Shown here: in pieces, positions 1 to 64,000 of the stretch
How positions within the stretch are numbered: the stretch's first letter is position 1
Layout of the letters: every line of letters begins with the position of its first letter
Sequence record: PZ738962.1
Direction: 5' to 3' (one strand)
From: a phage
Length of the DNA: 64,000 nucleotides
Notes under the pieces: model-generated
What the model was told of the DNA's origin: nothing
Databases searched by the model: none
Seen by the model: the letters and a program-made list of their open reading frames with translations, nothing else
Position numbers and translations under genes: made by a program

Positions 1-188
1 ACGTCAAGTCGAGCATAAATTCCTTTTCGACGCAGTGCATGATCTTCGGTATCATAATAAAATTCGTGTTTTAGAGTGTTAGCACGATCTACTAGATTGT
101 ATCCGTCATACATTGCTACCCACAAATCACAGATTGTTTCGACGCCAATTTGTGAGTGTGCATAGTATTTTAATTCAAGTTCTTTCAT
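1..188 (-). CDS. hypothetical protein, N-terminal part only (ORF runs off window start)
   Basis: ATG at 188 preceded by AAGGG; frame open to position 1 (MKELELKYYAHSQIGVETICDLW...); immediately downstream of rnh; no family recognised. Confidence 0.4.
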   Translation of the reverse strand, partial: MKELELKYYAHSQIGVETICDLWVAMYDGYNLVDRANTLKHEFYYDTEDHALRRKGIYARLD

Positions 189-198
189 ATATCAACCC

Positions 199-1146
199 TT
201 AGAACTCACCAATTTTCTGCAACATTTTAACTAACGCATTTGTTACAAAATAGTTATAAATTTTACCGCGTGGTGCTGGTTTAGATTTCTCCCATGCTAA
301 CAAAATTTCATATTCGATGTTATCAGGAATAAATTCAAAATCAATAAGTTCGCGGTTTTCGTCAAAGCGTCGTGCTTCTTCCTCTGTCATCAAAGACTTT
401 GGATCTTCGGCATCGAAAATTTGCTCTAACCATTTGGTTGCAATTGGTTTAGCTCGTTCTCCTTCCAGTCGTGAGATAATGAAATCACTACGGCACTTGA
501 TCGAAGCTACACCGTCTTTTGCGTCACCCTTAACACATTTTACCATAAGGTCTTTGTAAGGGCTACCATATTTGCATTTCTTCCATGCTTTCTGTACTGG
601 TGCCCACTGTTTCACATTTTTGTATTTGTGCAACTGTGTGTAGTCACCATCGCCGGAGTTGATTAGCACCTGGCGACCTTCTACAGAAAACTTTTTAGTT
701 AATACAGCGATTATATCATCCGCTTCAACTTTGTCAACCTTAATAACGTGATAAGGCATGTTCTCTTTAAACTCTTCGGTGATCTTATTGATCGCAGCAA
801 AGATCATCTCCCAATCACGCGGATCTGCGTCTCGTTTTTCCTTACGGTTGCGTTTATAGTAAGGTGCGATATCACGTCGCCAGTAACCTTTGCTTGAATC
901 AAAGGCAAGTACCGTAATTGGGTATTGCTCTTTGAATTTTGTCATATTATAACGCATGGTGTCAAGGATAAGATGACGGATCATACCTTCATTAATAGGA
1001 TCTTCCGGTTTAAAGGTATGTGAGATAGTAGCAATCATAAGCTGCGACATATCAATCAAATGCACACCTTCCGGCAGTTTATCTTCTGGATCATCGAAGA
1101 AATCATTAAGTGTAGCGGTCGTTTTTGTAAATGGGTTATACGTCAT
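199..1146 (-). CDS. rnh: RNase H (5'-3' exonuclease / flap endonuclease)
   Basis: 315 aa; long collinear similarity to T4 RNase H as recalled (GYWRRD, YKxNR, EADDxIAV, SxDGDxTQLHKY, GKIYxYF). Confidence 0.9.
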   Translation of the reverse strand: MTYNPFTKTTATLNDFFDDPEDKLPEGVHLIDMSQLMIATISHTFKPEDPINEGMIRHLILDTMRYNMTKFKEQYPITVLAFDSSKGYWRRDIAPYYKRNRKEKRDADPRDWEMIFAAINKITEEFKENMPYHVIKVDKVEADDIIAVLTKKFSVEGRQVLINSGDGDYTQLHKYKNVKQWAPVQKAWKKCKYGSPYKDLMVKCVKGDAKDGVASIKCRSDFIISRLEGERAKPIATKWLEQIFDAEDPKSLMTEEEARRFDENRELIDFEFIPDNIEYEILLAWEKSKPAPRGKIYNYFVTNALVKMLQKIGEF

Positions 1147-1148
1147 AA

Positions 1149-1334
1149 TTAAGTTCTCTCCACTCTCACAACAACATATTCGCCAAACGAGTTAGATACT
1201 TCACGGTCATACCCGTACTTCTCCATAACTCGCAGAATTGCATTGTTTAATTCGGCGCGGAAATAATTGTAATCCTTATCAGGGATTCTGTCAACTACCC
1301 ATTTTGCACCTTCTGACAAATCAACTTTAACCAT
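1149..1334 (-). CDS. hypothetical small protein (61 aa)
   Basis: ATG start; stop abuts rnh start (translational coupling); no family recognised. Confidence 0.5.
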   Translation of the reverse strand: MVKVDLSEGAKWVVDRIPDKDYNYFRAELNNAILRVMEKYGYDREVSNSFGEYVVVRVERT

Positions 1335-1372
1335 AATATATCATCCTCTTTTGTTTCTATCAAGCCTTATTT

Positions 1373-1380
1373 TATAAATA
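1373..1380 (+). promoter_or_regulatory. T4-type late promoter TATAAATA upstream of gene 34
   Basis: exact TATAAATA about 29 nt before the gene 34 ATG, followed by AAGGAG. Confidence 0.6.
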
Positions 1381-1408
1381 TGAACATACTATAAAAGGAG
1401 ACCCAATA

Positions 1409-4400
1409 ATGGCAGATTTTTCTCAACATTTCAAGGCCACATTTGGCTTTGACGCTGGTAATGAAAAGGTCGTCAATGTAGCATTGGCTGATAAGAATGT
1501 CAACACCGATGCGGTCAACGTTGAATTTTTCAATTACCATAATGGTATTACTCAGTATGACACAACTCGCGGTTATGATCAATACGGAACTACAATCTAT
1601 CAAAACCGTCCGTATTATGCAAAAGAAGATATCACAAAGCCAGCAGGTGATTTTGACCCGACTAAATGGCAAGCACTGCGCACGGACCCACGTTGGGATT
1701 ATATTGCAGCAACTTCCGGTGATACTCCTTTACAGTCTGGTGATTATATCGCAGCAGATGGTCAATTTGCAAACTTGACTTTCTCTATGCCAACTAAACC
1801 AGCAGAGGGAGACACTATAACAGTAAAAGATATCGGTGGCAAGTGTGGTGTTAACGAATTATCGTTCTTGAGTACAGGACATGAGTTTTACCATAACGGT
1901 AATGTGTACAACCGAAAATGGTATTGCACTACCCCGTATGCAATGAACTATTTCATCTTTGTTCGTAATCGTTGGCATGTTTATCAGACAGGAACAGAGC
2001 CACGCGGTGTGTACGCACAGCCAGCGATTGATGCTATTCAAATGCAGAATGGTGATCAGGTATTTCGTCGTAGTTCGTTGGGTAATATTACCTTAGTGCT
2101 TCCTAAGTTTGCCAACAATGGCGACATGATCCAGACTACAGACCTTGACGGATTAACCGCAACCAACCACGTTACGGTTAAAGTTCATGAGCACGCAGAA
2201 GAACAATCAATTGGCACGTCCGGTCTAAAAGAGATTATCGGTAAGCGTAGCGGTCATGGTGTATTCATCTTTGACAAGACGGAAAACTTATGGCGTTTGT
2301 GGGATGGTGATCAGTCTGTTCGTCTTAAACCGATCATCAATGACACTCGCTTGCAACCTAATAGTTATGTTGCTGTATTTGGTGGTCGTGATGTTACTCT
2401 GACGCTGCCGACCAATGTCGAGCCGGGTGATCGTATTCAAGTTTCTATGCAGTATATGAACGGAAACCAGAATTGCCGTATTATCACCGCCACAGAGGAT
2501 ACAAAAATCCTTATGCAGAAAAACATGGTTCAGTTTCCTAAGCGTAGCGAGTACCCATTCAATGGGACCGATACATGGACGGGAGTATCTGAATTGTCTT
2601 TCAACGCTGCAAATGATTATGTACCTTATCTGGAGTTCTCTTATTCAGAAGGTGATGATGGTAAGAAATACTGGTTGGTGGCACATGCTCACCCGATTGT
2701 AGAACGAGTAGATCCGACTCGTAAAGATCGTGTTGGTGTAATTGCACTGGCTACCCAAACTGAAACGAATAAAAACCATGAAGAGAATCCTAGCGACGAA
2801 GTTGCAGTAACACCAAAAATGCTGGCTAATAAAACCGCCAACGAAACTCGACGCGGTATTGCTCGCATTGCGACTCAAGCGGAAACGCATCAAGATACTG
2901 GTTCCAACTTCCTGGATGATGTTATCGTTACGCCTAAAAAGTTAAATGACTGTGTTGCTACCGAAGCCCGTCGTGGTGTGATGGAAATTGCAACCCAGCA
3001 CGAAACCAATGAAGGTTTAGACGATACCCGCGCTATTACTCCTAAGAAATTAGAAGAACGTCGCGCTTCCGAAGATCTCGCTGGTATTGCTGAAATTGTT
3101 CAGGCTGGCGGCAGTGCTGCCGCTCGACGTGGCGAAGCTGGTACAGGGATCTATAACATCAATGACCATGCTAAAATTGTTACGCCAAAAAACATCAACG
3201 AAGTCAAGGCGACCGAAACTTCCCGTGGTGTTGGCTATCTGGCAACTGACGCGGAAGTGCAAGGGGCTACAGAATCAACCCCGCAAGATGCTTTACTCAT
3301 CACGACTCGCACGCTAACGAAACGTACTGCTACCGAATCGCGCACTGGTATCGCTGAAATTGCAACTCAGGAAGAAACAAACTTAGGTCAAAGTGATAAC
3401 CATATCATCACGCCTAAAAAGCTGCATACTCGCCGCGCAACGGAAACTTTACATGGTTTAGCAGAAATTGCAACTCAGCCGGAATTTGACGAAGGTCTTG
3501 ATGATGCTCGCATTTCTACCCCATTGAAGATTAAAACCTTCTTTGAGAATGCACAGCGTTTGAAAGTAGATCCAACTCAGGGTCTTAACCTTACTGGTGA
3601 TTTGTGGCAAGGTATCATGATCAGCGGTCTGGATGCAACCGAAGACACAAAAGGTGTCGCTAAAGTTGCGACTACTCAGCTTACTGACGCTGGTCAAGAT
3701 GATACTACAATCATCACGCCTAAAAAGCTGCAAGGCAAAAAGGCCACCGAAGGTAAAGAAGGCATTATCCGAGTTGGTACTCAAGCCGAAACCGTGGCTG
3801 GTATTATGGACAATGTAGCAATTTCTCCGAAGAACTTCAAATATGTTGTTCAGACAGAGGATACATGGAAAGCAACCGAAGCGCGTCGTGGATTCTTGAA
3901 AGTTGCTACTCAGGAAAACTGTTTTGTTGGTGATAATCTGCAAGGTTCTACTCAAGAACTAGGAAACTACCAGCATGACGGAATTGCTGTTACCCCTAAA
4001 GGATTAAACTACGCACTTGCTAATTTCTTACCTAAGATGGCAACCGCTCAGAATAGTTTGAAATTGGGTAACGTAGAGGCCGCTAAATGGGCGCGTAGAG
4101 ACATTGACCAGACCATAGAGAGCAATTACACGTTTAATAAAAACGTTAACGTGAAGGGCGATTTAGAGTGCTTAAAATCAGGTTCCTTTGAAACTCTGTA
4201 TGTGACTAAGAACTCTACTGATGATCCGAGTAATGGTCATCTGGTGTTGGGTGAGCGTGGAGTTGACGGTCACACCGGAATTACTCTGCATGGCACAACC
4301 GCATCGGAAGGCATGAAAAACTCCTGGTCTATTATCGTTGGTGGTACTGGAACGGCGCAAGCAGTTAATAGTGGCGCTATCGCTTTCGGTCAAATCAATG

Positions 4401-5149
4401 ATGGTGGAGTCGTCGAGCATTACGCCTTTGCTATGGAACACACTGGCGACGCGACAGCATATAGAAACTTAATGGCAGGTCGTAACCTGTATGCAAAACA
4501 AGGCGGTTTATACATTGTTGACCTGTCTAATCCGGCAATGACTCGTTCCTCAGATGGTATGCTGAATATCGGTCACGGTGGAAGTGTTAACATCAAGGCA
4601 GGTTCTCAAACGTTAACTACAGAGATCGCAGGGCAGAAATATCAGATCGTACACGCAGGAAACGCCGACGAAGTTCTTAACCGTCGGTTTGTTAAGAATG
4701 CTGGCGATACAATGGTCGGTAAGCTGACTATGGATAATGCGCCTATTGTTTCTGTTAAACATGAAGCTAGCGCGGCAACCGCTCCGGCAATCGGTAACAT
4801 CGGTTTCTGGAATATGCGAGTTACTACCCAGAACATCAAAGAAACTTATCCAGAGAAGAAAAACGGTACTCTGATGCAATGGGGTACTGACGCGGACGGG
4901 CTTACTCAGCTTTGGTCCCCTGATGGTACTCATAAACATTATATCCGTTCCGGTACTGGTGGTCAATGGACCGCATGGGGTGAAATTTACACCAAACAGA
5001 ATAAGCCTACCGCTCAGGAAATCGGGGCAGTAGTTGCAGAAGGTGGTTTAATGAACTCTATGACGGTTCGTGATTGGATCAAAGTTGGTAATGTTAAAAT
5101 CATCGCCAATAATCTGACTCGTACCGTAGATTTTATCTGGGAAGACTAA
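1409..5149 (+). CDS. 34: long tail fibre proximal subunit gp34
   Basis: 1246 aa; N-terminus and repeated ATQxET...ITPKKL motifs match T4 gp34 as recalled; position between rnh and 35. Confidence 0.9.
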   Translation: MADFSQHFKATFGFDAGNEKVVNVALADKNVNTDAVNVEFFNYHNGITQYDTTRGYDQYGTTIYQNRPYYAKEDITKPAGDFDPTKWQALRTDPRWDYIAATSGDTPLQSGDYIAADGQFANLTFSMPTKPAEGDTITVKDIGGKCGVNELSFLSTGHEFYHNGNVYNRKWYCTTPYAMNYFIFVRNRWHVYQTGTEPRGVYAQPAIDAIQMQNGDQVFRRSSLGNITLVLPKFANNGDMIQTTDLDGLTATNHVTVKVHEHAEEQSIGTSGLKEIIGKRSGHGVFIFDKTENLWRLWDGDQSVRLKPIINDTRLQPNSYVAVFGGRDVTLTLPTNVEPGDRIQVSMQYMNGNQNCRIITATEDTKILMQKNMVQFPKRSEYPFNGTDTWTGVSELSFNAANDYVPYLEFSYSEGDDGKKYWLVAHAHPIVERVDPTRKDRVGVIALATQTETNKNHEENPSDEVAVTPKMLANKTANETRRGIARIATQAETHQDTGSNFLDDVIVTPKKLNDCVATEARRGVMEIATQHETNEGLDDTRAITPKKLEERRASEDLAGIAEIVQAGGSAAARRGEAGTGIYNINDHAKIVTPKNINEVKATETSRGVGYLATDAEVQGATESTPQDALLITTRTLTKRTATESRTGIAEIATQEETNLGQSDNHIITPKKLHTRRATETLHGLAEIATQPEFDEGLDDARISTPLKIKTFFENAQRLKVDPTQGLNLTGDLWQGIMISGLDATEDTKGVAKVATTQLTDAGQDDTTIITPKKLQGKKATEGKEGIIRVGTQAETVAGIMDNVAISPKNFKYVVQTEDTWKATEARRGFLKVATQENCFVGDNLQGSTQELGNYQHDGIAVTPKGLNYALANFLPKMATAQNSLKLGNVEAAKWARRDIDQTIESNYTFNKNVNVKGDLECLKSGSFETLYVTKNSTDDPSNGHLVLGERGVDGHTGITLHGTTASEGMKNSWSIIVGGTGTAQAVNSGAIAFGQINDGGVVEHYAFAMEHTGDATAYRNLMAGRNLYAKQGGLYIVDLSNPAMTRSSDGMLNIGHGGSVNIKAGSQTLTTEIAGQKYQIVHAGNADEVLNRRFVKNAGDTMVGKLTMDNAPIVSVKHEASAATAPAIGNIGFWNMRVTTQNIKETYPEKKNGTLMQWGTDADGLTQLWSPDGTHKHYIRSGTGGQWTAWGEIYTKQNKPTAQEIGAVVAEGGLMNSMTVRDWIKVGNVKIIANNLTRTVDFIWED

Positions 5150-5154
5150 TTAAA

Positions 5155-5172
5155 GGGGGGCGAAAGCCCCCC
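5155..5172 (+). terminator. GC-rich stem-loop (GGGGGGC-GAAA-GCCCCCC) between 34 and 35; possible attenuator or RNA stability element
   Basis: perfect 7-bp GC stem with GNRA-type loop 5 nt after gene 34 stop; no clear U-tract. Confidence 0.4.
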
Positions 5173-5184
5173 TATGGGGTTATT

Positions 5185-6324
5185 ATGACACAAGATATAG
5201 AATTACGCAATACTGGAATTAGGTTTGCGCATTTCGACGAAGACTCTGCGACATTTACCAGCATTTCAGAAAATAACTCTGTGATGTATAAGCTGGAAGT
5301 GCGCGGATCTAATGCGGATTCTACCAAACCAGCAAGAATTAGATTTAATGGAGTGGAGATCGTTGGCACTGGCTATGAAAATGGCCTAAATTTTAAAGTT
5401 CTTACTCCAACTGGACAACTACACGAAGAAAAGGTATTCTATGGTCGCGGTGCTGTTTTGGCAATGCGTGATTATCTTTCTTTGCTGAAAGGTGACTATA
5501 TCATTGCGATGGCAACGCACGGAGAATTGTTTGCAGATCCGATCAGTGATGGTGTATTCTCTAAGCTGGGATCTGTATCATTCCCGAATCACATTTTGCT
5601 ACAGCAAATGCCTCGTGTATCATATGCAGCAATTTATTCTACTAAAATGGGTAAAATTGTGTGCGAAGGGATGCAAGCAACTCACGGGGAAGGACAAGAT
5701 TCATCTATACAAATTGAGAAAGTCTATGATACTATAGATGATCTTGCTATAACAGGAACACCACAACGATTTTTAGATTATCCGGTTGAGTATGTTAGCG
5801 AAGATGCCGAACATTTCGAGCTAATACAATGGCCTCATGATGAGACCAGCGCCCCACTTGAGGATTTTAACATAAAGGCAGGTGACAAACTATCAATATC
5901 CTTTGAATTGTTCCGTGATAGTGCCGCAGCCGCAGCCAACGTAACAGCGCGTTTCTATCACAACTACTTCACCGATGGACAATATCAAACTGGTGTTCGG
6001 TACAATGCCAGCAAAAAAGACCAATGGGAAAAGTTTGAAGCAGTCTATACAGTACCGGAAGGAGTTGATAGTGTAGTAACTGGTTGTATCAGATATCCAA
6101 CCAACTCCAATGAAGGTATTGTTAAAATTAGAAACATACTAATAACGCCGATCAGTGGAGTCGTCAAAACTACTGGTCCTACTTCATTTGGTGTTAATGG
6201 TGTTAGAACAACTCATATTCAGGATAACGGTGATTTTACTAACCCTGTAATGAGTCTTCTTAAGCTGCCTAGAGATAATAAACACATCACATCCAACAAC
6301 TTTAAAGAGTTCGATGTTGATTAA
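5185..6324 (+). CDS. 35: long tail fibre hinge connector gp35
   Basis: 379 aa; similarity to T4 gp35 as recalled (VSYAAxY, FGVNGxR near C-terminus); synteny 34-35-36-37. Confidence 0.85.
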   Translation: MTQDIELRNTGIRFAHFDEDSATFTSISENNSVMYKLEVRGSNADSTKPARIRFNGVEIVGTGYENGLNFKVLTPTGQLHEEKVFYGRGAVLAMRDYLSLLKGDYIIAMATHGELFADPISDGVFSKLGSVSFPNHILLQQMPRVSYAAIYSTKMGKIVCEGMQATHGEGQDSSIQIEKVYDTIDDLAITGTPQRFLDYPVEYVSEDAEHFELIQWPHDETSAPLEDFNIKAGDKLSISFELFRDSAAAAANVTARFYHNYFTDGQYQTGVRYNASKKDQWEKFEAVYTVPEGVDSVVTGCIRYPTNSNEGIVKIRNILITPISGVVKTTGPTSFGVNGVRTTHIQDNGDFTNPVMSLLKLPRDNKHITSNNFKEFDVD

Positions 6325-6334
6325 CATTTTTAAC

Positions 6335-6366
6335 AAGCCGATCCATGTGGTCGGCTTTATTTTTAT
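6335..6366 (+). terminator. intrinsic terminator after gene 35
   Basis: hairpin AAGCCGATCC-ATGT-GGTCGGCTT followed by TATTTTTAT. Confidence 0.6.
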
Positions 6367-6484
6367 ACAGTTGGTTAAATTGTAACCAAAACGAAGAAAG
6401 ATCTTTAGAATAATAAAAATTTGTTTCGGTTAAAAAGTAGTCAGTGCCTACGGCACGTCGCGAAGCGATATTTTGTTAACATTC

Positions 6485-6492
6485 TATAAATA
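6485..6492 (+). promoter_or_regulatory. T4-type late promoter TATAAATA upstream of gene 36
   Basis: exact TATAAATA 34 nt before the gene 36 ATG. Confidence 0.6.
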
Positions 6493-6525
6493 CTCGGAAC
6501 TATAACTAATTTTTGAGGTTACTTT

Positions 6526-8016
6526 ATGGCAGATTTGAAATATGGATCTACTGTAGGTGGATCTCCCATTTGGACGCAAGGAAACTTGACGATCCAGCCA
6601 GCAGGGGATCAGCTTTTCTACAAAGGTCATAAAATCTATACCGCTTTTGATAGACCTTCGGCTACCGATTTTGATGCTGTTAGTGCATCCGAAGGTGGCA
6701 CATTTCAAAAGCAAGTTCATTTCGAGGAAGGTTTAAGCGTAGGTAGCGCATCGGCAGGTGAAACCAAAAAGAATGGTATCTTTAAAGGTCAGAGCGACGC
6801 TGCTAATTTTGACGGCGTAAGCTGGGGTTTGCATTCATGGAAGTCAATCGGCTTTGTTAATGCCCGTGATGGCGTTATTATGGCGTATATTGACACCACA
6901 ACGGGCGAATTTAAGTCTAAAGGGACTATCGAAGGGACAACCATTAAAGACACAGGTCAACGCGTCTATAGCCCTGTTAATAAACCAACGAATAATGATT
7001 TGGATTTAGTTTCCCGTCGCGGTGATACTCTCTCAGGAACGTATAATTTAAACACTGTCACTGTTAAACTATCGGTTGATTCGAAATTAATTGCAAGGGA
7101 ACGTGATTTAATTAATTTTGATGCGACTAAGATCTATTATGGTAACGTTCTTGATACGTTGGTCTTCCGAAGTAAAGATGAGCCTACCATTTTTGTTAAT
7201 GGCAAAGAAGGTCGTTTTTATCACACCAACAATAAACCAACTAAAGCCGATGTTGGGCTAGGCAATGTCACCAATGATGCACAGGTTAAACGTGCTGGTG
7301 ATATTATGGAAGGTAACTTGCAAGCGCCTAGAATGTTGGCGACAAACGATCCTGCTGGTCCTAATGAATTGGTTCGTTTGAGCTACTTTGAGAGAAAATC
7401 AATGGTAGCAAATCCAACCATCATTGGAAACGTTGATTGGAACACTCTTATTAATCGCGGTATCTATCGTGTGGAAAATGCTGGGTCGGGTACTAATAAA
7501 CCGTCTGATAGCTATTATAATGGCGTTTTGATGGTATATCGCCCAGAAGATGCGGTCGGTACTCGTCGAATTGTTCAGGTGTATTATCCTGAATCTATTG
7601 ACCATCCGATGTGCTGGCGTTCGTGTTCTAATGAATCATGGACTGCATGGAACTATGTAGATCACCGTAAATTAGCCGATATTCGCTATGTTAACGTAAC
7701 TGGCGATACCATGACAGGACCGTTAACTGTTCCGGCTGCAAACGGTGTTAGAACGGCTATAGGTGCATATAATGGTGATAACTACTATGCTGGGTTAAAT
7801 AGTGCCGATGGCACGGCTATGATTCACCGTATCAGCGATATTAAAGCCACTGAAAAATTGGGTATTACACATGATTCGAAAGCTGTTTTCGTTAAATCGC
7901 GTGGAAATACTCAAGCCACAGACCGCTATGAACTTTACCACGAAGGGCATAAACCTACCCCTGCCGAAGTTGGAGCGGTTCCACTTAATGCGGTGATTGA
8001 TTTTGGTACTTTCTAA
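6526..8016 (+). CDS. 36: long tail fibre distal connector gp36 (extended relative to T4)
   Basis: 496 aa; N-terminus MADLKYGSTVGGSPIWTQGN matches T4 gp36 start as recalled; T4 protein is much shorter. Confidence 0.8.
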   Translation: MADLKYGSTVGGSPIWTQGNLTIQPAGDQLFYKGHKIYTAFDRPSATDFDAVSASEGGTFQKQVHFEEGLSVGSASAGETKKNGIFKGQSDAANFDGVSWGLHSWKSIGFVNARDGVIMAYIDTTTGEFKSKGTIEGTTIKDTGQRVYSPVNKPTNNDLDLVSRRGDTLSGTYNLNTVTVKLSVDSKLIARERDLINFDATKIYYGNVLDTLVFRSKDEPTIFVNGKEGRFYHTNNKPTKADVGLGNVTNDAQVKRAGDIMEGNLQAPRMLATNDPAGPNELVRLSYFERKSMVANPTIIGNVDWNTLINRGIYRVENAGSGTNKPSDSYYNGVLMVYRPEDAVGTRRIVQVYYPESIDHPMCWRSCSNESWTAWNYVDHRKLADIRYVNVTGDTMTGPLTVPAANGVRTAIGAYNGDNYYAGLNSADGTAMIHRISDIKATEKLGITHDSKAVFVKSRGNTQATDRYELYHEGHKPTPAEVGAVPLNAVIDFGTF

Positions 8017-8021
8017 TTTTA

Positions 8022-8046
8022 GCGGGGATTATCTCCCCGCTTTTCT
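8022..8046 (+). terminator. intrinsic terminator after gene 36
   Basis: hairpin GCGGGGA-TTATC-TCCCCGC followed by TTTTCT. Confidence 0.55.
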
Positions 8047-8086
8047 AAATAATATTATTCTAATAACCGTTTAAGGATTTTATAAA

Positions 8087-11029
8087 ATGGCAGATTTAAG
8101 CAGAATCCAATTTAAACGCACTAGCACTAAAGGTCGTAAACCGGATGCTAGTACGATGAATCCGGGGGAATTGGCAATCAACCTTGCGGATCAATATCTT
8201 CTTACTAAAAATGATTCCGGTACTATTATCAATTTAAGTTGTCCTCCGGTTTATGACCGCGATGTTACAATGGCGGGTAAGGTTAAAGGTAATAATTATA
8301 TCTTAAGTAAAACCGCTAACTATCTGGAAGATCAGACAGCGAGAGATCTTAACTACTTTGGTGCTTTCCGTACCAATGGTCTTGATGGTCTTCTCGAACT
8401 CACGCTAAACGTTCCTCACTCTTCCGGTGTCCAACATGGTCGAGGATTTACTTTCCAGTATGGACATACTGGATCACGAGTAGAAACCTATGGCTATAAT
8501 AGAGAAGGTCAAAAAGCATTTAGCTATAAAATGTATCACGAAGGTGATAAACCAACTCCAGGAGAATTGAACGTCTATAGCAAACAAGAAGTTGACCGTA
8601 TGTTTGTTAAGAACGTTAAACTTGCTACATCTCCTAGTGATATCGTTGAAGGCTATTTTAAATTAGCAACTGCAATGATTCCACAAAACGGTCTTAGCGT
8701 ATTTTTCCGTATTCATGGTGGTAACGGATATAACGTTACTGCATACGATCAAGTTGATATTGTAGAAATTGTTATTCGCAGTGGAAATGGTCGCCCTAAA
8801 GGTGTTAACGTTATTGCATATCGCCGAAATACAAACAAATCATTTGATGTTTTGGCTGTTAATACTTCTGGTGATAACTATGATATCTATGTGAAATATC
8901 AGCGTTACACTGATAACGTTATTGTTGAATTTGGTAAAAGTGTTGGTGTTAATCTGGTAGTTCATGACGTTCCAGATTTTGTTGCTGAACGTCCTGCTGG
9001 TGATAATGTTATTGGCGGTCGTGCTGTAACTCTTTTCAACACCGAAAACAAACGAGGTGTGTTGAGTTTTGACGATAACACACAAAATAGTTATGATATT
9101 GTTCACTTGAGTAATGATAGGGGTACTGGACGAAAATATATTCGTAAATTCCGTAGCAACTATAATGAAATGATTTGGCATGAGACGGTTCAAGGTTCTA
9201 CTTATCGACTCGCCACGGGTAGTACAGATGCTCAGGAGATTCTAACCGTTGAATCTAGTAGCTCTATTTCTGGGACTCATAAAGGTAATATTCTTTCTGG
9301 TCGAATGATGTTGGGTGGCGGTAGTAATGTTATTACCTTGCGGCGTCCTGCTGGTCAATCCAACCATATTGCGTTTCAAGATAATCGTACTGGAGCTATT
9401 ACCCGTCAAGGGTGGATCGGTTATGGTAATGCTGATACTAACGTTTTTGAATGGTATAGTGATGTAGGTGGTAGTTCTATTCGTCACCACATCGACGGAC
9501 AGATCGAACTTGCAACCGGTAACACAAAACGCGTTTATACTAACGCTCAATTCATCTCAATGAATAGCGACGCCTACCGTATGATCTACGGTAATTATGG
9601 TGCATTCTGGCGTAATGATGGTGGTAAAGTTTATCTTCTTTCTACTGCCGAAAATGATACATTGGGCGGATGGAACGGCAACCGACCATTTATTTACGAT
9701 TTAACAACTGGTAAAGTTACTTTAGGTGGAGACGGTAACGAAGGCGCATTAGTTCTCGAAAGAGATAGCCGTGCGGCTAGATTTGCTGGCGACATTTACG
9801 TTGGCAAAGGGATGTTAACATTTGATGCCGGACGATTAAATTCTCGCGATTACTTCCGGTTTAACCATTGGGGCGATAGCAATAACGCGCGTGATAACAT
9901 TTTACAGCTTGACGATAGCATAGGTGCACACTTCACCACTGAACGTACTTTAGCAACTGGTGCAATTAAAACTAAATTCTTCGGTAATTTGGAATCTGCT
10001 GGTCAAATTAAATGGGGTAAAGGGACCGCCACATCTACGTTTACTCTACGTGTATGGGGTAGCGATAGCCGTAAACAAATATTTGAATGCGGCGATGAAA
10101 GCGGGTGGCATTGGTATACCCAACGCGCTGGCGGTCCAGATACTTCTGCAATTGAGTTTGCCATCAACGGTACTGTTCGGCCTCAAGCAATTCACACTGG
10201 CGGTAATATCACTATCAACGGTGCTGATATTGAGTTTCGTCGCACTGGCAATAAGCACATCTGGTTTAGAGATCCGAACGGTTTAGAATTGGGTCTGTTG
10301 TACTGCGATGATGCTGGTGTTATGCGTATGCGCGGTGAGAAACAAACCGAAGTCTGGAAATTCGGCGGTAAGATGATTCAACTTGAAACTGGTACTGTTT
10401 CCGGTGGAGGTAATGGCCTGATTCGTGGTTCTGTTGCTGGTGGTAGTTGGACTAGCTGGCGTGATCGTGCTTCCGGTTTACAGGTAGACTGTCAACAATC
10501 AACCGATTCCGCTCATAACGTATGGAAAGCAACCCATCAAGGTAAATATCATATAGCAGCAATGGGTGTACACGTTCCTAGCGGTACTATCGGAAATGCT
10601 ATGGTGCGTATGCACGTACACGATGCAACTTTTGACTGGGGTGCGAGCGGTGACTTCCAAGCAAGCCGTAATGGTAATTTTAACGATGTTTATATTCGTT
10701 CTGATGCTCGCCTTAAAATCAACAAGGAAGAGTATAAGGAGAATGCCACCGATAAAGTTAATCGCTTGACGGTATACACCTATGACAAGGTTAAATCTTT
10801 AACCGACCGTACTGTCATTGCTCATGAAGTTGGTATTATTGCTCAGGATCTTGAGAAAGAATTGCCGGAAGCAGTAACAACTTCTAAGGTCGGCGATCCT
10901 GATAAGCCAGAAGAGATCTTAACAATTTCTAACTCTGCTGTCAACGCTCTTTTAATTAAGGCGTTTCAGGAAATGAGCGAAGAATTGAAAGCCGTTAAAG
11001 CTGAACTAGCGGAACTTAAAAAGAATTAA
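8087..11029 (+). CDS. 37: long tail fibre distal subunit gp37 with C-terminal intramolecular chaperone domain
   Basis: 980 aa; N-terminus MADLSRIQFKR...GELAINL matches T4 gp37 pattern; C-terminus carries an SDARLK...GIIAQDL motif plus coiled coil. Confidence 0.85.
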   Translation: MADLSRIQFKRTSTKGRKPDASTMNPGELAINLADQYLLTKNDSGTIINLSCPPVYDRDVTMAGKVKGNNYILSKTANYLEDQTARDLNYFGAFRTNGLDGLLELTLNVPHSSGVQHGRGFTFQYGHTGSRVETYGYNREGQKAFSYKMYHEGDKPTPGELNVYSKQEVDRMFVKNVKLATSPSDIVEGYFKLATAMIPQNGLSVFFRIHGGNGYNVTAYDQVDIVEIVIRSGNGRPKGVNVIAYRRNTNKSFDVLAVNTSGDNYDIYVKYQRYTDNVIVEFGKSVGVNLVVHDVPDFVAERPAGDNVIGGRAVTLFNTENKRGVLSFDDNTQNSYDIVHLSNDRGTGRKYIRKFRSNYNEMIWHETVQGSTYRLATGSTDAQEILTVESSSSISGTHKGNILSGRMMLGGGSNVITLRRPAGQSNHIAFQDNRTGAITRQGWIGYGNADTNVFEWYSDVGGSSIRHHIDGQIELATGNTKRVYTNAQFISMNSDAYRMIYGNYGAFWRNDGGKVYLLSTAENDTLGGWNGNRPFIYDLTTGKVTLGGDGNEGALVLERDSRAARFAGDIYVGKGMLTFDAGRLNSRDYFRFNHWGDSNNARDNILQLDDSIGAHFTTERTLATGAIKTKFFGNLESAGQIKWGKGTATSTFTLRVWGSDSRKQIFECGDESGWHWYTQRAGGPDTSAIEFAINGTVRPQAIHTGGNITINGADIEFRRTGNKHIWFRDPNGLELGLLYCDDAGVMRMRGEKQTEVWKFGGKMIQLETGTVSGGGNGLIRGSVAGGSWTSWRDRASGLQVDCQQSTDSAHNVWKATHQGKYHIAAMGVHVPSGTIGNAMVRMHVHDATFDWGASGDFQASRNGNFNDVYIRSDARLKINKEEYKENATDKVNRLTVYTYDKVKSLTDRTVIAHEVGIIAQDLEKELPEAVTTSKVGDPDKPEEILTISNSAVNALLIKAFQEMSEELKAVKAELAELKKN
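10700..11026 (+). other. peptidase S74-like intramolecular chaperone (auto-cleaving) domain at gp37 C-terminus
   Basis: SDARLKINKEEY...VYTYDK...GIIAQDLEKELPEAV...coiled coil; matches the conserved SDxRxK / GxIAQ signature of endosialidase and T5 pb1 C-terminal chaperone domains. Confidence 0.65.
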
Positions 11030-11071
11030 GGAAAAATCCCAGGGAAGGGAAACTATTAAGGAGAAACGGCT

Positions 11072-11311
11072 ATGGTCTATAATATCGTCATTGGTGCTTT
11101 GTCTAGTTTCGGAATGAAACTATTATCAAAGTTAATTAGTGAAAAGATGCTCACTAAAATTTTCTTCTATTGCGCTCGTCGTCTTGCGGCCTATACCAAT
11201 ACGCCAATTGATGATCGTTTTGTGGAAGAACTTTATAAGGAGTTTAATAAAGATCAATCAGAAGATAGCAACGAGAAAGATAAACCTAGTGATAGTCAAG
11301 TACCTAAATAA
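11072..11311 (+). CDS. hypothetical small membrane protein (79 aa) between 37 and t
   Basis: ATG with AAGGAGAAACGGCT upstream; hydrophobic N-terminal helix then charged tail; overlapping alternative frame 11139..11327 judged less likely. Confidence 0.45.
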   Translation: MVYNIVIGALSSFGMKLLSKLISEKMLTKIFFYCARRLAAYTNTPIDDRFVEELYKEFNKDQSEDSNEKDKPSDSQVPK

Positions 11312-11344
11312 GAGTACACTGTCATAGTTATCTTAGGGCATTAT

Positions 11345-12001
11345 ATGCAAGTTTCTGAAAAAGAGAAAGACTTTGCTATCTCAAATGTCCTGCGCGCTAT
11401 TTTCACAACTAAAAGCACGGAGTTGCTCGTACTTCGTGTTTTTGCTGCCGTCGTGTTGTCCATATTAGCATTTGTCGTTTATAGTAAAAACGAGTTATTT
11501 GCGCTTTATAAAGAGACTCGTTATGAGACTTATGCTCACGTTCTCCAGGTAGAGAAAGACCGCAATTTTGATAATGCAGCACAGGAGCAGTTACAGATAG
11601 TTCATGTGTCGGCTGATGCCGATTTTTCTGCTGTTTTTAGCTTTCGTCCGAAAAACCTAAACTATTTTGTTGATTTGGTGGCATATGAAGGAAAGCTACC
11701 GCATACGATCGATGAAAAGAATTTAGGCGGGTTCCCTATCAATAAAACGAGTGAAGAATATCGTAGGCATCTTTTAGGTAAATCATATTTTACCGATAAA
11801 GATTTCCAGTATATTCCATCGAGGGAGAAAAAATTAGAGAATATCGATATAGGGTTTATGTATTCTTGTCCTATATTCAATCTCGATAATGTCTATTCTG
11901 GTAGTATCGCCATTGCATGGAAGAATAAACCGGATATTGACATTGAGAATTTGGATACTCTTTGCAATCAATCTGCCAGAATCCTCGGAAGGATTAGATA
12001 A
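11345..12001 (+). CDS. t: holin (lysis inhibition-sensitive T holin)
   Basis: 218 aa; strong similarity to T4 T as recalled (LEQLQIVHVSADADFSAVFSFRPKNLNYFVDLVAYEGKLP, FMYSCPIFNLDNVYSG, ARILGR). Confidence 0.9.
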   Translation: MQVSEKEKDFAISNVLRAIFTTKSTELLVLRVFAAVVLSILAFVVYSKNELFALYKETRYETYAHVLQVEKDRNFDNAAQEQLQIVHVSADADFSAVFSFRPKNLNYFVDLVAYEGKLPHTIDEKNLGGFPINKTSEEYRRHLLGKSYFTDKDFQYIPSREKKLENIDIGFMYSCPIFNLDNVYSGSIAIAWKNKPDIDIENLDTLCNQSARILGRIR

Positions 12002-12006
12002 CTTAA

Positions 12007-12040
12007 AGGGGAAGCCTTTCGGCCTCCCCTTCTTTTTTAT
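12007..12040. terminator. terminator hairpin at the convergence point of plus-strand late module and minus-strand early genes
   Basis: AGGGGAAGCC-TTTC-GGCCTCCCCT followed by TCTTTTTTA on plus strand; minus-strand gene 12037..12285 ends adjacent. Confidence 0.55.
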
Positions 12041-12285
12041 TGGCGCATAGAAGCCCCTGAATCACATTTTGACGCTGTATGATGAAAACAGGTAGCGTAC
12101 CAGTCATCGGCTTGTTTGTCTTCGTCAGAAAACGCGTAATTTCGTTGTATGCCGTTTTCTACTTTGACCAGCGCAATAGCTGTTTCTGGAAGATCAATCA
12201 ATCGGACAAAATCGCCATCTTCCCATTCTACACGAGCAATATCATAACCCATCTCAAAGTATACAATCGCTTGTTCTAATTTCAT
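12037..12285 (-). CDS. hypothetical small protein, possible DUF2829 (Tad2-like) fold
   Basis: 82 aa; pattern M-x-L-E-Q-A-I...G-x-x-I-A-R-x-x-W...DDW resembles DUF2829 N- and C-terminal motifs from memory; start overlaps upstream stop (ATGA). Confidence 0.5.
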   Translation of the reverse strand: MKLEQAIVYFEMGYDIARVEWEDGDFVRLIDLPETAIALVKVENGIQRNYAFSDEDKQADDWYATCFHHTASKCDSGASMRQ

Positions 12286-12593
12286 TCTGGAAACTTCCCG
12301 TAAATGTTCTCTGCCAACATACGCGCATCGCTAATGATATCTTTCATGCTATGACCGTAGTGTTCAGCCATTGAGTTGACACAATCAACAAAGAAATTAT
12401 AACGGCGACGGTTTAAGATTTCTTCTCTGCTATAGTTTTCATATTTGACGGTCGAGTGTGCTTTCTCGATTGCCTTGATTGCTATATTGACTTCATTGAT
12501 AATGGTTTTAGCATTGTATGCGCCACGACGGATCAGGATATTTGTCAATTCTCTTGCAATATCTTGCAATTCTTCATATTCATGTTCAAACAT
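12282..12593 (-). CDS. hypothetical protein (103 aa from ATG; track ORF extends to a TTG at 12614)
   Basis: ATG at 12593 preceded by GAGGT; coupled to downstream gene. Confidence 0.5.
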   Translation of the reverse strand: MFEHEYEELQDIARELTNILIRRGAYNAKTIINEVNIAIKAIEKAHSTVKYENYSREEILNRRRYNFFVDCVNSMAEHYGHSMKDIISDARMLAENIYGKFPE

Positions 12594-12617
12594 AATCAAC
12601 CTCGCAAAATACAATCC

Positions 12618-12950
12618 TTACAGATGAAAACCTGTTACGATCACCGCATCGATCTTACCGCTAGGAATAAACGGTTCGCCCTCTTTTATTTCAACTTTGA
12701 ATTGATGCCATTTCGCTAATACTTCTTCCGGTACACCCAGCGATTCGGCGTCTGCTTTAGTTTCATCCATAATCCAACTAGGCTGCATGAGAGCATAGTT
12801 TACATAGTCCATTTCTGGGGTCATGTCATCAATGTTAATATATTTGCAGTTGACGCGTTTCAGAATTTCAAATTCTTTATTGTCAACCTGTACCATGTAT
12901 AATTCAGTAGTTTCTGGAATCAGTTCCCACACAATCAGTACATTTTTCAT
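12618..12950 (-). CDS. hypothetical protein (110 aa)
   Basis: ATG with GTGAGGTG upstream; no family recognised. Confidence 0.55.
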   Translation of the reverse strand: MKNVLIVWELIPETTELYMVQVDNKEFEILKRVNCKYINIDDMTPEMDYVNYALMQPSWIMDETKADAESLGVPEEVLAKWHQFKVEIKEGEPFIPSGKIDAVIVTGFHL

Positions 12951-12958
12951 AGTTCACC

Positions 12959-13327
12959 TCACTTAACAAAGATTTTCTTTAATGCTTTCAGGATCGTTGC
13001 TTCCGGCGCTTCTTCCGGTGGAGGAAGCAATTCTACCACTTCCTCTTCCAACTCGATATAGTCTACCAGATATTCTACATAGAATGCAAGTGCTTCCATG
13101 AAATTAGATGCTACATCCGATTCACCACAAGCGCCTACATGCATTGTATAAACATCACTGCGATCAAGTTTGTGGATGCTTCCCAGATAGTTTCGGTTAT
13201 ACCAGACTTCCCACACTTTCAGCTTTCCGGTTTTGGTTGCTGTTTTATAATCGGTTTCGTAATGATGCAATTGACGTTGCAAATCATTGATAATAACACA
13301 TTTTTCGTAATTGTTTTGAATTTCCAT
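12959..13327 (-). CDS. hypothetical protein (122 aa)
   Basis: ATG with TGAGGATTACATC upstream; acidic C-terminus. Confidence 0.55.
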   Translation of the reverse strand: MEIQNNYEKCVIINDLQRQLHHYETDYKTATKTGKLKVWEVWYNRNYLGSIHKLDRSDVYTMHVGACGESDVASNFMEALAFYVEYLVDYIELEEEVVELLPPPEEAPEATILKALKKIFVK

Positions 13328-13337
13328 GATGTAATCC

Positions 13338-13529
13338 TCACTTATCGTTAAGAAGTTCTAAAACTTTCTGTCGTACTTTGTCAATATTAGTTGATTCAAA
13401 AACTGTACGGTATCCCCAGCTTTGACCGTATGATCGCGAGCAATCCCCATATCCCCATTGTTCAACCTGATAGTATTCAAGGAATGGGTGCTGCCGAACT
13501 ATGATACCATCGCGATTAAAAATTACCAT
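13338..13529 (-). CDS. hypothetical small protein (63 aa from ATG)
   Basis: ATG at 13529 preceded by GTGAGGATTAATATT; track start at 13544 is GTG. Confidence 0.45.
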   Translation of the reverse strand: MVIFNRDGIIVRQHPFLEYYQVEQWGYGDCSRSYGQSWGYRTVFESTNIDKVRQKVLELLNDK

Positions 13530-13553
13530 AATATTAATCCTCACGTCAACAAC

Positions 13554-13841
13554 TTATTTTCGGTTGTGGTCACGATATGTTTTAAAATATCCCTCGTACC
13601 ACGGTAAAATATCTGGATTTTTACCACTATACAGACCTTTAACCATCATGTCAATAAGGCCATCTGGTGTTTGATAGTTTCCAGCTTTTATAAGCTCTCT
13701 GATTAAAATCTCTCTGTATATGTCTTTCGGATCTTCGTAATCAACTTGTATTGTGGTTGTTGTCTCGCTTAATTTGGTTTCTGGAGTATCTTGCATCGCC
13801 TTCCACCAATCTTTTGTAATCTTCATGTTATTGAATTGCAT
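13554..13841 (-). CDS. hypothetical protein (95 aa)
   Basis: ATG with AAGAGGTTAAATT upstream. Confidence 0.5.
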   Translation of the reverse strand: MQFNNMKITKDWWKAMQDTPETKLSETTTTIQVDYEDPKDIYREILIRELIKAGNYQTPDGLIDMMVKGLYSGKNPDILPWYEGYFKTYRDHNRK

Positions 13842-13852
13842 AATTTAACCTC

Positions 13853-14611
13853 TTACTTGCAAACGTATTGATCTACATCAATTGCTCCACCGAATGTAGG
13901 ATGACGTTTTTCAAATCGAATAGTTCCGTCGTTTGGTTCGAAAACGGAGTATTCATATAGATCTTTCTTGCCAACATTCTTATAAAACCCGCCTTTAGTC
14001 ATAACGGTTTCTTGTACGTTTGCTTTGTGTACGTTGTATTCATCAATGTATACAAAATCAACCATCTTCCCATTTTTAATGGTTACTTTAAGATCCCCTG
14101 GCTGGTTTCCATATTTTGCATACAGTGGAGCCTCTTTAATTTTTGTGGAAATTCCATCTTTCATACTCCACTCATAACGAACGGTGCATTGATAGGTCAA
14201 AGTTTCGACCTTCGGTTCTTCTACCACTTTTGCCTCCTGTTTCGGTTGTTCTTCTTCAACCTTCGCAGAAGTCTCTGAATCGCTTTCTGACGCGGTTTCT
14301 TCTTTAGGTAATACATTCATCAAGTTTTGGATTTGAGCGTTATATACAGCCTCCAGTGGCTGAATCTGCCCGATATTGATCATTGTATCACGAACAGTTT
14401 TATTCCAGTTTCGTTGCTCTTGTTTCAGAGACGGATCAATCTTAACAGCCTTAACATATACTTCATGAAGTTTAGAGTCCAGTGCGGAGATAGACTCATT
14501 AGCACAAATAAACTTCTCTGATTTGGTAGTAGCTTTAGCGCAATCAAAGGACGCAGCGTTAGCACCGAAAGCAGTAGCAGAAAGAACGATAGCAGCGATA
14601 ATGTTTTTCAT
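13853..14611 (-). CDS. secreted protein with N-terminal DUF1311 (LprI-like) domain
   Basis: 252 aa; signal peptide MKNIIAAIVLSATAFGANA; FDCAKATTKSEKFICANESISALDSKLHEVY...QRNW matches DUF1311 Cys pattern; acidic linker; C-terminal domain with two Cys. Confidence 0.6.
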   Translation of the reverse strand: MKNIIAAIVLSATAFGANAASFDCAKATTKSEKFICANESISALDSKLHEVYVKAVKIDPSLKQEQRNWNKTVRDTMINIGQIQPLEAVYNAQIQNLMNVLPKEETASESDSETSAKVEEEQPKQEAKVVEEPKVETLTYQCTVRYEWSMKDGISTKIKEAPLYAKYGNQPGDLKVTIKNGKMVDFVYIDEYNVHKANVQETVMTKGGFYKNVGKKDLYEYSVFEPNDGTIRFEKRHPTFGGAIDVDQYVCK

Positions 14612-14645
14612 AATATATTCCTCAGTGTTTTGTCTTGATGGGAGT

Positions 14646-14674
14646 ATGTTACTACTCCCTTAATCCGGTGTCAA
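14646..14674 (-). promoter_or_regulatory. PeSL-type early promoter (TTGACA-N17-TAACAT) with GGGAGTA/TACTCCC stem-loop
   Basis: minus-strand TTGACA, 17-bp spacer, -10-like hexamer; inverted repeat spans spacer and -10; drives 13853..14611. Confidence 0.55.
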
Positions 14675-14685
14675 CTACTTTTAAA

Positions 14686-14985
14686 TTATTTTCGCCATTC
14701 ACCGGAAACAATAAAGTTTGTAAAGTGATCGTGGTCCATGATAACGTCATTAAGTACCATATGTGGATACACTTTAGTGATAATTTTACTAAGTACCATA
14801 TGCGGATATGCTTTAGTGTAATCACGTTTACGATCAGTCATCCAGTCAACGAAAGTTGGTGCAAAGTACGGTACACCGTCAGACGATGCCATATTAAACC
14901 CTTTATCAACCATAAATGCAGCCGCCCTAAGATTTTTAATTGAAGTAGTGCGACTAATTTCAAAAACTTTATCGGTAAAATTCAT
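14686..14985 (-). CDS. hypothetical protein (99 aa from ATG) containing an internal 39-bp tandem repeat
   Basis: ATG at 14985; contains KAYPHMVLS...KVYPHMVLN repeat encoded by imperfect direct repeat 14751..14822. Confidence 0.45.
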   Translation of the reverse strand: MNFTDKVFEISRTTSIKNLRAAAFMVDKGFNMASSDGVPYFAPTFVDWMTDRKRDYTKAYPHMVLSKIITKVYPHMVLNDVIMDHDHFTNFIVSGEWRK

Positions 14986-14986
14986 T

Positions 14987-15196
14987 TTAAGCCCCCGCTC
15001 GTGCATTAATACGCATTTTCTGTATAGCCATGATCTGGTTTACTGCTTCTTCTTTACGTTCTTGCGTGATAATGTGACCAGATTCCGCAAACTCTCCAGC
15101 AACTTCTTCTACGATCTCGCGAACTTGAGAACGTCCAAAGATGCGGTTTCCTTCGTAGCTCATAAACTCTGTTACTACTTGCTCGATAGATTTCAT
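14987..15196 (-). CDS. hypothetical small protein (69 aa)
   Basis: ATG preceded by GGAGAATCAC leader of a PeSL cassette. Confidence 0.55.
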   Translation of the reverse strand: MKSIEQVVTEFMSYEGNRIFGRSQVREIVEEVAGEFAESGHIITQERKEEAVNQIMAIQKMRINARAGA

Positions 15197-15225
15197 GTGA
15201 TTCTCCTTTCGTTTGGTATGGGAGT

Positions 15226-15254
15226 ATGTTACTACTCCCTTATCTTTACGTCAA
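15226..15254 (-). promoter_or_regulatory. PeSL-type early promoter (TTGACG-N17-TAACAT) with GGGAGTA/TACTCCC stem-loop
   Basis: same architecture and near-identical sequence as copy at 14646; drives 14987..15196. Confidence 0.55.
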
Positions 15255-15261
15255 CTAGTTT

Positions 15262-15504
15262 TTAGAAATTTTTCGCTTCTTCTTCGGTCATCATCACCGC
15301 GCATTCGTGCATAACTTTGAAAACCGGGTCAATCATATCGAATGCTTCGCTGGACAGTTTACGAGAAGCGATTTTGATTGCTTCAACGTCTTCTACTACA
15401 GGAACAAAAACAGTTTTCAGTTCGTCGAGCACGGCAGCTTCTTTTTCATTCAGGAAGATCCCAGCGTCGTACAGTGCAACTTCGATAACATTAACTTTAA
15501 CCAT
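15262..15504 (-). CDS. hypothetical small acidic protein (80 aa from ATG)
   Basis: ATG at 15504 preceded by GGAGGAAATAAAA; longer track ORF would run through the promoter. Confidence 0.5.
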   Translation of the reverse strand: MVKVNVIEVALYDAGIFLNEKEAAVLDELKTVFVPVVEDVEAIKIASRKLSSEAFDMIDPVFKVMHECAVMMTEEEAKNF

Positions 15505-15538
15505 TTTTATTTCCTCCAGTTCGTTTCGGTATGGGAGT

Positions 15539-15567
15539 ATAATACTACCGATGACCTTTGGCGTCAA
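15539..15567 (-). promoter_or_regulatory. PeSL-type early promoter (TTGACG-N17-TATTAT), degenerate stem-loop
   Basis: TTGACG, 17-bp spacer, TATTAT; conserved leader ACTCCCATACC...GGAGG; drives 15262..15504. Confidence 0.5.
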
Positions 15568-15769
15568 CTGCTTTTTTATTATTTTCGTGAAAATTTTTCG
15601 TCGCCTCATGTGCTTTTCGCTGGGCTTCTTGTTGTGCTTGCTGGCGTGCTGCCTCTTGTGAAGCCATAACGGAAGCATTTGCAGCAGTTACAGCCGCTAC
15701 CATCGCTGCGGTATTAGCATTTACAGTACATGCACTAGCCAGCAAAGCAATTGCAATCATTTTCTTCAT
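15545..15769 (-). CDS. small secreted or lipoprotein-like protein (74 aa)
   Basis: N-terminal signal-like MKKMIAIALLASACT then Ala/Gln-rich low-complexity region; ATG with AAGGGGAAAC upstream. Confidence 0.45.
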   Translation of the reverse strand: MKKMIAIALLASACTVNANTAAMVAAVTAANASVMASQEAARQQAQQEAQRKAHEATKNFHENNKKAVDAKGHR

Positions 15770-15936
15770 AGTTTCCCCTTTAGGTTATCTTCGACCTTCA
15801 CCCATTCCGCGTATTCTTGCGCGGCTACTTTCGGATTTAGTCCGTCTTCGTACATTGCTTCAAGTAATTCTTCGTCGGTGGGCTTATACCCTAGATAAGC
15901 CTTCACCTGATTTTTCCAAATTTTATACCAGTTCAT
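15766..15936 (-). CDS. hypothetical small protein (56 aa from ATG)
   Basis: ATG at 15936 immediately after upstream stop (TGATAATATG). Confidence 0.4.
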   Translation of the reverse strand: MNWYKIWKNQVKAYLGYKPTDEELLEAMYEDGLNPKVAAQEYAEWVKVEDNLKGKL

Positions 15937-15940
15937 ATTA

Positions 15941-16213
15941 TCACCAGTCAAGAGCGCGTGTCTCTGCGTCTTCCCATGCTTGATCCATAACAGCCTTGAA
16001 AACATATTCTAAAGTATCATCTTTAGAGAATCCGAAGACCTTAGACGGAATATCTTCAATTGCTACTCCCGCGACTTCTGCATTACGCGCTTGGCAATAA
16101 TGCAACTCTAAGTTATCGAGATAGCGACCGCCTAATTTCTCCATATCATCCCAGCATTTCCAGTAACCTACTTTATTTGCAATCGCTAACACCTTGCTGT
16201 TTTCGTTGTTCAT
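15941..16213 (-). CDS. hypothetical protein (90 aa from ATG)
   Basis: ATG at 16213 preceded by GGAGAATCAAAG leader. Confidence 0.5.
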   Translation of the reverse strand: MNNENSKVLAIANKVGYWKCWDDMEKLGGRYLDNLELHYCQARNAEVAGVAIEDIPSKVFGFSKDDTLEYVFKAVMDQAWEDAETRALDW

Positions 16214-16244
16214 CTTTGATTCTCCTTTTGTTTGGTATGTGTGT

Positions 16245-16273
16245 ATTATGCAATGATGGATTTGTGAAGTCAA
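16245..16273 (-). promoter_or_regulatory. PeSL-type early promoter (TTGACT-N17-CATAAT)
   Basis: TTGACT, 17-bp spacer, CATAAT, conserved ACACACATACCAAAC...GGAGAATCA leader; drives 15941..16213. Confidence 0.55.
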
Positions 16274-16280
16274 CAACTTT

Positions 16281-16314
16281 TTAAAATAAAAAAGCCGACC
16301 ACACGGATCGGCTT
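16281..16314 (-). terminator. intrinsic terminator (minus strand) after gene 16324..16719
   Basis: hairpin AAGCCGATCC-GTGT-GGTCGGCTT followed by U-run on minus strand; near-identical to the plus-strand terminator at 6335. Confidence 0.6.
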
Positions 16315-16323
16315 AATAATCAG

Positions 16324-16719
16324 TTACTTACTAAATTTCTTTTTGGCTTCGTCTACCGCATGAGATGCCAGTACCGCAGCCGCATGTGCACTTTTATCTG
16401 TGTTGCAGAGAACGCCCAGATAAACATCACGCCAAAGTTTAATCATCTCGTAGATCATATCAATATCATTTTCTTGTTTGTTGGCGATGCTATTCGTCGT
16501 TATCTGGTAAGGTAACGGCTTGATCTGTACTGGTTCCGCCATCGGGCTAATCGGTTTCGGATCAGTCATAATAGGTGCTGTTGTGGGTGGTGTTTTCCAT
16601 ACGTCATTATTCCACGGTTTAATCGTTGTATCGTAAAGTTTATAAGGATTTTTGTCTGGATTAACCATCCAGGCATGATGAGTACCCAAACCATTTGAAG
16701 TGATGCGTCGTTCAGTCAT
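16324..16719 (-). CDS. hypothetical protein (131 aa)
   Basis: ATG with GGAGGGAAAGT upstream; Pro/Thr-rich middle region. Confidence 0.55.
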   Translation of the reverse strand: MTERRITSNGLGTHHAWMVNPDKNPYKLYDTTIKPWNNDVWKTPPTTAPIMTDPKPISPMAEPVQIKPLPYQITTNSIANKQENDIDMIYEMIKLWRDVYLGVLCNTDKSAHAAAVLASHAVDEAKKKFSK

Positions 16720-16915
16720 ACTTTCCCTCCAAAAATTCTTTCATCAAATAGTCTATCGTTGCTCTGTGTTCTGGTGTGTTTGTTATCTCTGCTAACTTAT
16801 TCAGAGATTCAATAGTGATCCGGTTGGCTTCTTCCATAGTCTCAACGACCATTGGCACAATCTTTTTATTGTTGTACACAAATGCAATATAACCGCCTTC
16901 TGGATATTCTTTCAT
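16712..16915 (-). CDS. hypothetical small protein (67 aa from ATG)
   Basis: ATG at 16915 preceded by AAGAAGGG; directly upstream of gene 52 stop. Confidence 0.45.
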   Translation of the reverse strand: MKEYPEGGYIAFVYNNKKIVPMVVETMEEANRITIESLNKLAEITNTPEHRATIDYLMKEFLEGKYD

Positions 16916-16917
16916 AA

Positions 16918-18264
16918 TCAACCCTTCTTAAGTTCTTTAAGATCTTTCTTATATTCCTTCATTGCGGTCGTCTTTGTCCAATACTCATATTCACTATGAT
17001 GTTTATCGGAATCTTTGACCAGTCGATCATACTCTTCTTGAGTAACGCTATACAATGGCATAGAAACTAGCTTATCGGCGTATGGACGCAGTTTTTCATG
17101 TCCATTGATGGATTGCATTACCTCGGCCTTTTTCTTGCCCTGTAGCTCGATTTCGCCCTTAATTACGCGGTCGATAAATTCAGCTTTAGCCATTGCATAA
17201 TTGTATGCTTCCAGTGTTTCCGCTTGCATCAATTCAATGCGTTTATCGACATACCCTAATCGGATTTCGACGAATCGACGGATCAGATCGCTCGCTTTCT
17301 CGAATACTTCAACTAAACCACGTTCATTAACCACTACGATATTCTGGGCTACTAACTGCGTTAGTTTAAAATCCTTCATGATTTGCTCATGTCGAGCGGA
17401 TTCATCTTCGCTTTTGAAATAATCGCGTTTCAGTGTTACTTCAAATCTGAATCCGTCCTTAGAGCAACGGTCATTATACGATACAATCAGATCTTTTTCT
17501 TCCAGTGCATCAAGTACCGCTACATATTCTTCACGGTCGAACTTATAAGGAACTTCTGATATTGTCAGCTTAGTCTTGCCGTTTAGTTCATATGTACCCT
17601 CAAGAATCACACCATCGCGATCATCTCGCGGGATAACTTTACCCGTGAATTTCGGGAATTGAACACTAGGTTCTTTATCCAGTTTTCCGGCAAGTGCTAG
17701 CTCTGTGCATTCAATGAGGCTTTCCAGTGAATGCGGTAAAATGTCAGTTTTATACCCTGTAGCAATACCACTAATACCATTAGCCAATACCATTGGCACA
17801 ACTGGCAAGTAGAACGCTGGCGGGATGTGTTCCAGATCTTCGTGCTTGGGTGCGCAATTCATATCTTTATAGATTTTAAAGAAGTTTTCATGCACGCGAG
17901 CAAAGATATAACGTGCCGCACCTGCTTTCTGGACTAAACGCGATCCGAAGTTACCTTGACCGTCAAGCAGTGGAGTATTATTGCTCCATGTATTCGCCAT
18001 AAGTGATCCGGCTTCTACGGCATTAGTTTCCCCGTGGTGATAACCCAACTCGGCAACACCAGATCCAATATCTGCCATCTTACGGAATTTCTTACGGTCG
18101 CCTTTACTCTTTTGCAAAGCACATTCCATAACAAAGCGTTGCACTGGTTTAAGCCCATCTACTAATTGAGGAATCCCGCGTTCCTCGGCAGAATAGATCG
18201 CATATTCCTTAGCTTCATTATGTACAATGCTTTCAAGGCTGCGGTAAGTAACTGATTTATTCAT
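16918..18264 (-). CDS. 52: DNA topoisomerase II medium subunit gp52 (GyrA-like)
   Basis: GyrA signature DGLKPVQRF and long similarity to T4 gp52 as recalled; start set to ATG at 18264 (GAGGTG upstream) to match T4 N-terminus. Confidence 0.9.
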   Translation of the reverse strand: MNKSVTYRSLESIVHNEAKEYAIYSAEERGIPQLVDGLKPVQRFVMECALQKSKGDRKKFRKMADIGSGVAELGYHHGETNAVEAGSLMANTWSNNTPLLDGQGNFGSRLVQKAGAARYIFARVHENFFKIYKDMNCAPKHEDLEHIPPAFYLPVVPMVLANGISGIATGYKTDILPHSLESLIECTELALAGKLDKEPSVQFPKFTGKVIPRDDRDGVILEGTYELNGKTKLTISEVPYKFDREEYVAVLDALEEKDLIVSYNDRCSKDGFRFEVTLKRDYFKSEDESARHEQIMKDFKLTQLVAQNIVVVNERGLVEVFEKASDLIRRFVEIRLGYVDKRIELMQAETLEAYNYAMAKAEFIDRVIKGEIELQGKKKAEVMQSINGHEKLRPYADKLVSMPLYSVTQEEYDRLVKDSDKHHSEYEYWTKTTAMKEYKKDLKELKKG

Positions 18265-18271
18265 CTTCACC

Positions 18272-18634
18272 TCATACACGCTTACAAATCACATTCTTTA
18301 CTTTATCAGATTTATCAGCCCAATCCAATAGCCATTTTAACGGAAGGATTGACACAATAAACGGGGCAGCAATCAAAGCAAACATGATACACCTGATAAT
18401 CAGGAAAACGCAAGTGACAAAACTAGCGATAGTGATCCCGACAAAACAAAATACCATAGAAAACAGAGTAATGATATAGAAAGGCCAGAATACCCACTCC
18501 CGCATCTTAACGCCTTTGTATTCTCTGAATTGCTTAAAATCTACAAACAACTCTCGGATAGACGCGTACAGGACAGAAAAATCATCTTTCATTGCTCTGA
18601 ATGAGCAATCTTCTATTTTAGAATGACCTAGCAT
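18272..18634 (-). CDS. hypothetical membrane protein (120 aa)
   Basis: two long hydrophobic segments (WVFWPFYIITLFSMVFCFVGITIASFVTCVFLII, FALIAAPFIVSILPL). Confidence 0.5.
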   Translation of the reverse strand: MLGHSKIEDCSFRAMKDDFSVLYASIRELFVDFKQFREYKGVKMREWVFWPFYIITLFSMVFCFVGITIASFVTCVFLIIRCIMFALIAAPFIVSILPLKWLLDWADKSDKVKNVICKRV

Positions 18635-18636
18635 TA

Positions 18637-18930
18637 TTAACCGCCTTTAACCATTGATACAGGAATTGTTTTCTGATTTGTGTATAAGTGGCCTACTTCA
18701 ATTTTTTCTTGAATCACCACGACGTTACAATATCCACTGTCTTTAAGTTTTCTGATAATGACTCGCTTTTGTTCGTCGGTGATAGGATTGACTGTTCTCA
18801 CCAATTCACCGCAAATAATAGCACCATCTTTACAATTACCAGTAACTTTCATGCTACGACCGTGAACAACAACCACGTCACCGTAAATCACATTTTCGTC
18901 GTCATATTTGGTAATAACCGTGACCGTCAT
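18637..18930 (-). CDS. hypothetical protein (97 aa)
   Basis: ATG with AGAGGGAATACATT upstream. Confidence 0.5.
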   Translation of the reverse strand: MTVTVITKYDDENVIYGDVVVVHGRSMKVTGNCKDGAIICGELVRTVNPITDEQKRVIIRKLKDSGYCNVVVIQEKIEVGHLYTNQKTIPVSMVKGG

Positions 18931-18949
18931 AATGTATTCCCTCTAAGAA

Positions 18950-18968
18950 AGGCCGCGCAAAGCGGCCT
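18950..18968 (-). terminator. stem-loop / terminator (minus strand) between 18976..19302 and 18637..18930
   Basis: AGGCCGC-GCAAA-GCGGCCT followed by UUUCUUA on minus strand. Confidence 0.5.
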
Positions 18969-18975
18969 ATGTTGA

Positions 18976-19302
18976 TTATTGTTCTACAGTATAACCGTTG
19001 TTTTCAAGCCATGCAATAACAATCTTCTCACCAATTTCATCGAGCATTTCATCAGATCCATATTCTTTGATGAAAATCGATGGATCGTTATTGCTTACTA
19101 CGTGCTGAATCACAACATGTTCAGGAATTGCGTCTAGTAGTTCGCTATGATCATACTCATTAACGATATCTTCAACACTAACATTATTAACCAAATCAAC
19201 ATCATCCATAGTCACAGTAACGCGACCGGACGGACGCAATGAATATTGGCTACTTTCAACTTCAACATGTGCACTTTCGCAAGTAACTTTCATATCAACC
19301 AT
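18976..19302 (-). CDS. hypothetical highly acidic protein (108 aa from ATG)
   Basis: ATG at 19302 preceded by CAGAGGAATTGATT; strongly Asp/Glu-rich. Confidence 0.5.
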   Translation of the reverse strand: MVDMKVTCESAHVEVESSQYSLRPSGRVTVTMDDVDLVNNVSVEDIVNEYDHSELLDAIPEHVVIQHVVSNNDPSIFIKEYGSDEMLDEIGEKIVIAWLENNGYTVEQ

Positions 19303-19316
19303 AATCAATTCCTCTG

Positions 19317-20309
19317 TTAGTAATGGCTAAAACCTTCGGTCACATCTTCAACCACATAGTAACGATGACAGCGCATTTTGGCATTTGCATAATCTTTCGG
19401 GATACTTACAACGTGACGCGGATCAACTTTGCATTTAATGATTCGGCCTCGTCCACCGCCATAGTGCGGAATATAGTGTTTCGCTGCAACGTGGAGGCCA
19501 TTAGAGCAAGTGCGATCATCATCTGGGTCCACGTCTTTACGCTTCATTTTAACCGTGCGACCTGGGCTATTATCAAACGTATGCGTAAAGAAATCTTTAT
19601 AATCAACATCAACACGTTTCCATGCATAGAAACAACCATCTTCCACGATCTCAATGTCGTTGTGCTCTAAGAAGTCAAATAGACGATCTACGGCCTTACG
19701 GCTAGGGTTTTTCTTGCACTTCTCAAAGAAGTTCAGATAGTGCGTATATGGCTTATTCTCTTTAATCGACTCCACAACTCGACGAGTCAGATTATTATCA
19801 AGAACAATATTATGATAATACACAATACCATTTTCGATACGGAAAGCGCCGTGATAATATACTTCAACCGCTTTCTTAATGTCAATCAGCGTAATTGCTT
19901 TAATAAAATCATTCTGCTTAATTGCTTCCAGTGCTTCATTAAAGTTAACATGTGATGGATCAGCAGTATAAACAATGTCACCACATGTAATAGTAATAAA
20001 CTTAGTTGAGGCTATGGCTACGATTTTTGAGGAAGTAGTCACGGGCTTTTTTGCGCGTTCACCGCCTTTTCCTTTACTGGTTTTACGGCGTGCTTTACGT
20101 TTTTCTAGTGCCTTGCGACCTTCCGCTACTGCGTCTTTCTGAATCAGTAATACACGGGAGGCAGTACGACGAGATACCCCAAATGCTGCCGCAAGTGCTT
20201 CGCGGGTAGTAAACTTACCTTCGCCCCACTGTTTAGCCAGTTTGATTTGTTTTTCAGAATCCAGGCATTGAACGTTACGGTCAGAGACGGTGATTTTTGC
20301 TTTAGTCAT
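19317..20309 (-). CDS. rIIB: rIIB protein
   Basis: strong similarity to T4 rIIB as recalled (DRLFDFLEHNDIEIVEDGCFYAWK, TFDNSPG, CSNGLHV, VDPRHVVSIP); N-terminal HTH; start at ATG 20309 (AGAGGA upstream). Confidence 0.9.
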   Translation of the reverse strand: MTKAKITVSDRNVQCLDSEKQIKLAKQWGEGKFTTREALAAAFGVSRRTASRVLLIQKDAVAEGRKALEKRKARRKTSKGKGGERAKKPVTTSSKIVAIASTKFITITCGDIVYTADPSHVNFNEALEAIKQNDFIKAITLIDIKKAVEVYYHGAFRIENGIVYYHNIVLDNNLTRRVVESIKENKPYTHYLNFFEKCKKNPSRKAVDRLFDFLEHNDIEIVEDGCFYAWKRVDVDYKDFFTHTFDNSPGRTVKMKRKDVDPDDDRTCSNGLHVAAKHYIPHYGGGRGRIIKCKVDPRHVVSIPKDYANAKMRCHRYYVVEDVTEGFSHY

Positions 20310-20371
20310 AGTATTCATTCCTCTATTAGTTGGGCGACTATCGCCGCCCGATTCACATCATTATACCAGAA

Positions 20372-20503
20372 TTATTTTGCTTCTACAACCTTGCGGATTG
20401 TGCGGTCTGATACATTATAGATTCGTGCCAGTTCGCCTTTAGTCAAGCCGCGAGCGTATTGTTTACGGATGGTTTCTTTCTGGATAGCGGTCAGTTTAGT
20501 CAT
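20372..20503 (-). CDS. small HTH protein (43 aa) resembling the rIIB N-terminal region
   Basis: MTKLTAIQKETIRKQYARGLTKGELARIYNVSDRTIRKVVEAK; AAGAGGTG SD; below track length cutoff; HTH pattern parallels rIIB residues about 20-55. Confidence 0.5.
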   Translation of the reverse strand: MTKLTAIQKETIRKQYARGLTKGELARIYNVSDRTIRKVVEAK

Positions 20504-20514
20504 AATATCACCTC

Positions 20515-22623
20515 TTAAAATTTAACATTCTTAACCAGTTTCATAAAGTCTTGTGCGCGTTTGTCGTTATGCAGAATACGATACCAGTTATCTACAATAT
20601 CATACAGTAACGGGCTATTCTCTTTAAACTTCGCACAAACTGCTTTAATTCGTTCGTTTGCTGCCGTGAATTTTTCATCACAAATCTTTTTAGTTTCTTC
20701 GTCCATAATCCAACGGGTGTGAAGGAGTAACTTGGAAACCACTTTATTATAATGACGACCGTACAGTCTGTCAATAAATTCTGGAACACAGCGTTCTAGT
20801 TCATCGTCATGAAACAACATAGTGATCACACCCAGATATTCGCCATACCCCAGATGATTGGTCTTAACCTTCTTAGCCAGACCAGCCAGCTTACCGCGAA
20901 CAAATTCTAGCGCACATTCCAATTGTTCGTCAACGAGATATTTTTGTGTCTCGTTTCGAGTAATAATATACTTTGTTACCCCGAAGTAGTCAAGCGCCGT
21001 GTGTAATGTATTTTCACTATGGATCGATTTACGACTACGGCTTTCGAATGCATCACCTACGCGGAACATGTGCAAGCCTGATAACTCGCGAATCTCTGCT
21101 GCTTTCATGTGATGGCTGGTTTTATGCCAACTGTCACCAATCTTTTCCATAATATACACGTTAGGCAGCTTGGGAGTAGCTTCACGTTGTGTACGCTCGG
21201 TCTTCTCCGGTTTAACTGCTTTAGCACGCAGATCATCGGCCTCGGACACTTTAATCACGGTCATTTCAGATTCATCATAATACTGTTTGATGTACTCGAA
21301 AGTCTCCATATGTTTTTCGTTGCGCTGACGGAACACCAGTACCTTTTTATTGATTCCGTATTCCTGGACCATGCCGTTAAGAGTCAGTGCACGCAGTTTC
21401 GGTTTATCGGTATCATCAATAAGACACGTAATATCTTCTTTATGCATCCATACAAAATGCGTAATGTTGTATTGACTGCTAACGAAAGCAGGGCGCAATT
21501 TACTGATTGTGTGACGAGTACGATACAGAGTATACACCTGACCTTCTACGTCATTAGGCGAATCTTTACCAGCATTCACAAACTTATTATAGATTGCTAC
21601 CGGATCATCCCATTGTCCGATCTTACCCATCTTGCTAATAATATTGCGTTGAGTCGATGAATACTCGCTCATAAATTGCGCAAGTTTACGCTCTGTTTTA
21701 ATGTTGGCGATCTTCTCTTTGACCTTTTCCAACATCATTTCATTGATTTCTGCAATGCGTTTTTCGATGTTCGCTTTAGTCTCAATTGACAAGTGAACTT
21801 CTTCACGCGATGGCATCAGGTCCAGATCACCCAACTCAAAATTAATGTAAATGGTCTGGTGCTGGCGGTTTACAGCTTCTAACCATGTTCCGCGAACATA
21901 TTCATACGGGATCGGATACTGAATCTTACCCATGATTGCATATACTACATAGGAATCGTTATCACGCCCATTACAAACATAATAATTATCAAAGCTAGGG
22001 AAATAATTAATTTCGATTGCATTGATATTAGGTTTGTGTTCCCCAAAATGACGCAGTACAAATTGCGCTTCTCGATGCCATGTCTGAATATCTTTTTCTT
22101 TCACCGGAATAGTGATTTTCAGACCATTGTCTTCATAGGTCGGTTCGTCGAAAATCTGCACCATTTTCGGCATAGAGTTTTGCACAAATGCCGTAAAGCC
22201 ATAAGCGCGACCATTGTAGTAGTTTACGATTGTAAAGGTGTCGGTGTAGCTATAAGCAGATTTCGCACCCAAACCAAAAGATCCGATATAATCATTAGTT
22301 TGGTCTTTTGTTGATTCAAAGTAAACCGTAAACAGTTGTTCTAATTCTTTCTTAGACGGAATACCAGTACCATAATCACGCACAGAAAAATACGGTTCGA
22401 TTGCAGTTGGTAAATGAATATCAAACGGACGATCTAAGGTTCCGGCTTCTTTGTGAGTGTCGGTAGCATTGCACGAATACTCACGGACGCAAGCACGTTC
22501 ACAATATTGATAAGTGTTCTTAGAAAGCACCATAAAAGCCTTGCTACTTGCTTTCAGTGAAAAATCAACCGCACCGCTCAAGTCACTGCCAAATACTTCT
22601 TCATTATCAATATGCATTTTCAT
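20515..22623 (-). CDS. rIIA: rIIA protein (GHKL-type ATPase fold)
   Basis: 702 aa; N-terminal ATPase-like motifs (DYGTGIP, GSFGLGAKSAYSYTDTFTI) and size/position as for T4 rIIA. Confidence 0.85.
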   Translation of the reverse strand: MKMHIDNEEVFGSDLSGAVDFSLKASSKAFMVLSKNTYQYCERACVREYSCNATDTHKEAGTLDRPFDIHLPTAIEPYFSVRDYGTGIPSKKELEQLFTVYFESTKDQTNDYIGSFGLGAKSAYSYTDTFTIVNYYNGRAYGFTAFVQNSMPKMVQIFDEPTYEDNGLKITIPVKEKDIQTWHREAQFVLRHFGEHKPNINAIEINYFPSFDNYYVCNGRDNDSYVVYAIMGKIQYPIPYEYVRGTWLEAVNRQHQTIYINFELGDLDLMPSREEVHLSIETKANIEKRIAEINEMMLEKVKEKIANIKTERKLAQFMSEYSSTQRNIISKMGKIGQWDDPVAIYNKFVNAGKDSPNDVEGQVYTLYRTRHTISKLRPAFVSSQYNITHFVWMHKEDITCLIDDTDKPKLRALTLNGMVQEYGINKKVLVFRQRNEKHMETFEYIKQYYDESEMTVIKVSEADDLRAKAVKPEKTERTQREATPKLPNVYIMEKIGDSWHKTSHHMKAAEIRELSGLHMFRVGDAFESRSRKSIHSENTLHTALDYFGVTKYIITRNETQKYLVDEQLECALEFVRGKLAGLAKKVKTNHLGYGEYLGVITMLFHDDELERCVPEFIDRLYGRHYNKVVSKLLLHTRWIMDEETKKICDEKFTAANERIKAVCAKFKENSPLLYDIVDNWYRILHNDKRAQDFMKLVKNVKF

Positions 22624-22637
22624 AATATAATCCTCAC

Positions 22638-22895
22638 TTAATTAAAATCTTCTTTGTCCATCTCTGCGTAGATTACATCCCACGCCCATAAATCAATAAA
22701 CGCATTATATGTCACGGTGCAATCGTTGTCAATCACTTCTTTCGCATATTTCTTGATGTTTTCGTAGGAAACTTGCGGGTCAATTTTGTGTTTACGAAGG
22801 TGCGCATATTCATATCTCAGACATTTCATAAACAGGTCCATCGATTTCTTTTCTCGATGACACTTGGCGATCATAAAATCAAAACTTCGACTCAT
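22638..22895 (-). CDS. hypothetical protein (85 aa)
   Basis: ATG with AAGGAG upstream. Confidence 0.5.
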   Translation of the reverse strand: MSRSFDFMIAKCHREKKSMDLFMKCLRYEYAHLRKHKIDPQVSYENIKKYAKEVIDNDCTVTYNAFIDLWAWDVIYAEMDKEDFN

Positions 22896-22906
22896 TTTTC
22901 TACTCC

Positions 22907-23101
22907 TTATACATTTTCAATTACCCATTGCAGATGGGCTTCTGCGTCAACCAGTTCAGCGCGGCTTTTCTCTAAGCACTTGCTGTATTCTTTACGTTCC
23001 CACTCGGCAATTTCGTTTTTCAGGACTTCTTCATAGTAAGCAATTACGCCTTTCAGGTCTGAAACTTTACGGCTTGCCAATTCGATGTAATGGTTACGCA
23101 T
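22907..23101 (-). CDS. hypothetical small protein (64 aa)
   Basis: ATG preceded by GGAGAATCAAA leader. Confidence 0.5.
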   Translation of the reverse strand: MRNHYIELASRKVSDLKGVIAYYEEVLKNEIAEWERKEYSKCLEKSRAELVDAEAHLQWVIENV

Positions 23102-23288
23102 TTTGATTCTCCTTTGTTACTAGATAACGAATTTGGTCTTGTATTGCGATCAGTTCCCAGCGTGCTACTTTCATCATGGAAACTGACTCTTTGAACATAA
23201 TATTAGCTTTTTCCTTCTCCCCTGTCAAGTAGAGTTCTGCAATTTTTTCACAAAATTTTTGAGTTTCTTCATTCTTAAACGGTTTCAT
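23094..23288 (-). CDS. hypothetical small protein (64 aa from ATG)
   Basis: ATG at 23288 downstream of PeSL promoter; track start at 23297 is TTG. Confidence 0.45.
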   Translation of the reverse strand: MKPFKNEETQKFCEKIAELYLTGEKEKANIMFKESVSMMKVARWELIAIQDQIRYLVTKENQNA

Positions 23289-23318
23289 ATAAGTCAACCT
23301 TTTGTTTTCGATGGGGAC

Positions 23319-23347
23319 ATTATGATATATCCCCGATCCAGTGTCAA
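23319..23347 (-). promoter_or_regulatory. PeSL-type early promoter (TTGACA-N17-CATAAT) with GGGGA.../...TCCCC stem-loop
   Basis: TTGACA, 17-bp spacer, CATAAT; inverted repeat GGGGATATATCATAATGTCCCC. Confidence 0.55.
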
Positions 23348-23354
23348 CAGATTT

Positions 23355-23654
23355 TTAATCTTTTTTCAGTGCATCCATTACTCGCTCTGCGATCAGTTCT
23401 CGTAAGCACTGATAACCATGATATTTGATGGCAATGTCACGCAGATCATTAACCAGTTCCCGTACTTCATGGTCTTTCAGATCGTCTCTGTATTTCGATT
23501 TAACCGTGTCTTTAGGTGGATTGTGGATAACCTGAAAACCTTGTTCTGCAATCACTGCGGCTTCTCGCTGGCGTTCATGCTGTACTGTATTTTTGATCAG
23601 GTCTGCTTCCATGAACTTTGCCATACTCATCATCATGTTATTCTTTTTGCTCAT
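23355..23654 (-). CDS. hypothetical protein (99 aa)
   Basis: ATG with GAGGATTTAATA upstream. Confidence 0.5.
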   Translation of the reverse strand: MSKKNNMMMSMAKFMEADLIKNTVQHERQREAAVIAEQGFQVIHNPPKDTVKSKYRDDLKDHEVRELVNDLRDIAIKYHGYQCLRELIAERVMDALKKD

Positions 23655-23686
23655 TATTAAATCCTCATAAAAGAAAGGGAGACTCC

Positions 23687-23715
23687 CATTATAGAGAATC
23701 TCCCTTGTATGTCAA
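23687..23715 (-). promoter_or_regulatory. PeSL-type early promoter (TTGACA-N17-ATAATG) with GGGAGA.../...TCTCCC stem-loop
   Basis: overlaps the stop of gene 39; inverted repeat GGGAGATTCTCTATAATGGGAGTCTCCC. Confidence 0.5.
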
Positions 23716-23718
23716 GTG

Positions 23719-25542
23719 TTATGATTGCATCCAAATTTTGCGTTGATCTGCATCTTCACTATAGAGCAAATCGAATAGCTCTTTATAGTTTTCCGGTAAC
23801 GTGATGATTTCCATTACAGGATCGTTGATCACGCGATGATAATCTGATTCTGTAAGCGATGCTAACCCTTTGATATATCGAATGTTGTAACCTTTGATAT
23901 TATCGCGATCGTTCTCGAAATCTTCTAGGTCATAATACCATCGAACATCATCACCTTTCTTTGGTTCAGCAATGATAATAGGTGTTTTGATAAACCGGAT
24001 TCGTCCATCTTCGAACAATTCAGGCCAACGAGCAAAGAAAGAGATCAGACTAGGTTTAATAGACCCGATGCCGTCAGTATCAGCGTCAGTCATAATCGCA
24101 ATATTTTTGTATTGCATAACTTCCAGCGCATCAACACCAAATTGCAAACCAGTGATCGCCATGATGTTAAAAATTTCGGCGTTCTTAACGATCTTTGCCT
24201 CCGGTTGTTCCCACGTTGTAAGAGTTTTGCCTCGCAACGGGAAACCTCCATGTAAATCTTGATCACGTACAGAGATCAGATAGTTGATCGCGGAATCACC
24301 TTCCGTCAAAAACAGGGTAGTTTCTGCGTCAGTTCCAATAAGGTTAGCTTTAACGTGTTTTGCCACCTTAGCCCGTTTCGCTGCCTTTGCTGCCTTAGTC
24401 GCTGCCGCTTTATCTGCTGCCTCTTTGCGTGCCAGGACTACAGCAATAATAGGCATGATAATGTTTTCTTTCTTAGCAATGACTTTAGCCAGCTTTTTAA
24501 AATCAAGATCAATATGACGCTTGATATCACCAGTTGGATTAGTCAATCGTTCTTTTGTCTGTGAATCAAAACGAAGGTTAGGCAATTCACGAACAATCAA
24601 AATACAGGTCAATCCAGACTTAACCGCAGCTTTAGTAACATCAACCTTATATTCTTTCTTGATTCGTTTTACAATCTCTTCACAAAGATCATCTGTCACG
24701 TAGTCTACGTGTGTTCCCCCGTTTTTGGTAAACAGACCATTAGCAAATGATACTGATTTAAAACCTTCACCTTCAACCGCAGGAACTAGGGCAAGTGAAA
24801 AGTTTTTATCTTCAATGACAAACGGATCATCATTGTATAGTTTAGCATAATCCTTGAACTTACTAACAATACGTTTACCATTAAACTTAAACGTGATCTT
24901 AGGAAAGATTACGCTCAATGATTGCAGACGATCATGAACAATATCTAAAACAGAGTTGTCCATCATATAACCTTCGAAGTGGTCGAAGTCTGGACAAAAT
25001 GTAACCTTCGTTCCCTTCAATTTTGATGGTTTTGATGACCATGTGATATTTTCAGCCCCGTTTGTGCATTGAACGGTCATTTCTGTTTCACCGTCACAGG
25101 TCACACCAGTAAACCAATCGCTAAAGAAATTTGACAACGACGACCCCACACCGTTCATCCCTTGCGTTAATCGATTGGTATCATCAAAGTTAGACCCTGC
25201 TTTTGTTCGTGTCCATGCGGCCACAGGTTGCGGAATCTGCGTACCCTCTGGGGTAGTAACCATATGTTGAGGAATACCGCGACCGTTGTCTGTTACCGTA
25301 ACAATATTGTTTTGGATATCGACGCTAATCACATTGGCAAATTCAAAATTAGTGCGAATCGCCTCGTCTACAGAGTTGTCGATGATCTCATCAATGATTT
25401 TAACCAGTCCTGGAACATATGAAATTTTTGTCCATTTACCGAACAGGAAACGTTGATGTTCTTCGTAAGTTGTTGATCCTATATACATTCCTGCACGCTT
25501 AAGGACATGTTCACGATCAGATAAAATGCGAAACTCACTCAT
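23719..25542 (-). CDS. 39: DNA topoisomerase II large subunit (GyrB-like; gp39 with gp60-equivalent region fused)
   Basis: 607 aa; GyrB ATPase and TOPRIM-like motifs; single uninterrupted ORF. Confidence 0.9.
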   Translation of the reverse strand: MSEFRILSDREHVLKRAGMYIGSTTYEEHQRFLFGKWTKISYVPGLVKIIDEIIDNSVDEAIRTNFEFANVISVDIQNNIVTVTDNGRGIPQHMVTTPEGTQIPQPVAAWTRTKAGSNFDDTNRLTQGMNGVGSSLSNFFSDWFTGVTCDGETEMTVQCTNGAENITWSSKPSKLKGTKVTFCPDFDHFEGYMMDNSVLDIVHDRLQSLSVIFPKITFKFNGKRIVSKFKDYAKLYNDDPFVIEDKNFSLALVPAVEGEGFKSVSFANGLFTKNGGTHVDYVTDDLCEEIVKRIKKEYKVDVTKAAVKSGLTCILIVRELPNLRFDSQTKERLTNPTGDIKRHIDLDFKKLAKVIAKKENIIMPIIAVVLARKEAADKAAATKAAKAAKRAKVAKHVKANLIGTDAETTLFLTEGDSAINYLISVRDQDLHGGFPLRGKTLTTWEQPEAKIVKNAEIFNIMAITGLQFGVDALEVMQYKNIAIMTDADTDGIGSIKPSLISFFARWPELFEDGRIRFIKTPIIIAEPKKGDDVRWYYDLEDFENDRDNIKGYNIRYIKGLASLTESDYHRVINDPVMEIITLPENYKELFDLLYSEDADQRKIWMQS

Positions 25543-25645
25543 TATTAAACCTCTTCATAACATAACCATAACTTACTGCAACCGCCACAAAGACGGCTGC
25601 AACAATCATATTAAAAATTGAGTGATTGTCAAGTATATGACTCAT
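25535..25645 (-). CDS. possible 36-aa hydrophobic peptide gene overlapping gene 39 start
   Basis: MSHILDNHSIFNMIVAAVFVAVAVSYGYVMKRFNNE; start overlaps upstream stop as ATGA; below track cutoff; could be non-coding. Confidence 0.3.
   Translation of the reverse strand: MSHILDNHSIFNMIVAAVFVAVAVSYGYVMKRFNNE
25605..25632 (-). promoter_or_regulatory. candidate sigma70-like promoter upstream of gene 39 (TTGACA-N16-TATGAT)
   Basis: TTGACA with 16-bp spacer to TATGAT. Confidence 0.35.
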
Positions 25646-25815
25646 GACACGCGCACATTTTTATCGTAATACCCGCCATTAATCCCGCGCGGGGCAGTCA
25701 ATCCCTGTTTGCATTCTTTACCGCATTCAGGGCATTCTGCCTTTTCACGCTCGGAAATTTTGCGGATTTTCTGAAATTGACCGTGTTCTTCACAAGAATA
25801 ATCGTATAATGGCAT
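25642..25815 (-). CDS. FmdB-family-like zinc-ribbon protein (57 aa from ATG)
   Basis: MPLYDYSCEEHGQF...CPECG matches the MPxYxYxCxxCG...CPxCG zinc-ribbon pattern; ATG at 25815 with AAGGGGAT upstream; track ORF start at 25896 lies inside dexA. Confidence 0.5.
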   Translation of the reverse strand: MPLYDYSCEEHGQFQKIRKISEREKAECPECGKECKQGLTAPRGINGGYYDKNVRVS

Positions 25816-25816
25816 A

Positions 25817-26485
25817 TTATCCCCTTTGTTTCTTAACTGAATTTGGATCTGGATTTTCTGGTAGGTCTTCCAGACCCATAGCATAACGTTGTGCATAGAT
25901 TAGCATAAGAATATCGCGAGCGCAATCATGAATTGCATCATGTGCGATAAAACCATCTAGCGTACCCATTGGTAACGGACACTCACACATCCCGCGATGC
26001 ATCAATGTACGCTCAATGGCGGTGCGAACATCTCGGATGTTCCAGAATCGCACAGGTTCAAGATTGAACGTCTCTCGTGTATTGTGTGCATCGCGGATCA
26101 TATCAACTAGTAACGGAATATCAAACGCATTACCGCGTGACCACATTACGGATTTAACCGGATCTACTCCTACAGATTCACAGAATGCGTTAAAACGCGC
26201 TAAACCTTCTTTAGTTGATACTTCCGTACCATTTGTGATTAATTGCTTTCTCATGCCTTCTGAGGCGGTATTCTTCCACCATTCAACCACACCATGATCA
26301 AAGATCCTTACACCTTTCTGGGAAGGAATATCAAATTTGACCAGAAAGGAATTGTCAACCAGCTCTTTAAATGTAGGTGGATTGTGCGGATCTTCTTTAA
26401 ATCCGATTGCCGCCATATTGATCACCGCCCCATCAGGCGGATAACCTAAACTTTCAAAGTCAATCATTAAATCCATTGGAAGCAT
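25817..26485 (-). CDS. dexA: exonuclease A (3'-5' DnaQ-like exonuclease)
   Basis: 222 aa; strong similarity to T4 DexA as recalled (WWKN, FDIPLLVDMIRD, LEPVRFWNIRDVRT, GTLDGFIAHDAIHDCARDILM, RYAMGLED). Confidence 0.9.
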   Translation of the reverse strand: MLPMDLMIDFESLGYPPDGAVINMAAIGFKEDPHNPPTFKELVDNSFLVKFDIPSQKGVRIFDHGVVEWWKNTASEGMRKQLITNGTEVSTKEGLARFNAFCESVGVDPVKSVMWSRGNAFDIPLLVDMIRDAHNTRETFNLEPVRFWNIRDVRTAIERTLMHRGMCECPLPMGTLDGFIAHDAIHDCARDILMLIYAQRYAMGLEDLPENPDPNSVKKQRG

Positions 26486-26486
26486 T

Positions 26487-26726
26487 TTAAATATCCTCCG
26501 CGATGTGTCGGAACAACTCCAGATCGTTTTTATCTAACACTAGATTGCATTTGGTTGACCGATAATTGCAAACATTAATCAGTAAACTTTCCATCGCCTG
26601 TACCGACTGTACTTTATGTCGAAAAGACATTACATGTTGTGCATAATCAGCGTGAATTTTATCACGATGGAATGTTACGATGGCATCTAAACATAACAGT
26701 TTATCAAGTTCATCAATAATCATCAT
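26487..26726 (-). CDS. hypothetical protein (79 aa)
   Basis: ATG start; position equivalent to T4 dexA-flanking small genes. Confidence 0.5.
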   Translation of the reverse strand: MMIIDELDKLLCLDAIVTFHRDKIHADYAQHVMSFRHKVQSVQAMESLLINVCNYRSTKCNLVLDKNDLELFRHIAEDI

Positions 26727-26727
26727 A

Positions 26728-26895
26728 TCAGTAACCCCGCTTAGTGAAGTGATCTATCATGGAATTAATACAATCGGCCTCGCTGATTCCAGATATACCC
26801 CATCCGTAGTTACCCCACCTGAAATGCATGTATACACATTCGCCATGATACGATACTTTCACTTCGTCAAATTCTGGGATACTTCGCATAATCAT
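26728..26895 (-). CDS. hypothetical small protein (55 aa from ATG)
   Basis: ATG at 26895 preceded by TTGAGGAATATT; track start is TTG. Confidence 0.4.
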   Translation of the reverse strand: MIMRSIPEFDEVKVSYHGECVYMHFRWGNYGWGISGISEADCINSMIDHFTKRGY

Positions 26896-26906
26896 AATAA
26901 TATTCC

Positions 26907-28298
26907 TCAAATATAGTCTACACGATACCGTGCACGGGTAACACCCACATATAATAACTGCATTGCCAATTCAAAGTCAACATTATCTGTACACATGCAA
27001 GGGGTATACAGGAACACACGGTCTACGCTGATTCCTTGTGACTTATGAATAGTGCAAGCTGGTAATGCTTTTACATTCAAGAACATACGCTTCATCGTCC
27101 AGAAAGAATCCCAATCCGGTTTAAAATTCGGATTCTCTTTCTTCATTTCGCGATATTGTCCGGCGACCGTATTCAGATAGATAGAGAAAATGTTCTTCTG
27201 ACGTTGTTCTGTCAGAATGTTGATTTCTACTAAATCTGGTTTATCTGTAGTTATTCCGACTGCATCTAAACCGACTTTCTGATTTAGGATTTCTTTGTCT
27301 TCGTCATCATCGACGCTTTCCACTTTCAGAGTATATCCTAAAACTGGTTGCGGATCTACCCCCGTGCAACGTAATGTAAATTCGCGCGGTATAACCTCTT
27401 TAACTCGGATCATCTCACCATTGTTAAAAATAATATTGGGAATCTTCTTCCCGCGTTCATCTCGCAGATATTCGATCAATGGTTCCTGAGTAACCAGAAT
27501 TTCATCTACAATCACTGGTTCATCGGTGTTATAAACGCGCTTACGCACAATTTCATTGAGTTTTTCGACGCTCTTGTTAGTGTAGGCCAGAATACGGTTT
27601 TCTAGAAGGTCTTCCGGCGTTTTAACGGTTTCGAAATAATGCTTCATAAACTCCGGCAGAGTTGAGCTATGGAATACACCCTCGTTACCGCACTGCTTTT
27701 CGAATACCCATTTACCATTACGGACAGCGGTCGCCACATCAATTATTGGCGCATTAGATCGTTTAATCTCTGTAAGTTCTACATTCTGAAACCTTTCATC
27801 GGTGAAGAAAGGAGAGATCGACGTTGCACCGCTCGGATCAACTGGTCGTAACTGGTACAGATCACCCACGGCAATAATAACAATTCGACCGTTGATACTC
27901 TTCATGAGAATATCAAATAGTTTCTTATCGACCATACTCGCTTCATCAACAATGATGATCTGAACATCATCTAGCTTAGGAGTATCTTTTTGCTCAAATA
28001 CTTGAGTATCTTCATAGTTGGTCGGGTTTAGTCGCAGTAGTGCATGTAAAGTAAATGCTTGACGACCTACCGCTTTACTCAAAACTTTTTTAGCCTGGTG
28101 GGTAGGCGTTGCCAAAACCACACCAGTTACACCACGGCGGACCATTTCCTGAACAATGAATTTCATCATTGCGGTTTTACCAGTACCCGCCGCACCCCGG
28201 ACAGTTGTATGCTTCTTTTGTTCAATGCGTTTCATTAGAACATCAAAAGCATGTTTTTGCCCGTCTGTTAACATATCGAAAGTTAATACTCTGCTCAT
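26907..28298 (-). CDS. dda: Dda DNA helicase (SF1)
   Basis: 463 aa; N-terminus LTDGQKHAFDVLMKRI...GAAGTGKT...ATPTHQAKKVLSK matches T4 Dda as recalled. Confidence 0.9.
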   Translation of the reverse strand: MSRVLTFDMLTDGQKHAFDVLMKRIEQKKHTTVRGAAGTGKTAMMKFIVQEMVRRGVTGVVLATPTHQAKKVLSKAVGRQAFTLHALLRLNPTNYEDTQVFEQKDTPKLDDVQIIIVDEASMVDKKLFDILMKSINGRIVIIAVGDLYQLRPVDPSGATSISPFFTDERFQNVELTEIKRSNAPIIDVATAVRNGKWVFEKQCGNEGVFHSSTLPEFMKHYFETVKTPEDLLENRILAYTNKSVEKLNEIVRKRVYNTDEPVIVDEILVTQEPLIEYLRDERGKKIPNIIFNNGEMIRVKEVIPREFTLRCTGVDPQPVLGYTLKVESVDDDEDKEILNQKVGLDAVGITTDKPDLVEINILTEQRQKNIFSIYLNTVAGQYREMKKENPNFKPDWDSFWTMKRMFLNVKALPACTIHKSQGISVDRVFLYTPCMCTDNVDFELAMQLLYVGVTRARYRVDYI

Positions 28299-28612
28299 TA
28301 TCCTAAAATCCTCACCTTGCGAACACAGATAGTATTGAGTTCTCGCCGTACCCGTTCTTTTTCATATTCAGGAATTTTATATTCGATACCATCCCGAACA
28401 ATTTCAGAAGACCGGATTATGCCAAATTTTCGTTTAGGCACAACCTTGTATTTCGGTTCACCTGCCAATAGACTCTCACAATAATCTATCTGATCACACA
28501 TTGACGCTAACGCAGCATCATGTGTTTCGCAAGTTAGGACGCGACCCTTCGCGTCCACTGAGTATTGAAAGAATCCGTCTTTATCACGATAACATACAGC
28601 AAATACATGCAT
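28298..28612 (-). CDS. hypothetical protein (104 aa), dda.1 position
   Basis: ATG; start and stop overlap neighbours (coupled). Confidence 0.5.
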   Translation of the reverse strand: MHVFAVCYRDKDGFFQYSVDAKGRVLTCETHDAALASMCDQIDYCESLLAGEPKYKVVPKRKFGIIRSSEIVRDGIEYKIPEYEKERVRRELNTICVRKVRILG

Positions 28613-29367
28613 TATAAACCTACCTTCGCTTTCATCAATTCAATCCACGACGCATCAATCGGAAGCCCGTATTTCACGCGTTCTTTTTGTGCTGGCGTTA
28701 AGTTCTCATACTTAGAAAGAGATTCAATCAAAACGCTGGTATATTTTAGCACGATTTCGGTATTGTTTGCAATAGCCTTAAGTTTTTCTTCTTTCTTGTT
28801 GATTTCGCTAAGGGCTTGCTTGAGATCTGCAATTTTCTGATAACGTTCTTCCATACGGAAGAGAGTATTTTTAATCGCTCGCTCGGCTGCCTCTGCTTTC
28901 TCCGGTTCGTTGTGCTTTTTGTGGCGCTCGATTGCTAATTTCTTTTCTTCGATTGCCATTTCCTGATTTTTGATGCGATTCTCGTTAAGTTCGATCCACT
29001 CGATGTACTTCGCACGTAGGGCAATTTCATCATCAGAAAGTTTACCGTTAGTTCCTAGTTCTTGGATCTCTTTAAGAGATTCGATAGTGTGATTGCCACG
29101 GAAAGAATTGTATTTCAGTTTAACCGGAATTACATTGCCATCAACATATCCCAGATTGCAATCAATGCGCTCTAAGGAGAGTCCGTCATCACCTTCACCG
29201 AAAGCCTCACCTGAATAGGCACAATGAGTCTGACGGTAAATGTTACGAACAGTGACTAAGCTCATAGAGAAGTCTTTGTTGCGACGTGAAGCGCCAGCCA
29301 TGATAGAGTTCAGCCGGAAAACAACCAGCGCCAATTCTTCGTTAGATTTAAAAGCAAACAGTTTCAT
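28612..29367 (-). CDS. Srd-like protein (by synteny), HNH-like Cys/His motif plus long coiled coil
   Basis: 251 aa; occupies the dda - srd - mod position of T4; HCAYSGE...ERIDCNLGYVDGNV motif; identity with T4 Srd not verified. Confidence 0.45.
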   Translation of the reverse strand: MKLFAFKSNEELALVVFRLNSIMAGASRRNKDFSMSLVTVRNIYRQTHCAYSGEAFGEGDDGLSLERIDCNLGYVDGNVIPVKLKYNSFRGNHTIESLKEIQELGTNGKLSDDEIALRAKYIEWIELNENRIKNQEMAIEEKKLAIERHKKHNEPEKAEAAERAIKNTLFRMEERYQKIADLKQALSEINKKEEKLKAIANNTEIVLKYTSVLIESLSKYENLTPAQKERVKYGLPIDASWIELMKAKVGL

Positions 29368-29396
29368 AATTGATTCTCCTTAGTTGGTATGTGTGT

Positions 29397-29425
29397 ATTA
29401 TTGTCTATCTGGTTTGTCCTGTCAA
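29397..29425 (-). promoter_or_regulatory. PeSL-type early promoter (TTGACA-N17-AATAAT)
   Basis: conserved leader ACACACATACCAAC...GGAGAATCA; drives 28612..29367. Confidence 0.5.
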
Positions 29426-29428
29426 CAC

Positions 29429-29932
29429 TTAAATTAAAGAAAATTTGTAAATCTCTATCAGATCGCCGTTACACGCGTAAACTTCCTCGATCTCATCAAG
29501 GATCATGGTCGTCCCTGTCTTGTATATGCACTCGCGCTCATCTGCCAACATAGCATACAAAGACAGTCGAGTAGTCGGATTGTCATACTCTTTAGACACC
29601 ACTCGGTCAATAGCATGTTCGTAATAATTCATGCAAGGCTTGGTAGGTTTTATTGCAATAATCTTTCCTGTTGCATAAACATCGGTTGCAAAGTCCTCTG
29701 CTGTTGATTGCAGTGGCGTAAAGCTCATAGGACGCTCTACAACGAAAGAATCGCCTACAATTAAGGTATCCAGCTTACGACCTTCTCTTTTGCTCACACC
29801 GCGATACAAGGCTTCATGATGCACTAACCGCTCAGTCTTTTCGATCAATCCATTAAGGATCGACATATCGATATTTTCTTTAGAGTTCATCACCTCATCA
29901 ATGATGTTAAGTTCTTCTGGTGTAAATTGCAT
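29429..29932 (-). CDS. ADP-ribosyltransferase (ModA/ModB-like)
   Basis: 167 aa; R-S-E triad pattern (YRG ... SFT ... ERE) typical of ADP-ribosyltransferases; position as T4 modA/modB. Confidence 0.65.
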   Translation of the reverse strand: MQFTPEELNIIDEVMNSKENIDMSILNGLIEKTERLVHHEALYRGVSKREGRKLDTLIVGDSFVVERPMSFTPLQSTAEDFATDVYATGKIIAIKPTKPCMNYYEHAIDRVVSKEYDNPTTRLSLYAMLADERECIYKTGTTMILDEIEEVYACNGDLIEIYKFSLI

Positions 29933-29965
29933 AATAAAAAAGCCTCCAATCTTTCGACGGGAGGC

Positions 29966-29994
29966 ATAATAAAACCATTATAGAGTAGTGTCAA
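29966..29994 (-). promoter_or_regulatory. early promoter (TTGACA-N17-TATTAT) with downstream leader hairpin
   Basis: TTGACA, 17 bp, TATTAT; GCCTCC...GGAGGC hairpin in leader; drives the mod gene. Confidence 0.5.
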
Positions 29995-30001
29995 CTAATT
30001 T

Positions 30002-30520
30002 TTAGTAGCCGCGTTCTTGACGGGCGAAGTTTTCAGCATTTTTCAGATAGTACAGCTTGAAGATATCCTTAGCGGTTAAACCTAAGCCCAGCATTTTAAT
30101 CAGCACAAAATGCCAGATATCGATCAATTCCATCACAATTTCGGTTTTATCGTCATCTGACAGATCAGCAAATTTACGCGCTCGTGCTTCGCCGTGGTTC
30201 TTCTTCCACACTTTAGTAATTGCGCTTGCATCTTTGCCATTTGACATGCCACCCAGGGCAACATAAAGTTCTCGTGTCTCGTCGTCGATTGCGTCATCCC
30301 ACAACTTCATCCAGTCAAGGATCTCCCCGCAAGTTTCCAGCTTATCAGGATGCGGCACCCACTCAAATTTATCAGCTAGTGCGACCTGTAAGCCTTTTTG
30401 CATATCTAACATTACTTGCAGCGGATCTTTGCCGCTAGTGATTGCCTCGGAATACGCAATACCAGCTTTAGACATAGTTTCGTCGCTAACCAGACCAGCA
30501 CAAGAATTAAATTCTGACAT
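30002..30520 (-). CDS. 56: dCTP pyrophosphatase (dCTPase/dUTPase) gp56
   Basis: strong similarity to T4 gp56 as recalled (GEDPLxxMLDMQ, LYxALGGMSNG, DIWHFxL, YYLKNxENxxRQ); start at ATG 30520. Confidence 0.9.
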   Translation of the reverse strand: MSEFNSCAGLVSDETMSKAGIAYSEAITSGKDPLQVMLDMQKGLQVALADKFEWVPHPDKLETCGEILDWMKLWDDAIDDETRELYVALGGMSNGKDASAITKVWKKNHGEARARKFADLSDDDKTEIVMELIDIWHFVLIKMLGLGLTAKDIFKLYYLKNAENFARQERGY

Positions 30521-30534
30521 ATTCACCTCATTGA

Positions 30535-31563
30535 TTAAAATTTACAATATTTCATAAACCGCATTTTAGCCATCAGACCTTGTACGGTGTTCTCTTTGAT
30601 ATATTCCATGATCTGGTCGCGTGTAGCGCCCTCGTCCTGAATCATGGCGTTAACGTCTTTAGAATGCCACGGGCAGCGATCCCACAAAACAATCTTTTCC
30701 CCTGCATTGATAAACTTTTCCAGTCGGTGCATTGTATCGGCAGACCGTGGTTCCGCATCAAGTACAAACACTCGCTGGTCTGGGAAAGGGATTTCATCTA
30801 ATCCCAACGTACCGCCAGTAATTGCACACCCGTTATCAATAAACAATGAATCGATCGGACCTTCTAAGAAATACACTGGTTTACTCGGATCGGCGCGTTC
30901 AAGACCATAGACCTTACTCGCTAACTCGTGAGTTTTAATCGTCATATATTTGGTCTTTCCGTAATCCTTTCTCAATGCTCGCCCCTGAACGGATTCTATC
31001 TTGTTCTCGCGGTTAAAGATAGGAATAACTAAACGCGGTTCAGGTTGTGGATTCTTGAAAGTATCAGCCTTAATGTGATTTGCTACCTTTTGCCATTCTC
31101 TCGTGAAATACAGAAGATCCCATTTATCGTGGGGAATGCAACGATCACTGACATACTTTATTATAGGATGATTAGCCGGAAGAGTATCTAATCTCTCGCA
31201 GAAAGGCAATGTTTGCACTTTCTTAATCTCCGGCTTTTCTACCTTTTTCAGTGGCTTGAACGTGGTGTTCTTGTGGTCGCCTTGTTCCTTCCGTCGTTCC
31301 ATAAGCCATTCCCTGAATAAGTCCGGCTTATACTGTTTGAGAAATTCACCTAACGGCTGATTGTAGTTACAGTTGAAACAGCCACAACGCAAACTATCCT
31401 TATAGGTATAGATACGGAATCGCGCTTGAGTATGATTTTTCTTTGAGTCACCGCAGATCGGACAACTACAGACCAGCGTAAATGAGCTAGTATGCAACCG
31501 TTTAAAATTTCGTTCGCCGTATATGGCTTTTTCCGCTATTTCATAATCTGCGTAGTAAATCAT
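30535..31563 (-). CDS. 61: DNA primase gp61
   Basis: 342 aa; N-terminal zinc-binding CxxC...CxxC region and primase core; same length as T4 gp61. Confidence 0.85.
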   Translation of the reverse strand: MIYYADYEIAEKAIYGERNFKRLHTSSFTLVCSCPICGDSKKNHTQARFRIYTYKDSLRCGCFNCNYNQPLGEFLKQYKPDLFREWLMERRKEQGDHKNTTFKPLKKVEKPEIKKVQTLPFCERLDTLPANHPIIKYVSDRCIPHDKWDLLYFTREWQKVANHIKADTFKNPQPEPRLVIPIFNRENKIESVQGRALRKDYGKTKYMTIKTHELASKVYGLERADPSKPVYFLEGPIDSLFIDNGCAITGGTLGLDEIPFPDQRVFVLDAEPRSADTMHRLEKFINAGEKIVLWDRCPWHSKDVNAMIQDEGATRDQIMEYIKENTVQGLMAKMRFMKYCKF

Positions 31564-31572
31564 AATAACCTC

Positions 31573-31776
31573 TTATAGCTCAAATTTCATGAAAGTTCCT
31601 ACACTTTCATTTTCATTCTCTCCGTTCTCATCTAAGCCAAATTTGTAGACACTACCATCTGGAGATGTGTAAGAGAATACACGAAAACGGCCTACCGGGT
31701 CAAGTTCTGTAAATTCATATTCTTTTCCGGCTTCAAAAAGTGCATATGTGCTTTTAAGACATTTCATCGTAATCAT
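31573..31776 (-). CDS. hypothetical small protein (67 aa)
   Basis: ATG overlapping upstream stop (ATGA). Confidence 0.5.
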   Translation of the reverse strand: MITMKCLKSTYALFEAGKEYEFTELDPVGRFRVFSYTSPDGSVYKFGLDENGENENESVGTFMKFEL

Positions 31777-31931
31777 TTAAGCGCCACCGACAACAGAATG
31801 AGAACTACACCAACATACATTGTGACCTCGGATAACTTTTCTGTTTTTGTTTTGTGTCCAGATAATCCGAAAACAACAACACCGATAATAGCGGACAGCA
31901 AGCCAACGATAAACATGATGATACTAAGCAC
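31773..31931 (-). CDS. possible small two-helix membrane protein (52 aa, GTG start)
   Basis: AAGGAG 7 nt upstream of GTG; hydrophobic VLSIIMFIVGLLSAIIGVVVFGL...MYVGVVLILLSVAL; stop overlaps next start (ATGA); below track cutoff. Confidence 0.4.
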   Translation of the reverse strand: MLSIIMFIVGLLSAIIGVVVFGLSGHKTKTEKLSEVTMYVGVVLILLSVALK

Positions 31932-32100
31932 TGTCTTTCTCCTTTTTGCGTTTTTCTTTACCCGCTACACTAGGTCCGCGATTGGTAATAGATCCGCTCG
32001 TTTCACCTGCTGCGATCTTCTCAGGATTGCCGCCAGCATCGCCAGCGGTCATATCTTCTTTGAGTTTATTTTCTTCAACAAACTGTTTAAATCCAATCAT
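31924..32100 (-). CDS. possible small protein (58 aa)
   Basis: ATG overlapping upstream stop (ATGA); hydrophilic, Gly/Lys-rich; below track cutoff; plus-strand track ORF 31798..32154 judged antisense artefact. Confidence 0.35.
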   Translation of the reverse strand: MIGFKQFVEENKLKEDMTAGDAGGNPEKIAAGETSGSITNRGPSVAGKEKRKKEKDSA

Positions 32101-32474
32101 AGAATAATCTCTTTCAGTAAGTCAACAATCTGGTCTTTCGTCAGTTTATCCTGATTCTCGACAATCTTGATAACACAAGCATTAACATCTTTTCGAGTCA
32201 CGCGGGAGATCGTTTTAATACGATGAAACGGTTCGTAGAAATATACTGCTTCATTATAGAGAGCGGATACTTTACGACGCATTTGATCTTTATCTGACAA
32301 GAAAACAAGTGCTGTTTTATGACCTTCTACACCCGCCACGTTATATAGTTCAGCAACACCCCAGCGACCTTCCGGTTCAATCATTCCGGCGTGTTTACCG
32401 TCGATAAAAATAAGAATATCTCCGTTGAATGCGGTTTTGAATGCTACATCTTCCGGCGTAATCATATTTTTCAT
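32097..32474 (-). CDS. hypothetical protein (125 aa)
   Basis: ATG with AAGGAGAC upstream. Confidence 0.55.
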   Translation of the reverse strand: MKNMITPEDVAFKTAFNGDILIFIDGKHAGMIEPEGRWGVAELYNVAGVEGHKTALVFLSDKDQMRRKVSALYNEAVYFYEPFHRIKTISRVTRKDVNACVIKIVENQDKLTKDQIVDLLKEIIL

Positions 32475-32504
32475 AATATAGTCTCCTTAGAGTTTCATTA
32501 TAAA

Positions 32505-33140
32505 TTAATCTAATGTAGAAAGCAAATGTTTTGTTTCTTTCAGTTGTCGTTCAAGATTTTTGCGTTTCTCTTTAAGTTGCATTTTAGCATTATTTCGCTC
32601 TCTTGTAACCTCTTTATCAATGCTCTTATTCCAGTTATCAATATCAGAATAAGTTGGCATACCCAGTTCTAGACCTAATGCGGTTGGATGCAGGGTAACA
32701 GTCCATAAACCGCTAATCTTCTTAAATAGGTCGGGGTGTAGTGTACTATCTACATCTTCCGGTGTCAACTCTTTTTCTTCTTTCAGTGGTGGGATCTCGT
32801 CATATGGTTCCAGTGCATTTACTTTAATATCAGATACCTCATCAAAGAATCCGCGTACATCCGCAGGAAATACACAAGCAATTTCCCAACCGCGATCACG
32901 CAGAGAAGTAATATTTTTCACTCCCCCACCATGTGTGATGATTGAGGTGACATTGCCATCAAGGTCCACCGAATTTACGAGAAATGGCTTATCGTCTGTC
33001 AGATCATTATAAAACTGTGCTTCGGCTGTAGTCATCTCCAGAAACAGATCTCGGATCGGACGACCGTCAGGTGCGTTACCTTCCTTGAGAGTATAAAAGC
33101 GACTTACGATCCATTTTGGCGGTAAAGCATTAGCGATCAT
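32505..33140 (-). CDS. hypothetical protein (211 aa) with HGGG motif
   Basis: ATG with AGGAGATATAAC upstream; ITHGGGVKNI motif; basic coiled-coil C-terminus; no family confidently recognised. Confidence 0.55.
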   Translation of the reverse strand: MIANALPPKWIVSRFYTLKEGNAPDGRPIRDLFLEMTTAEAQFYNDLTDDKPFLVNSVDLDGNVTSIITHGGGVKNITSLRDRGWEIACVFPADVRGFFDEVSDIKVNALEPYDEIPPLKEEKELTPEDVDSTLHPDLFKKISGLWTVTLHPTALGLELGMPTYSDIDNWNKSIDKEVTRERNNAKMQLKEKRKNLERQLKETKHLLSTLD

Positions 33141-33190
33141 GTTATATCTCCTATCAAATCATTCACCAGCGCCCCGCAGGGCGCATTTTA

Positions 33191-34603
33191 TTAGAAAGTC
33201 ATGTTATTTGCTAGCTCGTCGAGTTTTTCTCGTTTCTCGGCTTGTTGTGCGCTTTGTGGTTTAACTTGTGCATTCTCCTGATCTGCGATCTGGTTTGATA
33301 CTTCATACCAACGCTGATTGCCTTTTTTCACACCAACGTTAAACCGTGAATAATAGTTCTTGTCACCGTAACGAGACTTGATCTGCTTCATGAGTTGAAC
33401 GCCCATTTTAGCCAGGTCTTCGGTTTCGATAACACCCAACATAAAATCGGCTGTAGCCGGAAGACCTGCTGATTCAGCGGTATCACTCATGTTAAGGTCT
33501 GACGCATCCCAACCTGCGCGGGTAGTCTGTGCCGCAGTCCAACCAACAACATCCCACTTAACAAAAAATCCTCGCAGTTCTTCCGCAATCGCCTTAACTA
33601 GTGTGTAACTATTTTCAGAGTATACACGCAAGCGAGACGATGCGCAAATCCCCAGATAGTCAACAATCACAACATCAGGTTTAAACTGTTTCTTGAGTCG
33701 CAATTCATTCATTAACGCCTCAAAGTGATTGGAGTTCGCGCCACCAGTCGGATACTGCTTGATCATCAATTTTCCAACCGGACGATCTCCGATCTTCTTA
33801 TTCTTAACACGCTTCATACGTGCGGAATATTCCGCAAAAGAAACATTACCATTATCCAATTCATCTAATGTAATGTCAAGCAAGTTTGCGTCGATACGTT
33901 TGGCTACGACATGCTCTGCCATCTCCATTGAGATATACAATACATCATAACCACATTCCATATAATCCGCAGCAAGAGAACACAATCCAAGCGATTTACC
34001 AACATTTACACCAGCAAGCAACACATTTAGCGTTTTTCTTTCCGCCCCTCCTTTCGTGATTTTATTCAACATCGGCAGCTTAAACGGGATCTTATTCGCT
34101 TTAGTCTGATATAGCAAGAATCGTTTTTCAAAGTCATTAAACCAGTCATGACCTACATCAGAATCAAACGTAATGGATAGTGCTTCCTGCATGATCTCAG
34201 GAATAGCTCCCTCACTCGGCAATTTCTTATTCTGTTTCTCTTTTGGTAGTTGTGCGTTCGCCTGAATCTCTAGCGCCCGTGACATTGCATTATACATGGC
34301 ACGGTCACGAATAAATTTTTCTGTTTCCTTCATTAACCAATCAAGGTCTTCCGGTGTATTCTCCAGCGAATCAAGAAGAGTTTTAGCCCCTTCATATGTT
34401 GTCTGATTGCCTCTCTCCTTGTCCAAAGCAATCTGTAATGCAGTTGGCGTAGGAATATTGGAATATTCGTCTACGTGCTTTTTAATCAGCTTATAAATCA
34501 GTTTTTCTTCGTCTTCGGTGAAGTAGTCCGCTTTAAGGTGAGGCCATACATTCGTAAAGAATGCGCCATTGTAAATCAACTGTGAAAAGATAGTTTTAAT
34601 CAT
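33191..34603 (-). CDS. 41: replicative DNA helicase gp41 (DnaB-like)
   Basis: 470 aa; Walker A GVNVGKS, DnaB-like motifs; collinear with T4 gp41 as recalled. Confidence 0.9.
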   Translation of the reverse strand: MIKTIFSQLIYNGAFFTNVWPHLKADYFTEDEEKLIYKLIKKHVDEYSNIPTPTALQIALDKERGNQTTYEGAKTLLDSLENTPEDLDWLMKETEKFIRDRAMYNAMSRALEIQANAQLPKEKQNKKLPSEGAIPEIMQEALSITFDSDVGHDWFNDFEKRFLLYQTKANKIPFKLPMLNKITKGGAERKTLNVLLAGVNVGKSLGLCSLAADYMECGYDVLYISMEMAEHVVAKRIDANLLDITLDELDNGNVSFAEYSARMKRVKNKKIGDRPVGKLMIKQYPTGGANSNHFEALMNELRLKKQFKPDVVIVDYLGICASSRLRVYSENSYTLVKAIAEELRGFFVKWDVVGWTAAQTTRAGWDASDLNMSDTAESAGLPATADFMLGVIETEDLAKMGVQLMKQIKSRYGDKNYYSRFNVGVKKGNQRWYEVSNQIADQENAQVKPQSAQQAEKREKLDELANNMTF

Positions 34604-34917
34604 ACATAGCCCCCAACTACACGCATAACAAAGGTCTTGAGTTTATACCAGAAAGTTTCTTTTTTCAACTTTTCTTCTGCTTCTTTGATCTGCGCGGTTA
34701 ACGCCTTAATGACGTGTGGATATACCACATCACGATCTGACGGCGTGGAGTAGTCGACCACAATACCTTTAGTGTCTGGATCGTATTCAACATTATGAAT
34801 ATAGACAATATGATGTTCTCCCTCTTCATCAACAATTATCAATTCCTGAATAACTGTCTTCATTGCTTCTTGAATCAAACCGTGTGCTTCTTCTAAACTT
34901 GTTGGCTTCTTATCCAT
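34600..34917 (-). CDS. gp40-like protein (by position between 41 and uvsX)
   Basis: 105 aa; synteny with T4 gene 40; sequence identity not verified. Confidence 0.4.
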   Translation of the reverse strand: MDKKPTSLEEAHGLIQEAMKTVIQELIIVDEEGEHHIVYIHNVEYDPDTKGIVVDYSTPSDRDVVYPHVIKALTAQIKEAEEKLKKETFWYKLKTFVMRVVGGYV

Positions 34918-34972
34918 AATATAATCCTCTCTAGATATGAAAAAGGGGCACGTAGCCCCTTTACTACCATTG

Positions 34973-36043
34973 TTATGCTAACATATCTTCGATTTCTTTG
35001 TCAACTGCTTCGTCGCTGATCACTTGCCCCAGCTTATAATGATCGTTGATTGCTTCGTTAAACTTATCGTTTGTCAGAAGTGGTTTCCAGAACTCAATGC
35101 TATTGGTTTCTTTAGCACGGAACTTGCGTTCTTCGGTTTCCATCTCTCCGGTCTCAGTATTCAGGATTGAACGAGAATACCAGCCGTTTGACGGTTTCAC
35201 TACCCAGCCTAACTCTACAGCCAACTCCAGCAAACCGGAATAAGGATCGATACCACCGCTAAATGTTACGCTAATCGGGAACTTAGATTTTTCTTTAACG
35301 GTTCGCGATTTTTCCGCATTCAGGATAAAATCATAACCAGTAATTTCGGTTCCTTCTTTCTGCTGACGACGACCAATAATGAAAACTTCATTGGCTGAAT
35401 ACATCGCGCCAGTACCGCCGGACATAACGGTCTTACTAAACATTTCTTGCGTTTCGTAAGTGTGGTTAATAGCGATGCACGGGATATCATTCATAGTCAG
35501 ATACGGCGTAACCATACGGAACAAGCCTTTAAGTGCTTTAGCTCGCGTCATATCCTGTGCGGATTTCTCATTAATCGCGTCTTCAACTTCTTTTTTACTT
35601 GCTAAGTTACCGATTGAGTCAATAAAGATGATCACTTTATCTTCGCGGGTAATTTGCTCAAGCTGGTTCATGATTTCAAATTTAAGTTCTTCGATGTTCT
35701 TGATTGGAACATGCACCACGCGATCAGGATCTACACCCATAGATTCAAGATAAGCGGATGTAATACCGAACTCAGAATCAAAGAACAAACACGCCGCATC
35801 AGGATTCTGTTTCATGTATGCACTAACGCAAGTTAATCCCATGTTTGATTTAAAGTGCTTAGACGGACCAGCAAAGAAAATCAGACCAGATTGAAAGCCT
35901 TTTTTAAGATCACCTGAAAACGCAATATTCAGCATCGGGATCTTAGTGCGAGTATTTGTTTTTTCGTTAAAGAAGCTGGATTTAGACAGTACCGCAGTAG
36001 TTTTCAGGGTAGAGTTCTTTTTCAGTTTTTCCAGTACAGACAT
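34973..36043 (-). CDS. uvsX: UvsX recombinase (RecA-like)
   Basis: 356 aa; RecA-fold motifs (FFAGPSKHFKS Walker A-like region, IFIDSIGNL Walker B-like); synteny. Confidence 0.9.
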   Translation of the reverse strand: MSVLEKLKKNSTLKTTAVLSKSSFFNEKTNTRTKIPMLNIAFSGDLKKGFQSGLIFFAGPSKHFKSNMGLTCVSAYMKQNPDAACLFFDSEFGITSAYLESMGVDPDRVVHVPIKNIEELKFEIMNQLEQITREDKVIIFIDSIGNLASKKEVEDAINEKSAQDMTRAKALKGLFRMVTPYLTMNDIPCIAINHTYETQEMFSKTVMSGGTGAMYSANEVFIIGRRQQKEGTEITGYDFILNAEKSRTVKEKSKFPISVTFSGGIDPYSGLLELAVELGWVVKPSNGWYSRSILNTETGEMETEERKFRAKETNSIEFWKPLLTNDKFNEAINDHYKLGQVISDEAVDKEIEDMLA

Positions 36044-36054
36044 TATTAATACCT

Positions 36055-36243
36055 CTATTCAGTTAATCCGTAATACTTTAATTGCTTCATTGTTATTCGA
36101 TCTTTGTATTGCTCTTGAATTAACCGTTTCATCGCATCAACATCGATCGTCACAAATACTTCGTTGCTGTGATTTCCGTGAACTTTCTTGAAATGCTCTA
36201 TGCCTTCCTCTCGTTCACGTTTAATCTTTTCAATGTCTCTCAT
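36055..36243 (-). CDS. hypothetical small protein (62 aa from ATG)
   Basis: ATG at 36243; track start at 36282 is GTG inside a hairpin. Confidence 0.4.
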   Translation of the reverse strand: MRDIEKIKREREEGIEHFKKVHGNHSNEVFVTIDVDAMKRLIQEQYKDRITMKQLKYYGLTE

Positions 36244-36304
36244 AGTATATTTCTCACATTGGCGGGTATCGTCACCCAACACCCGCCATTATACACACTT
36301 TATC

Positions 36305-38983
36305 TTAAATGTCAAACAGGTCAGTCAGAGAAGCAACTTTTTCATATTGCAGTTTTGCAGCCGTGGTAATGTTCTCTAGTGGTTTGACGAAAGTCTTATT
36401 AAACAACAAAGGCCAGTCTAACCACTTTAACACCTCTGATTCAATTTCTGGAGGAATACGAGTACCAGACAACCAACCAAAACAGATTTCTCCAAACGGA
36501 TTTCGGTCTTTAAGCGGTACAATCATAACCTTCTCGCCTTCACGAATCGGATCTAGTCCGAATTTTCGAGCATTACGATTATAACACAATACACTCTTAA
36601 CCGCATACGGACAACCCTTAATCGGATACCCGTTTGAATCGCTGTATTTCTGTAGGTTGTTTGCCGATGATACCGCAGCAACCTCAAGATAGTCAAGTTT
36701 TCTAAACTCTTGCTCAAAAATACCGTAGTATTCCTGCAATGACTCTTCCCCTTCCTGCAACATACGGCGAATACATTCTTTCAGTGATTTCTGACATGCT
36801 TTAGGGGTGGAGCTACGTTGCGTTTCCAAGCCCATGATTTTTAGCTTAGGTTCAGCAAAGCGCGTTCCTTCCATATCCCAAACATTAAGAGCATAACGCT
36901 TTTTGCCAGTCCAGAATCCACCGATACCCGCAGATTTCAACGGAGGACCAGCAATTGCCTCACGGTCCATAAACATCAAGTGCTCATAGTTATTCATGTA
37001 CTCGCATAACTCGCGATATCCCTTGTCGATAATAGGTTCCATTCGATGTTTACCGAAATTATCAAGGAAGTCAACAAGTTTTTCGGTATCGTCGAAACGG
37101 TCTTCCCCGCCAACCTTATCAACAACATTGTTAACCAGCACATAAACGGAGTCAGTATCACAATAACGAACATATGCAAAATCAGTTGTTCCGCAAAGCT
37201 CGTTTAAGTATTCGTTAATCTTACGCTCAATCCACTGAATTGCAAGCTGACCAAACAGTGTGATCGCACTAGCGTTACGGAGATCATAAAATCGGAATTT
37301 AGGATTCCCCAACGCACCATAAAGGGAGTTGATCAAAACTTTTCGAGAAAGCTGGTTTGTATTGCACAAGATCGACTCGTCTTTACATTCTTCCAGCAAT
37401 TTCTCTAAGGCATCTTTACTTAATTCAGAAAGCATCGATTTAAACGCTTCATCGAAGTCGTGACGCACTTCAACGCTATAGCTAATGGTTCCCCCATAAA
37501 CATGATTTTCATCGTGCAGAATCGCTTTACAGAGTTCAGCATTGCGATCACATGCCAGCATCATATTTTTGTACTGCTTACGCTGATCAAATACCTTTTT
37601 AATCTCAATAGGTACGATACCATGAATATCTTTTCGATACATCCACCCGTTAGGCGAGCAAGAATACTCATCACTAGGACGTGGTGCAGTTTTATTGATA
37701 TACTCGTGCATCGGTGCAGCATCAAAAGATCCAGCGATTGTTTCAGGAGAAATATTAACCTGTCGAATAATAGATGGGTACAGACTTGTTAAGTCAAAGC
37801 TCATCATCCAACGGTAAGCATTCGGCACAGGTTCTTTTACGAATGCTCCTGGATACGTCTGCTTAGGCTGTATCTTGTTCTCTGGTACTACTTTACCCTC
37901 TGCTTTCAGAGATCCGAAGATAATAGCATCCCATACTTTCATCGGGTTATAAACATGGTTAAATTTAATCTTTGCATAGAAACATAGACTATACACAAGA
38001 TCGATAAATCCACGCTTTTTATCAATCGCCAGAACACGATCAACGTCGCCGATGTTATAATCGATGTAAAGTTGATGGTTGTCATCACGCAATTTCTTTA
38101 ACGGACCATCATAATCAACCTTACCGATTCCTGTCTCATATTCAGCAACATAATCTAACGCATATGTTGGTTGAGTCGTAAAGCTAAATTTCTTGTATAG
38201 GTCAATATAATCAAGGCTTTCGATCCCCATGATCGTAAATGCTTCACGCTCGTTGCCAAAATCATCCTGTGAGATTCGGGATTTAATCTTACCGCACGGG
38301 CTTAGACGGTTAGCGGTTCTACTTCCGAACTTATTACTGATACGTTTAATGATATATGGAATATCGAATGTTTCTGTGTTCCAGCCAGTGAAACCAACGG
38401 GTCGGTTTTCCTCAAAGAATCGGATGTATTCTAACAGCAATTCATCTTCTGTGTCATAGACGTTATAAACAACGCGATCTACAATATCAGGTCGAAGAAT
38501 AGACTTGCTAGATTCCCAGATTTCACCGTTTTTTCCTTTCAAATCAAATACAAAGAAACGATCATGTACGGAATCATAATGCGTAATTGCATCGATAGGA
38601 TATTTCGCTTCTTCTGGTTTAGGAAATTCTGGGGCAGTGACCTCGATATCAACCCATGCTACACGGATTTTATTTCGGTCATATCGAATCTCGCCTTTAT
38701 ACGTATCAGACAGATAGGAGATGATAAAATCATCCATCCCTAGCGCCTCTTGCCCCATTTCTCCCATCTTTTTACGCCATTTGTTGGCCTCGTTCATAGA
38801 GGGGAATTTTTTAGCAATGCAAGGTTTGCCATAGATATCTTTATAATTCGTAACCATACCAGGCGCGGCATGATGAAATAAAGTTGGCGTATATTCAACG
38901 TAACGCTCTTGTTCTTGTCCAGCATCATCAATATAACGCTCGTAGATCTTATCACCCACTCGCTCACATGACAGAAAATACAT
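36305..38983 (-). CDS. 43: DNA polymerase gp43 (family B)
   Basis: long collinear similarity to T4 gp43 as recalled (exo motifs, SLYPSIIRQ, YCDTDS); start at ATG 38983 with GTGAAGGAG upstream. Confidence 0.95.
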   Translation of the reverse strand: MYFLSCERVGDKIYERYIDDAGQEQERYVEYTPTLFHHAAPGMVTNYKDIYGKPCIAKKFPSMNEANKWRKKMGEMGQEALGMDDFIISYLSDTYKGEIRYDRNKIRVAWVDIEVTAPEFPKPEEAKYPIDAITHYDSVHDRFFVFDLKGKNGEIWESSKSILRPDIVDRVVYNVYDTEDELLLEYIRFFEENRPVGFTGWNTETFDIPYIIKRISNKFGSRTANRLSPCGKIKSRISQDDFGNEREAFTIMGIESLDYIDLYKKFSFTTQPTYALDYVAEYETGIGKVDYDGPLKKLRDDNHQLYIDYNIGDVDRVLAIDKKRGFIDLVYSLCFYAKIKFNHVYNPMKVWDAIIFGSLKAEGKVVPENKIQPKQTYPGAFVKEPVPNAYRWMMSFDLTSLYPSIIRQVNISPETIAGSFDAAPMHEYINKTAPRPSDEYSCSPNGWMYRKDIHGIVPIEIKKVFDQRKQYKNMMLACDRNAELCKAILHDENHVYGGTISYSVEVRHDFDEAFKSMLSELSKDALEKLLEECKDESILCNTNQLSRKVLINSLYGALGNPKFRFYDLRNASAITLFGQLAIQWIERKINEYLNELCGTTDFAYVRYCDTDSVYVLVNNVVDKVGGEDRFDDTEKLVDFLDNFGKHRMEPIIDKGYRELCEYMNNYEHLMFMDREAIAGPPLKSAGIGGFWTGKKRYALNVWDMEGTRFAEPKLKIMGLETQRSSTPKACQKSLKECIRRMLQEGEESLQEYYGIFEQEFRKLDYLEVAAVSSANNLQKYSDSNGYPIKGCPYAVKSVLCYNRNARKFGLDPIREGEKVMIVPLKDRNPFGEICFGWLSGTRIPPEIESEVLKWLDWPLLFNKTFVKPLENITTAAKLQYEKVASLTDLFDI

Positions 38984-39015
38984 AATATAAACTCCTTCAC
39001 TTACGAAAGACACTC

Positions 39016-39044
39016 ATTATAGGGGAATCGACTTAGTTTGTCAA
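39016..39044 (-). promoter_or_regulatory. consensus sigma70-type promoter for gene 43 (TTGACA-N17-TATAAT)
   Basis: perfect -35 and -10 hexamers with 17-bp spacer, about 30 nt upstream of the gene 43 ATG. Confidence 0.65.
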
Positions 39045-39065
39045 TACCCCTATCCCATCAGTATC

Positions 39066-39428
39066 TTATCGCCCGATCTGATATTTCTCGATCAGCGTCC
39101 ACTCTTCTTTCTGTTTGAAAGACAGTACACGGAAATTATTAACTTCGGTAGTTTCAAAATCACTATCAATCAGGGTACACAGATTCCACTGCGCAAGAAG
39201 TTTTGCAATGTTATTACGGCGTAATTCATCTTCCCACGTCATTTTAACACTACGACCATCTAATTTCAACAACTCCTTGAAATGAACGATGTAATAGCGC
39301 CCTTTCTTCTGGAGAATATGACAAGACTGATACAGTGTCTTGTCACGATTGTTGGCAATGCCGCAGCGGGTTAAAGTTTCCTTAATTTTAAGGAAGTTTT
39401 CAGGACTAATCAAATTAATTTCAATCAT
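39066..39428 (-). CDS. regA: translational repressor RegA
   Basis: 120 aa; near-collinear with T4 RegA as recalled (KETLTRxGIANNxDKxLYQSCHILQKKG, NNFRVxSFKQK). Confidence 0.9.
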   Translation of the reverse strand: MIEINLISPENFLKIKETLTRCGIANNRDKTLYQSCHILQKKGRYYIVHFKELLKLDGRSVKMTWEDELRRNNIAKLLAQWNLCTLIDSDFETTEVNNFRVLSFKQKEEWTLIEKYQIGR

Positions 39429-39429
39429 T

Positions 39430-40008
39430 TTACCACCTTTCTATAATCTTTTTAAGTCGTTTCCTTTCTGTCTGATTCTTAGTAACACCCGCCAAAAGTT
39501 CATCGGTCGCATACGGTTTAATGTGCTTCAATAACTTGTCCATATATCCCTTTTCATTAGCCAAATCGAGATAAAACCGGGCGTCATCCATATTTACACA
39601 ATATGCTTTCGCCACTGCCATTAAAACCAATTTTTGGTCCAATTCTTCTGTTAGTTTAGCCCATTTACCGTATCGTTTCCCCTTAGAAATACTCTGTAAG
39701 AGATAATCAAAATGCATTTGATCTGGGAGGCCATGACCGATTAAATTCATCACATACGCGCTATATAGGCAATCTGCGTGCTGGGAAAGAGCGGTGTTAA
39801 TCCATCTCTGGTTATATGCAGAATTGTTTCCCACATTAACGCGCTGTTTATCTAAGGTGATATGATCCATCAGAGCAAATAATGCATTGTCGGTTTTCTC
39901 GGTGAATGTATCCGCTAATTCAGACACCTTTTCCCAATCACGAGAGCGCCATGCAATTTCATGCTCGTTTAATTGTGTATCATCTTCACCGAAAAATTGA
40001 CCTAACAT
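39430..40008 (-). CDS. 62: clamp loader small subunit gp62
   Basis: 192 aa; similarity to T4 gp62 as recalled (QLNEHxxAW, KRYGKWAKL); synteny regA-62-44-45. Confidence 0.85.
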   Translation of the reverse strand: MLGQFFGEDDTQLNEHEIAWRSRDWEKVSELADTFTEKTDNALFALMDHITLDKQRVNVGNNSAYNQRWINTALSQHADCLYSAYVMNLIGHGLPDQMHFDYLLQSISKGKRYGKWAKLTEELDQKLVLMAVAKAYCVNMDDARFYLDLANEKGYMDKLLKHIKPYATDELLAGVTKNQTERKRLKKIIERW

Positions 40009-40982
40009 TATACGAACTCCAATTCAACCATTAATTGCATTAACAAAAAGACAATGTGAATCTCTTTATCAGCCGCGTGTGCAAACATCTGATTATTTTC
40101 ACCGATAATCTCGGTCAGACGAATAATCGACGCTGGCTTAACTTGAGTATACAACTCATTATAAAGTTTCTTGACAAATTGAGCGTATGTATTGGTATAT
40201 CGCGGTGCAAGTTTACGCACATTAGCAAACTGTTTAGTTTTAAGTGCTTCCACCACATCGGTTACTTCGGTATTGCTACTTTCGATAACCATGCTCAATA
40301 CGCCAGCATCAATTTTACCATGTTTAGCGTAGCGGTCCAAAAGTTTCATTACGCGTCGGAAGTCTGGGAAGTTCTGTTTAACCAGTTCCGCTAATACGCG
40401 CATTTCTTCTACTGGCACACCTTCTTTATCAAGAATTGCTTTACACCGGACGATCATTTCTTTCATCATGCGAAGCTGATCATCTTTAGTCGGAGATCCA
40501 AACGTGATTGGATCAAATCGAGATCGTAACGCTGGGATAATACCTTCTAGATCGTTTGCTGTGATAATGAATGTCACGTTGTTTGAGTATGCCTCAGAGA
40601 AACTACGCAAGTGTCTTTGAGCATCAGCTAGCCCCGCTCGGTCATACTCATCGATAATAACAACTTTGCCTTTTTCTCGTTTTTCTTCATCGAGTGATAC
40701 ACTCTGCGCAAAGCGTGTAATCTCATCTCGGATAAAATCAATCTTACAATCTGCGCCGTTAACAAACAGATAATCAACACCCACATCTTCGCAAAGCGCC
40801 TTAGCAACGGTTGTTTTACCAGTACCCGGCGATGGGCTATGCAGAATCATTGACGGGATTCGGCCTTGCTTAACAATCTGCGCGAAGATCTTTTTATCTG
40901 CTTCCGGCAGAATACATTCAGAAATTGATTTCGGACGGTATTTCTGTTCCCACTGAAACTCATTTTCATTAACACTCAGCAT
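40008..40982 (-). CDS. 44: clamp loader large subunit gp44 (AAA+)
   Basis: similarity to T4 gp44 as recalled (EQKYRP, HSPSPGTGKTTVAKALC, IIDEYDR); start at ATG 40982. Confidence 0.9.
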   Translation of the reverse strand: MLSVNENEFQWEQKYRPKSISECILPEADKKIFAQIVKQGRIPSMILHSPSPGTGKTTVAKALCEDVGVDYLFVNGADCKIDFIRDEITRFAQSVSLDEEKREKGKVVIIDEYDRAGLADAQRHLRSFSEAYSNNVTFIITANDLEGIIPALRSRFDPITFGSPTKDDQLRMMKEMIVRCKAILDKEGVPVEEMRVLAELVKQNFPDFRRVMKLLDRYAKHGKIDAGVLSMVIESSNTEVTDVVEALKTKQFANVRKLAPRYTNTYAQFVKKLYNELYTQVKPASIIRLTEIIGENNQMFAHAADKEIHIVFLLMQLMVELEFV

Positions 40983-41048
40983 ATAATCACCTCTCACAAA
41001 TTACATCATTAAAACGGGGAGTATTTTATACTCCCCACAAACATTATA

Positions 41049-41735
41049 TTAGTCGGTGTAGCTGGAGTCAAGGTCACACGCGATCATATAAGATACGGTT
41101 TCACTTGCCAGCCATACAGCCTTACGGCGAGTGAAGCTCAGTTTGTAATCGCCGAAGTCAGTAGCAACCAGTTTCATGTTATCTTTACGAATAAAGAAAT
41201 GGAAGTCTGCGGTTCCGGTATATTCGCCCATATCAAGACAAAACATCTCATTAGGATTATTTTTGTCAATCTCTTCCCAACCTTTGATCATCAGACGACC
41301 ATCAATCGGAAGAAATTCAAGGCGATCCACTTTAAGCTGATTGCTCATTTTCATAAGCTGTTTCAGATCGTCGTTGCTCAGTTCGTAATCTACATCGCTT
41401 GCAGGTGGAGTAACTCGGCCTTTCGGTGATACGATAGCAGCAGCACTAGCACCAGGGTAATTAATTTTCAGACGATCATTAGACACACGAATGTTACCAG
41501 TGCGGTCATCAACCGTAATATCTGCTTCATCGCCTACCAGATTCAGAATACCCAAGAAAGAGTTAAGATCATAGATCCCAATTTCGTGTTCCAGTTCTTG
41601 ATTCAGAGTCGCTTCACCATATACAACGTTTGTCATGTTTTTGGTGATCAGGACGTTTCCTTTTTTCAGGATGATACCTGGGTTAATAGCGGAAAAGTTT
41701 TTCAGGGTAGCAATGGTTTCTTTAGTCAGTTTCAT
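41049..41735 (-). CDS. 45: sliding clamp gp45
   Basis: 228 aa; N-terminus MKLTKETIATLKNF matches T4 gp45 as recalled; start at ATG 41735. Confidence 0.9.
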   Translation of the reverse strand: MKLTKETIATLKNFSAINPGIILKKGNVLITKNMTNVVYGEATLNQELEHEIGIYDLNSFLGILNLVGDEADITVDDRTGNIRVSNDRLKINYPGASAAAIVSPKGRVTPPASDVDYELSNDDLKQLMKMSNQLKVDRLEFLPIDGRLMIKGWEEIDKNNPNEMFCLDMGEYTGTADFHFFIRKDNMKLVATDFGDYKLSFTRRKAVWLASETVSYMIACDLDSSYTD

Positions 41736-41765
41736 CAAATCACCTTTATCATGTTAATCAATTAA

Positions 41766-42143
41766 TTACGGGTTTACTTCGTGTTCGTTACGAATCTTGA
41801 GCATTTTGTTTTGGAAGTTTTCCGCAGCTTTCTCATCAATAGTATGAGTATATCTGAATCCAATATATGCTGTCAAGTATTGTTGCAGAGCATAGACAGT
41901 AACAGGATTCTTTGCGGTCTTCTTGCCTTCGAGATATACCAGATCCCCGCAAGGTTCAAACGCAAGTTTACGACGAATCACATTATCAACAAACTCATCA
42001 ACAACAAAATGCCAAATGTTGCTATCGGTTCCAATATCAAAATTAACCACACTGCCACGTTTGACATAATCAAACGGTATCGGGAATAGTTTATAGTCAA
42101 GTTCGATAAACATTAATTGTTCTTTTAAGCTCATACGTTTCAT
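41766..42143 (-). CDS. hypothetical protein (125 aa from ATG), rpbA position
   Basis: ATG at 42143 with GGGAAG upstream; occupies T4 rpbA position but identity not verified. Confidence 0.45.
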   Translation of the reverse strand: MKRMSLKEQLMFIELDYKLFPIPFDYVKRGSVVNFDIGTDSNIWHFVVDEFVDNVIRRKLAFEPCGDLVYLEGKKTAKNPVTVYALQQYLTAYIGFRYTHTIDEKAAENFQNKMLKIRNEHEVNP

Positions 42144-42147
42144 TCTA

Positions 42148-42525
42148 TCACTTCCCATCAGCAATTGCGATCAGACGAGTTACTACTACGCTAGCGGCTT
42201 CAATCAGCAGTTCATCAGTGTCAATCTGATAACCCTTTTCGAGAATATCTTTACCTCGAATAGTTTTAGCGCCTTTAGCAATAGAATCATTGTAATACTT
42301 GCGCATTGCCGCGATCCATTCTTTTTGCACCATATCATCAATATGAGCGTACAGTTCAAAACGTGCTTGCTGCGGGATAACCTTCATTTTAGCTTTCTCG
42401 CTTTCCGGCATTTGCAGTACCCACGCTTTACGGATCTTGTTCATTGCTCGGTCAAATTCGAGGCTGGTTTTCTTGTTCTGAATGTCTGCTACAGTAATTT
42501 TAGCCAGGTTTGCGGAAGTAGTCAT
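42148..42525 (-). CDS. hypothetical protein (125 aa from ATG)
   Basis: ATG at 42525 with GGAGATTAATATT upstream. Confidence 0.5.
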   Translation of the reverse strand: MTTSANLAKITVADIQNKKTSLEFDRAMNKIRKAWVLQMPESEKAKMKVIPQQARFELYAHIDDMVQKEWIAAMRKYYNDSIAKGAKTIRGKDILEKGYQIDTDELLIEAASVVVTRLIAIADGK

Positions 42526-42555
42526 AATATTAATCTCCAAAATAAAATCAGTATA

Positions 42556-42786
42556 TCACGTTCTAAAGTTTGTTGCAACCCCAGCATCAGGGTAATCAAG
42601 TTTATCAAAGTTTGGGACCAGCATAAACTCATGATGACGACAAGACAACATTTTTGTTATGTCTTCATCGCTGTATATGCTGTTTTTCATATCCCCCATA
42701 CTAACTACATATTCTTCACCGGAATATAGATTGATTAAGGTATACAATTCTAACTCCGGCTGCGTTACTCTGTCAAATGTTAACAT
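42556..42786 (-). CDS. hypothetical small protein (76 aa)
   Basis: ATG; stop overlaps gene 46 start region. Confidence 0.45.
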   Translation of the reverse strand: MLTFDRVTQPELELYTLINLYSGEEYVVSMGDMKNSIYSDEDITKMLSCRHHEFMLVPNFDKLDYPDAGVATNFRT

Positions 42787-44455
42787 TCATTTCAGTGAAT
42801 CGCCCACGTTTAACCATCTTGAGATGACGGCTAAAATCATCAGGGTTATGGTCACGATGGCTGATAATATACACGTTATCATCTAACTTGTCAATGATGG
42901 AATCAAGTGCTTTTACGCCTTGAACGTCCGTAGCCCCATCATAAATTTCGTCGAGTACCAACAAAGAAATGTTAGTACCAGATACTTTACCAGCAACATC
43001 ACGCCATGTAAAGAGCATCGCAAGGTCAATACGTGCTTTTTCGCCTTGACTGAACGATGTATACGAAAACGATTCACGCCCCCGTGATTTGATTGTTTCG
43101 TTAAACTCTTCATCTAGCGTAAAGATATAATCCGCTTCCATGATATCAAGATAATACGCAATCCGATCATTGAAATATGGAATATATTTCTTGACGATAG
43201 ACGCCTTAACACCGGAATCCTTCAACATTTCTGTTACAAATCCACGGTGATATTTTTCAAGAACTAGCTTTGATTTTTCATTAGTAATCTCTACCAGTTC
43301 GTGTTCCAGTTTAGCAAGTTCTTCGGAATTGTCAACCCTTTCTTTTTGTAATTCCTGAATTGCTTTCTGGATCTGTTTAGCCCGACCTACAGATGCCGTT
43401 AAATTCGCTCTCTGTGACTCTATAGCGCGTTTAATTTCCAAGACCTTAGTTTGTGCTGTCTGGAAAGAATTGGCTTTCTCTGCGTATTCTACGCGTTTCT
43501 CGTCAATAAGAGACAGTTTATGTTCGGCTTGTGCTTTTTGTTCGCGTACAGCCTGATCATTACCCTGAATGATCGGTTGTGTGCACGTAGGACAGATCCC
43601 GCCTTTCTCATGCATATGAATAACACGGTCAAAGTTCTGGATCTGCGCACCAATCTGAGCAATAGCAGTATTGATTTTAGTCAATGCCGCGCTAGGATCT
43701 TCCGGCATAACAACCGACAATAGCTCATCTGTCAAGCGTGTTTCTTCGGCTTTAAACGCTTTAGCTGATTCTACTTCTTTCTCGTACATATTCTGCAAAC
43801 GCTGTAGATTCTCGGCACTCGCCTTGCTAGCGTCTTCTATGTACTTTTTATGAGTGTTGATTTGTTGCTGAACGTGATTAGCTTTCATTTCCTGCATTTG
43901 GATATTCTGGGTAATCTCTCGCACATACGCTTTATTCAGTTTATCCATTTCGCCTAGCGTAGCAATATCAAGCAAATCCTCGACCAGTTTACGGCGACCC
44001 GCTGCCGGAAGACTCATAAACGGAACATAACCAGCAGTGCCTAAAACAACGATCTGTTTAAAGCTGGCTAGGTTCATGCCTATGATACCTTCAAAATATT
44101 CCTGAAAGTCTTTGGTGCTTGCGCTCTCGTCGATCTTTTGACCGTCGCGATGCACTTCGAATACTTCCGGTTTTTGACCACGTTTGATATAAAACTCTTT
44201 CCCGTCCAGTTCAAACCAGACTTCGACTAACAGTTTCTTTTTGTTGACGCTGTTAATCAATTGGCCTTTCTTGATACTACGAAACGGTTTACCGAACAAC
44301 ACAAAGCAAAGCGCCTCGATCATTGTTGATTTACCAGCACCGTTAACACCAGTGATTAGTGTCTTTTTGAATCCGTCTAGCTGAATCTCAACAGGTTCAG
44401 CACCCACGCTCATTATATTTTGATAGCGCAAGGTTTTAAAATTTAACTTTGCCAT
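42773..44455 (-). CDS. 46: recombination nuclease subunit gp46 (SbcC/Rad50-like ATPase)
   Basis: strong similarity to T4 gp46 as recalled (YxNIMSVG, LITGxNGxGKSTM, FSQGEKARID, LxLDE); start at ATG 44455 with GGAG upstream. Confidence 0.95.
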   Translation of the reverse strand: MAKLNFKTLRYQNIMSVGAEPVEIQLDGFKKTLITGVNGAGKSTMIEALCFVLFGKPFRSIKKGQLINSVNKKKLLVEVWFELDGKEFYIKRGQKPEVFEVHRDGQKIDESASTKDFQEYFEGIIGMNLASFKQIVVLGTAGYVPFMSLPAAGRRKLVEDLLDIATLGEMDKLNKAYVREITQNIQMQEMKANHVQQQINTHKKYIEDASKASAENLQRLQNMYEKEVESAKAFKAEETRLTDELLSVVMPEDPSAALTKINTAIAQIGAQIQNFDRVIHMHEKGGICPTCTQPIIQGNDQAVREQKAQAEHKLSLIDEKRVEYAEKANSFQTAQTKVLEIKRAIESQRANLTASVGRAKQIQKAIQELQKERVDNSEELAKLEHELVEITNEKSKLVLEKYHRGFVTEMLKDSGVKASIVKKYIPYFNDRIAYYLDIMEADYIFTLDEEFNETIKSRGRESFSYTSFSQGEKARIDLAMLFTWRDVAGKVSGTNISLLVLDEIYDGATDVQGVKALDSIIDKLDDNVYIISHRDHNPDDFSRHLKMVKRGRFTEMNVNI

Positions 44456-44699
44456 TAATCCACTCCGCAATCACACATTCCATAATATTAAATGCTAACA
44501 CATCTTCATCAATGTTGTAAACACTTGCCGCCTTCACTTTAACTAATGTGTCTCTGCGATCTGGCAACATGATCACATAATCCAGTGTCGCAGGATCATA
44601 TGTCATAAAGGGATCAACATAAATCCCTTTATTCAATGCCAGATATTCGCGAAGACCTTCTATAACCCTGTGTCTAAGGTAGGTCATCGATAGAATCAT
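44436..44699 (-). CDS. hypothetical protein (87 aa)
   Basis: ATG; overlaps gene 46 start by about 20 nt. Confidence 0.45.
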   Translation of the reverse strand: MILSMTYLRHRVIEGLREYLALNKGIYVDPFMTYDPATLDYVIMLPDRRDTLVKVKAASVYNIDEDVLAFNIMECVIAEWINGKVKF

Positions 44700-45268
44700 T
44701 TTAGTTTATGTTCCTCTAAAAATTCTTCAATTTCACCTTGCAGGTCTTCCGCTTGCTGTTCCAGAATATCGCGAAATTCACCTACAGTCAAGCGGTAATC
44801 ACATTTCACCAGTCGATGCGGGAGAATATACCCTTTATACATTGTCTCTGACGCTTCCAGGAATACCCCACTATGCATGACAGAGATCCAACCTGTTAAC
44901 GTCAATGGAGTATTCGGAAAATAATACTTGCTGGATTGTTTCCACTGTACGAAAGCACCATATACAATCGGATTATATTCACCAACCACACTCTTAATAA
45001 TGGATTCTACTTTGTCTTTTACAAAGTCGCCAATGTCCATAGTTACCATCAAATCCTGTGGATGAATCACTTTAAGGTAACGACGATAACCGTCATCATA
45101 CCACATCTTAACCACTGGCTGACCCCACATTTTAGCAATACGCGCTTTCAGATAGCCATAGATTGGATTCTTGTGATATGATTGTTTTATTGTGTATTTG
45201 TTCACCAATTCAATAAAATGTTCAATTACCAGCGAATCAGAATCAGCCGCGACCATAGTCGTATTCAT
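44696..45268 (-). CDS. hypothetical protein (190 aa from ATG at 45268; alternative ATG at 45292)
   Basis: ATG at 45268 has GAGGAACATATT upstream. Confidence 0.5.
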   Translation of the reverse strand: MNTTMVAADSDSLVIEHFIELVNKYTIKQSYHKNPIYGYLKARIAKMWGQPVVKMWYDDGYRRYLKVIHPQDLMVTMDIGDFVKDKVESIIKSVVGEYNPIVYGAFVQWKQSSKYYFPNTPLTLTGWISVMHSGVFLEASETMYKGYILPHRLVKCDYRLTVGEFRDILEQQAEDLQGEIEEFLEEHKLK

Positions 45269-45560
45269 AATATGTTCCTCGTTCAATCTCATATTGTTTC
45301 AGGTCTTCTAAAAGTTCATCCATTGCTTGTTTCAGCACATGACGCAGCGTAAAGTAATAGCTTTCATCAAATTCTATTTCCTCGCGAGGAATAGAACGAA
45401 TCTTACACTTAACGGTAGTGTCAGTGAGTCGCTTTTCTAGCATCATCCGAACTTCTTCATGCTCTTTGGAATACCATACGTCAACGGAGATCCCCTTACG
45501 GCGAGCGAACATCGGCAACGCTGCATTAAATTCCATTACTTTTTGTGTAAGTGTTTTCAT
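45243..45560 (-). CDS. hypothetical protein (105 aa)
   Basis: ATG with ATGGAGTC upstream. Confidence 0.5.
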   Translation of the reverse strand: MKTLTQKVMEFNAALPMFARRKGISVDVWYSKEHEEVRMMLEKRLTDTTVKCKIRSIPREEIEFDESYYFTLRHVLKQAMDELLEDLKQYEIERGTYYEYDYGRG

Positions 45561-45808
45561 CGTACAGACTCCATAGATCCACGCGCAATAACATTCTGGG
45601 TAATATCAGCAATCTTACGGGATACAATGGTTGCTAGTTCCAGTCTAGTGATATTGTCTCGGTCGAAAGGAATTTCGTCATGTGTCCACATCCCGTAGTT
45701 AGAACGGAAGGATAGCATATGTTGACCATTCCGAACAACCTCAAAAACTCGGATCTTAGTAAACTTCTCTAAACTTGCGTTAAATTCTTTCAGTGCATCA
45801 GTAATCAT
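45557..45808 (-). CDS. hypothetical protein (83 aa from ATG)
   Basis: ATG at 45808 with GGAGGTTATT upstream, downstream of PeSL promoter. Confidence 0.5.
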   Translation of the reverse strand: MITDALKEFNASLEKFTKIRVFEVVRNGQHMLSFRSNYGMWTHDEIPFDRDNITRLELATIVSRKIADITQNVIARGSMESVR

Positions 45809-45833
45809 AATAACCTCCAATCAATTTTTAGAG

Positions 45834-45862
45834 AGTATAACGGGGATTTCTCCCCGCGTCAA
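45834..45862 (-). promoter_or_regulatory. PeSL-type early promoter (TTGACG-N17-TATACT) with CGGGGA.../...TCCCCG stem-loop
   Basis: immediately after gene 47 stop; inverted repeat in spacer. Confidence 0.55.
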
Positions 45863-46888
45863 CTAACTTTTTGCGCTATTTACCTCGGCTAAAAGTTCAT
45901 CAGAAATACGCTTGACCGCCGCAAGTTCTTCCGGTTCTAGGTTTTGTTCTTCCAGATATTCATATACCATCTGAATAGTGCTTTTAACTTCAATAACACC
46001 TGTTTCCTGTGATGCGCTACTCTCCAGTTTATGGACCACTTTTAGCTTGTGTACAACGGCCTCTAACGCGCTTTCTAACTTAGTTAACCCATTATCAGCA
46101 ACCGTTGCAATAAGACGCACACTAAGCCCCTTAAAGCGTTCTACATCGATTTTATCATCTGACGGGTAAGTGATACGCACATGATAAGTTTTGTCATTCT
46201 GGATAAACTCTTTTTTGTGTGTATCGGTATCGAATACCCAAAACCCACGCGGATCGTTTTCGTCACCCGCCGTTAGTGTGTATGGTGTACCGATATACGT
46301 TACATTACCGCCATCGCTGATAGTATGAAAATGACCGGAAAACACTTCACGGTATTTCTTGAGAAAGTCCGCGCTATAACCTTCGGATTTTAGCCCTTTA
46401 TAGAAATAGTAACCGGACAATTCCCAATGGCCTACACAATATTCGCTGAATGAGTTTTGAATAAACTCTAAAATCTCTGATTTATTGTCATCACAAAACC
46501 ACGGGAACAGATCAAATGATACACCATCAAAGGTAACTGTTTCCGGTTTATCGATAACCTTAATGCAATCATACTGGCTTAACACTTCACGCGGTGCGTT
46601 AGGCTGGATCTTGTTTCGTTTAAACATATCATGGTTCCCGACCGTGATATAACAAGTAATTCCAGCCTCTTCCAGTAATGGGATGACCTTAGTACGGTTA
46701 AATTTCATGGTTTCATGGGTAATTGCTTTTCGGCAATCAAACCAATCCCCTGTTTGAATCCATGTCTTAATATTATGCTCTTTGGAGTATTCAACCGCCT
46801 TCTTGATGGTATCAAGAATATACTCATGCACCCACGGATCATCGCCACCGATACCAGTATGCAGATCACCTAAAAGCAAAATTTTCAT
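45863..46888 (-). CDS. 47: recombination nuclease subunit gp47 (Mre11/SbcD-like phosphoesterase)
   Basis: 341 aa; MKILLLGDLH...GDWFD...GNHD metallophosphatase motifs; similarity to T4 gp47 as recalled. Confidence 0.9.
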   Translation of the reverse strand: MKILLLGDLHTGIGGDDPWVHEYILDTIKKAVEYSKEHNIKTWIQTGDWFDCRKAITHETMKFNRTKVIPLLEEAGITCYITVGNHDMFKRNKIQPNAPREVLSQYDCIKVIDKPETVTFDGVSFDLFPWFCDDNKSEILEFIQNSFSEYCVGHWELSGYYFYKGLKSEGYSADFLKKYREVFSGHFHTISDGGNVTYIGTPYTLTAGDENDPRGFWVFDTDTHKKEFIQNDKTYHVRITYPSDDKIDVERFKGLSVRLIATVADNGLTKLESALEAVVHKLKVVHKLESSASQETGVIEVKSTIQMVYEYLEEQNLEPEELAAVKRISDELLAEVNSAKS

Positions 46889-46930
46889 AGTCTCTTCCTC
46901 TCTTCGTTTTCGATGCTCTCACTATATCAC

Positions 46931-46956
46931 AGAAAAATAAAAAGGGAAACCCCTTT
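46931..46956 (-). terminator. intrinsic terminator (minus strand) after 46979..47266
   Basis: AAAGGG-AAAC-CCCTTT hairpin followed by U-run on minus strand. Confidence 0.5.
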
Positions 46957-46978
46957 CGGAGTCTCCCTTATAAAGCCA

Positions 46979-47266
46979 TTACAGCATACTTAATACCGTT
47001 TGCCGTGTACTAATCCACATAGCAGAAAGCAGTTCTGGCGTGTGTGGCTGTTTGTAGATATCACGTAATTTTCCGATAGCGTAGATATACGCATCACGAT
47101 TATCATCGATGATAGCTTGTTCAGCCCACCGCTTAAGGCGTGCAATCTCTCGCGAGTTCTTACGCAAGATCTTTTCCGCTTTCTTAGCGGCTTTAGCCTC
47201 TAGTTCTGCTTGTACTTTGTCTACTTCATTCACTGCAATCTGGTCATGCTGTTCATCGTAAGTCAT
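46979..47266 (-). CDS. hypothetical protein (95 aa from ATG)
   Basis: ATG at 47266 with AAGGA upstream, directly after upstream stop; track start is TTG. Confidence 0.5.
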   Translation of the reverse strand: MTYDEQHDQIAVNEVDKVQAELEAKAAKKAEKILRKNSREIARLKRWAEQAIIDDNRDAYIYAIGKLRDIYKQPHTPELLSAMWISTRQTVLSML

Positions 47267-47267
47267 G

Positions 47268-47501
47268 TTATTTTCCTTCTGGGATATAATCAATTATTAA
47301 AGAAAATTCATCTTCTGATACATTATAGCTATGTGAGATTGTACCCGTAAAGACCTCAAGATCCGGTGATTTGATATTGCACGGATCGATAATCACCGGA
47401 ACGCCGCAATCTCTCAAAAATAATTTGGCGAAATACGGCACAAGGTCAGTTTCAAACTCTGCTTCTTCCAGCAAACGGGAAATGTTAATTTTCAATCTCA
47501 T
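47268..47501 (-). CDS. hypothetical protein (77 aa)
   Basis: ATG; overlaps gene 55 stop. Confidence 0.45.
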
Positions 47502-48018
47502 AAAATTGGTCCAAGCTAGGCAATTCCTCGGTCAATACATCTTCAACCTTTGGCGCTTTCGGTTTATTGACCGATTCCTCGTAGTTGTTGATTTTATCGT
47601 AAATGTCCTGTATGAATGCCTCATCAGCAATCTGGCACATATCAGCGTCGCGTTCGTCATATACATGATGCACAAAATATTTGTATTTTGCGGCTGTCGC
47701 TGTTCTCTCTTTTTTAATGCGCTGTACAAAAGCATTAAAGCACGCTTGCGTGATGTAAGCATGAGGATTTTTATACTTTGTCTCGTCAAAATTAATCAAA
47801 CCCTTGACCGCCGCTTCGATTCCGTCGTCGATCATTTCTTCGCGCCACGTTTGACTATAACCAGAAAAGTTAAAACGACGTGATAGATTTTTAGAGATTT
47901 GCATAATTGCTAGGCCGATTTGATCGCTCATTGGAACTTGCCGACCTTCTGCTGCAATTTGTTGTTTCCAACGGCAAATTTCTTCGTAAAGCTCTTTATT
48001 GTTTACATAATCAGACAC
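47485..48018 (-). CDS. 55: late-transcription sigma factor gp55 (apparent GTG start)
   Basis: 177 aa; strong similarity to T4 gp55 as recalled ([58 protein letters not shown]); conserved N-terminus requires the GTG at 48018. Confidence 0.9.
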
Positions 48019-48058
48019 TTCGCACCCTCGCTATTATTTAGGAAATAACCCTTTCGGG

Positions 48059-49528
48059 CTATTCCCCATTACCATTATACTTTCTTTGCTTAGTTATCCA
48101 CACTCTAACCATCTCTACAGATTCGCCGTCAGACGGATCAAGAGTTTTTCCTTTTTTCTTCATGCGGTACTTAAATCCGTTAAATCTTGCATTCTCTTGC
48201 TCGTTAAAGTCGAACATCTTTTTAAATGATTTTCGCCCTTTACGCTCACCACATTCTAGCGGAATCATTCGGTCTGTTATTACATTGGCATTAGGCAGAA
48301 ACGTTTTTAGATAATCCACCAACGCCCAATCAGGAACATATAGATTAACATTCTCCTTGCTCTCGTTGTCTCTCAGGTTACAACGCAAACATAATTGAAA
48401 TGCTGGTTCCAGATAATCAGACACATGACGCGCTTTCAAAAACTCGTTTGTCGGGAGATCACAACTATTAGCAAGACCTTTTAAAATATCAATCTCCCAT
48501 CGTTGAGGGTTAAAGCTGAACATCACAGCAACATTTTTATGATGAATGTAAGAGTTAAGACCATAAGATCCGTAAGGTATCCGCTCACCAATACCATTTG
48601 TACACGCTTCACGGTCCCGATTCACGGTATAAATGAAGTCATCGCCACATTCATTTTTAACCATATCAACAAGACGTTCAAAGGTATTGTTTGTTTCTGA
48701 CTGGTGACGCGACCAGCGTTCGGAGTCCGTCATAAGGATGATGTTAACTCTATCTGTATTTTTATATTCTTTGAAATATAGTCTGGATTCTAGCGCACTC
48801 GGAACAAAATCGCAATTTGCATAGTATCGTAGATACTTCCCACTATATGTATCAAAGAGATTTGCACATGCTATCGTAACCTTTTTAAAGTCTCCCCACG
48901 TACCGTGTTTGTTATCGTTCAAGAAAACAATTTTCGACCCATTCTTCCGGTGTCCTTCGTTATGTTTTACCATAACGTTGATTTTCTTCTCTAATAACGC
49001 CTCATAAAGCCCTCTAAGAGAAGAATCGATCATATCAGTACCATCCTTTGCACTTTCTATCTTTTCTTTGATAGCGGCCTTCTCAGAGTCTTTTAGAACT
49101 AAGTTCTGTAGGCATTCCGATTCGTCGGCGATTGGTTCGCAATGCTTCGTGATAAGTTCAAGATTAGACTTAAACGGATACTCATTAAATTCAACCAGTT
49201 GAGGAACTTCATCAATGTAAAGAGCATATTCACCAAACATTTTTGAACGTTCCATATTAGATAACGCTGTATGTGTAATGAATATCACATCAGCACCGTC
49301 TTTAACTGATTGCATTATCGACGCTTGCACTGTCTTAAGGCTTCTTAGTCTTGTGCTATCAATCAAGACAGCACGACCGCCCATTCTTTTAAACTTATTG
49401 TAAGATTGTTCACTTAAAACACGAGATGGCGAAGCAATAACCGCTTTTTCTTTTGTCTCTAGGACGTGGGAAAGTATAGCATCAGTTTTCCCAGCCGCTG
49501 GCAATGCGATTAATGTTTCAATCTTCAT
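48059..49528 (-). CDS. uncharacterised P-loop NTPase, helicase-like N-terminal domain (489 aa)
   Basis: Walker A IALPAAGKT, motif Ia-like ASPSRVLSEQ, Walker B LYIDEVP; C-terminal 300 aa without recognised motifs. Confidence 0.6.
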   Translation of the reverse strand: MKIETLIALPAAGKTDAILSHVLETKEKAVIASPSRVLSEQSYNKFKRMGGRAVLIDSTRLRSLKTVQASIMQSVKDGADVIFITHTALSNMERSKMFGEYALYIDEVPQLVEFNEYPFKSNLELITKHCEPIADESECLQNLVLKDSEKAAIKEKIESAKDGTDMIDSSLRGLYEALLEKKINVMVKHNEGHRKNGSKIVFLNDNKHGTWGDFKKVTIACANLFDTYSGKYLRYYANCDFVPSALESRLYFKEYKNTDRVNIILMTDSERWSRHQSETNNTFERLVDMVKNECGDDFIYTVNRDREACTNGIGERIPYGSYGLNSYIHHKNVAVMFSFNPQRWEIDILKGLANSCDLPTNEFLKARHVSDYLEPAFQLCLRCNLRDNESKENVNLYVPDWALVDYLKTFLPNANVITDRMIPLECGERKGRKSFKKMFDFNEQENARFNGFKYRMKKKGKTLDPSDGESVEMVRVWITKQRKYNGNGE

Positions 49529-49815
49529 TAGAAACCCTTACGTCGTGCTTTCTGGCATTTCTTGATCATTTTATCAGAAATTTCGCGCTTAGGTGCAATC
49601 TCTTTCACACCGAAAGCACTAATGCCAAATTCAGAGAGAATATATTCAACTAACAATTCACGCACACGCGCTTTACCGATATTCACGCCGTTATTTTTCA
49701 GATATGTCTGGCCTTCGACTTGCATCAGATCTAAATCTGCGTCGGTAATATTGATTTCTTCCATGCGCCCAAATCGAGAATAAACCATGTGTGCGATTGC
49801 ATTGTGTACTAACAT
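49528..49815 (-). CDS. hypothetical protein (95 aa from ATG)
   Basis: ATG at 49815 with GAGTGAGGAATATATT upstream; track start is TTG. Confidence 0.5.
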   Translation of the reverse strand: MLVHNAIAHMVYSRFGRMEEINITDADLDLMQVEGQTYLKNNGVNIGKARVRELLVEYILSEFGISAFGVKEIAPKREISDKMIKKCQKARRKGF

Positions 49816-49836
49816 AATATATTCCTCACTCAAGAA

Positions 49837-49995
49837 TTACTTAATAATACTTACTTTACCAGATCCGTGACAATGAGCACAACACCCATCACCACGCAAT
49901 CCTGTTCCGTTACAGTGTTTACACTTCTTCAACGGTAAAGCCATTATAGCAAATAAAGCAATAATGAATACCGAAACTAAATTCTCAATAATCAT
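49837..49995 (-). CDS. small membrane-anchored protein with DnaJ-type zinc finger (52 aa)
   Basis: MIIENLVSVFIIALFAIMALPLKKCKHCNGTGLRGDGCCAHCHGSGKVSIIK: N-terminal hydrophobic helix then two CxxCxGxG motifs; GAGGG SD; below track cutoff. Confidence 0.5.
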   Translation of the reverse strand: MIIENLVSVFIIALFAIMALPLKKCKHCNGTGLRGDGCCAHCHGSGKVSIIK

Positions 49996-50254
49996 AAATC
50001 GCCCTCAGTTCTTTATAGCCTCCAATGTGCTCGTTGTCAATGAATATCTGGGGGTATACAAATCGGAGGCTCTTTGAGTTCAGCCTCCCCGCCAGTTCTT
50101 CAATCATATCACGGTCGGGAATAATGTCAACCCCGACCTGCTTGAATACTGGTTTAAGTGTATACGGAATACCCAGATCATCCAGTAGCTTCATTGCACT
50201 AATACAACCATAACAATGATAAGCCTCTTTCGGTATGCCGTATATCTCGATCAT
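49985..50254 (-). CDS. glutaredoxin/thioredoxin-like protein (NrdH/NrdC-like, CYGC active site)
   Basis: 89 aa; CxxC active site near N-terminus, C-terminal IGGYKELRAxY glutaredoxin signature. Confidence 0.75.
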   Translation of the reverse strand: MIEIYGIPKEAYHCYGCISAMKLLDDLGIPYTLKPVFKQVGVDIIPDRDMIEELAGRLNSKSLRFVYPQIFIDNEHIGGYKELRAIYDY

Positions 50255-50748
50255 TTCTCAGCCTTTAATCTTTCTAGTTCTTCTTCCAGTTCCTTGATCC
50301 GTTGGTCACGTTCAAAGTCACGCTGCAACTTAGTGGCGAATACTCGTTTAAACTGATTGTAATCATCGATTTTAAACACTTCTTCTTCGCCATAGCGACG
50401 TACAGAAACTTCGTAGTTATTGAATAATTGTTCCAACATTGCATCAGTAGTCAGTTCTGACGACACCACTTTAAAATAACGTTCTTCTGATTGCAAAAAC
50501 CAGTTGTGCGCGTATTCCCGTACATCATCAACATCTCGACAGGTGTATGTTTTTCCATCAATTTCAATCGCAGAAACATATTCGATATCTGAAGCAATTT
50601 TTTCAAAAGCGATAACTTTAAATGTACGGTCACCGATAAAGTCTGCTATTGCATCATTTGCAACACTGGTTGCAAATGCTTTCCGCGCTCGCTCGTTTTT
50701 CCACTGATAGGTCATACCAACAACAAACATATTACCATCAACAAACAT
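50251..50748 (-). CDS. paralog-family protein A1 (WKxxxAxxxF...IEIDG...ERYFKVV module)
   Basis: start at ATG 50748 with GAGGA upstream; 5' end contains an 18-bp perfect tandem duplication; shares module with 50750..59044 paralogs. Confidence 0.55.
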   Translation of the reverse strand: MFVDGNMFVVGMTYQWKNERARKAFATSVANDAIADFIGDRTFKVIAFEKIASDIEYVSAIEIDGKTYTCRDVDDVREYAHNWFLQSEERYFKVVSSELTTDAMLEQLFNNYEVSVRRYGEEEVFKIDDYNQFKRVFATKLQRDFERDQRIKELEEELERLKAEK

Positions 50749-50749
50749 A

Positions 50750-51574
50750 TTACCATCCTCGCTCTTTACCAATCAAAAATTCAACTTCACGACGTTTAAT
50801 GTCTTCTTGAAGGTCTTTAATCTTCTGGCGATCTTGCATGATTTCATCCATCTTGTCAAGTGCCGCAATGAAATCATCGAAACGTTCAAAGGTTTTACCT
50901 TCATTTGCTTCGCCAAATTTAACCATTGTCAGGCCGTAACGACTACTAAACAGACGTTTCAACTGTCCAACGATCTTAGAATCAGTGGTTATAACTTCCA
51001 ATTCTTCTACTTCACGAAAGAATTTTCTATCAGAATCAATAAACCAGCTAGTTCCTTTATGGTCTCTATCTTCGGTTGCGCTCATTAGAGTATGGTCTTT
51101 ACCATCAATTTCAATTACATCAATTTGCCCACATGGACGAACATTTTTAACAGTAAAAGGTCTATAATTTATTGCTCGTGCAATAACATAATTAAGATTA
51201 GATACGTTTTCAGCATAATGACAGAAGTCGGTCATAGCATTCGCATCTTTCCAAGTATAAGTTTTACCAACTTCCCATTTCTGGGGAACTTCTTCAACTT
51301 CACGAAAGAATTTTCGATCGAATGGACTAAAGAAATATGTTGCAGTCCAAATGTCTTTTCCTGTAGCAGTTTTCGCCGTATGATAAACACCGTCTAGCTC
51401 TATTGCATCAATCCAACCGTTATCATCGATCTCGATGATGGTAAATGGCTTGTCACCAATAGCTGCACTAATATCGCTGTTAAGTGGAGAAAGAACACCT
51501 TCTCCGTTAGTAATAAACTCAGTTTTAGCGTTTTCATCTTTCCAGGTGTAGGTTTTACCAATTTCCCATTTCAT
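50750..51574 (-). CDS. paralog-family protein A2 (two tandem copies of the module)
   Basis: 274 aa; MKWEIGKTYTWKD...FDRKFFREVEE then QKWEVGKTYTWKD...DSDRKFFREVEE; coiled-coil tail. Confidence 0.6.
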   Translation of the reverse strand: MKWEIGKTYTWKDENAKTEFITNGEGVLSPLNSDISAAIGDKPFTIIEIDDNGWIDAIELDGVYHTAKTATGKDIWTATYFFSPFDRKFFREVEEVPQKWEVGKTYTWKDANAMTDFCHYAENVSNLNYVIARAINYRPFTVKNVRPCGQIDVIEIDGKDHTLMSATEDRDHKGTSWFIDSDRKFFREVEELEVITTDSKIVGQLKRLFSSRYGLTMVKFGEANEGKTFERFDDFIAALDKMDEIMQDRQKIKDLQEDIKRREVEFLIGKERGW

Positions 51575-51586
51575 AATATATTCCCC

Positions 51587-52051
51587 TTAACCGATTTTAT
51601 CAAGTTCGTTTAATGCTTTCTCTGCTTCCTGTATAGCTTGCACCCTTTCCGGCATTTTGTCAAGAAAATCTTTCAACTCTTCAAAACTGGAGATATGACG
51701 CAATGCGTTAGCACCGATAGCCGCATGTGATTTGCATTCAAAGCGGATTTTATAATTATCCATCGCCAACTTGAGAAGATCAATTAATTTAGATTCTTCT
51801 GGAATAATAATTTCTTCAAATCTGCTACGGTCATGATCCAGAAACCAACAAGATAGACCTACATCGGTTGAACTCATATAAGTTCCATCATGAAGATAAA
51901 CAGACCGCACGTATCCTTTTTTCGCATCAACCGACGCAACTTTAAACGGTAATCGCAGATATTTCAAATAATCAACATCATACCATTTAAAAAATTGGTT
52001 TGCATCTTTTACATCTTTCCACGCATAGGTCTTACCAGCTTCCCATTTCAT
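51587..52051 (-). CDS. paralog-family protein A3
   Basis: start set to ATG 52051 (MKWEAGKTYAWKD) by paralog alignment; track ORF starts 5 codons upstream. Confidence 0.55.
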   Translation of the reverse strand: MKWEAGKTYAWKDVKDANQFFKWYDVDYLKYLRLPFKVASVDAKKGYVRSVYLHDGTYMSSTDVGLSCWFLDHDRSRFEEIIIPEESKLIDLLKLAMDNYKIRFECKSHAAIGANALRHISSFEELKDFLDKMPERVQAIQEAEKALNELDKIG

Positions 52052-52055
52052 AATA

Positions 52056-52583
52056 TCATCTCTCATTTTTGATACGTGATTCTAATTGGATCATACGGTC
52101 GCGCGTTTGTTTGTATTCTCGGATAGCACCGATCCGGCTAGGCATACCATCCAGTACGCTCTTAATACCTTCTAGGGTAGTGATTTTAGCAATGCTATTA
52201 TGCAACCCCATCTTATCGATCAACTGAATGTCGTAGGCTTCCATAAGCAGACCCAGACGTTCTAAAGTTAGGTCTTCTTCTTTTTCTTCAGAATCTGGAA
52301 TCTTAGGTTCAATAATAACTTCGGTAAAGAAACGACGCTCACCCGACCAAAACCACACACCGGAACAGCCAATAGGGGATTCTTTTAACGTCATAGAGTC
52401 GAAATCACTACCAATAATAGTAATTTCTCTAACATCACCATCATCGTCAAGGTCTTCTACCCTAAACGGGCGACCAGCCAACAAGTCAACAATACATCTG
52501 TTAATAGACGACGAAAATTTAGTCAGTTCGGCTTTCGACGCTTCGCATTCAATCTTGTAAGTTTTACCAACTTCCCATTCCAT
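52056..52583 (-). CDS. paralog-family protein A4
   Basis: start at ATG 52583 (MEWEVGKTYKIE) with TTGAGGTG upstream; ERRFFTEV motif. Confidence 0.55.
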   Translation of the reverse strand: MEWEVGKTYKIECEASKAELTKFSSSINRCIVDLLAGRPFRVEDLDDDGDVREITIIGSDFDSMTLKESPIGCSGVWFWSGERRFFTEVIIEPKIPDSEEKEEDLTLERLGLLMEAYDIQLIDKMGLHNSIAKITTLEGIKSVLDGMPSRIGAIREYKQTRDRMIQLESRIKNER

Positions 52584-52593
52584 AATAATCACC

Positions 52594-53096
52594 TCAAATA
52601 ATTTTCACTGGAATACTATTAACAATCTTGTATTGTACTTGATTGTCAGACCCCCGCCACGGCTTCTTCGTTGGCATATCTTTAATATAACGCCCATCGA
52701 TGAACATGTCAACTGATTCTACAATTTTTCTTTGCTCATCATTCAATTGGTCAAGGGTATAACCGGACCATAGCCAAATATCTTTATTTGGCATCCATGA
52801 TTTTACTTCATCGATGATCCGCTGTACACCCTTTAAATTGCGTTTATACAATGGATCGCCACCTAAGAATGTTAGCCCCTGAATAAAATCAGGTCTAAGC
52901 AGATCCAGAATCAATCCCATTGTATCATCGGTGAATGGTTCCCCGTTCTTAGGATTGAGTAGGCTAGCATTAAAGCAACCATCACATGCGTGTGAACATC
53001 CGGTAACGTAAAGGGAGACTCTCACTCCCTCACCGTTAACCATATCACAATCTTTAATATCGGCATAGCGTAGTTTGCCGTATGTATCAGAACTCA
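52594..53096 (-). CDS. nrdG: anaerobic ribonucleotide reductase activating protein (radical SAM)
   Basis: CxxxCxxC motif GCSHACDGC; similarity to T4 NrdG region; start at ATG 53096. Confidence 0.85.
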
Positions 53097-53239
53097 TATT
53101 CAATTACCCCGAACTCGTTTACAATCTGCGCTTTATAGTAACCACCGCGAGATGCTAATAGATAAGCTGGGCTTAGGTATTCGTATTCACGGATTTCTAC
53201 TTGTGCGTTTTCAGTTTCCCAAATCAGTAAAGTCCACAT
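53087..53239 (-). CDS. hypothetical small protein (50 aa from ATG)
   Basis: ATG at 53239 preceded by GGAGAATCAAAT leader downstream of PeSL promoter; track ORF start would lie upstream of the promoter. Confidence 0.4.
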   Translation of the reverse strand: MWTLLIWETENAQVEIREYEYLSPAYLLASRGGYYKAQIVNEFGVIEYEF

Positions 53240-53281
53240 ATTTGATTCTCCTGTAAAGTTGTATCTCGTCTTGATGAATAT

Positions 53282-53310
53282 AGTATAGGGGATCTCGCGA
53301 TCCCCGTCAA
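53282..53310 (-). promoter_or_regulatory. PeSL-type early promoter (TTGACG-N17-TATACT) with GGGGATC.../...GATCCCC stem-loop
   Basis: inverted repeat GGGGATCGCGAGATCCCC within spacer. Confidence 0.55.
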
Positions 53311-53314
53311 GCAT

Positions 53315-53842
53315 TTATTTTAAATTTTTTCGAATGTAGTCAGACCATTCCTTCCCTGTCAGTTCGGTCCCATTCTGGAAACTGAAATATTCATACGGCA
53401 TCGAGTCAAGATAAAACAGGATCATACATCGCGCCATATAATACCAATCACGATTAAAGTAAACTACGTTATCGCCAGTACCATCAGCACCTTTATCATA
53501 ACCATCGCGGGTACGGGCGACCCATTGAATAGTATCAGTTTTCTCACGGATCGTAACAGGTTCCCAATATCCAGCACATCCAGCATGACCACACGAACAA
53601 GTAAGGAAATATTGTCCTTTTGCTTTGTTGTCATCCCATTCACGATGGATTGGTTCGATCTCGTGAAACAGTGCTAAGCAATCATGATTATGCAACACTG
53701 GCTTACCATCAATCAATGCATGGAATGTATACAAACGACCAGTAGACAAATAGTTATCTTCTCGCTCTACAAGTTCAATAGCAATCTTTTTAGCTCGTTC
53801 TTTGTGTCGTTGTGCTTTACGCTTACGGTTTAATGATTTCAT
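53315..53842 (-). CDS. hypothetical Cys-rich protein (175 aa from ATG)
   Basis: ATG at 53842 with GTGTGAGGTG upstream; basic N-terminus; CSCGHAGCAGYWE cluster. Confidence 0.5.
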   Translation of the reverse strand: MKSLNRKRKAQRHKERAKKIAIELVEREDNYLSTGRLYTFHALIDGKPVLHNHDCLALFHEIEPIHREWDDNKAKGQYFLTCSCGHAGCAGYWEPVTIREKTDTIQWVARTRDGYDKGADGTGDNVVYFNRDWYYMARCMILFYLDSMPYEYFSFQNGTELTGKEWSDYIRKNLK

Positions 53843-53859
53843 ATTCACCTCACACATTA

Positions 53860-54399
53860 TCAAAGGTCGCGATATAGTACATTATGAAAATGAGAACTTG
53901 CATTACCAATATTGTAGATAATAAATTCTTCATCCGGCGCTTGCGCTACAAATTGAGTATGAGCAACCGCCACAACCTTAAAAATACGATCCGTGATCTT
54001 GTGTTTAATTTCTGCCCCTACTTCCATAGGAACATATTCATTTGTTTCTGTTTCAGTCGCAAAACAGCCATCTTCTTCATAAGCACGAACAAATCGATCG
54101 CAATCAGTACGCTTAACAAATTCAAGAGTATACAATTCTCGTGAATTGTCGGTATAGACCAATACAGAATTATTATGATAGCGAATCACATACAGGTTAT
54201 TATCATCGTCAATTACGCAAAAGCTACGGATTCCTTCGCCTTGACTCCAACAGATATTAACCACCGTTCCTCTAATAAAAAAACTTTCCTTTAAATTAAA
54301 ACTAGTCAATGTGCTAGCGTGCATTTTAACAACAACACCATCGCCAATTTCCAGTTTACGAAGTTTAACTTCTTTGTTCAGTACACAAAACATCATCAT
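53860..54399 (-). CDS. hypothetical protein (179 aa)
   Basis: ATG with ACGAGAGGACAAC upstream. Confidence 0.55.
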   Translation of the reverse strand: MMMFCVLNKEVKLRKLEIGDGVVVKMHASTLTSFNLKESFFIRGTVVNICWSQGEGIRSFCVIDDDNNLYVIRYHNNSVLVYTDNSRELYTLEFVKRTDCDRFVRAYEEDGCFATETETNEYVPMEVGAEIKHKITDRIFKVVAVAHTQFVAQAPDEEFIIYNIGNASSHFHNVLYRDL

Positions 54400-54428
54400 G
54401 TTGTCCTCTCGTTGTTTTCGATGTGAGC

Positions 54429-54456
54429 ATTATACATTAGCTAATCATGTTGTCAA
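54429..54456 (-). promoter_or_regulatory. sigma70-type early promoter (TTGACA-N16-TATAAT)
   Basis: consensus hexamers; drives 53860..54399. Confidence 0.55.
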
Positions 54457-54460
54457 CACC

Positions 54461-54494
54461 CCAAAACGAAAAAGCCGACCCTTTCGGATCGGCT
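54461..54494 (-). terminator. intrinsic terminator (minus strand) after nrdD
   Basis: hairpin AGCCGATCCGAAAGGGTCGGCT followed by UUUUCGUUUU on minus strand; same stem family as 6335 and 16292. Confidence 0.6.
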
Positions 54495-54499
54495 GAAAT

Positions 54500-56362
54500 T
54501 TACATGTGCTTAACGCGGTTTACCATCTCGGAGTGTTTCCCGTGGTTGAATGGACGCAGATCAACAGATCCAAGATATCCACTAACGCGACGGATAACAT
54601 TCATCTTTTCCAGATTGTCATTACCGCAATCAGGACAAACAAAACCAGACTCGGTCGCTCTCATTTCCTTAGTAGATCCGCATACATGACATACATCAGA
54701 AGGAGTATTAACACCGAAGTAGTGCAATTTATCCATTGCATAGTCTACTACAGTTTCAAGACCTTTCAGGTTGTTTTTCATGTCTGGGAACTCAACATAA
54801 GAGATCATGCCACCGGACGCCAGCCAGTGATAATCTTTCTCAAAGTCAATTTTCTCAAATGGAGTGACTTTCCGGTCTACGTCAAGGTGGAATGAGTTGG
54901 TGTACCAGTCTTTATCGGTAGCACCCTTAACAATACCAAATTGCTCTCGGTCCAGTCGATTAAATCGATAGCAAAGGCTCTCGGCTGGAGTACCGTAAAG
55001 ACTAAACCCAAGTCCGGTTTCGTCCTTCCATTTTTCAGTATAATGACGCAAGATCTTAAGAATATGTTTACCGTATCGCTGCGCATCTTCCGAATCAAAC
55101 GGATGAACACCAAACAGGACGCTCAATACCTCATGTAAACCAATATATCCAAGAGAGATACTAGCGCGACCATCTTTCAACACTTCCAAAATTTCATCGT
55201 TTTGATGAATACGGAAAAACGCACCTTCGGTATACAGCACCGGAGCAACATTGGCTTTAGCCCCTTTTAAAGCGTCTACGCGACTCATGAGCGCATCAAA
55301 GCAAATAGGCATACGATTGGCTAGCTCTTGTTCGAATAGCTCAATTCTGCGCATTACAGACGCTTTACCAGCACGACGCGCGGCAATAAGGGCAATACGC
55401 GGAAGATTCAGGGTCACAACACCCAAGTTATTACGTCCGTCTAATACTTCTTCGCCTTTCTCATTATGCCACACACCCAGGAAGCTACGACAACCCATCG
55501 GGCTAACCGGAACACTAGATCCGGTGATACTACGGTTATTCTTCGCAGAGATATAATCAGGGTAAAGACGCTTACTAGAACATTCCAATGCAAGTTGCTT
55601 AATGTCGTAGTTCGGATCTTCCGGTTTAAGGTTTAATCCTTCTTCTAAGAACATCACCAGCTTAGGAAACACCGGAGTGATACCATCTTTACCTAAACCT
55701 TTAGTTCGAACGTTCAGGATCGCTTTCTGAATCAGTTTTTCTTCCCAGCTAGTACCCATACCAAAGGTTAAAGTCACAAAAGGCGTTTGACCGTTGGTGG
55801 AGAACAAAGTGTTGATTTCATATTCCAACGCTTGATACCCGTCTAAAGTTTCTTTTTCTGTCTTCTCTTGTGCATAGAGAGTATCAGCTTTGATTCCGTA
55901 GGTTTCGGCATCAGCAAGGTGTTTATGATATGTTTTCTCAACATACGGTGCTAACACCTGATCGATGTTTGCGATTGTGGTCCCGCCATATTGATGACTT
56001 GCCACCTGTGCGATAATTTGAGCGGTTACAGCACAAGCAACGCCGATTGATTTCGGACTTTCGATTTGTGCGCTACCCAATTTAAAACCATTCTCTAACA
56101 TGTCTTTGAGATTAACAAGACAGCAGTTAGTAAACGGCATAGCGGGTGCATAATCCATATCATGATAATGAATGTCACCGTCTACATGCGCTTTATAGAT
56201 GTGCTCAGGTAACACGGTTTTAGCAATCTGTTTAGACACAGCACCAGCAATCAGATCTCGACGTGTCGGGAATGTTCGCGCGTCTTTGTTCGCGTTCTCT
56301 TTGCTTACTTCGTTTTCTTTACCCGTTGCGATCTCTGTAATGTCTTTGATTAGTTTTTCCAT
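54500..56362 (-). CDS. nrdD: anaerobic ribonucleoside-triphosphate reductase
   Basis: 620 aa; C-terminal glycyl-radical region RRVSGYLG and zinc-ribbon CHVCG...CPDCG; uninterrupted ORF. Confidence 0.9.
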   Translation of the reverse strand: MEKLIKDITEIATGKENEVSKENANKDARTFPTRRDLIAGAVSKQIAKTVLPEHIYKAHVDGDIHYHDMDYAPAMPFTNCCLVNLKDMLENGFKLGSAQIESPKSIGVACAVTAQIIAQVASHQYGGTTIANIDQVLAPYVEKTYHKHLADAETYGIKADTLYAQEKTEKETLDGYQALEYEINTLFSTNGQTPFVTLTFGMGTSWEEKLIQKAILNVRTKGLGKDGITPVFPKLVMFLEEGLNLKPEDPNYDIKQLALECSSKRLYPDYISAKNNRSITGSSVPVSPMGCRSFLGVWHNEKGEEVLDGRNNLGVVTLNLPRIALIAARRAGKASVMRRIELFEQELANRMPICFDALMSRVDALKGAKANVAPVLYTEGAFFRIHQNDEILEVLKDGRASISLGYIGLHEVLSVLFGVHPFDSEDAQRYGKHILKILRHYTEKWKDETGLGFSLYGTPAESLCYRFNRLDREQFGIVKGATDKDWYTNSFHLDVDRKVTPFEKIDFEKDYHWLASGGMISYVEFPDMKNNLKGLETVVDYAMDKLHYFGVNTPSDVCHVCGSTKEMRATESGFVCPDCGNDNLEKMNVIRRVSGYLGSVDLRPFNHGKHSEMVNRVKHM

Positions 56363-56375
56363 TGTATCACCTATG

Positions 56376-56396
56376 AAAAAGCGGGATTTCTCCCGC
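56376..56396 (-). terminator. intrinsic terminator (minus strand) after 56407..56901
   Basis: hairpin AGCGGGA-GAAA-TCCCGCT followed by UUUUU on minus strand. Confidence 0.55.
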
Positions 56397-56406
56397 TCGT
56401 TGATAG

Positions 56407-56901
56407 TTATTTTACCAGTTCTGCTAATTCTTTTTCTTTAGCTTCTAGTTCAGCTTTAAGCTGTTTAATCTCTTGTCGCTTCTTATTAGCGGCTTCCTGC
56501 TTACTATTTCGGATAACCTGATCTAGATACAACTCCCAATCCTGAATATTTTTGATAATGTATCCGTCAACATTAATTGGTCGGAGATTCAGTACAGCTT
56601 CCAGTTTAGTCGCAAAAACTTTAATTGCTGGCGTGAAGTATTCATATTCGTTATCTTCAAACCAATAACCTAGACTTGCATTATCAATACGAAGACGAAG
56701 TTCAAGATCAAGGTCTTTATCTTCGGTGTAAAGATCTTTCACCTGACCCAGCGAACTAACAACAACTTTAAAACGAATTTTATCTACACCACCAAACACA
56801 TCAGTAAGTATACCAGCAATTGAGCTATTAGCGCAAGATTGGTCGCTGAATGCGTCAAGGTTTTCTTTAGTTACAGTATACCAAACATCTTGTACCCACA
56901 T
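56407..56901 (-). CDS. hypothetical protein with C-terminal coiled coil (164 aa)
   Basis: ATG with GAGAGGATTATATT upstream. Confidence 0.55.
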   Translation of the reverse strand: MWVQDVWYTVTKENLDAFSDQSCANSSIAGILTDVFGGVDKIRFKVVVSSLGQVKDLYTEDKDLDLELRLRIDNASLGYWFEDNEYEYFTPAIKVFATKLEAVLNLRPINVDGYIIKNIQDWELYLDQVIRNSKQEAANKKRQEIKQLKAELEAKEKELAELVK

Positions 56902-56931
56902 AATATAATCCTCTCGTTGTTAAGTGGGAGT

Positions 56932-56959
56932 ATTATAGCATACTCCCTTCGCATGTCAA
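56932..56959 (-). promoter_or_regulatory. PeSL-type early promoter (TTGACA-N16-TATAAT) with GGGAGTA/TACTCCC stem-loop
   Basis: inverted repeat GGGAGTATGCTATAATACTCCC. Confidence 0.55.
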
Positions 56960-58134
56960 GCACTAACTTTTTTCTTTACTGCTTTCACCTTCTGGCGAAT
57001 TGCTCGAATCTCTTCGATCTCTTTTTCAGTCTCTTTAACAATTTCTTTGCGATTCTGAATATCTGTATCTAGATTATCATCAAGTTTAGGCAGCATGTCA
57101 ATCAAGAACTTTTTAAAGTCTTTCAGGTTTCGGATAACAGCACCTTCACCCATTACCGCCACGCCTACACCATCCGGCAGATCACCAAACAGCTTAACCA
57201 GTTCAGACAGATGATCATGATCTTCTAGTGCTTCTTCCGGTTCAGATGGCAGTTCAACAAAGTTATAACGTTCATCATTGCTGATCAAGTGATACCAGCA
57301 AAGACCGAAAGATTTCGGTGTATATTCTACACCATCAATTTCAACCGCGTCAACACTTCCATAATCATCTACTTTAGTTACCTTAAATCCTTGTCCCAGC
57401 TTTTGAACAATTTCAACAACATGACTTGATACAGTTTCAGCGGTAAACCAATATGGCAAATTATGCTGATTTGGTTTGTAGCGTTCACCTACTTTAAATC
57501 TCTGACCATCCGCTTGCATAGAATGAAATTGTTGTTTCGTGATTTCCGCGAAGTATTCAAATTCGCTACCGTCAAACAAGCAATTCCATTGATCACAAAA
57601 ACGGTCCGCCTTGACGGTTTCACCTTTCGCGGTGATCATGGTAGCTGATCCGTGCAATTCTTCTTCAACTAAAAAGCCATATTCGACAAAATCAACAAGT
57701 TTCATGGCTTCTTTGTGCTCTGGGTCATGCTCTCCCCAGAATCGCTTAAATTCTTGCAAACCTTCTGGGGTAAACGAATAACATTTACCTTTTTCAAAGT
57801 AAGTCGGCATTGCATCCTCTTTCTTGTTCATCGCTTCGTATGCCTCTTTTGAGATACGTTTAAAGTATTTGCGCTCATTGTGCATAATCATAGTAGACCA
57901 ATAATAAACGATATCCTCAGCGGAATAAACTACATCTCCAGCTTCAATAGTAATAACATGACCGTGGTCATCTTTTTCTAATACTTTAAAGCCCTTTTCT
58001 ACGATTTCAGCAACCCGAATATGACCACGGCGCGAAGCATCGGTCAGAATAATTGAATAGCGAGAAAAGTCTAGAAACTCATCTTTACCGCCTTCACGGA
58101 ATGCATAGTAATGACCTTCAAAGAATTTAGCCAT
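56956..58134 (-). CDS. paralog-family protein A5 (392 aa, multiple copies of the module)
   Basis: repeated x-IDG/IEAG...ERKYF-like modules (NERKYFKRISKEAYEAM, DERYNFVEL) plus coiled-coil tail. Confidence 0.55.
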   Translation of the reverse strand: MAKFFEGHYYAFREGGKDEFLDFSRYSIILTDASRRGHIRVAEIVEKGFKVLEKDDHGHVITIEAGDVVYSAEDIVYYWSTMIMHNERKYFKRISKEAYEAMNKKEDAMPTYFEKGKCYSFTPEGLQEFKRFWGEHDPEHKEAMKLVDFVEYGFLVEEELHGSATMITAKGETVKADRFCDQWNCLFDGSEFEYFAEITKQQFHSMQADGQRFKVGERYKPNQHNLPYWFTAETVSSHVVEIVQKLGQGFKVTKVDDYGSVDAVEIDGVEYTPKSFGLCWYHLISNDERYNFVELPSEPEEALEDHDHLSELVKLFGDLPDGVGVAVMGEGAVIRNLKDFKKFLIDMLPKLDDNLDTDIQNRKEIVKETEKEIEEIRAIRQKVKAVKKKVSA

Positions 58135-58165
58135 AATATAATCCTCTCGTTGTTTAGATGGGAGT

Positions 58166-58194
58166 ATCTTACTACTCCCGTTTCATCATGTCAA
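58166..58194 (-). promoter_or_regulatory. PeSL-type early promoter (TTGACA-N17-TAAGAT) with GGGAGTA/TACTCCC stem-loop
   Basis: near-identical to copies at 14646 and 15226. Confidence 0.5.
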
Positions 58195-58757
58195 GCGTTA
58201 AATGACTTTTGGATCTCTTTCAGTTCAGCTACTTTATCTGCGCTGAATTTAGCGTAGGTATCATGTCGAATAATTTCACTTTCAAGAAAGGTTTCCAGCC
58301 GAGATCTATTTTCAATAAGGAACTCTTTCAGGTCTTCTGCGTTCTTGATAAAGATTTTATTGTCGGTAATGTCATCTTCAATCGCAAAGGAGATAGAGCG
58401 AACTTTACCAAACAAGTTAATCAGATCTTCCAGAGATTCTTCTTTCTTAACTGGTTTCATTTCTTCAAACTGCTTTTTAGTGATGCGTTTAAAGTATTTG
58501 CGCTCGCTTGCATCAATCATGATTGACGCACCCTCATAATCATGAGTTTCTACCAAATACACTTTACCCATAACATTAACCGTAAGAACTTTAAAGCCCC
58601 TGTGAAGCACACCATACAGGAACTTGTTATGTTGTGGGTAGCGTTTAACAAATTCCTCTGCGGACTCAGCATTACGGAAAGTGTAATAACGACCTCGTTC
58701 AAAAACAGCATCAGTTGAAGACTTAGCCGGATACAATTTATACGTTTTCTGTACCAT
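58191..58757 (-). CDS. paralog-family protein A6
   Basis: start at ATG 58757 with AGAGGATTATATT upstream; SERKYFKRITKKQFEEM motif. Confidence 0.55.
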   Translation of the reverse strand: MVQKTYKLYPAKSSTDAVFERGRYYTFRNAESAEEFVKRYPQHNKFLYGVLHRGFKVLTVNVMGKVYLVETHDYEGASIMIDASERKYFKRITKKQFEEMKPVKKEESLEDLINLFGKVRSISFAIEDDITDNKIFIKNAEDLKEFLIENRSRLETFLESEIIRHDTYAKFSADKVAELKEIQKSFNA

Positions 58758-58771
58758 AATATAATCCTCTA

Positions 58772-59044
58772 TCATTTCACTAATTGAACAGCACGGAACA
58801 GAATGCGCTCACACGGAAGCAGCATAAATTCCCAACGCGGATCAAAGTCTTTAGCGGTGTATGTTTTCCCATCAACCGAGATTTCACTTACATAACCAAC
58901 AGGTGACACTTTAAGAACAGTAAACCCATTCTTGATGACTTCGTAGGTATCTTTCACCCCTTCGTATTCATCATCTAAGAAGTCTTTATGTGCTTGCTCA
59001 GATTTAAAAACATAGGCAACACCGGATTTAAACATCTTACGCAT
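58772..59044 (-). CDS. paralog-family protein A7 (90 aa from ATG)
   Basis: start at ATG 59044 after GGAGAATCAACA leader; ISVDGKTYTAKDF motif. Confidence 0.5.
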   Translation of the reverse strand: MRKMFKSGVAYVFKSEQAHKDFLDDEYEGVKDTYEVIKNGFTVLKVSPVGYVSEISVDGKTYTAKDFDPRWEFMLLPCERILFRAVQLVK

Positions 59045-59075
59045 TGTTGATTCTCCTTCTTGATTAGATGGGAGT

Positions 59076-59104
59076 ATTTTACTACTCCCATTTCTTATTG
59101 TCAA
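59076..59104 (-). promoter_or_regulatory. PeSL-type early promoter (TTGACA-N17-TAAAAT) with GGGAGTA/TACTCCC stem-loop
   Basis: same cassette as 58166; directly after gene 49 stop. Confidence 0.5.
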
Positions 59105-59107
59105 CTA

Positions 59108-59581
59108 CTATCTTAATCTTTGTATGAATTGTTTCTTATACTTCTTCGTGATCTCTTCTCTTGTATCAGCGTCACAATAATCGAAACCTTCTGCGTCCAT
59201 AATAGCAACCATCTCCGCGCGTGTCAAGCGTGAAAATCGTTTTACTTTATCAACAGCATATTGAGGATGTAAATGATTGTTGGTGTAGTCTCCTTTGATG
59301 TAATTAACATAGTTTGTAGCCCAAACAACGAAATCAGCACCTAAAGCACCAACACCAAACCGTTTAAAGTCTCCGGTCAACGATCCTTCTAGGCGGTTGC
59401 AACACGAATGAAGCAATCCCCTTACGCGGCCTTGCCCTTTCCCATCTAGATCGTGGTCGTGGTCAAGATGGTTTTTGCTCATATCCTCAAAAAGTGGCAA
59501 TTGACAAAGGGGGCAAATGCCCCCCTGTTTTTCGAATAGTTCTTGTTTGTACTCTTTAGCACTCTTAGCAGTCAGTAACAT
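59108..59581 (-). CDS. 49: endonuclease VII (Holliday junction resolvase) gp49
   Basis: strong similarity to T4 endo VII as recalled (MLLT-KxxKE, HLDHDH, GxVRGLL, CNxxEG, FSRL, KKQ); start at ATG 59581 with GGAGGGTG upstream. Confidence 0.9.
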   Translation of the reverse strand: MLLTAKSAKEYKQELFEKQGGICPLCQLPLFEDMSKNHLDHDHDLDGKGQGRVRGLLHSCCNRLEGSLTGDFKRFGVGALGADFVVWATNYVNYIKGDYTNNHLHPQYAVDKVKRFSRLTRAEMVAIMDAEGFDYCDADTREEITKKYKKQFIQRLR

Positions 59582-59605
59582 AAATTCACCCTCCAAAGAA
59601 GGTAT

Positions 59606-59887
59606 TTAACCATTAATCTTGTTTTTGACTACAAAGGATCGGAACTCATCAAAGCCACCGATATAATCACCGTCATAGAAAATCTGCGGCATGGTGGCAA
59701 TAACTTCTACCCCTGCGCGATCCTGAATATCGGCAATGATAGAATCAATCTTTACCGGACGACCGTTTTCGTCCACACCATCATTAACCGGAATGTAGAT
59801 GTAAGGGATCTTACGCGATTCACAAAGGCGCTTTGCATTCTGGCAATACTTACAGTTGTAACCTTCAAAACCAAAAATTTCTACCAT
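59606..59887 (-). CDS. nrdC: glutaredoxin (NrdC-like thioredoxin, CKYC active site)
   Basis: CKYC active site, MPQIFYDGDYIGGFDEFRSF C-terminus resembling T4 NrdC; start at ATG 59887. Confidence 0.75.
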   Translation of the reverse strand: MVEIFGFEGYNCKYCQNAKRLCESRKIPYIYIPVNDGVDENGRPVKIDSIIADIQDRAGVEVIATMPQIFYDGDYIGGFDEFRSFVVKNKING

Positions 59888-59895
59888 GTTATACC

Positions 59896-60708
59896 TCAAT
59901 CTACGTTAGTTACATAAACTTCTTGTGTATCAGAAGACTTGCCACCTGAACGATCTAGGCAATAGGTCTTATTCAACAGGACGCAGTTTAAATCATTCCG
60001 CTTGATAAAGTCAAGAAGATGATCATTTACCTTTCCCTTATGATGTGTGACATTACTGATACCAAACTGAAAACCACGCGCCATAATAGATTCTACCCAC
60101 TGATAGAATTTAATCTCTTCCTCGTCACTCCAGAACTTATTATATTCCGCAGAAGTGATAAGGTACGGCGGGTCCAAATAAACGAAATCACCCGGCAAGA
60201 TCTCGATCTCGTCATAACGACCAGACGTAAAACTGATTCGACCGTCTTTGTTTTCTTCCTTAAAATTCAGGACACGCTCTACCGCGTTTTCGTTAAAAGT
60301 CCGGCGACCAAAATTAGCATTAAATTCGCCCTTCCTGTTATGACGGTTAATGTTGCTAAAACTGTGCTGAATCAGAACAAACAGAGATAGCGGATCTGGA
60401 TTCTCATTATACTTCTTACGGAATGCCATGTAAGCATCTTTATCATCACGAGACAAACCATTTTCGGCAATAATCCTCTTGATCATAAAAACCGGATCAG
60501 GACACTCATCAATGGCCTTGTAAGCGTCAATTAAGCGGTGATCATAGTCATTAGCCAGCACATCCCCTTCGACGTACAGAGACACACTCAAGCCACCACA
60601 AAAGGCATCGACAAAGCGGTTATAGTGCTTAGGGAAATACTTACTAACACCAGGCAATAACTTTTCCTTATTGCCCGTATAGGGAATTAAACCTAATGCT
60701 TTCTTCAT
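59896..60708 (-). CDS. dam: DNA adenine methyltransferase (Dam)
   Basis: 270 aa; FxGxG-like SAM motif FVDAFCGGLSVSL and catalytic DPPY; collinear with T4 Dam as recalled. Confidence 0.9.
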   Translation of the reverse strand: MKKALGLIPYTGNKEKLLPGVSKYFPKHYNRFVDAFCGGLSVSLYVEGDVLANDYDHRLIDAYKAIDECPDPVFMIKRIIAENGLSRDDKDAYMAFRKKYNENPDPLSLFVLIQHSFSNINRHNRKGEFNANFGRRTFNENAVERVLNFKEENKDGRISFTSGRYDEIEILPGDFVYLDPPYLITSAEYNKFWSDEEEIKFYQWVESIMARGFQFGISNVTHHKGKVNDHLLDFIKRNDLNCVLLNKTYCLDRSGGKSSDTQEVYVTNVD

Positions 60709-60765
60709 TATCCCTTCCTCAAATAAGTTCTTTCAATTTCTACCAGTTCGAAAAATTCTTCCCAA

Positions 60766-61143
60766 TCACACGGAAAATTGCAGTTTCCAAAAATGGTCTT
60801 CATTGTAAAGTTCTTTACCGGATGGCAACTTAATATCTGTTACAGTATACCAACCGCAACAATCGCAATCACCCTCAGCAACAGAAACTTTCGTAGGAAT
60901 TTGCATCATTGCAAGATACAAAGGCACGTCGGACTGTTCAAAGATCATGTAACCTTCATGGTCAAACGAAACAAAATTATCATCACCCAAAAAAGGGATA
61001 TAGTGGTCATAGTCAGTAACAGGTTGACCGTGTAATTCCCATTCTACAATATTAATCTTACCGCTAAAAGTGATACCCATCATATCAACCATAAAATGGG
61101 TATCATCGATGTAAATCTTACTAGGAGTTGGATAAACCATCAT
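60766..61143 (-). CDS. hypothetical protein (125 aa)
   Basis: ATG start; Cys cluster EGDCDCCGW. Confidence 0.5.
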   Translation of the reverse strand: MMVYPTPSKIYIDDTHFMVDMMGITFSGKINIVEWELHGQPVTDYDHYIPFLGDDNFVSFDHEGYMIFEQSDVPLYLAMMQIPTKVSVAEGDCDCCGWYTVTDIKLPSGKELYNEDHFWKLQFSV

Positions 61144-61150
61144 ATAATCC

Positions 61151-61444
61151 TCATATCTCAGAGAATAGAATCTCTGTTAATCGTACTGACTGCTCTCTGA
61201 ATGTTAGCGTATACTCGAAAGGAAAGTCAACACCCAACTTCAAAAGAGAATAGCCTACCGCCTCTTTATGCTTGTCTGTTAGGGCAATCCTAACCAATTC
61301 CCGTTGAATCTCTTTAGGCGGTGAATGGATAGTAACACGGGTATCATGTAATGTCCAGTCACCATTTCGAATTAAGATTAACGGTTTATCATCATTGAAG
61401 ATCACCGACCCCTTTCCGGTCGGTGAGTGTTTTATATTAATCAT
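61151..61444 (-). CDS. hypothetical protein (97 aa from ATG)
   Basis: ATG at 61444; track start is TTG. Confidence 0.45.
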   Translation of the reverse strand: MINIKHSPTGKGSVIFNDDKPLILIRNGDWTLHDTRVTIHSPPKEIQRELVRIALTDKHKEAVGYSLLKLGVDFPFEYTLTFREQSVRLTEILFSEI

Positions 61445-61658
61445 CAAATTCTAAGAAATATTCTGGAACGATATAACCGTTAAAGTCATTGCACTTATAA
61501 AAGTGTGGTGCATTTAATGCTGGATGAGCATTAGTAAAGAGTTTACCCTCTAGAAACAGAATGTAATTAATAGGTCTAATACCTACAGAATCAGGGTCTA
61601 AACCTTTTTCTTTCAGTTCAGCCAGCGTTAAAACTCGTCCAGATCGTAACTTAGCCAT
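61437..61658 (-). CDS. hypothetical protein (73 aa)
   Basis: ATG; overlaps neighbours. Confidence 0.45.
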   Translation of the reverse strand: MAKLRSGRVLTLAELKEKGLDPDSVGIRPINYILFLEGKLFTNAHPALNAPHFYKCNDFNGYIVPEYFLEFDD

Positions 61659-61944
61659 GATTTACCCCTAATTCATCAAGATTATGTCGCAGCATTTCAG
61701 AGTATTTTTCTACTTCCTTGATCTTAGTGTGGATCTCCACGATCTCATCTTCACTATCAGATAGTTTAATGGCAATAGCGAGCGTGCTTTTACCAGCTTT
61801 CATAGTCTCTTTCCGTTCAACCAATAGATCCGCGTGTTTCAATAGCAATTCTTCACGTCGAACATAAGCGACGGTCAAAGCCTCATCAGCGATTTCTAAA
61901 GCATTTTCAGCGACACCAACAACCATTTTACGAGTAGACAGCAT
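61651..61944 (-). CDS. hypothetical protein (97 aa)
   Basis: ATG with AGGTGAATTT upstream. Confidence 0.5.
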   Translation of the reverse strand: MLSTRKMVVGVAENALEIADEALTVAYVRREELLLKHADLLVERKETMKAGKSTLAIAIKLSDSEDEIVEIHTKIKEVEKYSEMLRHNLDELGVNHG

Positions 61945-61958
61945 AAATTCACCTCACA

Positions 61959-62267
61959 TTATTTCACGTTAACGCCGTTATCAATCCAGCCGACGCTATT
62001 TGGTTTAACAGTTTTACCATAGGATGCATACTTAATCAAGCATGGTTTAACATCATTATCAAATCTTCCTAAACGTACTCCCAAATCAGGAATATCCATG
62101 TATGCGGCTTTATATCCCCATGTACCGTATTCAGAATCAATCTCAACCGGACGGCCTTTAAAAGCATACACTACACCGTGACGGTCAACGATAACATAGC
62201 GATAGCCAGCCGGAAGATACACAGTTTCGCCGTAAACTTTAACTGGAGTAGCAGAAGAGATAAACAT
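61959..62267 (-). CDS. hypothetical protein (102 aa from ATG)
   Basis: ATG at 62267 with GAGGATTATATT upstream, downstream of consensus promoter. Confidence 0.5.
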   Translation of the reverse strand: MFISSATPVKVYGETVYLPAGYRYVIVDRHGVVYAFKGRPVEIDSEYGTWGYKAAYMDIPDLGVRLGRFDNDVKPCLIKYASYGKTVKPNSVGWIDNGVNVK

Positions 62268-62301
62268 AATATAATCCTCACATCGTTCATTTGATGCGGT
62301 C

Positions 62302-62330
62302 ATTATATGATAACCGCATTTTCATGTCAA
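62302..62330 (-). promoter_or_regulatory. PeSL-type early promoter (TTGACA-N17-TATAAT) with GCGGT.../...ACCGC stem-loop
   Basis: consensus hexamers; inverted repeat GCGGTTATCATATAATGACCGC. Confidence 0.6.
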
Positions 62331-62336
62331 CAGTTT

Positions 62337-62645
62337 TTAAAAATCTTCTTCCGGTTTATATCGACCGTCATCGACTGGTTTTGGACTGAATCCTTTATGC
62401 GTGCGCGGCTTCGCTTCCGGTTTACCAGCAATCATCAAACCAAAACATTTCAGCCCCTTATAACACATAACAATATCAACCACGGTCCACGTTATAGGCC
62501 AGACGATTGCAGCAATACAAAATGCTCCTGTATCGACCTCTTTGGTGTCCTTGTCGAATCTGGCATACAAGCAGAATACTAGATACGAGATCATTGCACC
62601 AGTAATCCAGATATAAAGTACATTAACAATATCTTGTGTTGTCAA
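62337..62645 (-). CDS. small two-helix membrane protein (102 aa, TTG start)
   Basis: TAAGGAGG 5 nt upstream of TTG at 62645, immediately after upstream stop; two hydrophobic segments. Confidence 0.45.
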   Translation of the reverse strand: MTTQDIVNVLYIWITGAMISYLVFCLYARFDKDTKEVDTGAFCIAAIVWPITWTVVDIVMCYKGLKCFGLMIAGKPEAKPRTHKGFSPKPVDDGRYKPEEDF

Positions 62646-62655
62646 ATTGTCCTCC

Positions 62656-62934
62656 TTACATGTCTTGCAGTGCATAAAAGCATTTTTCTTCGTAGTCATA
62701 GAAAATGTCAAAGTATGCTTTTTCTACATACTCGCCATTGATCCAAGCGGCAGTAACAATCAGAGTGGTCCAGGTAGATCCGCTCTCAACGGTAAAGGTT
62801 TTAATACCCAGCTTCGCTGCCAAGTCGAACGCAAACCGGACGCAACCACGACAGGAAGTGATGTTGGAAGTTTTGATTTTAAAGCCACCGCGAGTTTTAG
62901 AAATTTCTACTTTAGCGAAAGACAGGTTGCTCAT
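62656..62934 (-). CDS. hypothetical protein (92 aa from ATG)
   Basis: ATG at 62934 after GGAGAATCAAA leader of PeSL cassette. Confidence 0.5.
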   Translation of the reverse strand: MSNLSFAKVEISKTRGGFKIKTSNITSCRGCVRFAFDLAAKLGIKTFTVESGSTWTTLIVTAAWINGEYVEKAYFDIFYDYEEKCFYALQDM

Positions 62935-62976
62935 TTTGATTCTCCTTAAGAAAGTGTGTTTCGTTTTGATGTGTGT

Positions 62977-63005
62977 AGTATAGGGGATCACCGATCCCCT
63001 GTCAA
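62977..63005 (-). promoter_or_regulatory. PeSL-type early promoter (TTGACA-N17-TATACT) with GGGGATC.../...GATCCCC stem-loop
   Basis: inverted repeat GGGGATCGGTGATCCCC; near-duplicate of 53282 copy. Confidence 0.55.
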
Positions 63006-63022
63006 CAACTTTTTTTATGATT

Positions 63023-63277
63023 TTAGTGAATTAACTCTACACCAAAATGAGGCACAGAGAACGCCTTACAAAACACATATTCATCATGTTTAGGAATCGC
63101 CCCTAACCGCTCTATTTCGCTCGCTAACACTATAAACTGTTTATCTGGTGCATATGCCTTGCGTGCTTCAACAACGCACGGAAAACGCGTTTTAGCGAGT
63201 TCGGGATAGTTTTCTGACTCCAGCAGGACAATGAATACCCTGTTACATTGATTGTAGAATCCTGTTTTTGATTTCAT
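63023..63277 (-). CDS. hypothetical protein, possible member of paralog family B (84 aa from ATG; start uncertain)
   Basis: ATG at 63277; overlaps upstream gene end; alternative ATG at 63319. Confidence 0.35.
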   Translation of the reverse strand: MKSKTGFYNQCNRVFIVLLESENYPELAKTRFPCVVEARKAYAPDKQFIVLASEIERLGAIPKHDEYVFCKAFSVPHFGVELIH

Positions 63278-63581
63278 CAAGTTTTCTTCTCTGTACAATT
63301 CGTGCAATCTTCCTTTCATGATTTCGTTGGTTCTTGTCTTCACAGTTTACCCACTCAACAAGGTCTTTACCTAACTCGAAAGCCCATTCTCGGTCTTGCT
63401 TTACGTTTTGTAGGTATGGACTTTCTGACACTCTACGAAGTGATGTTGTCGTAACAAGAATGATCTCAGGAATGGTCGGATGTTCTTTTCCATATACAAT
63501 AGGACGCGAGTTACTATCAATACCTTGTAAGAAGGTGTATCCTGAATCACTTAGAATCATATACTTTTTCATTTCACACAT
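63243..63581 (-). CDS. paralog-family protein B2 (SDSGYTF...PIVYG motif)
   Basis: ATG at 63581 overlapping upstream stop (TGATG); N-terminal region similar to 63581..63838. Confidence 0.45.
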   Translation of the reverse strand: MCEMKKYMILSDSGYTFLQGIDSNSRPIVYGKEHPTIPEIILVTTTSLRRVSESPYLQNVKQDREWAFELGKDLVEWVNCEDKNQRNHERKIARIVQRRKLDEIKNRILQSM

Positions 63582-63838
63582 CACAGTTTCCTCAACCAGT
63601 TATTAAAGCGAGTAAACCATGATGCTTTTCGTGCTTCTTTTACTTTATGTGCACGCAAACCACTGAAACACCATTCATAATCATCACTGAAACATGATTC
63701 CACAGGAACACCCGCATTTCGTAGTTCTCTGGTCTTTATCATGAATCCTTGACATAAGGGGCGACCTTCAACAATGACAGGAAGTTTAACTTTTTCCATG
63801 AAAGTATACCCAGCACGGTCAATAATTTCAATCTTCAT
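63581..63838 (-). CDS. paralog-family protein B1 (85 aa)
   Basis: ATG with GAGGATTATATT upstream; IIDRAGYTF...LPVIVEGRP...AGVP...YEWCF. Confidence 0.5.
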   Translation of the reverse strand: MKIEIIDRAGYTFMEKVKLPVIVEGRPLCQGFMIKTRELRNAGVPVESCFSDDYEWCFSGLRAHKVKEARKASWFTRFNNWLRKL

Positions 63839-63856
63839 AATATAATCCTCAATTAG

Positions 63857-64000
63857 TTATACCGCCCAGGCTTCATTTGCACGAAAACACCATTCATATT
63901 CAGGAAAATAACCTTTAATTGGTACGCCAGCTTTTTGTAGTTCCTGCGTTTCTACAAGATAATCAAGCCCATAACGACGACCTTCCACGATGATAGGAAG
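63857..64000 (-). CDS. paralog-family protein B0, C-terminal part only (ORF runs off window end)
   Basis: open frame to position 64000; ...LPIIVEGRRYGLDYLVETQELQKAGVPIKGYFPEYEWCFRANEAWAV, clear paralog of 63581..63838. Confidence 0.45.
   Translation of the reverse strand, partial: LPIIVEGRRYGLDYLVETQELQKAGVPIKGYFPEYEWCFRANEAWAV

Follow-up and report, generated by a model that had tools for sequence, protein, structure and literature searches.

A 52-residue membrane-anchored protein with two CxxCxGxG motifs encoded by Krischvirus and Ounavirinae-like phages

The ORF between nrdH and 55.2

The DNA analyzed here, a stretch of 64 kb referred to below as the window, comes from a Krischvirus (an RB49-like coliphage). 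An ORF of 52 codons, running from ATG to TAA, was identified on the minus strand at positions 49837 to 49995, and its product is MIIENLVSVFIIALFAIMALPLKKCKHCNGTGLRGDGCCAHCHGSGKVSIIK. The ORF, its parts, and the adjacent genes are listed below, all on the minus strand.

49985..50254, minus strand: upstream neighbor, NrdH-like glutaredoxin of 89 aa (Pfam Glutaredoxin, 23.4 bits versus a cutoff of 22.9; annotated as nrdH in RB49)
50103..50130, minus strand: sigma-70-type promoter-like site, TTGACA-16-TATGAT with TG (11/12; consensus match only)
50002..50006, minus strand: Shine-Dalgarno-like GAGGG, 6 nt 5' of the ATG and within the 3' end of nrdH (read from the sequence)
49985..49995, minus strand: 11-nt overlap of the start of the 52-aa gene with the end of nrdH (ATGATTATTGA; nrdH TGA at 49987..49985)
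49837..49995, minus strand: CDS for a predicted membrane-anchored zinc-knuckle protein (ATG at 49995..49993, TAA at 49839..49837; orthologue of RB49p046, phrog_3931)
49930..49980, minus strand: hydrophobic transmembrane segment LVSVFIIALFAIMALPL, codons 6 to 22 (from hydropathy; AlphaFold2 helix at residues 3 to 19)
49900..49923, minus strand: motif 1, CKHCNGTG, residues 25 to 32 (Cys and Gly invariant in 16 family members)
49858..49881, minus strand: motif 2, CAHCHGSG, residues 39 to 46 (with an extra Cys38 just before it)
49528..49815, minus strand: downstream neighbor, gp55.2 homologue of 95 aa (DUF7570; ATG at 49815; Pfam DUF7570, E = 1.4e-28; RB49p045)

The first-pass annotation had reported, for an ORF of 52 residues, GAGGG as the ribosome-binding site, a hydrophobic helix at the N terminus, and two motifs of the CxxCxGxG type, and all of these sequence details are correct by direct reading. 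The coding strand 5' of the ORF reads ...ACTGAGGGCGATTTATGATTATTGAGAAT. The two motifs start 14 residues apart and are separated by a spacer of 6 residues, and another 6 residues follow motif 2. In a six-frame translation of the window, only two intact CxxCxGxG motifs were found, both of them in this ORF, whereas mononucleotide shuffles gave an expectation of 0.26 per 64-kb window. Opposite the ORF, the plus strand has nothing beyond two trivial ORFs, 27 and 37 aa long.

The gene for the gp55.2 homologue starts 21 bases past the TAA of the 52-aa ORF and has its own GAGGA site. With this short gap on one side and the nrdH overlap on the other, the ORF is part of a tightly packed minus-strand operon, where it sits among early-type genes. 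The 11-nt overlap is also present in the related loci L038, L040, and L041, and its geometry is consistent with translational coupling of nrdH and the 52-aa gene. The promoter-like site lies inside nrdH, ~100 nt upstream of the 52-aa gene, and is 100% identical in L040 and L041. The same gene order was seen in every Krischvirus-like locus examined: nrdG, four paralogous ORFs, nrdH, the small zinc finger gene, 55.2, a gene for a 489-aa DEAD-like protein, and the gene for the late sigma factor gp55. The overlap of nrdH with the small gene is also kept in Krischvirus-like loci. The ORF had initially been placed between a glutaredoxin gene and a P-loop NTPase gene. This holds for the glutaredoxin side; on the downstream side, the gp55.2/DUF7570 gene intervenes before the gene for the 489-aa P-loop/DEAD-like protein. 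In phage T4, the interval between nrdH and 55.2 holds 55.3 to 55.6 and contains no Cys-rich ORF and no counterpart of the 52-aa gene, so there are no T4 genetics to borrow.

The 1-kb region around the ORF shows 98.8% to 99.6% identity among the 30 matches listed and at least 95% identity in all 59 Krischvirus genomes found, including those of RB49, JSE, Phi1, and GEC-3S, and the 52-aa ORF is present in all 59 records. In RB49 it has been called as a CDS (RB49p046; NP_891617.1; "hypothetical protein"), flanked by nrdH (RB49p047) and the gp55.2 homologue (RB49p045). The Ec_Makalu_001 record labels it "putative membrane protein," and record E26 has no feature at this position. The gene is thus already known, as a hypothetical CDS annotated since the RB49 genome and as a member of the existing family phrog_3931. 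The description of the ORF as unannotated does not stand, given that RB49 and about 58 further Krischvirus records carry it as a called CDS; it is true only relative to the ORF-length cutoff used in the first pass.

Family members, their genomic contexts, and their divergence

The protein matched the HMM of phrog_3931, a family of phage proteins without an assigned function (E = 4.3e-10, 40.5 bits; protein residues 7 to 48 versus profile positions 15 to 56 of 59). The family has at least 16 diverged members of 49 to 60 aa, each with a transmembrane segment and two CxxCxGxG motifs. In an alignment of 16 sequences with 24% to 87% identity, the only invariant columns were C25, C28, G30, G32, C39, C42, G44, and G46. 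All 16 aligned members have an N-terminal hydrophobic stretch and a spacer of 5 to 7 residues between the motifs; Cys38, which forms a "CC" pair in the window protein, is not conserved. The proteins aligning end to end with the window protein were FelixO1 ORF131, a 54-aa Kolesnikvirus protein, and members of 13 metagenomic clusters. The window protein is not different in kind from phrog_3931, FelixO1 ORF131, and RB49p046, which represent the actual family.

By tblastn and profile searches, the architecture of an anchor and two motifs was found in two phage groups only, one Krischvirus-like and the other Ounavirinae-like; the phages carrying the family are virulent myoviruses of Enterobacterales. 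FelixO1 ORF131 (NP_945023.1) is a 58-aa "hypothetical membrane protein." The other Ounavirinae-like carriers are an Erwinia Kolesnikvirus (54 aa), Mooglevirus Silverhawkium (where the product is called a "membrane protein"), Yersinia phage P778, and Pectobacterium phage Arno162, and several of the metagenomic clusters also belong here. The database labels on homologues are "hypothetical," "membrane protein," "chaperone protein," and "DnaJ chaperone." The last of these is over-reaching, and "chaperone" was assigned automatically on the strength of the motif.

The gene of the Ounavirinae-like phages closes a prs-HNH-nadV block and is immediately followed by rIIA-rIIB. What separates nadV from the small ORF is variable: phrog_4262 in FelixO1, phrog_27920 in Kolesnikvirus, and no gene in Arno162. 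In two diverged metagenomic contigs, rIIA again follows the small ORF, 20 nt downstream in L048 and beyond an inserted HNH gene in L049. Upstream of rIIA, RB49 and T4 encode unrelated soluble proteins and not members of the zinc-knuckle family, which indicates that the rIIA linkage is lineage specific. Frameshifted copies of the gene occur in some Felix-like records (P0007 and P0009 to P0011), all as single-member clusters, although these could alternatively be sequencing errors. On the basis of such copies and of the missing T4 counterpart, the gene appears to be accessory and not essential.

Phage genomes commonly contain ORFs with two CxxCxGxG motifs, and finding one would not surprise a specialist. 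Several candidates were rejected as family members. In a scan of viral contigs, L007 proved to encode a soluble protein of 102 aa in which three strict CxxCxGxG motifs are joined by a fourth reading CSKCNNHG; its gene lies between a clamp-loader-like gene and a gene for a 324-aa protein. L011, L015, L016, L026, L033, and L036, from the same scan, matched in the motif only and were not counted. P0105, a protein of 52 aa with the same motifs, has a positively charged signal peptide and is encoded on a contig that also carries genes of the HTH and peptidase S9 types.

Conservation of the ORF and of its Cys spacing in related phages had been proposed as a check on the gene; both are kept, including in diverged alleles and in the second phage group. 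In codon-level comparisons with the window ORF, L038 showed 14 synonymous and 9 nonsynonymous differences (dN/dS, 0.13), L041 showed 13 and 14 (dN/dS, 0.22), and L040 showed 16 and 36 (dN/dS, 0.51; dN, 0.375; dS, 0.74). These ratios below 1 indicate that the ORF is under purifying selection. Three distinct in-frame 3-codon indels were found among diverged alleles, all in or beside the hydrophobic segment. Metagenomic Krischvirus-like contigs with identical synteny encode proteins sharing 87% (P0003), 77% (P0019), and 50% (P0024) amino acid identity with the window protein over aligned positions, and P0069 and P0084 are more distant metagenomic relatives of this kind. Together, the conservation, the dN/dS ratios below 1, the in-frame indels, the PHROG match, and the profile match to the DnaJ structure 1EXK described below bear out the call of a coding gene for a membrane-anchored two-motif peptide.

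The divergence is sharply local. In L040, the 52-aa protein has only 50% amino acid identity to that of the window, versus 94% for NrdH, 99% for 55.2, 100% for the 489-aa protein, and 99% for gp55. A 30-nt sliding comparison of L040 with the window revealed a trough of 60% to 73% nucleotide identity coincident with the ORF; outside the trough, identity was 100% in the 21-nt spacer and 97% to 100% in the 60 nt of nrdH just before the overlap. In L038, the changes are concentrated in the anchor-encoding half of the ORF. These alignments show rapid turnover of the surface of the 52-aa protein. The divergence island could stem from allelic replacement accompanied by diversification of a surface used in binding, or else from weak constraint on all residues but the zinc ligands, and the fast divergence can alternatively reflect weak constraint on the transmembrane anchor and the loop. 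The raised dS in L040 favors an older, exchanged allele over a simple local burst of mutation.

Fold and membrane topology of the predicted protein

A five-member profile of the protein matched the cysteine-rich domain of Escherichia coli DnaJ (1EXK) with an E value of 1.1e-8, aligning to DnaJ motifs 1 and 2 or 3 and 4, and Anti-TRAP (3lcz) with an E value of 0.26. An AlphaFold2 model, built from a 5-sequence alignment and only moderate in quality, had a mean pLDDT of 71 (~82 over residues 31 to 40). Its best Foldseek matches were the Anti-TRAP structures 3ld0 and 2bx9 (root mean square deviation, 0.6 to 0.7 Å over 23 to 24 residues; probabilities, 0.96 and 0.51; E = 0.22 to 1.8, nonsignificant), followed by DnaJ 1exk and lambda Q, also with nonsignificant E values. 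The small size of the domain accounts for the lack of significance in all of the Foldseek matches.

Scans of the protein and four homologues against Pfam, NCBIfam, and PADLOC gave motif-level matches only, below every curated cutoff, and PADLOC returned nothing relevant. Pfam DnaJ_CXXCXGXG (PF00684) scored 14.6 bits versus a gathering score of 32.7 and was matched over profile positions 1 to 28 of 65 only; NCBIfam RtpA (NF058604) scored 12.8 bits versus a cutoff of 65; and Anti-TRAP (PF15777) was matched by one of five members (E = 0.91). GRXCR1-2_C (PF23733) scored 17.6 bits versus 26 (E = 0.0036) in a 12-residue match corresponding to one motif. In vertebrate GRXCR1/2, a glutaredoxin and a domain of the two-motif type are fused in one protein. 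No match to a J domain, which carries an HPD motif, was found in Pfam or NCBIfam, and 22 of the 52 residues are taken up by the anchor.

Anti-TRAP, a protein of 53 residues, has two CXXCXGXG motifs that bind a single zinc required for its function, and it acts by binding and blocking TRAP (PMC2896485). Anti-TRAP (RtpA) of Bacillus (2bx9 and 3ld0/3lcz; PF15777) has the same spacing as the phage protein, C-x2-C-x-G-x-G-x6-C-x2-C-x-G-x-G, and a similar length. However, Anti-TRAP is a soluble protein that assembles into trimers and dodecamers through a C-terminal helix, whereas in the phage protein a transmembrane helix precedes the knuckle at the N terminus and no domain comes after it; a C-terminal trimer/dodecamer helix of the Anti-TRAP type is absent from the AlphaFold2 model. 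The biological context of Anti-TRAP, trp regulation, is also unrelated to that of the phage protein. The DnaJ cysteine-rich domain shares with the phage protein both the CxxCxGxG motif and its continuation as G-x-G-K/R-V. However, DnaJ has four motifs interlaced into two zinc centers, a J domain, and substrate-binding domains, whereas the phage protein has two motifs, no J domain, and an anchor. With two motifs only, one zinc center is possible, as in Anti-TRAP, and not the two-center DnaJ domain. By homology to Anti-TRAP and DnaJ, the four motif cysteines are predicted to bind one Zn2+, and the tail would form a single knuckle of two beta-hairpins. The protein is predicted to be Anti-TRAP-like at the level of fold, yet it is a member of neither the Anti-TRAP family nor DnaJ, since it lacks the four motifs, the J domain, and the trimerization helix and falls below the HMM cutoffs.

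The best transmembrane window, residues 6 to 22, has a mean Kyte-Doolittle hydropathy of 2.8 and a summed Hessa free energy of -2.0 kcal/mol without position terms, and the helix at residues 3 to 19 is the only one in the AlphaFold2 model. These values show the product, as read from its sequence, to be a bitopic mini-protein with an N-terminal transmembrane helix of ~17 residues and a 30-residue tail. K or R is found in the N-terminal flank of the helix in none of 21 members, and this flank usually has one acidic residue (MIIE-, MQGYWLE-, and MDVH-). K or R is present between the helix and motif 1, in many members directly after the helix (-PLKK-, -LLCKY-, and -AAKYR-). By the positive-inside rule, this charge distribution suggests an N-out/C-in anchor with the Cys-rich tail facing the reducing cytoplasm, where zinc binding is expected. 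In the evidently exported bacterial CxxCxGxG proteins P0105, P0114, and P0035, the charges are reversed, as seen in their MRRR- or MKK- signal peptides. Less confidence attaches to the topology call for the Ounavirinae members P0025, P0029, and P0072, in which the C-terminal flank is net acidic.

A similar architecture has been described for Arabidopsis FIP (At5g02160), which has a hydrophobic anchor and a C-terminal C4 zinc finger with two CXXCXGXG motifs on the stromal side and binds FtsH5 (PMC5915565). Compared by description only, FIP shares with the phage protein the anchor-plus-two-motif architecture, the lack of a J domain, and the predicted orientation, the stromal side being equivalent to the cytoplasm. 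However, FIP is eukaryotic, targeted to chloroplasts, restricted to land plants, and longer than the phage protein.

Proposed function and alternative explanations

We tentatively propose, with a confidence somewhat short of even, that the protein is a nonenzymatic, stoichiometric binder at the cytoplasmic face of the inner membrane and that, early in infection, it inhibits or redirects a partner associated with this membrane. The helix would insert N-out/C-in and place the tail on the cytoplasmic face, where the four motif cysteines would take up one Zn2+ and the tail would fold as a single knuckle. The protein would act stoichiometrically, as it has no catalytic equipment. A small, fast-evolving binding surface would thus be held against the inner face of the cytoplasmic membrane, and this surface would bind, and probably inhibit or re-route, a partner at the membrane in the early phase of infection, much as Anti-TRAP neutralizes TRAP.

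One candidate partner is the host FtsH, suggested by the analogy to the architecture of FIP and by the DnaJ-like zinc finger subunits found in FtsHi complexes, such as Moc50, which is built into the Orf2971-FtsHi complex (bioRxiv 10.1101/2024.09.02.610899). Binding of FtsH by the phage protein is pure conjecture drawn from these analogies. Another candidate would be the RII membrane system, or whatever RII counteracts, as suggested by the conserved place of the gene directly upstream of rIIA/rIIB in Ounavirinae. In a bolder version, which we regard as a long shot, the hypervariable tethered knuckle would disable a host inner-membrane machine (FtsH or an abortive-infection system countered by RII), and the divergence island would be the trace of an arms race.

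The chaperone-like resemblance could also be taken at face value. The protein would then be a membrane-tethered holdase or assembly factor whose knuckle binds unfolded or nascent polypeptides and helps a membrane complex of the phage or the host to insert or assemble, with no inhibition involved. The top sequence similarity is indeed to the DnaJ cysteine-rich domain, with NCBIfam DnaJ models matched at E values of about 1e-3 to 1e-5. DnaJ-like zinc finger subunits scaffold membrane AAA+ complexes, as in the case of Moc50 (bioRxiv 10.1101/2024.09.02.610899), and some records label homologues "chaperone protein." However, such labels are motif based and transferred automatically, and the phage protein offers one zinc center of ~25 residues with no J domain and no further domain. 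In addition, the surface residues are not conserved even in close relatives, which is unexpected for a general substrate-binding surface. A holdase role is therefore considered unlikely.

The opposite topology would turn the helix into a signal-anchor and the tail into a periplasmic, DsbA-oxidized, disulfide-knotted peptide with a role in the envelope, e.g., in superinfection exclusion or in lysis timing of the RII type. Such a role would suit a small early membrane protein whose gene adjoins the rIIA/rIIB "lysis inhibitor" genes in Ounavirinae, and it would agree with the acidic C-terminal flank of some members and with the existence of exported bacterial proteins with the same motif (P0035, P0105, and P0114). 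However, no member has a positively charged N-terminal region, and a signal-anchor would show the reverse of what many members have, an acidic N-flank and K or R just past the helix. In all solved relatives, the strict CxxCxGxG geometry belongs to a zinc site. This topology is accordingly judged improbable.

The product was also initially suggested to be a redox or chaperone-like partner of one of its neighbors. For NrdH, this would mean a thiol-redox partnership in which the CxxC pairs cycle between a dithiol or zinc-bound state and a disulfide, so that NrdH is linked to a redox process at the membrane or the pairs serve as a redox switch. The 11-nt overlap with nrdH and the nrdH-zinc finger gene order, kept in every Krischvirus-like locus examined, including distant ones, are in line with such a pairing, and so are the weak Pfam match to the GRXCR1/2 C-terminal domain (E = 0.0036) and the oxidizing or isomerase activity described for some plant DnaJ-like zinc finger proteins, such as ZnJ6 (PMC7865324). 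However, the GRXCR1 match comprises 12 residues, the motif itself, and lies under the gathering score. In the Ounavirinae-like loci examined, the homologue is encoded between nadV and rIIA, with a variable gene upstream and neither a glutaredoxin nor a P-loop NTPase gene beside it. With no neighbor common to both lineages, Krischvirus synteny is the sole footing of the redox-partner idea. In L040, moreover, the small protein has diverged to 50% identity while NrdH holds 94%, which speaks against covariation of the two. Partnership with the neighbors is thus not supported, and we give the NrdH-linked redox role slightly less credence than a periplasmic tail. Finally, a nonfunctional chance ORF in an intergenic or overlap region, called by annotation pipelines, might be suspected from the very short length and from the fact that no curated family threshold was reached, but this is scarcely credible in view of the two CxxCxGxG motifs 14 residues apart (0.26 expected per 64 kb), the synonymous excess and in-frame indels, the Cys and Gly residues invariant across homologues of 24% to 87% identity in two phage groups, and the good ribosome-binding site and tight operon packing, so that a spurious ORF is excluded for practical purposes on these sequence grounds.

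If the preferred reading of a membrane-tethered stoichiometric binder is true, the protein would represent a minimal design for a phage effector, in which ~50 residues make up an anchor and one zinc knuckle with a freely swappable surface. The reach of the Anti-TRAP/DnaJ-type knuckle would likewise widen, from soluble regulators and chaperones to phage proteins tethered to the membrane. The family members are small, easily synthesized, and found in well-studied coliphages (RB49 and FelixO1), making the family a tractable test case for the function of phage small proteins. In the literature searched, we found no experimental work on any family member and no characterized phage or bacterial membrane-anchored DnaJ-type zinc finger; within it, no characterized precedent exists for a single membrane-tethered knuckle in phages. 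The mentions of CxxCxGxG that were found concern HMO-2011-type DNA polymerases, the Q-like protein of phage Loki, Anti-TRAP, and plant proteins.

Divergence of the small ORF and features of the genes downstream

Nucleotide identity between the window and the Krischvirus-like contig L040 (positions 4001 to 4177) is 60 to 73% across the small ORF encoding the membrane-anchored two-motif protein (window 49837 to 49995, minus strand), and the flanks of the ORF are 97 to 100% identical, giving the divergence island sharp edges. Three independent in-frame 3-codon indels were identified in the region encoding the N-terminal hydrophobic anchor, in contigs L038, L040, and L041.

Two genes follow downstream:
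49528 to 49833, minus strand: gp55.2 homologue as listed by mechanical ORF calling (TTG start, 101 aa)
48059 to 49528, minus strand: 489-aa DEAD/P-loop-like gene (phrog_2467)

The gp55.2 homologue has an alternative start, an ATG at 49815 preceded by a GAGGA site, which yields the 95-aa form annotated in RB49; this ATG is more likely to be the true start than the listed TTG. The 489-aa gene occurs in two forms among the Krischvirus-like contigs: the window protein shares 100% amino acid identity with that of L040 and only 68 to 70% with those of L038, L041, and L042. Because the two forms differ while the gp55.2 homologue and gp55 on either side remain 96 to 99% identical, the sequence comparison suggests allelic replacement or mosaicism at this gene.

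Promoter-like site and paralogous ORFs upstream

Two features were identified upstream of the small ORF:
50103 to 50130, minus strand: strong sigma-70-like site (11/12 consensus match; TTGACA-16-TATGAT plus the TG of an extended -10)
50251 to 52592, minus strand: four tandem paralogous ORFs in the nrdG-nrdH interval, with a common opening module

The sigma-70-like site lies within the nrdH coding sequence, ~100 nt ahead of the small gene, in a stretch that retains 100% identity in diverged relatives. As an internal promoter, it could drive early transcription of the small gene, the gp55.2 homologue, the 489-aa gene, and gp55. All four paralogous ORFs start with the module KWE(I/V/A)GKTYxWKD, which is present in two copies in the 274-aa paralogue. 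They match phrog_5347 and related families and, weakly, the goF mRNA-metabolism modulator.

Homologues and other proteins with the CxxCxGxG motif

Two phage or viral genes encode such proteins:
L004, 2971 to 3135: 54-aa homologue of Erwinia phage Rouille, annotated "dnaJ / chaperone protein DnaJ"
L007 (AT-rich 152-kb viral contig), 3977 to 4285: 102-aa soluble protein with four CxxCxGxG-type motifs

The Rouille label, also carried by the homologue in the relatives Tian and Pistou, over-annotates the protein: it rests on the motif alone, and the protein has two motifs only and no J domain. Four 63-aa variants from Felix-like phages such as phiWec177 (P0007, P0009, P0010, and P0011), each forming a single-member protein cluster, have lost one or both zinc motifs to a frameshift downstream of the anchor; they reflect either natural inactivation of the gene or sequencing errors.

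Three of the four motifs in the L007 protein are strict CxxCxGxG, the fourth being CSKCNNHG. Its gene is flanked by an RFC/clamp-loader-like gene and a 324-aa gene, and in this replication module the motif is put to a different use. The bacterial metagenomic proteins P0035, P0023, and P0093 have a signal peptide followed by three tandem copies of a two-motif unit (AVKCIWCHGTG..KPCxSCNGTGTRWE) and thus resemble exported proteins in which this type of knuckle is arrayed.

Follow-up and report, generated by a model that had tools for sequence, protein, structure and literature searches.

An expanded set of GoF/Frd.2/MotB.1-family genes flanks nrdG and nrdD in a Krischvirus genome

The T4 protein GoF has been known genetically for about 50 years, and the family to which it belongs was defined only in 2025, when Kim et al. 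grouped Frd.2 and MotB.1 with it (PMC12152347). [quoted passage not shown] The wild-type forms of GoF and MotB.1 did little in the reporter assay, and both proteins run partly as dimers (PMC12152347). Knock-down of frd.2 in a CRISPRi-ART screen reduced T4 fitness. A second described system that bears on the present locus is the PeSL cassette of phages RB49 and phi1, in which a strong σ70 promoter is joined to a G/C stem-loop; such cassettes occur within hyperplastic regions, where they border ORFans, and show an association with nrdD (Arbiol et al. 2010, PMC2839356).

We analysed a 64,000-nucleotide stretch of phage DNA (the window; record PZ738962.1) from a Krischvirus, an RB49-like, T4-type coliphage. 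Its nucleotide sequence is 97–98% identical to those of kaaroe and RB49 across the whole interval described here. From nrdH to gene 49, eight minus-strand genes (A to H) carry 11 copies of a module of about 90 amino acids (Table 1). The seven genes named in a preliminary description of this DNA (A to D and F to H) are all intact minus-strand open reading frames with the boundaries given there. Its count of seven to eight paralogues holds as far as the eighth, gene E, and falls short of a ninth, gene X, which lies elsewhere in the window. The whole window thus contains nine genes and 12 modules, 11 in the interval and one in X. As had been noticed, one gene carries the module twice and another several times: profile domains number two in B and three in F. 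The three ORFs between nrdG and nrdD belong to unrelated PHROGs and are not family members. A search of the remaining RB49 genome for further members found none, RB49p109 and p125 giving weak matches at E values of at least 0.02. In RB49-type phages the nine family members take up about 5.5 kb, or approximately 3% of the genome.

Table 1. Positions in the window of family genes, their modules and predicted regulatory elements
Feature	Position	Strand	Description
Gene X	32505..33140	-	211 aa; ninth member, outside the interval first reported; directly downstream of gene 41 helicase
Gene A	50251..50748	-	165 aa; one module, C-terminal domain and helical tail; leave-one-gene-out 49.0 bits; phrog_5347
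Gene B	50750..51574	-	274 aa; two tandem modules and C-terminal domain
Module B1	51287-51574	-	profile domain, about 100 bits; leave-one-gene-out 62 bits
Module B2	50990-51286	-	profile domain, about 100 bits; leave-one-gene-out 62 bits
Gene C	51587..52051	-	154 aa; one module and C-terminal domain; leave-one-gene-out 45.9 bits
Gene D	52056..52583	-	175 aa; one module, disordered acidic linker (residues 93-103), C-terminal α-β-β-long-helix domain
Promoter-like site	52684..52712	-	TTGACA-17-TATATT (11/12), inside the 3′ end of nrdG; consensus match only
Hairpin	56376..56396	-	GCGGGA-GAAA-TCCCGC, then TTTTT; between E and nrdD
Gene E	56407..56901	-	164 aa; most divergent member; one module and C-terminal domain; own promoter cassette upstream, hairpin and T-run downstream
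Cassette upstream of E	56905..56959	-	perfect TTGACA-16-TATAAT promoter with extended -10 TG
Gene F	56956..58134	-	392 aa; 'frd.2' in RB49; three tandem modules and C-terminal domain
First module of F (F1)	57835-58134	-	one of three profile domains of 83-98 bits
Second module of F	57520-57813	-	one of three profile domains of 83-98 bits
Third module of F	57220-57510	-	one of three profile domains of 83-98 bits
Cassette upstream of F	58140..58194	-	same layout as the cassette upstream of H
Gene G	58191..58757	-	188 aa; one module and C-terminal domain; leave-one-gene-out 47.7 bits
Gene H	58772..59044	-	90 aa; bare module without C-terminal domain; leave-one-gene-out 53.6 bits; phrog_16115
Cassette upstream of H	59050..59104	-	TTGACA, 17 nt, TAAAAT; GGGAGTA...TACTCCC arms around the -10 element, then RBS; repeat families D3, D8

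The motifs reported to be shared, an N-terminal (K)WExGKxY followed by FKV, IEIDG and ERKYF, DRKFF or ERRFF, are present in the alignments. Their significance was assessed by scoring each module on a profile that contained no module of its own gene, with 200 shuffles per module as controls. Modules scored 25–62 bits, with E values of 1e-6 to 4e-18 against a six-frame background of 1594 ORFs, and the best shuffle of each reached 4–10.5 bits. Gene E was the weakest by sequence (15.4 bits, E value 0.0015); its orthologue alignment matched the other modules with an hhalign probability of 91.6% (E value 8e-7, 84 columns), and its membership is further backed by an AlphaFold model and by Foldseek. 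Gene X scored 21.6–24.9 bits (E about 1e-6) against a profile built without it. BLASTP comparison of most gene pairs gave 30–52 bits, and repeats between copies can still be detected in the DNA, for example one of 69 nt shared by B1, B2, C and D at their 5′ ends. Identities between members of only 20–35% might suggest a chance or compositional likeness among unrelated small ORFs. The leave-one-gene-out scores of 15–62 bits, against shuffles of no more than 10.5, refute this explanation; the matches also span the full module length, and two independent models, of D and E, have the same fold. The similarity is far above chance, and the probability that we would assign to a spurious family is negligible.

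The module had been described as not assignable to any family. [quoted passage not shown] In RefSeq the RB49 orthologues of F and G already bear the name 'goF mRNA metabolism modulator'; genes A, B, F, G and H match PHROG goF families, F matching phrog_8944, which carries that same name, and X matches phrog_16187, 'unknown'. In hmmsearch the module profile aligned with residues 4–91 of GoF at 33–42 bits, and hhalign gave probabilities of 96.7% for GoF (E 4e-10), 83.9% for Frd.2 (E 8e-6) and 37.5% for MotB.1. An exhaustive search of representative sequences with the module profile returned 95 clusters at E<1e-3. Of six long hits inspected (at least 904 aa), five were judged to be false positives arising from repeats of the 'IDGVTYT' type or similar ones; for the sixth, P0133, repetitiveness of this kind was not evident. 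The profile was broadened with 97 domains from the representative hits, leaving out all hits of 400 aa or more. Run against the six-frame translation of the whole T4 genome, it recovered exactly the three founder proteins, GoF at 66.7 bits, Frd.2 at 29.7 and MotB.1 at 15.3, the next match scoring 8.8 bits (E 0.17). A word-indexed protein profile search retrieved Krischvirus orthologues of D, G and E and nothing further, and Pfam searches with all eight proteins of the interval gave sub-threshold noise only. The array genes are thus almost certainly an expanded paralogous set of the GoF/Frd.2/MotB.1 early-protein family of T4-type phages; the family is already described, and the Krischvirus array is an expanded lineage of it.

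Comparison with the founders shows what has been kept and what has changed. The N-terminal domain of T4 GoF (comC-alpha, 141 aa) is homologous to the modules over its full length (residues 2–89, 42–67 bits), and GoF shares with the array proteins the barrel–linker–C-terminal layout and the FeoA-like fold neighbourhood; it is an early gene, as the array members are predicted to be. GoF, however, is a single module with a short C-terminal domain and no long helical tail, whereas the Krischvirus set includes double and triple tandem modules and one bare module, at other genomic positions. T4 Frd.2 (128 aa) and MotB.1 (119 aa) are retrieved by the same family profile but are more distant from the array modules, as the lower hhalign probabilities indicate. 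The RB49 gene called frd.2 (F) and T4 frd.2 do not share synteny; in RB49 the space between frd and gene 32 is taken by other genes. The T4 gene order is nrdH-55.8-nrdG-mobC-nrdD-49, and the nrdH–nrdG and nrdD–gene 49 slots, which the array copies occupy in Krischvirus, are almost empty in T4. With the broadened six-frame profile, T4 has three genes and three modules against nine and 12 in the Krischvirus genome, so that the expansion of paralogues is genuine. It is not strictly lineage-specific, as had been supposed, because several other T4-like phages represented in BFVD also hold multiple copies.

The AlphaFold2 models of D and E predict the module to be an SH3-like β-barrel with the order β1, two helices and β2 to β5, the core motifs being WExGKxY, FKV, IEIDG and ERKYF. 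Its predicted sheet is bent, five-stranded and antiparallel, of SH3/LSm type, and among solved structures FeoA-type proteins come nearest to it. The E model (pLDDT 89.7) has the same architecture as that of D, and with it Foldseek returned the same family set, including a protein of phage VR7 named GoF. A structure search of BFVD gave 67 matches at E<1e-3, nearly all of those listed coming from T4-like phages and none having an annotated function. The alignment for protein F had no depth over modules 1 and 2. The likeness to FeoA (PF04023) is one of fold only, at 15% identity and with no Pfam match. There is no sequence relationship to FeoA or to the SH3-like domains of DtxR/IdeR, the context is that of predicted early genes of a phage and not iron transport, and the metal-binding histidine pattern is absent, as stated for GoF (PMC12152347).

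In the models a low-pLDDT linker (residues 93–103 in D, 94–96 in E) leads from the barrel to an α-β-β-helix domain. All members except H are predicted to have such a flexible, acidic linker after the barrel. Most copies had been said to end in a coiled-coil tail. A C-terminal extension is indeed present in seven of the eight genes of the interval, all but H, but it aligns as a short α/β element followed by a long helix, modelled for D and E only. Leave-one-out comparison found significant homology of this domain in B, C, E and F, marginal homology in A and D and none in G and X, and no signal of relatedness to the C-termini of T4 GoF or Frd.2. From these monomer models we infer that the long helix may mediate dimerisation.

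The region is recombinationally mosaic between isolates, in agreement with its earlier description as recombination-prone, and alleles have been replaced in blocks. The module of A is only 64–77% identical to most other Krischvirus alleles, with dS of 0.8–1.0, and the C-terminal domain of G is exchanged in four of eight isolates compared for an allele 65% identical, with dS of about 1. Smaller differences include an 18-bp tandem duplication at the 5′ end of this allele of A (repeat D19) and a +1 A frameshift in gene C of phage FL15. Values of dN/dS were calculated between Krischvirus isolates by the Nei-Gojobori method, per gene, per module and pooled. The pooled family gave 0.17–0.28 and the modules alone 0.20–0.35, so that the family range of 0.17–0.35 compares with 0.03–0.07 for neighbouring core genes; no value in any of the three analyses exceeded 0.35. 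As dN/dS is never above 1, the diversifying selection that had been proposed is not demonstrated. Since the divergent blocks also have very high dS (0.8–1.0), the pattern indicates imported old alleles and relaxed constraint, not positive selection. In our reading the array arose by tandem duplication of genes and modules, and homologous recombination, acting in part at PeSL cassettes, continues to shuffle it among phages. It offers a clear case, at sub-gene resolution, of PeSL cassettes and short DNA repeats enabling a small domain to be duplicated, swapped and diverged.

Several copies had been credited with a PeSL promoter of their own. This applies to H, F and E, each directly preceded by a cassette; A to D follow one another with no intergenic space. 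Judged by their sequence, the three repeated cassettes are putative PeSL elements, each pairing a σ70 consensus promoter with a stable G/C-rich stem-loop beside an ORFan. They differ from those of RB49 and phi1 in that the stem-loop straddles the -10 element instead of preceding the promoter, and there is no T-run. A more classical terminator-plus-promoter pair is found at 54494-54429. The hairpin between E and nrdD, which was read from the sequence and is absent from the consensus scan list, looks like a terminator. The promoter-like site upstream of D could drive the D-C-B-A block. Early expression is thus suggested by consensus σ70 promoters directly before H, F and E and by this predicted site.

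The locus as a whole is best explained, in our judgement probably but far from securely, as an expanded GoF-family set of early, dimeric adaptors acting on mRNA metabolism. For the mechanism we have a tentative proposal, namely that they may tune the stability of phage mRNA early in infection. The proteins would be made early from σ70 promoters, each would be individually dispensable, and they would act stoichiometrically, as adaptors that use the barrel to bind some component of RNA metabolism, with different paralogues presenting different binding surfaces. The RNA stabilisation by GoF(D25Y), the partly dimeric migration of GoF and MotB.1 and the fitness cost of frd.2 knock-down speak for this proposal, and the slight effect of wild-type GoF and MotB.1 speaks against it. 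The partner could be RNA or, more likely, a host protein (an RNase, the degradosome or a Rho-linked factor), because the proteins are acidic: most have isoelectric points of 4.4–5.3 and only G is basic (pI 8.5), which argues against general RNA binding.

Acidity is also typical of protein-binding inhibitors, and protein interaction is a classic role of SH3 and Tudor folds, so that the proteins might instead be anti-defence or host-takeover effectors, each barrel being a protein-binding decoy or inhibitor with its own variable target, whether host factor or immune sensor, and an arms race keeping them diverse. The location of the genes in hyperplastic regions with mobile promoter cassettes, a copy number that differs between phages, divergence between isolates far above that of neighbouring genes and the block-wise swapping of alleles would all fit. 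We nevertheless consider this rather unlikely: pooled and per-module dN/dS is never above 0.35 and dS is saturated in the divergent blocks, the PHROGs and Pfam searches gave no family of assigned function except the goF label, and the phenotypes so far known for the family are limited to mRNA level and rho alleles. The last of these recall the original antitermination idea for goF, by which Tudor/KOW-like barrels would modulate termination through docking to RNA polymerase, Rho or NusG. Mutations in goF do suppress restrictive rho alleles, but GoF(D25Y) lengthens RNA half-life, which is a post-transcriptional effect, and the unrelated RNA-binding protein Rop brings about the same suppression (Kim et al., PMC12152347). 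The structural matches are moreover weak and generic, and action at the level of transcription appears improbable.

True LSm/Hfq-like RNA chaperones, forming rings and binding RNA directly, are a very improbable alternative, although Kim et al. call the fold 'LSm-like', list Hfq as a structural relative and model RNA on GoF(D25Y) (PMC12152347). The array proteins share with Hfq and LSm proteins a small, five-stranded bent β-sheet, the one phenotype known for the family is RNA-related, and G is basic. They lack Sm motifs, however, and the Pfam search gave no match to an LSM or Hfq model; the two helices lie between β1 and β2 in the D and E models rather than forming an N-terminal helix; 11 of the 12 modules are acidic or neutral; and no ring is predicted, AlphaFold3 having given no confident hexamers or multimers for GoF or MotB.1 (Kim et al., PMC12152347).

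The array supplies natural variants for biochemistry, with double, triple and bare modules, and is genetically tractable; removing the whole set might finally yield a phenotype. Several modules have aromatic or basic residues where GoF needs D25Y or G84R to gain activity. A speculative and, on present evidence, doubtful extension is that several Krischvirus paralogues exist by nature in the 'activated' state, which T4 GoF attains only with suppressor mutations. The array would then consist of constitutively active, dimeric adaptors with different specificities that protect mRNA or counter RNase or Rho, with X as the copy closest to GoF, and would open a first direct route to what the wild-type members do in a family unexplained since the 1970s. 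The ER-motif region of X, VRGFFDEV, most closely resembles EAGFFDEV of T4 GoF. In the single profile alignment used, at 23% identity, the column of GoF D25Y holds Y, W or F in five of the 12 modules and that of G84R holds K or R in six; B2, D and F1 combine both.

The seven genes named in the preliminary description, A to D between nrdH and nrdG and F to H in the nrdD/gene 49 slot, are intact open reading frames with the boundaries it assigned. Its shared motifs were confirmed by aligning the excised putative modules: a start reading (K)WExGKxY, about 10 residues on a conserved Phe, FKV and IEIDG-like strands, and an ERKYF/DRKFF element, with three columns invariant over 12 modules. Each module was scored against a profile lacking all modules of its own gene, with 1594 six-frame ORFs as background. 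Scores were 25–62 bits (E-values 1e-6 to 4e-18), except for gene E, the weakest, at 15.4 bits (E-value 0.0015), E-values from such small local databases being relative only. The best of 200 shuffles per module reached only 4–10.5 bits, below every module score (15.4–62 bits); the sharing of motifs is therefore significant. A scan of the whole window added one member, X, and no further family members were found in the rest of the RB49 genome. The total is thus nine genes and twelve modules; the paralogous set was correctly recognised in the preliminary description but undercounted at seven to eight. As it had also noted, one gene carries the module twice (B, modules B1 and B2) and another several times (F, with F1 to F3); H is a bare module.

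The module, which could not be placed from sequence inspection, is assignable by hhalign, profile searches and PHROGs to the GoF/Frd.2/MotB.1 family of phage T4 (Kim et al. 2025, PMC12152347). No Pfam model for it was found. In PHROGs, A to D fall in phrog_5347, F and G in phrog_8944 ('goF mRNA metabolism modulator') and H in phrog_16115, with cross-matches to further families labelled goF; RefSeq gives the RB49 orthologues of F and G the same 'goF mRNA metabolism modulator' label, and that of F additionally 'frd.2'. The module profile aligned GoF residues 4–91 at 33–42 bits, and hhalign of the modules gave probabilities of 96.7% for GoF (E-value 4e-10), 83.9% for Frd.2 and 37.5% for MotB.1. 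A broader profile, extended by 97 domains taken from an exhaustive search among 1.8 billion representatives, was applied to the whole T4 genome translated in six frames. It recovered exactly GoF (66.7 bits), Frd.2 (29.7) and MotB.1 (15.3), the next match already having an E-value of 0.17. The published family definition and our profile therefore agree in both directions, and we are nearly certain that the nine genes belong to this family, which has three members in T4 as against nine genes in a Krischvirus genome.

AlphaFold2 models were made for D and E from shallow input alignments (22 and 27 sequences). The D model (overall pLDDT 79; 10-residue block means in the module 76–94, mostly 83–94) has the order beta1, two helices, beta2, beta3, beta4, beta5, followed by a disordered acidic linker (93–103), a helix, two short strands and a 38-residue helix. 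The E model (pLDDT 89.7) has the same architecture with an extra helix in the variable beta3–beta5 segment, and a Foldseek search of it against BFVD returned the same phage protein set as the D model, including a phage VR7 protein named GoF. Together with the profile–profile comparison of the E orthologue alignment with the other modules (91.6% probability, E-value 8e-7, 84 of about 90 columns), these results confirm that E is a member. The structural neighbourhood of the models reproduces that published for GoF; as small barrels usually do, the models score low, so that the fold class is supported but no function can be read from it. A Foldseek search of predicted viral structures found 67 matches at E<1e-3. 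Those listed carry no functional annotation; their sources are phAPEC8, CBB and T4-like phages that infect Escherichia, Proteus, Edwardsiella, Aeromonas, Citrobacter, Morganella, Pectobacterium, Cronobacter, Enterobacter and Serratia. Several phages contributed 2–5 matches each, and multi-copy status is therefore common. The expansion proposed as lineage-specific is real in Krischvirus, whose copy number appears to be at the high end, but is not confined to it.

The region following the module can also be aligned among paralogues. Leave-one-out tests of this C-terminal domain gave significant support for B, C, E and F and marginal support for A and D; G and X fell short of significance. Pairwise BLAST alignments of A–B, C–D, C–G and F–G span both the module and the C-terminal part, indicating whole-gene duplication.

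The 8.8-kb interval, in which every gene lies on the minus strand, shares 95–98% nucleotide identity with about 56 RB49-like coliphages of the genus Krischvirus (family Straboviridae), most closely with kaaroe (98.2%; RB49 97.2%). Its conserved backbone is 55, 55.2, nrdH, nrdG, nrdD, 49, nrdC and dam. The corresponding order in T4 is nrdH-55.8-nrdG-mobC-nrdD-49, so that the two slots taken up by A–D and E–H stand almost empty there. A 489-aa ORF (48059–49528, minus strand; phrog_2467, unknown) between genes 55 and 55.2 is 99.6–100% conserved across the compared isolates, and its Sf20 orthologue is annotated with a P-loop/DEAD-box helicase-like domain.

Three near-identical putative promoter cassettes (repeat families D3, D4 and D8) lie immediately 5′ of H, F and E. 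Each consists of TTGACA, a 16–17-nt spacer, a −10 hexamer (TAAAAT, TAAGAT or TATAAT) and then GAGGA and ATG, with inverted arms GGGAGTA(T)/(A)TACTCCC straddling the −10. They fit the PeSL elements of RB49 and phi1, promoter-plus-stem-loop cassettes that mediate modular shuffling (Arbiol et al. 2010, PMC2839356), but differ in that the stem overlaps the promoter and the T-run is absent. The suggestion that several copies have their own PeSL promoter is thus supported by sequence for H, F and E, and not for A to D, which lie end to end without spacers; G begins 14 nt after H. A promoter-like site within nrdG could, judging from its sequence, serve as the source for A to D. With a hairpin and T-run between it and nrdD, E looks like a self-contained cassette; this hairpin was not among the sites listed by a consensus terminator scan. 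A classical PeSL-type pair (54429–54494, minus strand) follows nrdD, upstream of an ORF at 53860–54399 (phrog_14838, unknown).

Positions of the family genes and of putative regulatory elements in the window
Feature	Position	Strand	Remarks
A	50251-50748	-
B	50750-51574	-
C	51587-52051	-
D	52056-52583	-
E	56407-56901	-
F	56956-58134	-
G	58191-58757	-
H	58772-59044	-
X	32505-33140	-	211 aa; phrog_16187, 'unknown function'; ninth GoF-family gene
Hairpin GCGGGA-GAAA-TCCCGC, then TTTTT	56376-56396	-	E stop to nrdD start
Promoter-like site	52712-52684	-	inside 3′ end of nrdG
Hairpin, 9-bp G/C, with T-run	54494-54473	-	first element of PeSL-type pair
Perfect TTGACA-16-TATAAT promoter	54456-54429	-	immediately after the 9-bp hairpin

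The window was compared with eight Krischvirus genomes by Nei–Gojobori dN/dS, the eight pairwise comparisons sharing phylogeny. Core neighbours (55, nrdH, nrdG, nrdD, 49 and others) had 98–100% protein identity and dN/dS of 0.03–0.07; pooled family genes gave 0.17–0.28, modules alone 0.20–0.35 and C-terminal domains 0.05–0.24. Divergence is patchy below the gene scale. The A module is only 64–77% identical to that of most isolates (dS 0.8–1.0) and identical in MIZ4. Four isolates differ in the G C-terminal domain, where identity falls to 65% (dS about 1). Replacement also affects B module 1 in 011D4 and F module 3 in both Phi1 and 011D4. Such block-wise replacement bears out the description of the region as recombination-prone. 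High dS with dN/dS near 0.25–0.3 points to old alleles imported by recombination together with relaxed purifying selection, and does not indicate demonstrable positive selection; the diversifying selection first proposed is therefore not upheld. Substitutions avoid the core motifs and concentrate in helix 1, the beta2–beta3 loop and the beta4–beta5 segment. Residual DNA identity among paralogues (a 69-nt 5′ repeat in B1, B2, C and D; nearly identical leaders of E and F) offers substrates for allele exchange. At the 5′ end of A an 18-bp tandem duplication (50715–50750), gives MFVDGN-MFVVG; this allele, which MIZ4 and phiS also have, shows only about 74% protein identity to that of RB49 and kaaroe, within flanks 97–98% identical. 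In the FL15 orthologue of C (L008, 4322–4802), one additional A in an A6 run splits the gene into two annotated CDSs. This is a sequencing error in the homopolymer or else a natural inactivation of the paralogue, a sign of dispensability. In PHB13 (L006, 12631–13386) and Sf20 (L010, 12617–13372) an HNH homing endonuclease gene, absent from the window, sits between nrdC and dam; the dam alleles of these two isolates differ strongly from that of the window (dS 0.6–0.7), consistent with co-conversion of flanks by homing.

Established functional facts on the family all come from T4, where GoF is made early and in abundance (about 20,000 copies per cell), GoF and MotB.1 migrate in part as dimers, and a single CRISPRi-ART knock-down screen identified frd.2 as a fitness gene. 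GoF(D25Y), and not the wild type, lengthens the half-life of an RNA that carries the gene 41 leader, independently of Hfq, and D25Y and G84R suppress restrictive rho alleles (PMC12152347). In a single profile alignment at 23% identity, the D25 column of the twelve modules reads Y, N, gap, W, F, F, F, E, R, D, Q, M, and the G84 column, position 3 of ER(K/R)(F/Y)F, reads K, K, R, S, R, K, E, Y, K, I, E, G; both positions hold gain-of-function-type residues in B2, D and F1. The gain-of-function substitutions thus shift GoF towards residues natural in many paralogues, which suggests that some Krischvirus paralogues may be natively active.

Eight of the nine proteins and 11 of the 12 modules are acidic or neutral (pI 4.4–6.7), G alone being basic; general RNA binding is therefore unlikely, and binding to a protein or to one particular RNA site is favoured. 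Our preferred reading, held tentatively, is that the paralogues would be early, stoichiometric, probably dimeric adaptors whose barrel binds a component of RNA metabolism and tunes phage mRNA stability, the paralogues differing in the surface presented. A protein partner would also suit anti-defence or takeover effectors, which, set beside the RNA phenotype of GoF, we consider rather unlikely. Suppression of rho alleles would fit modulators directed at RNA polymerase or Rho through a Tudor/KOW-like surface; given the effect on RNA half-life, this seems improbable. No Hfq chain and no protein described as Sm or LSm occurred among the top 60 structure matches, so that 'SH3-like' is the more neutral name for the fold. 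True Hfq-like ring chaperones are very improbable.

The family, its fold and the goF label of two genes are already in the literature and databases. We found no previous account of how large the Krischvirus set is, of A to E, H and especially X as members, of the C-terminal alpha/beta-plus-helix domain that the paralogues share, of the allele mosaic at module level, or of the mapping of GoF suppressor positions on natural paralogue residues. The expanded set is of moderate interest, mainly as material for assigning function to GoF-type proteins at last.

Gene X lies directly downstream of the gene 41 helicase (33191–34603) and upstream of primase gene 61. Adjoining gene 61 is a 67-aa ORF (31573–31776, minus strand; phrog_9181) whose N-terminus, FEAGKEYEF, weakly and not significantly resembles the module start (E-value about 0.5–0.8). 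The only known molecular phenotype of T4 GoF(D25Y) concerns gene 41 mRNA (PMC12152347), and the ER-motif region of X, VRGFFDEV, is the most GoF-like of the set (EAGFFDEV in GoF).

Follow-up and report, generated by a model that had tools for sequence, protein, structure and literature searches.

An in-frame 18-bp tandem duplication at a stop/start junction in a Krischvirus paralog family

How did the junction between two neighboring genes of a T4-type phage come to hold the same 18 nucleotides twice over, and what, if anything, does the extra copy do? The question is raised by phage record PZ738962.1, of which a stretch of 64 kb, hereafter called the window, was analyzed. Does the extra copy lengthen a protein? 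Or, is it a spacer that leaves the protein as it was? Is it kept by selection, or is it an artefact of a single assembly? We consider it likely that it is a heritable in-frame microduplication, which arose in one slippage or recombination event, was spread by recombination, is translated from the first of two start codons, and is close to neutral.

The Repeat and Its Gene Context

On the plus strand, positions 50722-50757 consist of AACAAACATATTACCATC twice in tandem. All genes of this locus lie on the minus strand, where the unit reads GATGGTAATATGTTTGTT and occurs head to tail at 50757-50740 and then at 50739-50722, with 18 of 18 positions identical and no spacer between the copies. A partial third copy, GTTGGTA, follows at 50721-50715 and matches GATGGTA at 6 of 7 positions. 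Tandem Repeats Finder describes the array as 50715-50757, with a period of 18, 2.4 copies, 96% matches, and a score of 79, the highest of any tandem array in the window. A search with the 18-mer, allowing up to 3 mismatches, returned just the two adjacent exact copies, while the shuffle control gave an expectation of 0.08 matches, and two or more were seen in 0 of 100 shuffles; the repeat is thus far beyond chance. The perfect duplication described in the initial annotation is therefore borne out by the sequence, the repeat finder, and the shuffles, except that the array runs 7 nt past the limits given there, into the partial third copy. Either copy 1 or copy 2 may be the inserted one.

The features of the locus are as follows:

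50740..50757, minus strand: copy 1 of the unit GATGGTAATATGTTTGTT; holds the last Trp codon and the TAA of the upstream gene, and the first ATG
50722..50739, minus strand: second copy of the unit, with no differences from the first; holds the second ATG, which is the sole start position in single-copy relatives
50715..50721, minus strand: partial third copy GTTGGTA; also present in single-copy relatives, where it makes an 18-nt-spaced direct repeat, the probable template of the duplication
50756..50760, minus strand: GAGGA, resembling a Shine-Dalgarno, with 7 nt between it and the first ATG; GAGGT in T-type relatives (see below)
50750..50752, minus strand: TAA stop of the upstream 274-aa paralog, within copy 1
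50746..50748, minus strand: first in-frame ATG (ATG1), the most likely start, of a 165-aa protein beginning MFVDGNMFVVGMTYQWK
50728..50730, minus strand: second in-frame ATG (ATG2), of a 159-aa protein beginning MFVVGMTYQWK; the start of single-copy relatives
50251..50748, minus strand: downstream paralog with the duplication at its 5' end; RB49ORF048c orthologue, phrog_5347, unknown function
50750..51574, minus strand: upstream paralog, 274 aa, with two N-terminal domain repeats; RB49ORF049c orthologue, phrog_5347
51587..52066, minus strand: third tandem paralog; RB49ORF050c orthologue, phrog_5347
52056..52592, minus strand: fourth tandem paralog, adjoining nrdG; RB49ORF051c orthologue, phrog_5347

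The gene order, i.e., nrdG, four hypothetical genes (RB49ORF051c-048c), and nrdH, is the same in the window and in its relatives. Read on the minus strand, the junction is …GAG CGA GGA TGG TAA t ATG TTT GTT GAT GGT AAT ATG TTT GTT GTT GGT ATG ACC TAT CAG TGG AAA…. The upstream protein ends in …GKERGW, its TAA follows, and ATG1 comes one base later. This protein is unaltered by the duplication, as its gene still ends at the same TAA. ATG1 and ATG2 share a frame and are 18 nt apart, so that both products end at 50251. The Shine-Dalgarno GAGGA is not duplicated: just its last two bases fall in the repeat.

Choice of the Start Codon and Effect on the Protein

Which of the two ATGs is used? The ancestral start corresponds to the position of ATG2, as indicated by the RB49 annotation, by the phrog_5347 profile, whose position 1-2 falls at the second Met, and by the alignment of the paralogs. 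However, the whole ancestral initiation context stays with ATG1, which has GAGGA 7 nt upstream and the TAA next to it. The arrangement TAA-t-ATG, with GAGGA inside the upstream gene, is the geometry of translational coupling, and coupling is predicted here. The predicted energy of the duplex with the anti-Shine-Dalgarno is -9.3 kcal/mol for ATG1, -3.1 kcal/mol for ATG2, and +0.9 kcal/mol for a third ATG. Because ATG1 alone retains both the Shine-Dalgarno and the stop-start coupling, it is the likely start. The two ATG contexts had earlier been called equivalent; this holds for the 9 nt before each ATG, which are identical, but not for the stop codon and GAGGA, which precede ATG1 alone, nor for the duplex energies.

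With ATG1 as the predicted start, the downstream protein most likely gains six residues, MFVDGN. The ATG1 product begins (M)FVDGNMFVVGMTYQWK and the ATG2 product (M)FVVGMTYQWK. Compared with RB49ORF048c and phrog_5347, the protein of the window would differ by these six extra N-terminal residues. The N-terminus had also been read as DGNMFV-DGNMFV. The first DGN of that reading precedes ATG1, and the N-terminus would be MFVDGN-MFVVG…; the reading stems from a mechanical open reading frame that begins at TTG 50772, inside the upstream gene. This TTG was rejected as a start codon: it would entail a 23-nt overlap with the upstream gene, no relative is annotated in this way, and the profile starts at the second Met.

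As for the structural consequence, an AlphaFold2 model built from a shallow five-sequence alignment has a mean pLDDT of 77.5. The extension appears to sit on a disordered, flexible tip at the N-terminus, before the first conserved beta-strand is reached, because the pLDDT is below 50 at residues 1-5 and the first strand of the model comes only at residues 13-16. The six-residue change is probably neutral or nearly so, which is our assumption. The predicted local mRNA fold is also near-identical with one copy or two (-34.8 vs -35.8 kcal/mol).

The public annotations of the carriers are divided. Among the four that were checked, the start is ATG1 in MIZ4, phiS, and ELT4, and ATG2 in ELT3; the duplication thus explains why the protein is given as 165 aa in MIZ4 and phiS and as 159 aa in ELT3. 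The third paralog (51587-52066) likewise has two candidate starts, MRDDIMKWEAGK… and MKWEAGK…, and is annotated with 465 nt in RB49, MIZ4, and phiS and with 486 nt in ELT3 and G5211; therefore, ambiguity in N-terminal length is not unique to the duplicated gene.

Distribution among Relatives

Every one of the 59 phage records that match a 1.45-kb region of this locus, at 92-99% identity, is Krischvirus, and the window itself is Krischvirus (RB49-like, a T4-type coliphage of the Straboviridae). An 81-nt query across the junction sorted all 59 records by the span of the match. Two copies, with the full 81-nt span, are present in five (the Escherichia phages MIZ4, MIZ5, ELT3, ELT4, and phiS); 34 have one copy and a 63-nt span; and the other 20 combine one copy with a divergent downstream allele, so that the match stops at query position 46-48. 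The single-copy form therefore accounts for 54 of the 59, 12 of which were read directly. The two-copy allele was also found in one metagenome-derived contig of IMG/VR, UViG_3300045988_033703 (L014).

Direct reading of the junction covered 18 fetched sequences: 17 GenBank loci and the IMG/VR contig. Two copies were read in the window, ELT3, MIZ4, phiS, ELT4, and the contig; one copy in RB49, G5211, KMB43, LF73P4, W115, pEJ01, FL04, and PTE-Eco09, and in the ECD7-type phages FL37, ECD7, PHB13, Brandy, and Makalu002. The duplication allele of the window is thus shared by MIZ4, MIZ5, ELT3, ELT4, phiS, and the contig, which makes it a heritable feature rather than one peculiar to the window. Over 81 nt across the junction, MIZ4, MIZ5, and ELT3 show no difference from the window, and ELT4 and phiS show a single substitution. 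The second bases of the repeats are A-A-T in the window, ELT3, and MIZ4 and T-A-T in phiS, ELT4, and the contig, the T for A in copy 1 being synonymous in a Gly codon. ELT4 departs further from the window, in that its upstream gene is without one domain repeat and its downstream gene is frameshifted.

No three-copy form was found in IMG/VR, and since just two Krischvirus junctions were found there overall, sampling beyond GenBank is thin; the exact junction-specific pattern had no match in the metagenome collection. A full-text search of the literature found no paper that discusses this duplication, which is already present in several public genomes.

Age and Spread of the Allele

Is the duplication a recent event, as first proposed? 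Its presence in five GenBank genomes of different isolations, and in a contig whose downstream gene is 8% diverged, speaks against this. For two of the carriers, the country of isolation is given: Russia for MIZ4 and China for phiS.

The carriers do not form a simple clade, an option ruled out by trees of the locus itself and by how similar the genomes are in a block far from it. In the tree of the downstream gene, carriers are intermixed with non-carriers (G5211, FL04, KMB43, and LF73P4) at 0.8-2.5% divergence. In a 24-kb block of replication genes, carriers are 96.6-96.8% identical to the window, while non-carriers reach 98.1% and are its closest relatives. The carriers also have diverged flanks. 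These patterns suggest that the duplication is most likely a segregating local allele, moved between genomes by homologous recombination; repeated loss or recurrent origin could produce the intermixing instead.

Origin of the Duplication

What did the junction look like before it was duplicated? Single-copy relatives read G[A/T]TGGTAATATGTTTGTT-GTTGGTA, a layout that can be written as G[A/T]TGGTA-ATATGTTTGTT-GTTGGTA: a 7-nt direct repeat whose spacing of exactly 18 nt equals the length of the unit. Two types exist. In the T-type, GTTGGTA…GTTGGTA, the repeat is perfect (7/7), as in RB49, G5211, KMB43, and PTE-Eco09; in the A-type, GATGGTA…GTTGGTA, it matches at 6/7 positions, as in LF73P4, W115, pEJ01, and FL04. 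In the upstream gene, the variable base falls in a Gly codon, where GGA and GGT are synonymous, and single-copy genomes are polymorphic for it too.

Short direct repeats are, from classical T4 genetics, the usual substrate for slippage and misaligned recombination, and Streisinger-type strand slippage or misaligned recombination was mapped classically in the T4 rII and lysozyme genes. The present case resembles the short duplications of T4 between direct repeats in that there is no spacer, the single-copy allele exists in relatives, and a repeat lies at unit spacing. It differs from the rII and lysozyme events in that it is no laboratory mutant but a natural polymorphism, shared by several isolates from the wild. 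Slippage or unequal recombination, much as the initial annotation had proposed, is the most plausible origin to judge from the sequences, because single-copy relatives hold the 6/7 or 7/7 repeat at 18 nt.

One detail departs from the classical picture. The middle copy is GATGGTA in every carrier, and this A is not what an A-type ancestor would leave after a crossover within its perfect 5-nt microhomology: a crossover in TGGTA would give GTTGGTA as the middle copy, so that either the breakpoint lay at a 1-nt (G) overlap or there was a second event, i.e., a point change or a conversion after a T-T-T duplication. A route from a T-type ancestor needs one extra T-to-A change for the middle copy.

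The history may thus have run as follows. A single-copy ancestor would already have carried the G(A/T)TGGTA repeat at 18-nt spacing, and the duplication would have arisen from it, most likely once, by replication slippage or unequal recombination. By the shortest path, an A-type ancestor would have given A-A-T through a breakpoint at the 1-nt overlap beside the TGGTA homology, and T-A-T would then have come from A-A-T by recombination with a T-type upstream sequence. Alternatively, T-T could have become T-T-T via the 7-nt homology, which is perfect in the T-type, and then have undergone two more changes. The duplication would now be segregating as a local allele, put on several genomic backgrounds by homologous recombination, and initiation at ATG1 would add MFVDGN to the tip of the protein, before its first conserved beta-strand.

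Alternative Explanations

Could the duplication be an 18-nt untranslated spacer? Initiation would then stay at ATG2, now farther from the upstream stop and the Shine-Dalgarno, leaving the protein unchanged and its translation lowered or uncoupled, or both ATGs would serve and two isoforms would be made. The identical 9 nt before the two ATGs, the choice of ATG2 by the submitters of ELT3, and a predicted unpaired probability of 0.47 around ATG2, against 0.33 around ATG1, all lean this way. However, ATG2 is without a Shine-Dalgarno, as its weak predicted duplex indicates, the exact ancestral geometry of Shine-Dalgarno, stop, and start stays with ATG1, and three of the four annotated carriers checked start there; we regard the spacer as unlikely. 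The last of the questions asked at the outset, whether the repeat is an artefact of the assembly or sequencing of this genome, was raised in the initial annotation as a general possibility and has next to no probability. An identical duplication occurs in a metagenome-derived contig and in five GenBank records that come from no fewer than three submitter groups, and 18 bases are far below any read length, so that assemblers do not create such repeats; these independent assemblies exclude it, and the comparison with related phages that had been suggested as a check has returned the same repeat.

Selection is a further proposal. It strikes us as very improbable that the duplication is selected in part of Krischvirus, whether as a source of two initiation sites (isoforms or altered expression) or as a doubled AU-rich repressor operator at the start codon; if it were, persistence on diverged backgrounds would reflect function, not hitch-hiking. 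We give slightly less credence still to its being kept as a doubled translational-repressor site at the ribosome-binding region or as a useful N-terminal tag. What would favor selection is that the duplication persists unaltered even where the adjacent gene has diverged, by up to 8%, and that the middle copy has the same A in all carriers. Yet carriers make up just 5 of the 59 records, and the junction is equally conserved in single-copy genomes, including alleles that are 14-19% diverged, where the conservation is explained by the overlapping stop, Shine-Dalgarno, and start. Promoter, terminator, and Rfam signals are all absent at the repeat, and the frameshift in the duplication-bearing gene of ELT4 suggests either a dispensable gene or a sequence error.

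With regard to regulatory elements, no site resembling a sigma-70 promoter or an intrinsic terminator overlaps 50715-50757, and Rfam gave 0 matches at E<=1 in 50200-51300. The creation of a new promoter or terminator by the duplication was accordingly rejected, as no consensus site overlaps the repeat. A structured RNA at the repeat was rejected as well, in view of the lack of Rfam matches and of an mRNA fold that the extra copy leaves nearly unchanged.

Significance

The duplication is an ordinary, tolerated in-frame length variant, which lengthens a protein of unknown function by six amino acids at most, and its biological weight is small. It does offer a clean case, found in nature, of an in-frame duplication that is flanked by microhomology and lies where stop and start overlap in a T4-type phage, as well as of the spread of such an allele across recombining genomes. 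Recombination mapping in Krischvirus can make use of it as a minor haplotype marker. What the phrog_5347 family does is not something on which the 18-bp duplication bears.

The phrog_5347 Family and Its Remodelling

The gene had been described as belonging to a paralog family, and rightly so: all four tandem genes match phrog_5347 (E = 2.6e-52, 8.8e-94, 1.7e-59, and 2e-66), and their N-terminal coding regions also repeat at the DNA level, as a 69-nt repeat family. The alignment of the four paralogs reveals a common N-terminal motif, W-E-x-G-K-T-Y-x-W-K. The downstream, duplication-bearing protein covers the full profile (E = 2.6e-52) and is 77% identical to RB49ORF048c. Pfam holds no family for any of the four. 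For the downstream protein, the PDB gave no sequence match and no significant fold match, and in BFVD its predicted fold matches uncharacterised proteins of T4-type phages only.

The 274-aa paralog has weak matches to PHROGs labelled "goF mRNA metabolism modulator" (phrog_13003, 2.3e-10; phrog_2980, 8.1e-10; phrog_8944, 1.8e-8). These matches are confined to this paralog, the duplication-bearing protein having none. They hint that the N-terminal domain of this widespread T4-type phage family may be distantly related to T4 GoF (goF/comC-alpha), a modulator of Rho-related mRNA metabolism.

Is the family undergoing remodelling, as was also claimed on the strength of the repeat? In the relatives it is, and the claim is supported more by the lack of a domain unit in ELT4, by the mosaic alleles that meet at this junction, and by the divergent second domain of FL04 and the IMG/VR contig than by the 18-bp repeat. 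The 274-aa paralog (50750-51574) contains two N-terminal domain units, with an internal repeat at 51002-51031 and 51290-51319 (spacing 288-291 nt). In ELT4, the upstream paralog (L015 495-1031) has 178 aa. It is shorter by precisely one 96-aa unit, and the breakpoints fall in FSPFD|RKFFREVEE, a motif that is repeated; either recombination between the internal repeats deleted the unit, or ELT4 retains the state before the unit was duplicated. The duplication-bearing gene of the same phage (L015 1033-1529) is annotated as two CDSs, as a run of A is one A short (GAAAAAATTGC to GAAAAATTGC) at a site corresponding to about 50607-50612 of the window. Either the gene is dispensable and truly frameshifted, or the homopolymer was misread in sequencing.

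The stop/start junction is also a mosaic boundary, between window positions 50251-50772 on one side and 50750-51574 on the other, and the conserved junction GGTAATATGTTTGTTG marks the switch point. The downstream gene falls into three allele groups, i.e., window-type, ECD7-type (~14% diverged), and RB49-type (~19% diverged), and in most of these phages the divergence of the upstream gene stays below 3%. A further pattern is seen in FL04 (L018 198-1031), a non-carrier, and in the IMG/VR contig, a carrier: in both, the second N-domain of the 274-aa paralog is strongly divergent, and the first domain and the C-terminal half are nearly identical to those of the window. The pattern resembles the replacement of a stretch the size of one domain within a single gene. 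Finally, in PTE-Eco09, the orthologue of the 274-aa paralog (L011 377-1200) is annotated as two CDSs, 377-943 and 1024-1200, which suggests a disruption of the gene or a sequencing error in the record.

Follow-up and report, generated by a model that had tools for sequence, protein, structure and literature searches.

Genes for counter-defence and host takeover that evolve quickly or are amplified in tandem include the K3L "accordion" of poxviruses, amplified tifA in phage T4 and the contents of phage accessory-gene regions. More generally, small early ORFans account for a large part of phage genomes, and they are the source of many inhibitors of bacterial immunity and host machinery. The genes described here resemble the amplified counter-defence genes in being small, early, non-core, tandem and variable in copy number, with one hypervariable member, but their copies are old and diverged (20-50% identity) rather than recent amplifications. 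A preprint on accessory genes (bioRxiv 10.1101/2023.04.06.535777) makes no mention of RB49, JSE or T4-like phages.

A second described system comes from the same phage group. The early-promoter/stem-loop cassettes (PeSLs) of RB49 and phi1 act as promoters and terminators and mediate the shuffling of ORFans in hyperplastic regions (Arbiol et al. 2010, PMC2839356). The locus studied here is like these PeSL plus ORFan cassettes in its phage group, its orphan early ORFs, its GGGG...CCCC stem-loop promoters and its variable gene content, but the cassette holds eight genes, not one. That paper treats mobile regulatory cassettes and not the protein family phrog_7345/13367, and it contains no mention of ORF071-074, ORF080 or the word "paralog".

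The genes themselves have carried the label hypothetical since deposition of the RB49 genome, and part of them have been catalogued (phrog_7345, VOG6032), although our literature search, using PHROG identifiers, the motif, RB49 ORF numbers and the papers on RB49 and phi1, found no description of the phrog_7345/13367 superfamily. What is added here is a single family, joined from sequence comparisons, that unites seven Krischvirus genes with at least five PHROGs of RB49-like phages and several PHROGs of other phages, together with a predicted fold, a recurrent pattern of amplification and fusion, and a hot spot of divergence in the gene pair that we call A and B.

Gene content and organization of the array

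The window analysed is a 64,000-nucleotide stretch of phage DNA (sequence record PZ738962.1). Megablast of positions 62900-64000 matched 59 phage genomes, all or nearly all of them RB49-like T4-type coliphages (Krischvirus); the closest was kaaroe at 98.5% identity, with RB49 at 96.3%, and the syntenic regions of kaaroe (L001) and RB49 (L002) were used to read beyond the window end. The array lies between dam/nrdC/gene 49 and rI/tk, in a region packed with small minus-strand genes annotated as hypothetical. A sequence-only reading of the window had described three or four adjacent minus-strand paralogs at its right edge, and we find three complete genes and a fourth truncated by that edge:

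63023..63277, minus strand: g103, orthologue of RB49p071 / kaaroe_103, ORF of 84 aa
63243..63581, minus strand: g102, orthologue of RB49p072 / kaaroe_102, ORF of 109-112 aa
63581..63838, minus strand: A, RB49p073 / kaaroe_101, ORF of 85 aa, the hypervariable copy
63857..64000, minus strand, cut by the window end: B, RB49p074 / kaaroe_100, C-terminal 47 codons and stop

As that reading had also supposed, the array runs off the window: directly beyond the edge lie the rest of B (65 aa when complete, in kaaroe), kaaroe_99 and kaaroe_98, and kaaroe_94 follows 2 kb further on, past a gene for a gp38-like adhesin. The phage thus has seven paralogs, RB49p071-076 being contiguous and p080 lying 2 kb away, and an HMM search of the ORFs found no further family members elsewhere in the 64 kb window.

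The copies share a small domain, whose predicted barrel is described below, and differ in what is attached to it. In A, the barrel spans residues 1-66 and is followed by a conserved basic amphipathic C-terminal helix (KEARKASWF.RFNNWLRKL, +5), g102 has an insertion within the barrel domain and a basic C-terminal helix (net charge +5), and g103, the most diverged of the copies in the window, carries a 13-residue N-terminal extension ahead of the domain. B is a tandem duplicate of A. In the neighbouring kaaroe_98 / RB49p076 (L001 7396-7830, 144 aa), only the N-terminal part is barrel, and the C-terminal residues 89-142 match a separate PHROG (phrog_10407, E 8e-26).

There is little space between the genes. 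The stop codon of A and the ATG of g102 share 1 nt (TGATG), the 3' end of g102 overlaps the start of g103 by 35 nt, and upstream of these the overlaps are 11 nt (kaaroe_99/B) and 4 nt (kaaroe_98/99), while a GAGGA ribosome-binding site lies after B, 18 nt before A. Genes 96, 97, 98, 99, B, A, g102 and g103 form one unit in kaaroe, in which every gap is 18 nt or shorter. Plus-strand antisense ORFs in 63302-63606 were set aside, as they are without relatives. A near-identical translation-initiation cassette, TGAGGATTATATTATG, precedes A, kaaroe_97 and the kaaroe_106 orthologue, at the following sites:

window 63836-63856: TGAGGATTATATTATG cassette
window about 62264-62283: TGAGGATTATATTATG cassette
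L001 8026-8057: TGAGGATTATATTATG cassette

Its repetition suggests either that recombination has used common junctions or that a single strong ribosome-binding site is being selected for.

Promoters and expression context

Promoters located around the array are:

62977..63005, minus strand: PeSL promoter TTGACA-17-TATACT (11/12 matches in the promoter scan), directly after g103
62302-62330, minus strand: second PeSL-type early promoter of the window, perfect TTGACA-17-TATAAT, its -10 box inside an ATGCGGT...ACCGCAT stem-loop
L001 8434-8369: terminator, then a perfect extended TTGACA-16-TATAAT promoter, upstream of kaaroe_96

The promoter at 63005-62977 has aaaaaaag upstream, a GGGGATC/GATCCCC stem in its spacer, and an AAGGAGA Shine-Dalgarno sequence with an ATG downstream. 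It thereby shows the elements of a PeSL (a sigma70-consensus promoter, an A/T-rich upstream stretch, a stem-loop, a Shine-Dalgarno sequence and the start codon of an ORFan), which makes it a candidate by sequence, and it probably drives the kaaroe_104 orthologue. Both window promoters, 62302-62330 and 62977-63005, match two PeSL subclasses described for RB49 and phi1. The seventh copy, kaaroe_94, has its own promoter and terminator.

The array would thus form the 3' part of one early transcription unit bounded by PeSL cassettes. The placement of these genes in an early region by the sequence-only reading is borne out to the extent that PeSL-type promoters with the sigma70 consensus (T4-type early) flank the array; we infer early expression from this promoter consensus only.

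Homology among the copies

All three motifs named in the sequence-only reading are present in A and B (AGYTF/GGFSF, LP(V/I)IVEGR and AGVP...YEWCF). The other two copies carry only some of them, SGYTF and EWAF in g102 and FPCVVEAR and EYVFC in g103, so the motif set holds in full for the A/B pair and in part for the rest. In single BLASTP comparisons, A matched B at 52% identity (E 2e-23), g102 at 25% identity (E 2e-4) and g103 at 24% identity (E 5e-4), and the 5' ends of A and B share 77 nt at 79% nucleotide identity. By hhalign, the A/B/C group matched the g102 group and the g103 group with P of about 1e-4 each (9e-5 for g103). An HMM built from core copies only found g102 at E 0.002 among 970 ORFs, and the sequence P0053 is an intermediate that links g102 to the family.

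The decisive test used an HMM built from 32 of the 33 single-domain members outside Krischvirus, omitting the bridging sequence P0053, and searched it against the 970 ORF fragments of the window and L001. Outside-built HMMs of this kind recovered A (E 4e-19), B (2e-18, and 2e-8 for the fragment of B in the window), g103 (1e-9 to 6e-10) and g102 (5e-7 to 3e-5), and beyond the window kaaroe_94 (3e-10), kaaroe_98 (4e-5) and kaaroe_99 (about 1e-4). Exactly seven of the 970 ORFs were matched, and the first match outside the family came at E 1.7, a gap of four orders of magnitude. Reciprocally, an HMM built from Krischvirus A/B/C only found 33 of 33 external members at E 9e-6 or below in a decoy set of 2393 sequences. 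The likeness that the sequence-only reading had seen between the copies is therefore significant, both in the A-B alignment and in the outside-built HMM that finds every copy, and by these profile matches the seven ORFs are one real, diverged tandem paralog family.

Existing catalogues hold this family in pieces. A and B match phrog_7345 at E 2e-38 and 1e-35, with A, B and kaaroe_94 spanning E 1e-34 to 1e-38, and phrog_13367 at about 1e-5; under strict membership of phrog_7345, A and B belong, and g102 (E 0.06) and g103 (no match) fall outside. The profiles of phrog_7345 and phrog_13367 are matched by 36-37 of 40 aligned relatives. The kaaroe annotation already puts genes 101, 100 and 94 together under VOG6032, and g102, g103, p075 and p076 are filed under PHROGs 16316, 17411, 15979 and 16117, which are not linked there to phrog_7345. 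All of these PHROGs, like the related entries 15322, 20482 and 5009 and pVOG VOG6032, consist of phage proteins of unknown function, and no fold or name is attached to any of them. A family profile would let annotators label many hypothetical proteins.

Distribution of the wider family

Word-indexed protein search returned almost only Krischvirus-like proteins, and only an exhaustive profile search reached the wider family: among 1.84 billion cluster representatives, 50 clusters matched at E below 1e-3, of which 33 are single-domain members from outside Krischvirus. The family consensus, MKVKLLNDGGY..M..VKFPV.VEG...V...EL.R.GA....W.F..G.ECEVIE, spans about 65-75 residues, and the domain has about 60. 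Members come from phages of Proteus, Morganella, Iodobacter, Pantoea and Aeromonas, a Drexlerviridae coliphage, further T4-like phages (about 170 kb) and prophage-like contigs (35-52 kb), and were found only in phage or prophage-like contexts. They always lie within runs of small early genes, often near genes for integrase, SSB, exonuclease, methylase or polymerase. The proteins are mostly acidic (median pI 4.8, median net charge -4), and one distant relative bears a membrane segment as a tail.

Amplification and fusion recur outside Krischvirus. Two-domain polypeptides make up 9 of the 50 cluster representatives, and tandem arrays were found at four further loci, one with four domains (L034) and three with two each (L020, L033 and L003). 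The largest array outside Krischvirus lies on an unrelated viral contig of 11.7 kb (IMG/VR UViG_3300046534_001085; L023 3153-4557), where six domains are carried by five back-to-back, partly overlapping ORFs, one of them a two-domain fusion.

Searches elsewhere returned little. The ORFs of 128 kb of T4 (1-78,000 and 119,000-168,903) gave no HMM match at E below 0.1, which places the family outside the T4-type core. Bacterial and archaeal genomes, scanned with one back-translated motif pattern and with sensitivity limited to that pattern, yielded no confirmed locus. Scans of the window proteins and 40 relatives with Pfam, NCBIfam and PADLOC found nothing meaningful: none of the proteins A, B, g102, g103, P0050, P0058 and P0009 matched a PADLOC profile at E 0.1 or below, and the best Pfam match, DUF1233, covered 17 residues at E 0.09 and was dismissed. 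When all PDB sequences were searched with a profile, there was no match at E up to 10.

Predicted fold

The AlphaFold2 (AF2) model of A has a mean pLDDT of 86.8, rising above 93 for residues 1-60. Its short strands form a small barrel, strand 1 leads into a long conserved loop, and the C-terminal helix (71-84) is separate. The model of g103 has a pLDDT of 74.9 (core 76-91), and its input alignment held A-type sequences, a possible bias toward the same fold. The secondary structure elements (E, strand; H, helix) are:

A, AF2 model: E2-5, H12-14, E21-24, E26-28, E31-35, H36-41 (one-turn helix), E55-59, E63-65
g103, AF2 model: E13-18, H25-27, E34-42, E47-51, H52-57, E66-69

Both models follow the same order of strand, loop with a short helix, hairpin, strand with a one-turn helix, and terminal strands. 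Foldseek searches of BFVD with the model of A returned uncharacterised phage proteins only, and the model of g103 returned the same phage proteins, including RB49p074 (TM 0.60/0.76). Structure prediction and fold search thus give one small barrel for the two copies and lead back to uncharacterised phage proteins, and the models suggest that A and g103 share an SH3-like small beta-barrel fold.

Compared with known SH3-like folds (the retroviral integrase C-terminal domain, Spt5 KOW, eukaryotic SH3, PetP and OapB), identity is 0-16% and Z is below 5. Unlike the known SH3-like barrels, the phage family has no recognisable motif for binding proline peptides or nucleic acid, and its signature LLNDGGY / FPV.VE / EL.R.G / W.F / ECEVI is specific to it. 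A local motif in which a short helix comes after a strand, "..(I/V).T.EL...G(V/A)..", recalls the swapped-hairpin domains of AbrB, SpoVT and MazE. The AbrB/SpoVT idea drawn from that motif was rejected, with no match found to the Pfam SpoVT-AbrB profile or to an AbrB-like dimer.

Divergence between related phages

Six Krischvirus genomes were compared for protein identity and gene content. For most genes here the proteins are 94-100% identical. No gene of the region diverges faster than A, which falls to 55-68% identity in G2248, UPWr_E1 and phiS, and g103 shows 81-86% identity. B is found in the RB49 species and phiS and is missing from JSE, G2248 and UPWr_E1. Reading frames are intact wherever copies are present in the six genomes, except in phiS, where p076 is truncated and copy C is absent; about 45% of the p076 protein is matched in phiS, and the barrel HMM finds no domain there.

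Pairwise NG86 dN/dS was 0.34-0.81 between diverged alleles of A, 0.02-0.53 for g102 and 0.17-0.46 for g103; for g99, kaaroe_94 and three neighbouring genes, most values lay below 0.2. No pairwise value exceeded 1 in any tested gene, so positive selection is not demonstrated, and because dS is likewise raised for A, allele replacement by recombination explains its divergence as well as diversifying selection does. The sequence-only reading had compared the array to rapidly evolving host-interaction genes; fast evolution holds for the A/B pair, whereas g99 and kaaroe_94 are strongly conserved, so the description fits only part of the family. Substitutions in A and B cluster at residues 7-10, 26-31, 44-52 and 59-66, which correspond to loops and the hairpin tip, and the strands and the C-terminal helix of A are conserved within the A/B subfamily.

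There are also possible traces of recombination between copies. The relative P0029, from contigs of about 170 kb, is a 60-aa chimera of a kaaroe_94-type sequence (the first 46 residues) and a kaaroe_99-type C-terminus. It would imply a viable deletion of about 2 kb between paralogs, with loss of the gp38-like gene and kaaroe_96-98, in an interval that corresponds to L001 about 7150-9500, and shows that the paralogs can act as deletion end points. The gp38-like adhesin gene (RB49p079; L001 8441-9226) encodes glycine-rich repeats; it is present in RB49, JSE and kaaroe at 76% identity and missing at the same position in G2248, UPWr_E1 and phiS. Over the N-terminal 26 residues, compared by eye between phiS (L011 4489-4971) and RB49 (L002), A and B are alike at 20-21 of 26 positions within a genome and at 17-18 of 26 between genomes. 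This likeness within genomes may hint at gene conversion between the tandem copies.

Possible functions of the array proteins

We propose, with about an even chance of being right, that these proteins are made early, work in the cytoplasm and bind host factors, possibly those of defence, and that their barrels may pair. Each would be a small module for protein binding that captures its target or blocks it, and the targets might include defence components or parts of competing phages. The scaffold would consist of the conserved strands and the conserved loop between strands 1 and 2 (LLNDGGY..M..VKFP), and specificity would be set by the variable hairpin and loops (residues 26-31, 44-52 and 59-66 of A) and by the differing C-terminal tails, which include the basic helices of A and g102, the extra domain of p076 and the membrane segment of one distant relative. 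The repertoire could be diversified through duplication, allele replacement, and the gain and loss of copies. The natural two-domain fusions suggest that the barrels may pair, whether as homodimers or between neighbouring copies. It counts against a role directed at host factors that, when all ORFs around 28 loci were clustered, no partner family travelling with the domain was found.

A more specific version holds that the family is a widespread, phage-specific binder scaffold with a conserved SH3-like barrel, hypervariable loops and exchangeable tails, which phages would expand into arrays so that each copy or pair neutralises a different target of host defence or takeover, and that the A/B alleles of Krischvirus are specificity switches in a continuing arms race. 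We regard this version as rather doubtful, but if true it would represent a new class of anti-defence or host-takeover proteins with built-in diversification logic. Candidates for work on binding partners and host range are A, B, g102 and g103, singly and paired. If no phenotype emerges, the array would be an ordinary case of ORFan turnover in T4-type hyperplastic regions.

Other roles are conceivable for a barrel of this shape. Small barrels bind nucleic acid in Sm, KOW, integrase C-terminal and OapB proteins, and the array proteins could likewise be early regulators of phage or host RNA or DNA, acting for example on mRNA stability, transcription or recombination at PeSLs; the mostly acidic character of the family fits protein binding better than nucleic-acid binding, and we think this role unlikely. 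Just as unlikely, in our estimate, is a role without any host target, in which the proteins serve the phage itself and assist its replication, recombination or morphogenesis proteins as accessory subunits, adaptors or chaperones. Strong conservation of g99, kaaroe_94 and p076 (dN/dS 0.0-0.27) is what would be expected for partners of conserved phage proteins, and the confinement of members to phage and prophage-like contexts agrees with it, but the family is scattered over unrelated phage types (from Straboviridae and Drexlerviridae to prophage-like contigs) with no obvious common phage partner, is absent from the searched part of T4, and differs in copy number and alleles between near-identical phages.

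The copies could also be cargo of the hyperplastic region that is for the most part dispensable and has little selected function, with PeSL-mediated recombination spreading and duplicating it. PeSLs do bound the array, ORFan shuffling through PeSL recombination has been documented in RB49 and phi1 (PMC2839356), copies have been gained and lost, and a natural deletion chimera of two paralogs exists (P0029). Set against this are the reading frames, which are intact in the six genomes apart from the two exceptions in phiS, the dN/dS values, which are below 1 for all copies and below 0.2 for several, and a domain whose clear motif signature is conserved across very distant phages, which requires long-term purifying selection on a function; we consider the cargo explanation very unlikely. 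Chance likeness between unrelated small ORFs is refuted as the source of the shared motifs, since the weak pairwise likeness of g102 and g103 to A and their placement in separate PHROGs are outweighed by outside-built HMMs that single out just the seven ORFs (E 4e-19 to 1e-4, with noise from E 1.7) and by the agreement of the predicted folds of A and g103.

A different paralog family occupies 50251-59104 of the window (minus strand) and is presumably the one that the sequence-only reading had counted as its first. It comprises at least seven ORFs of one to three modules that start with MKWE(I/V/A)GKTY.WKD; some have coiled-coil-like C-termini, and two are annotated as goF/frd.2-like in RB49.
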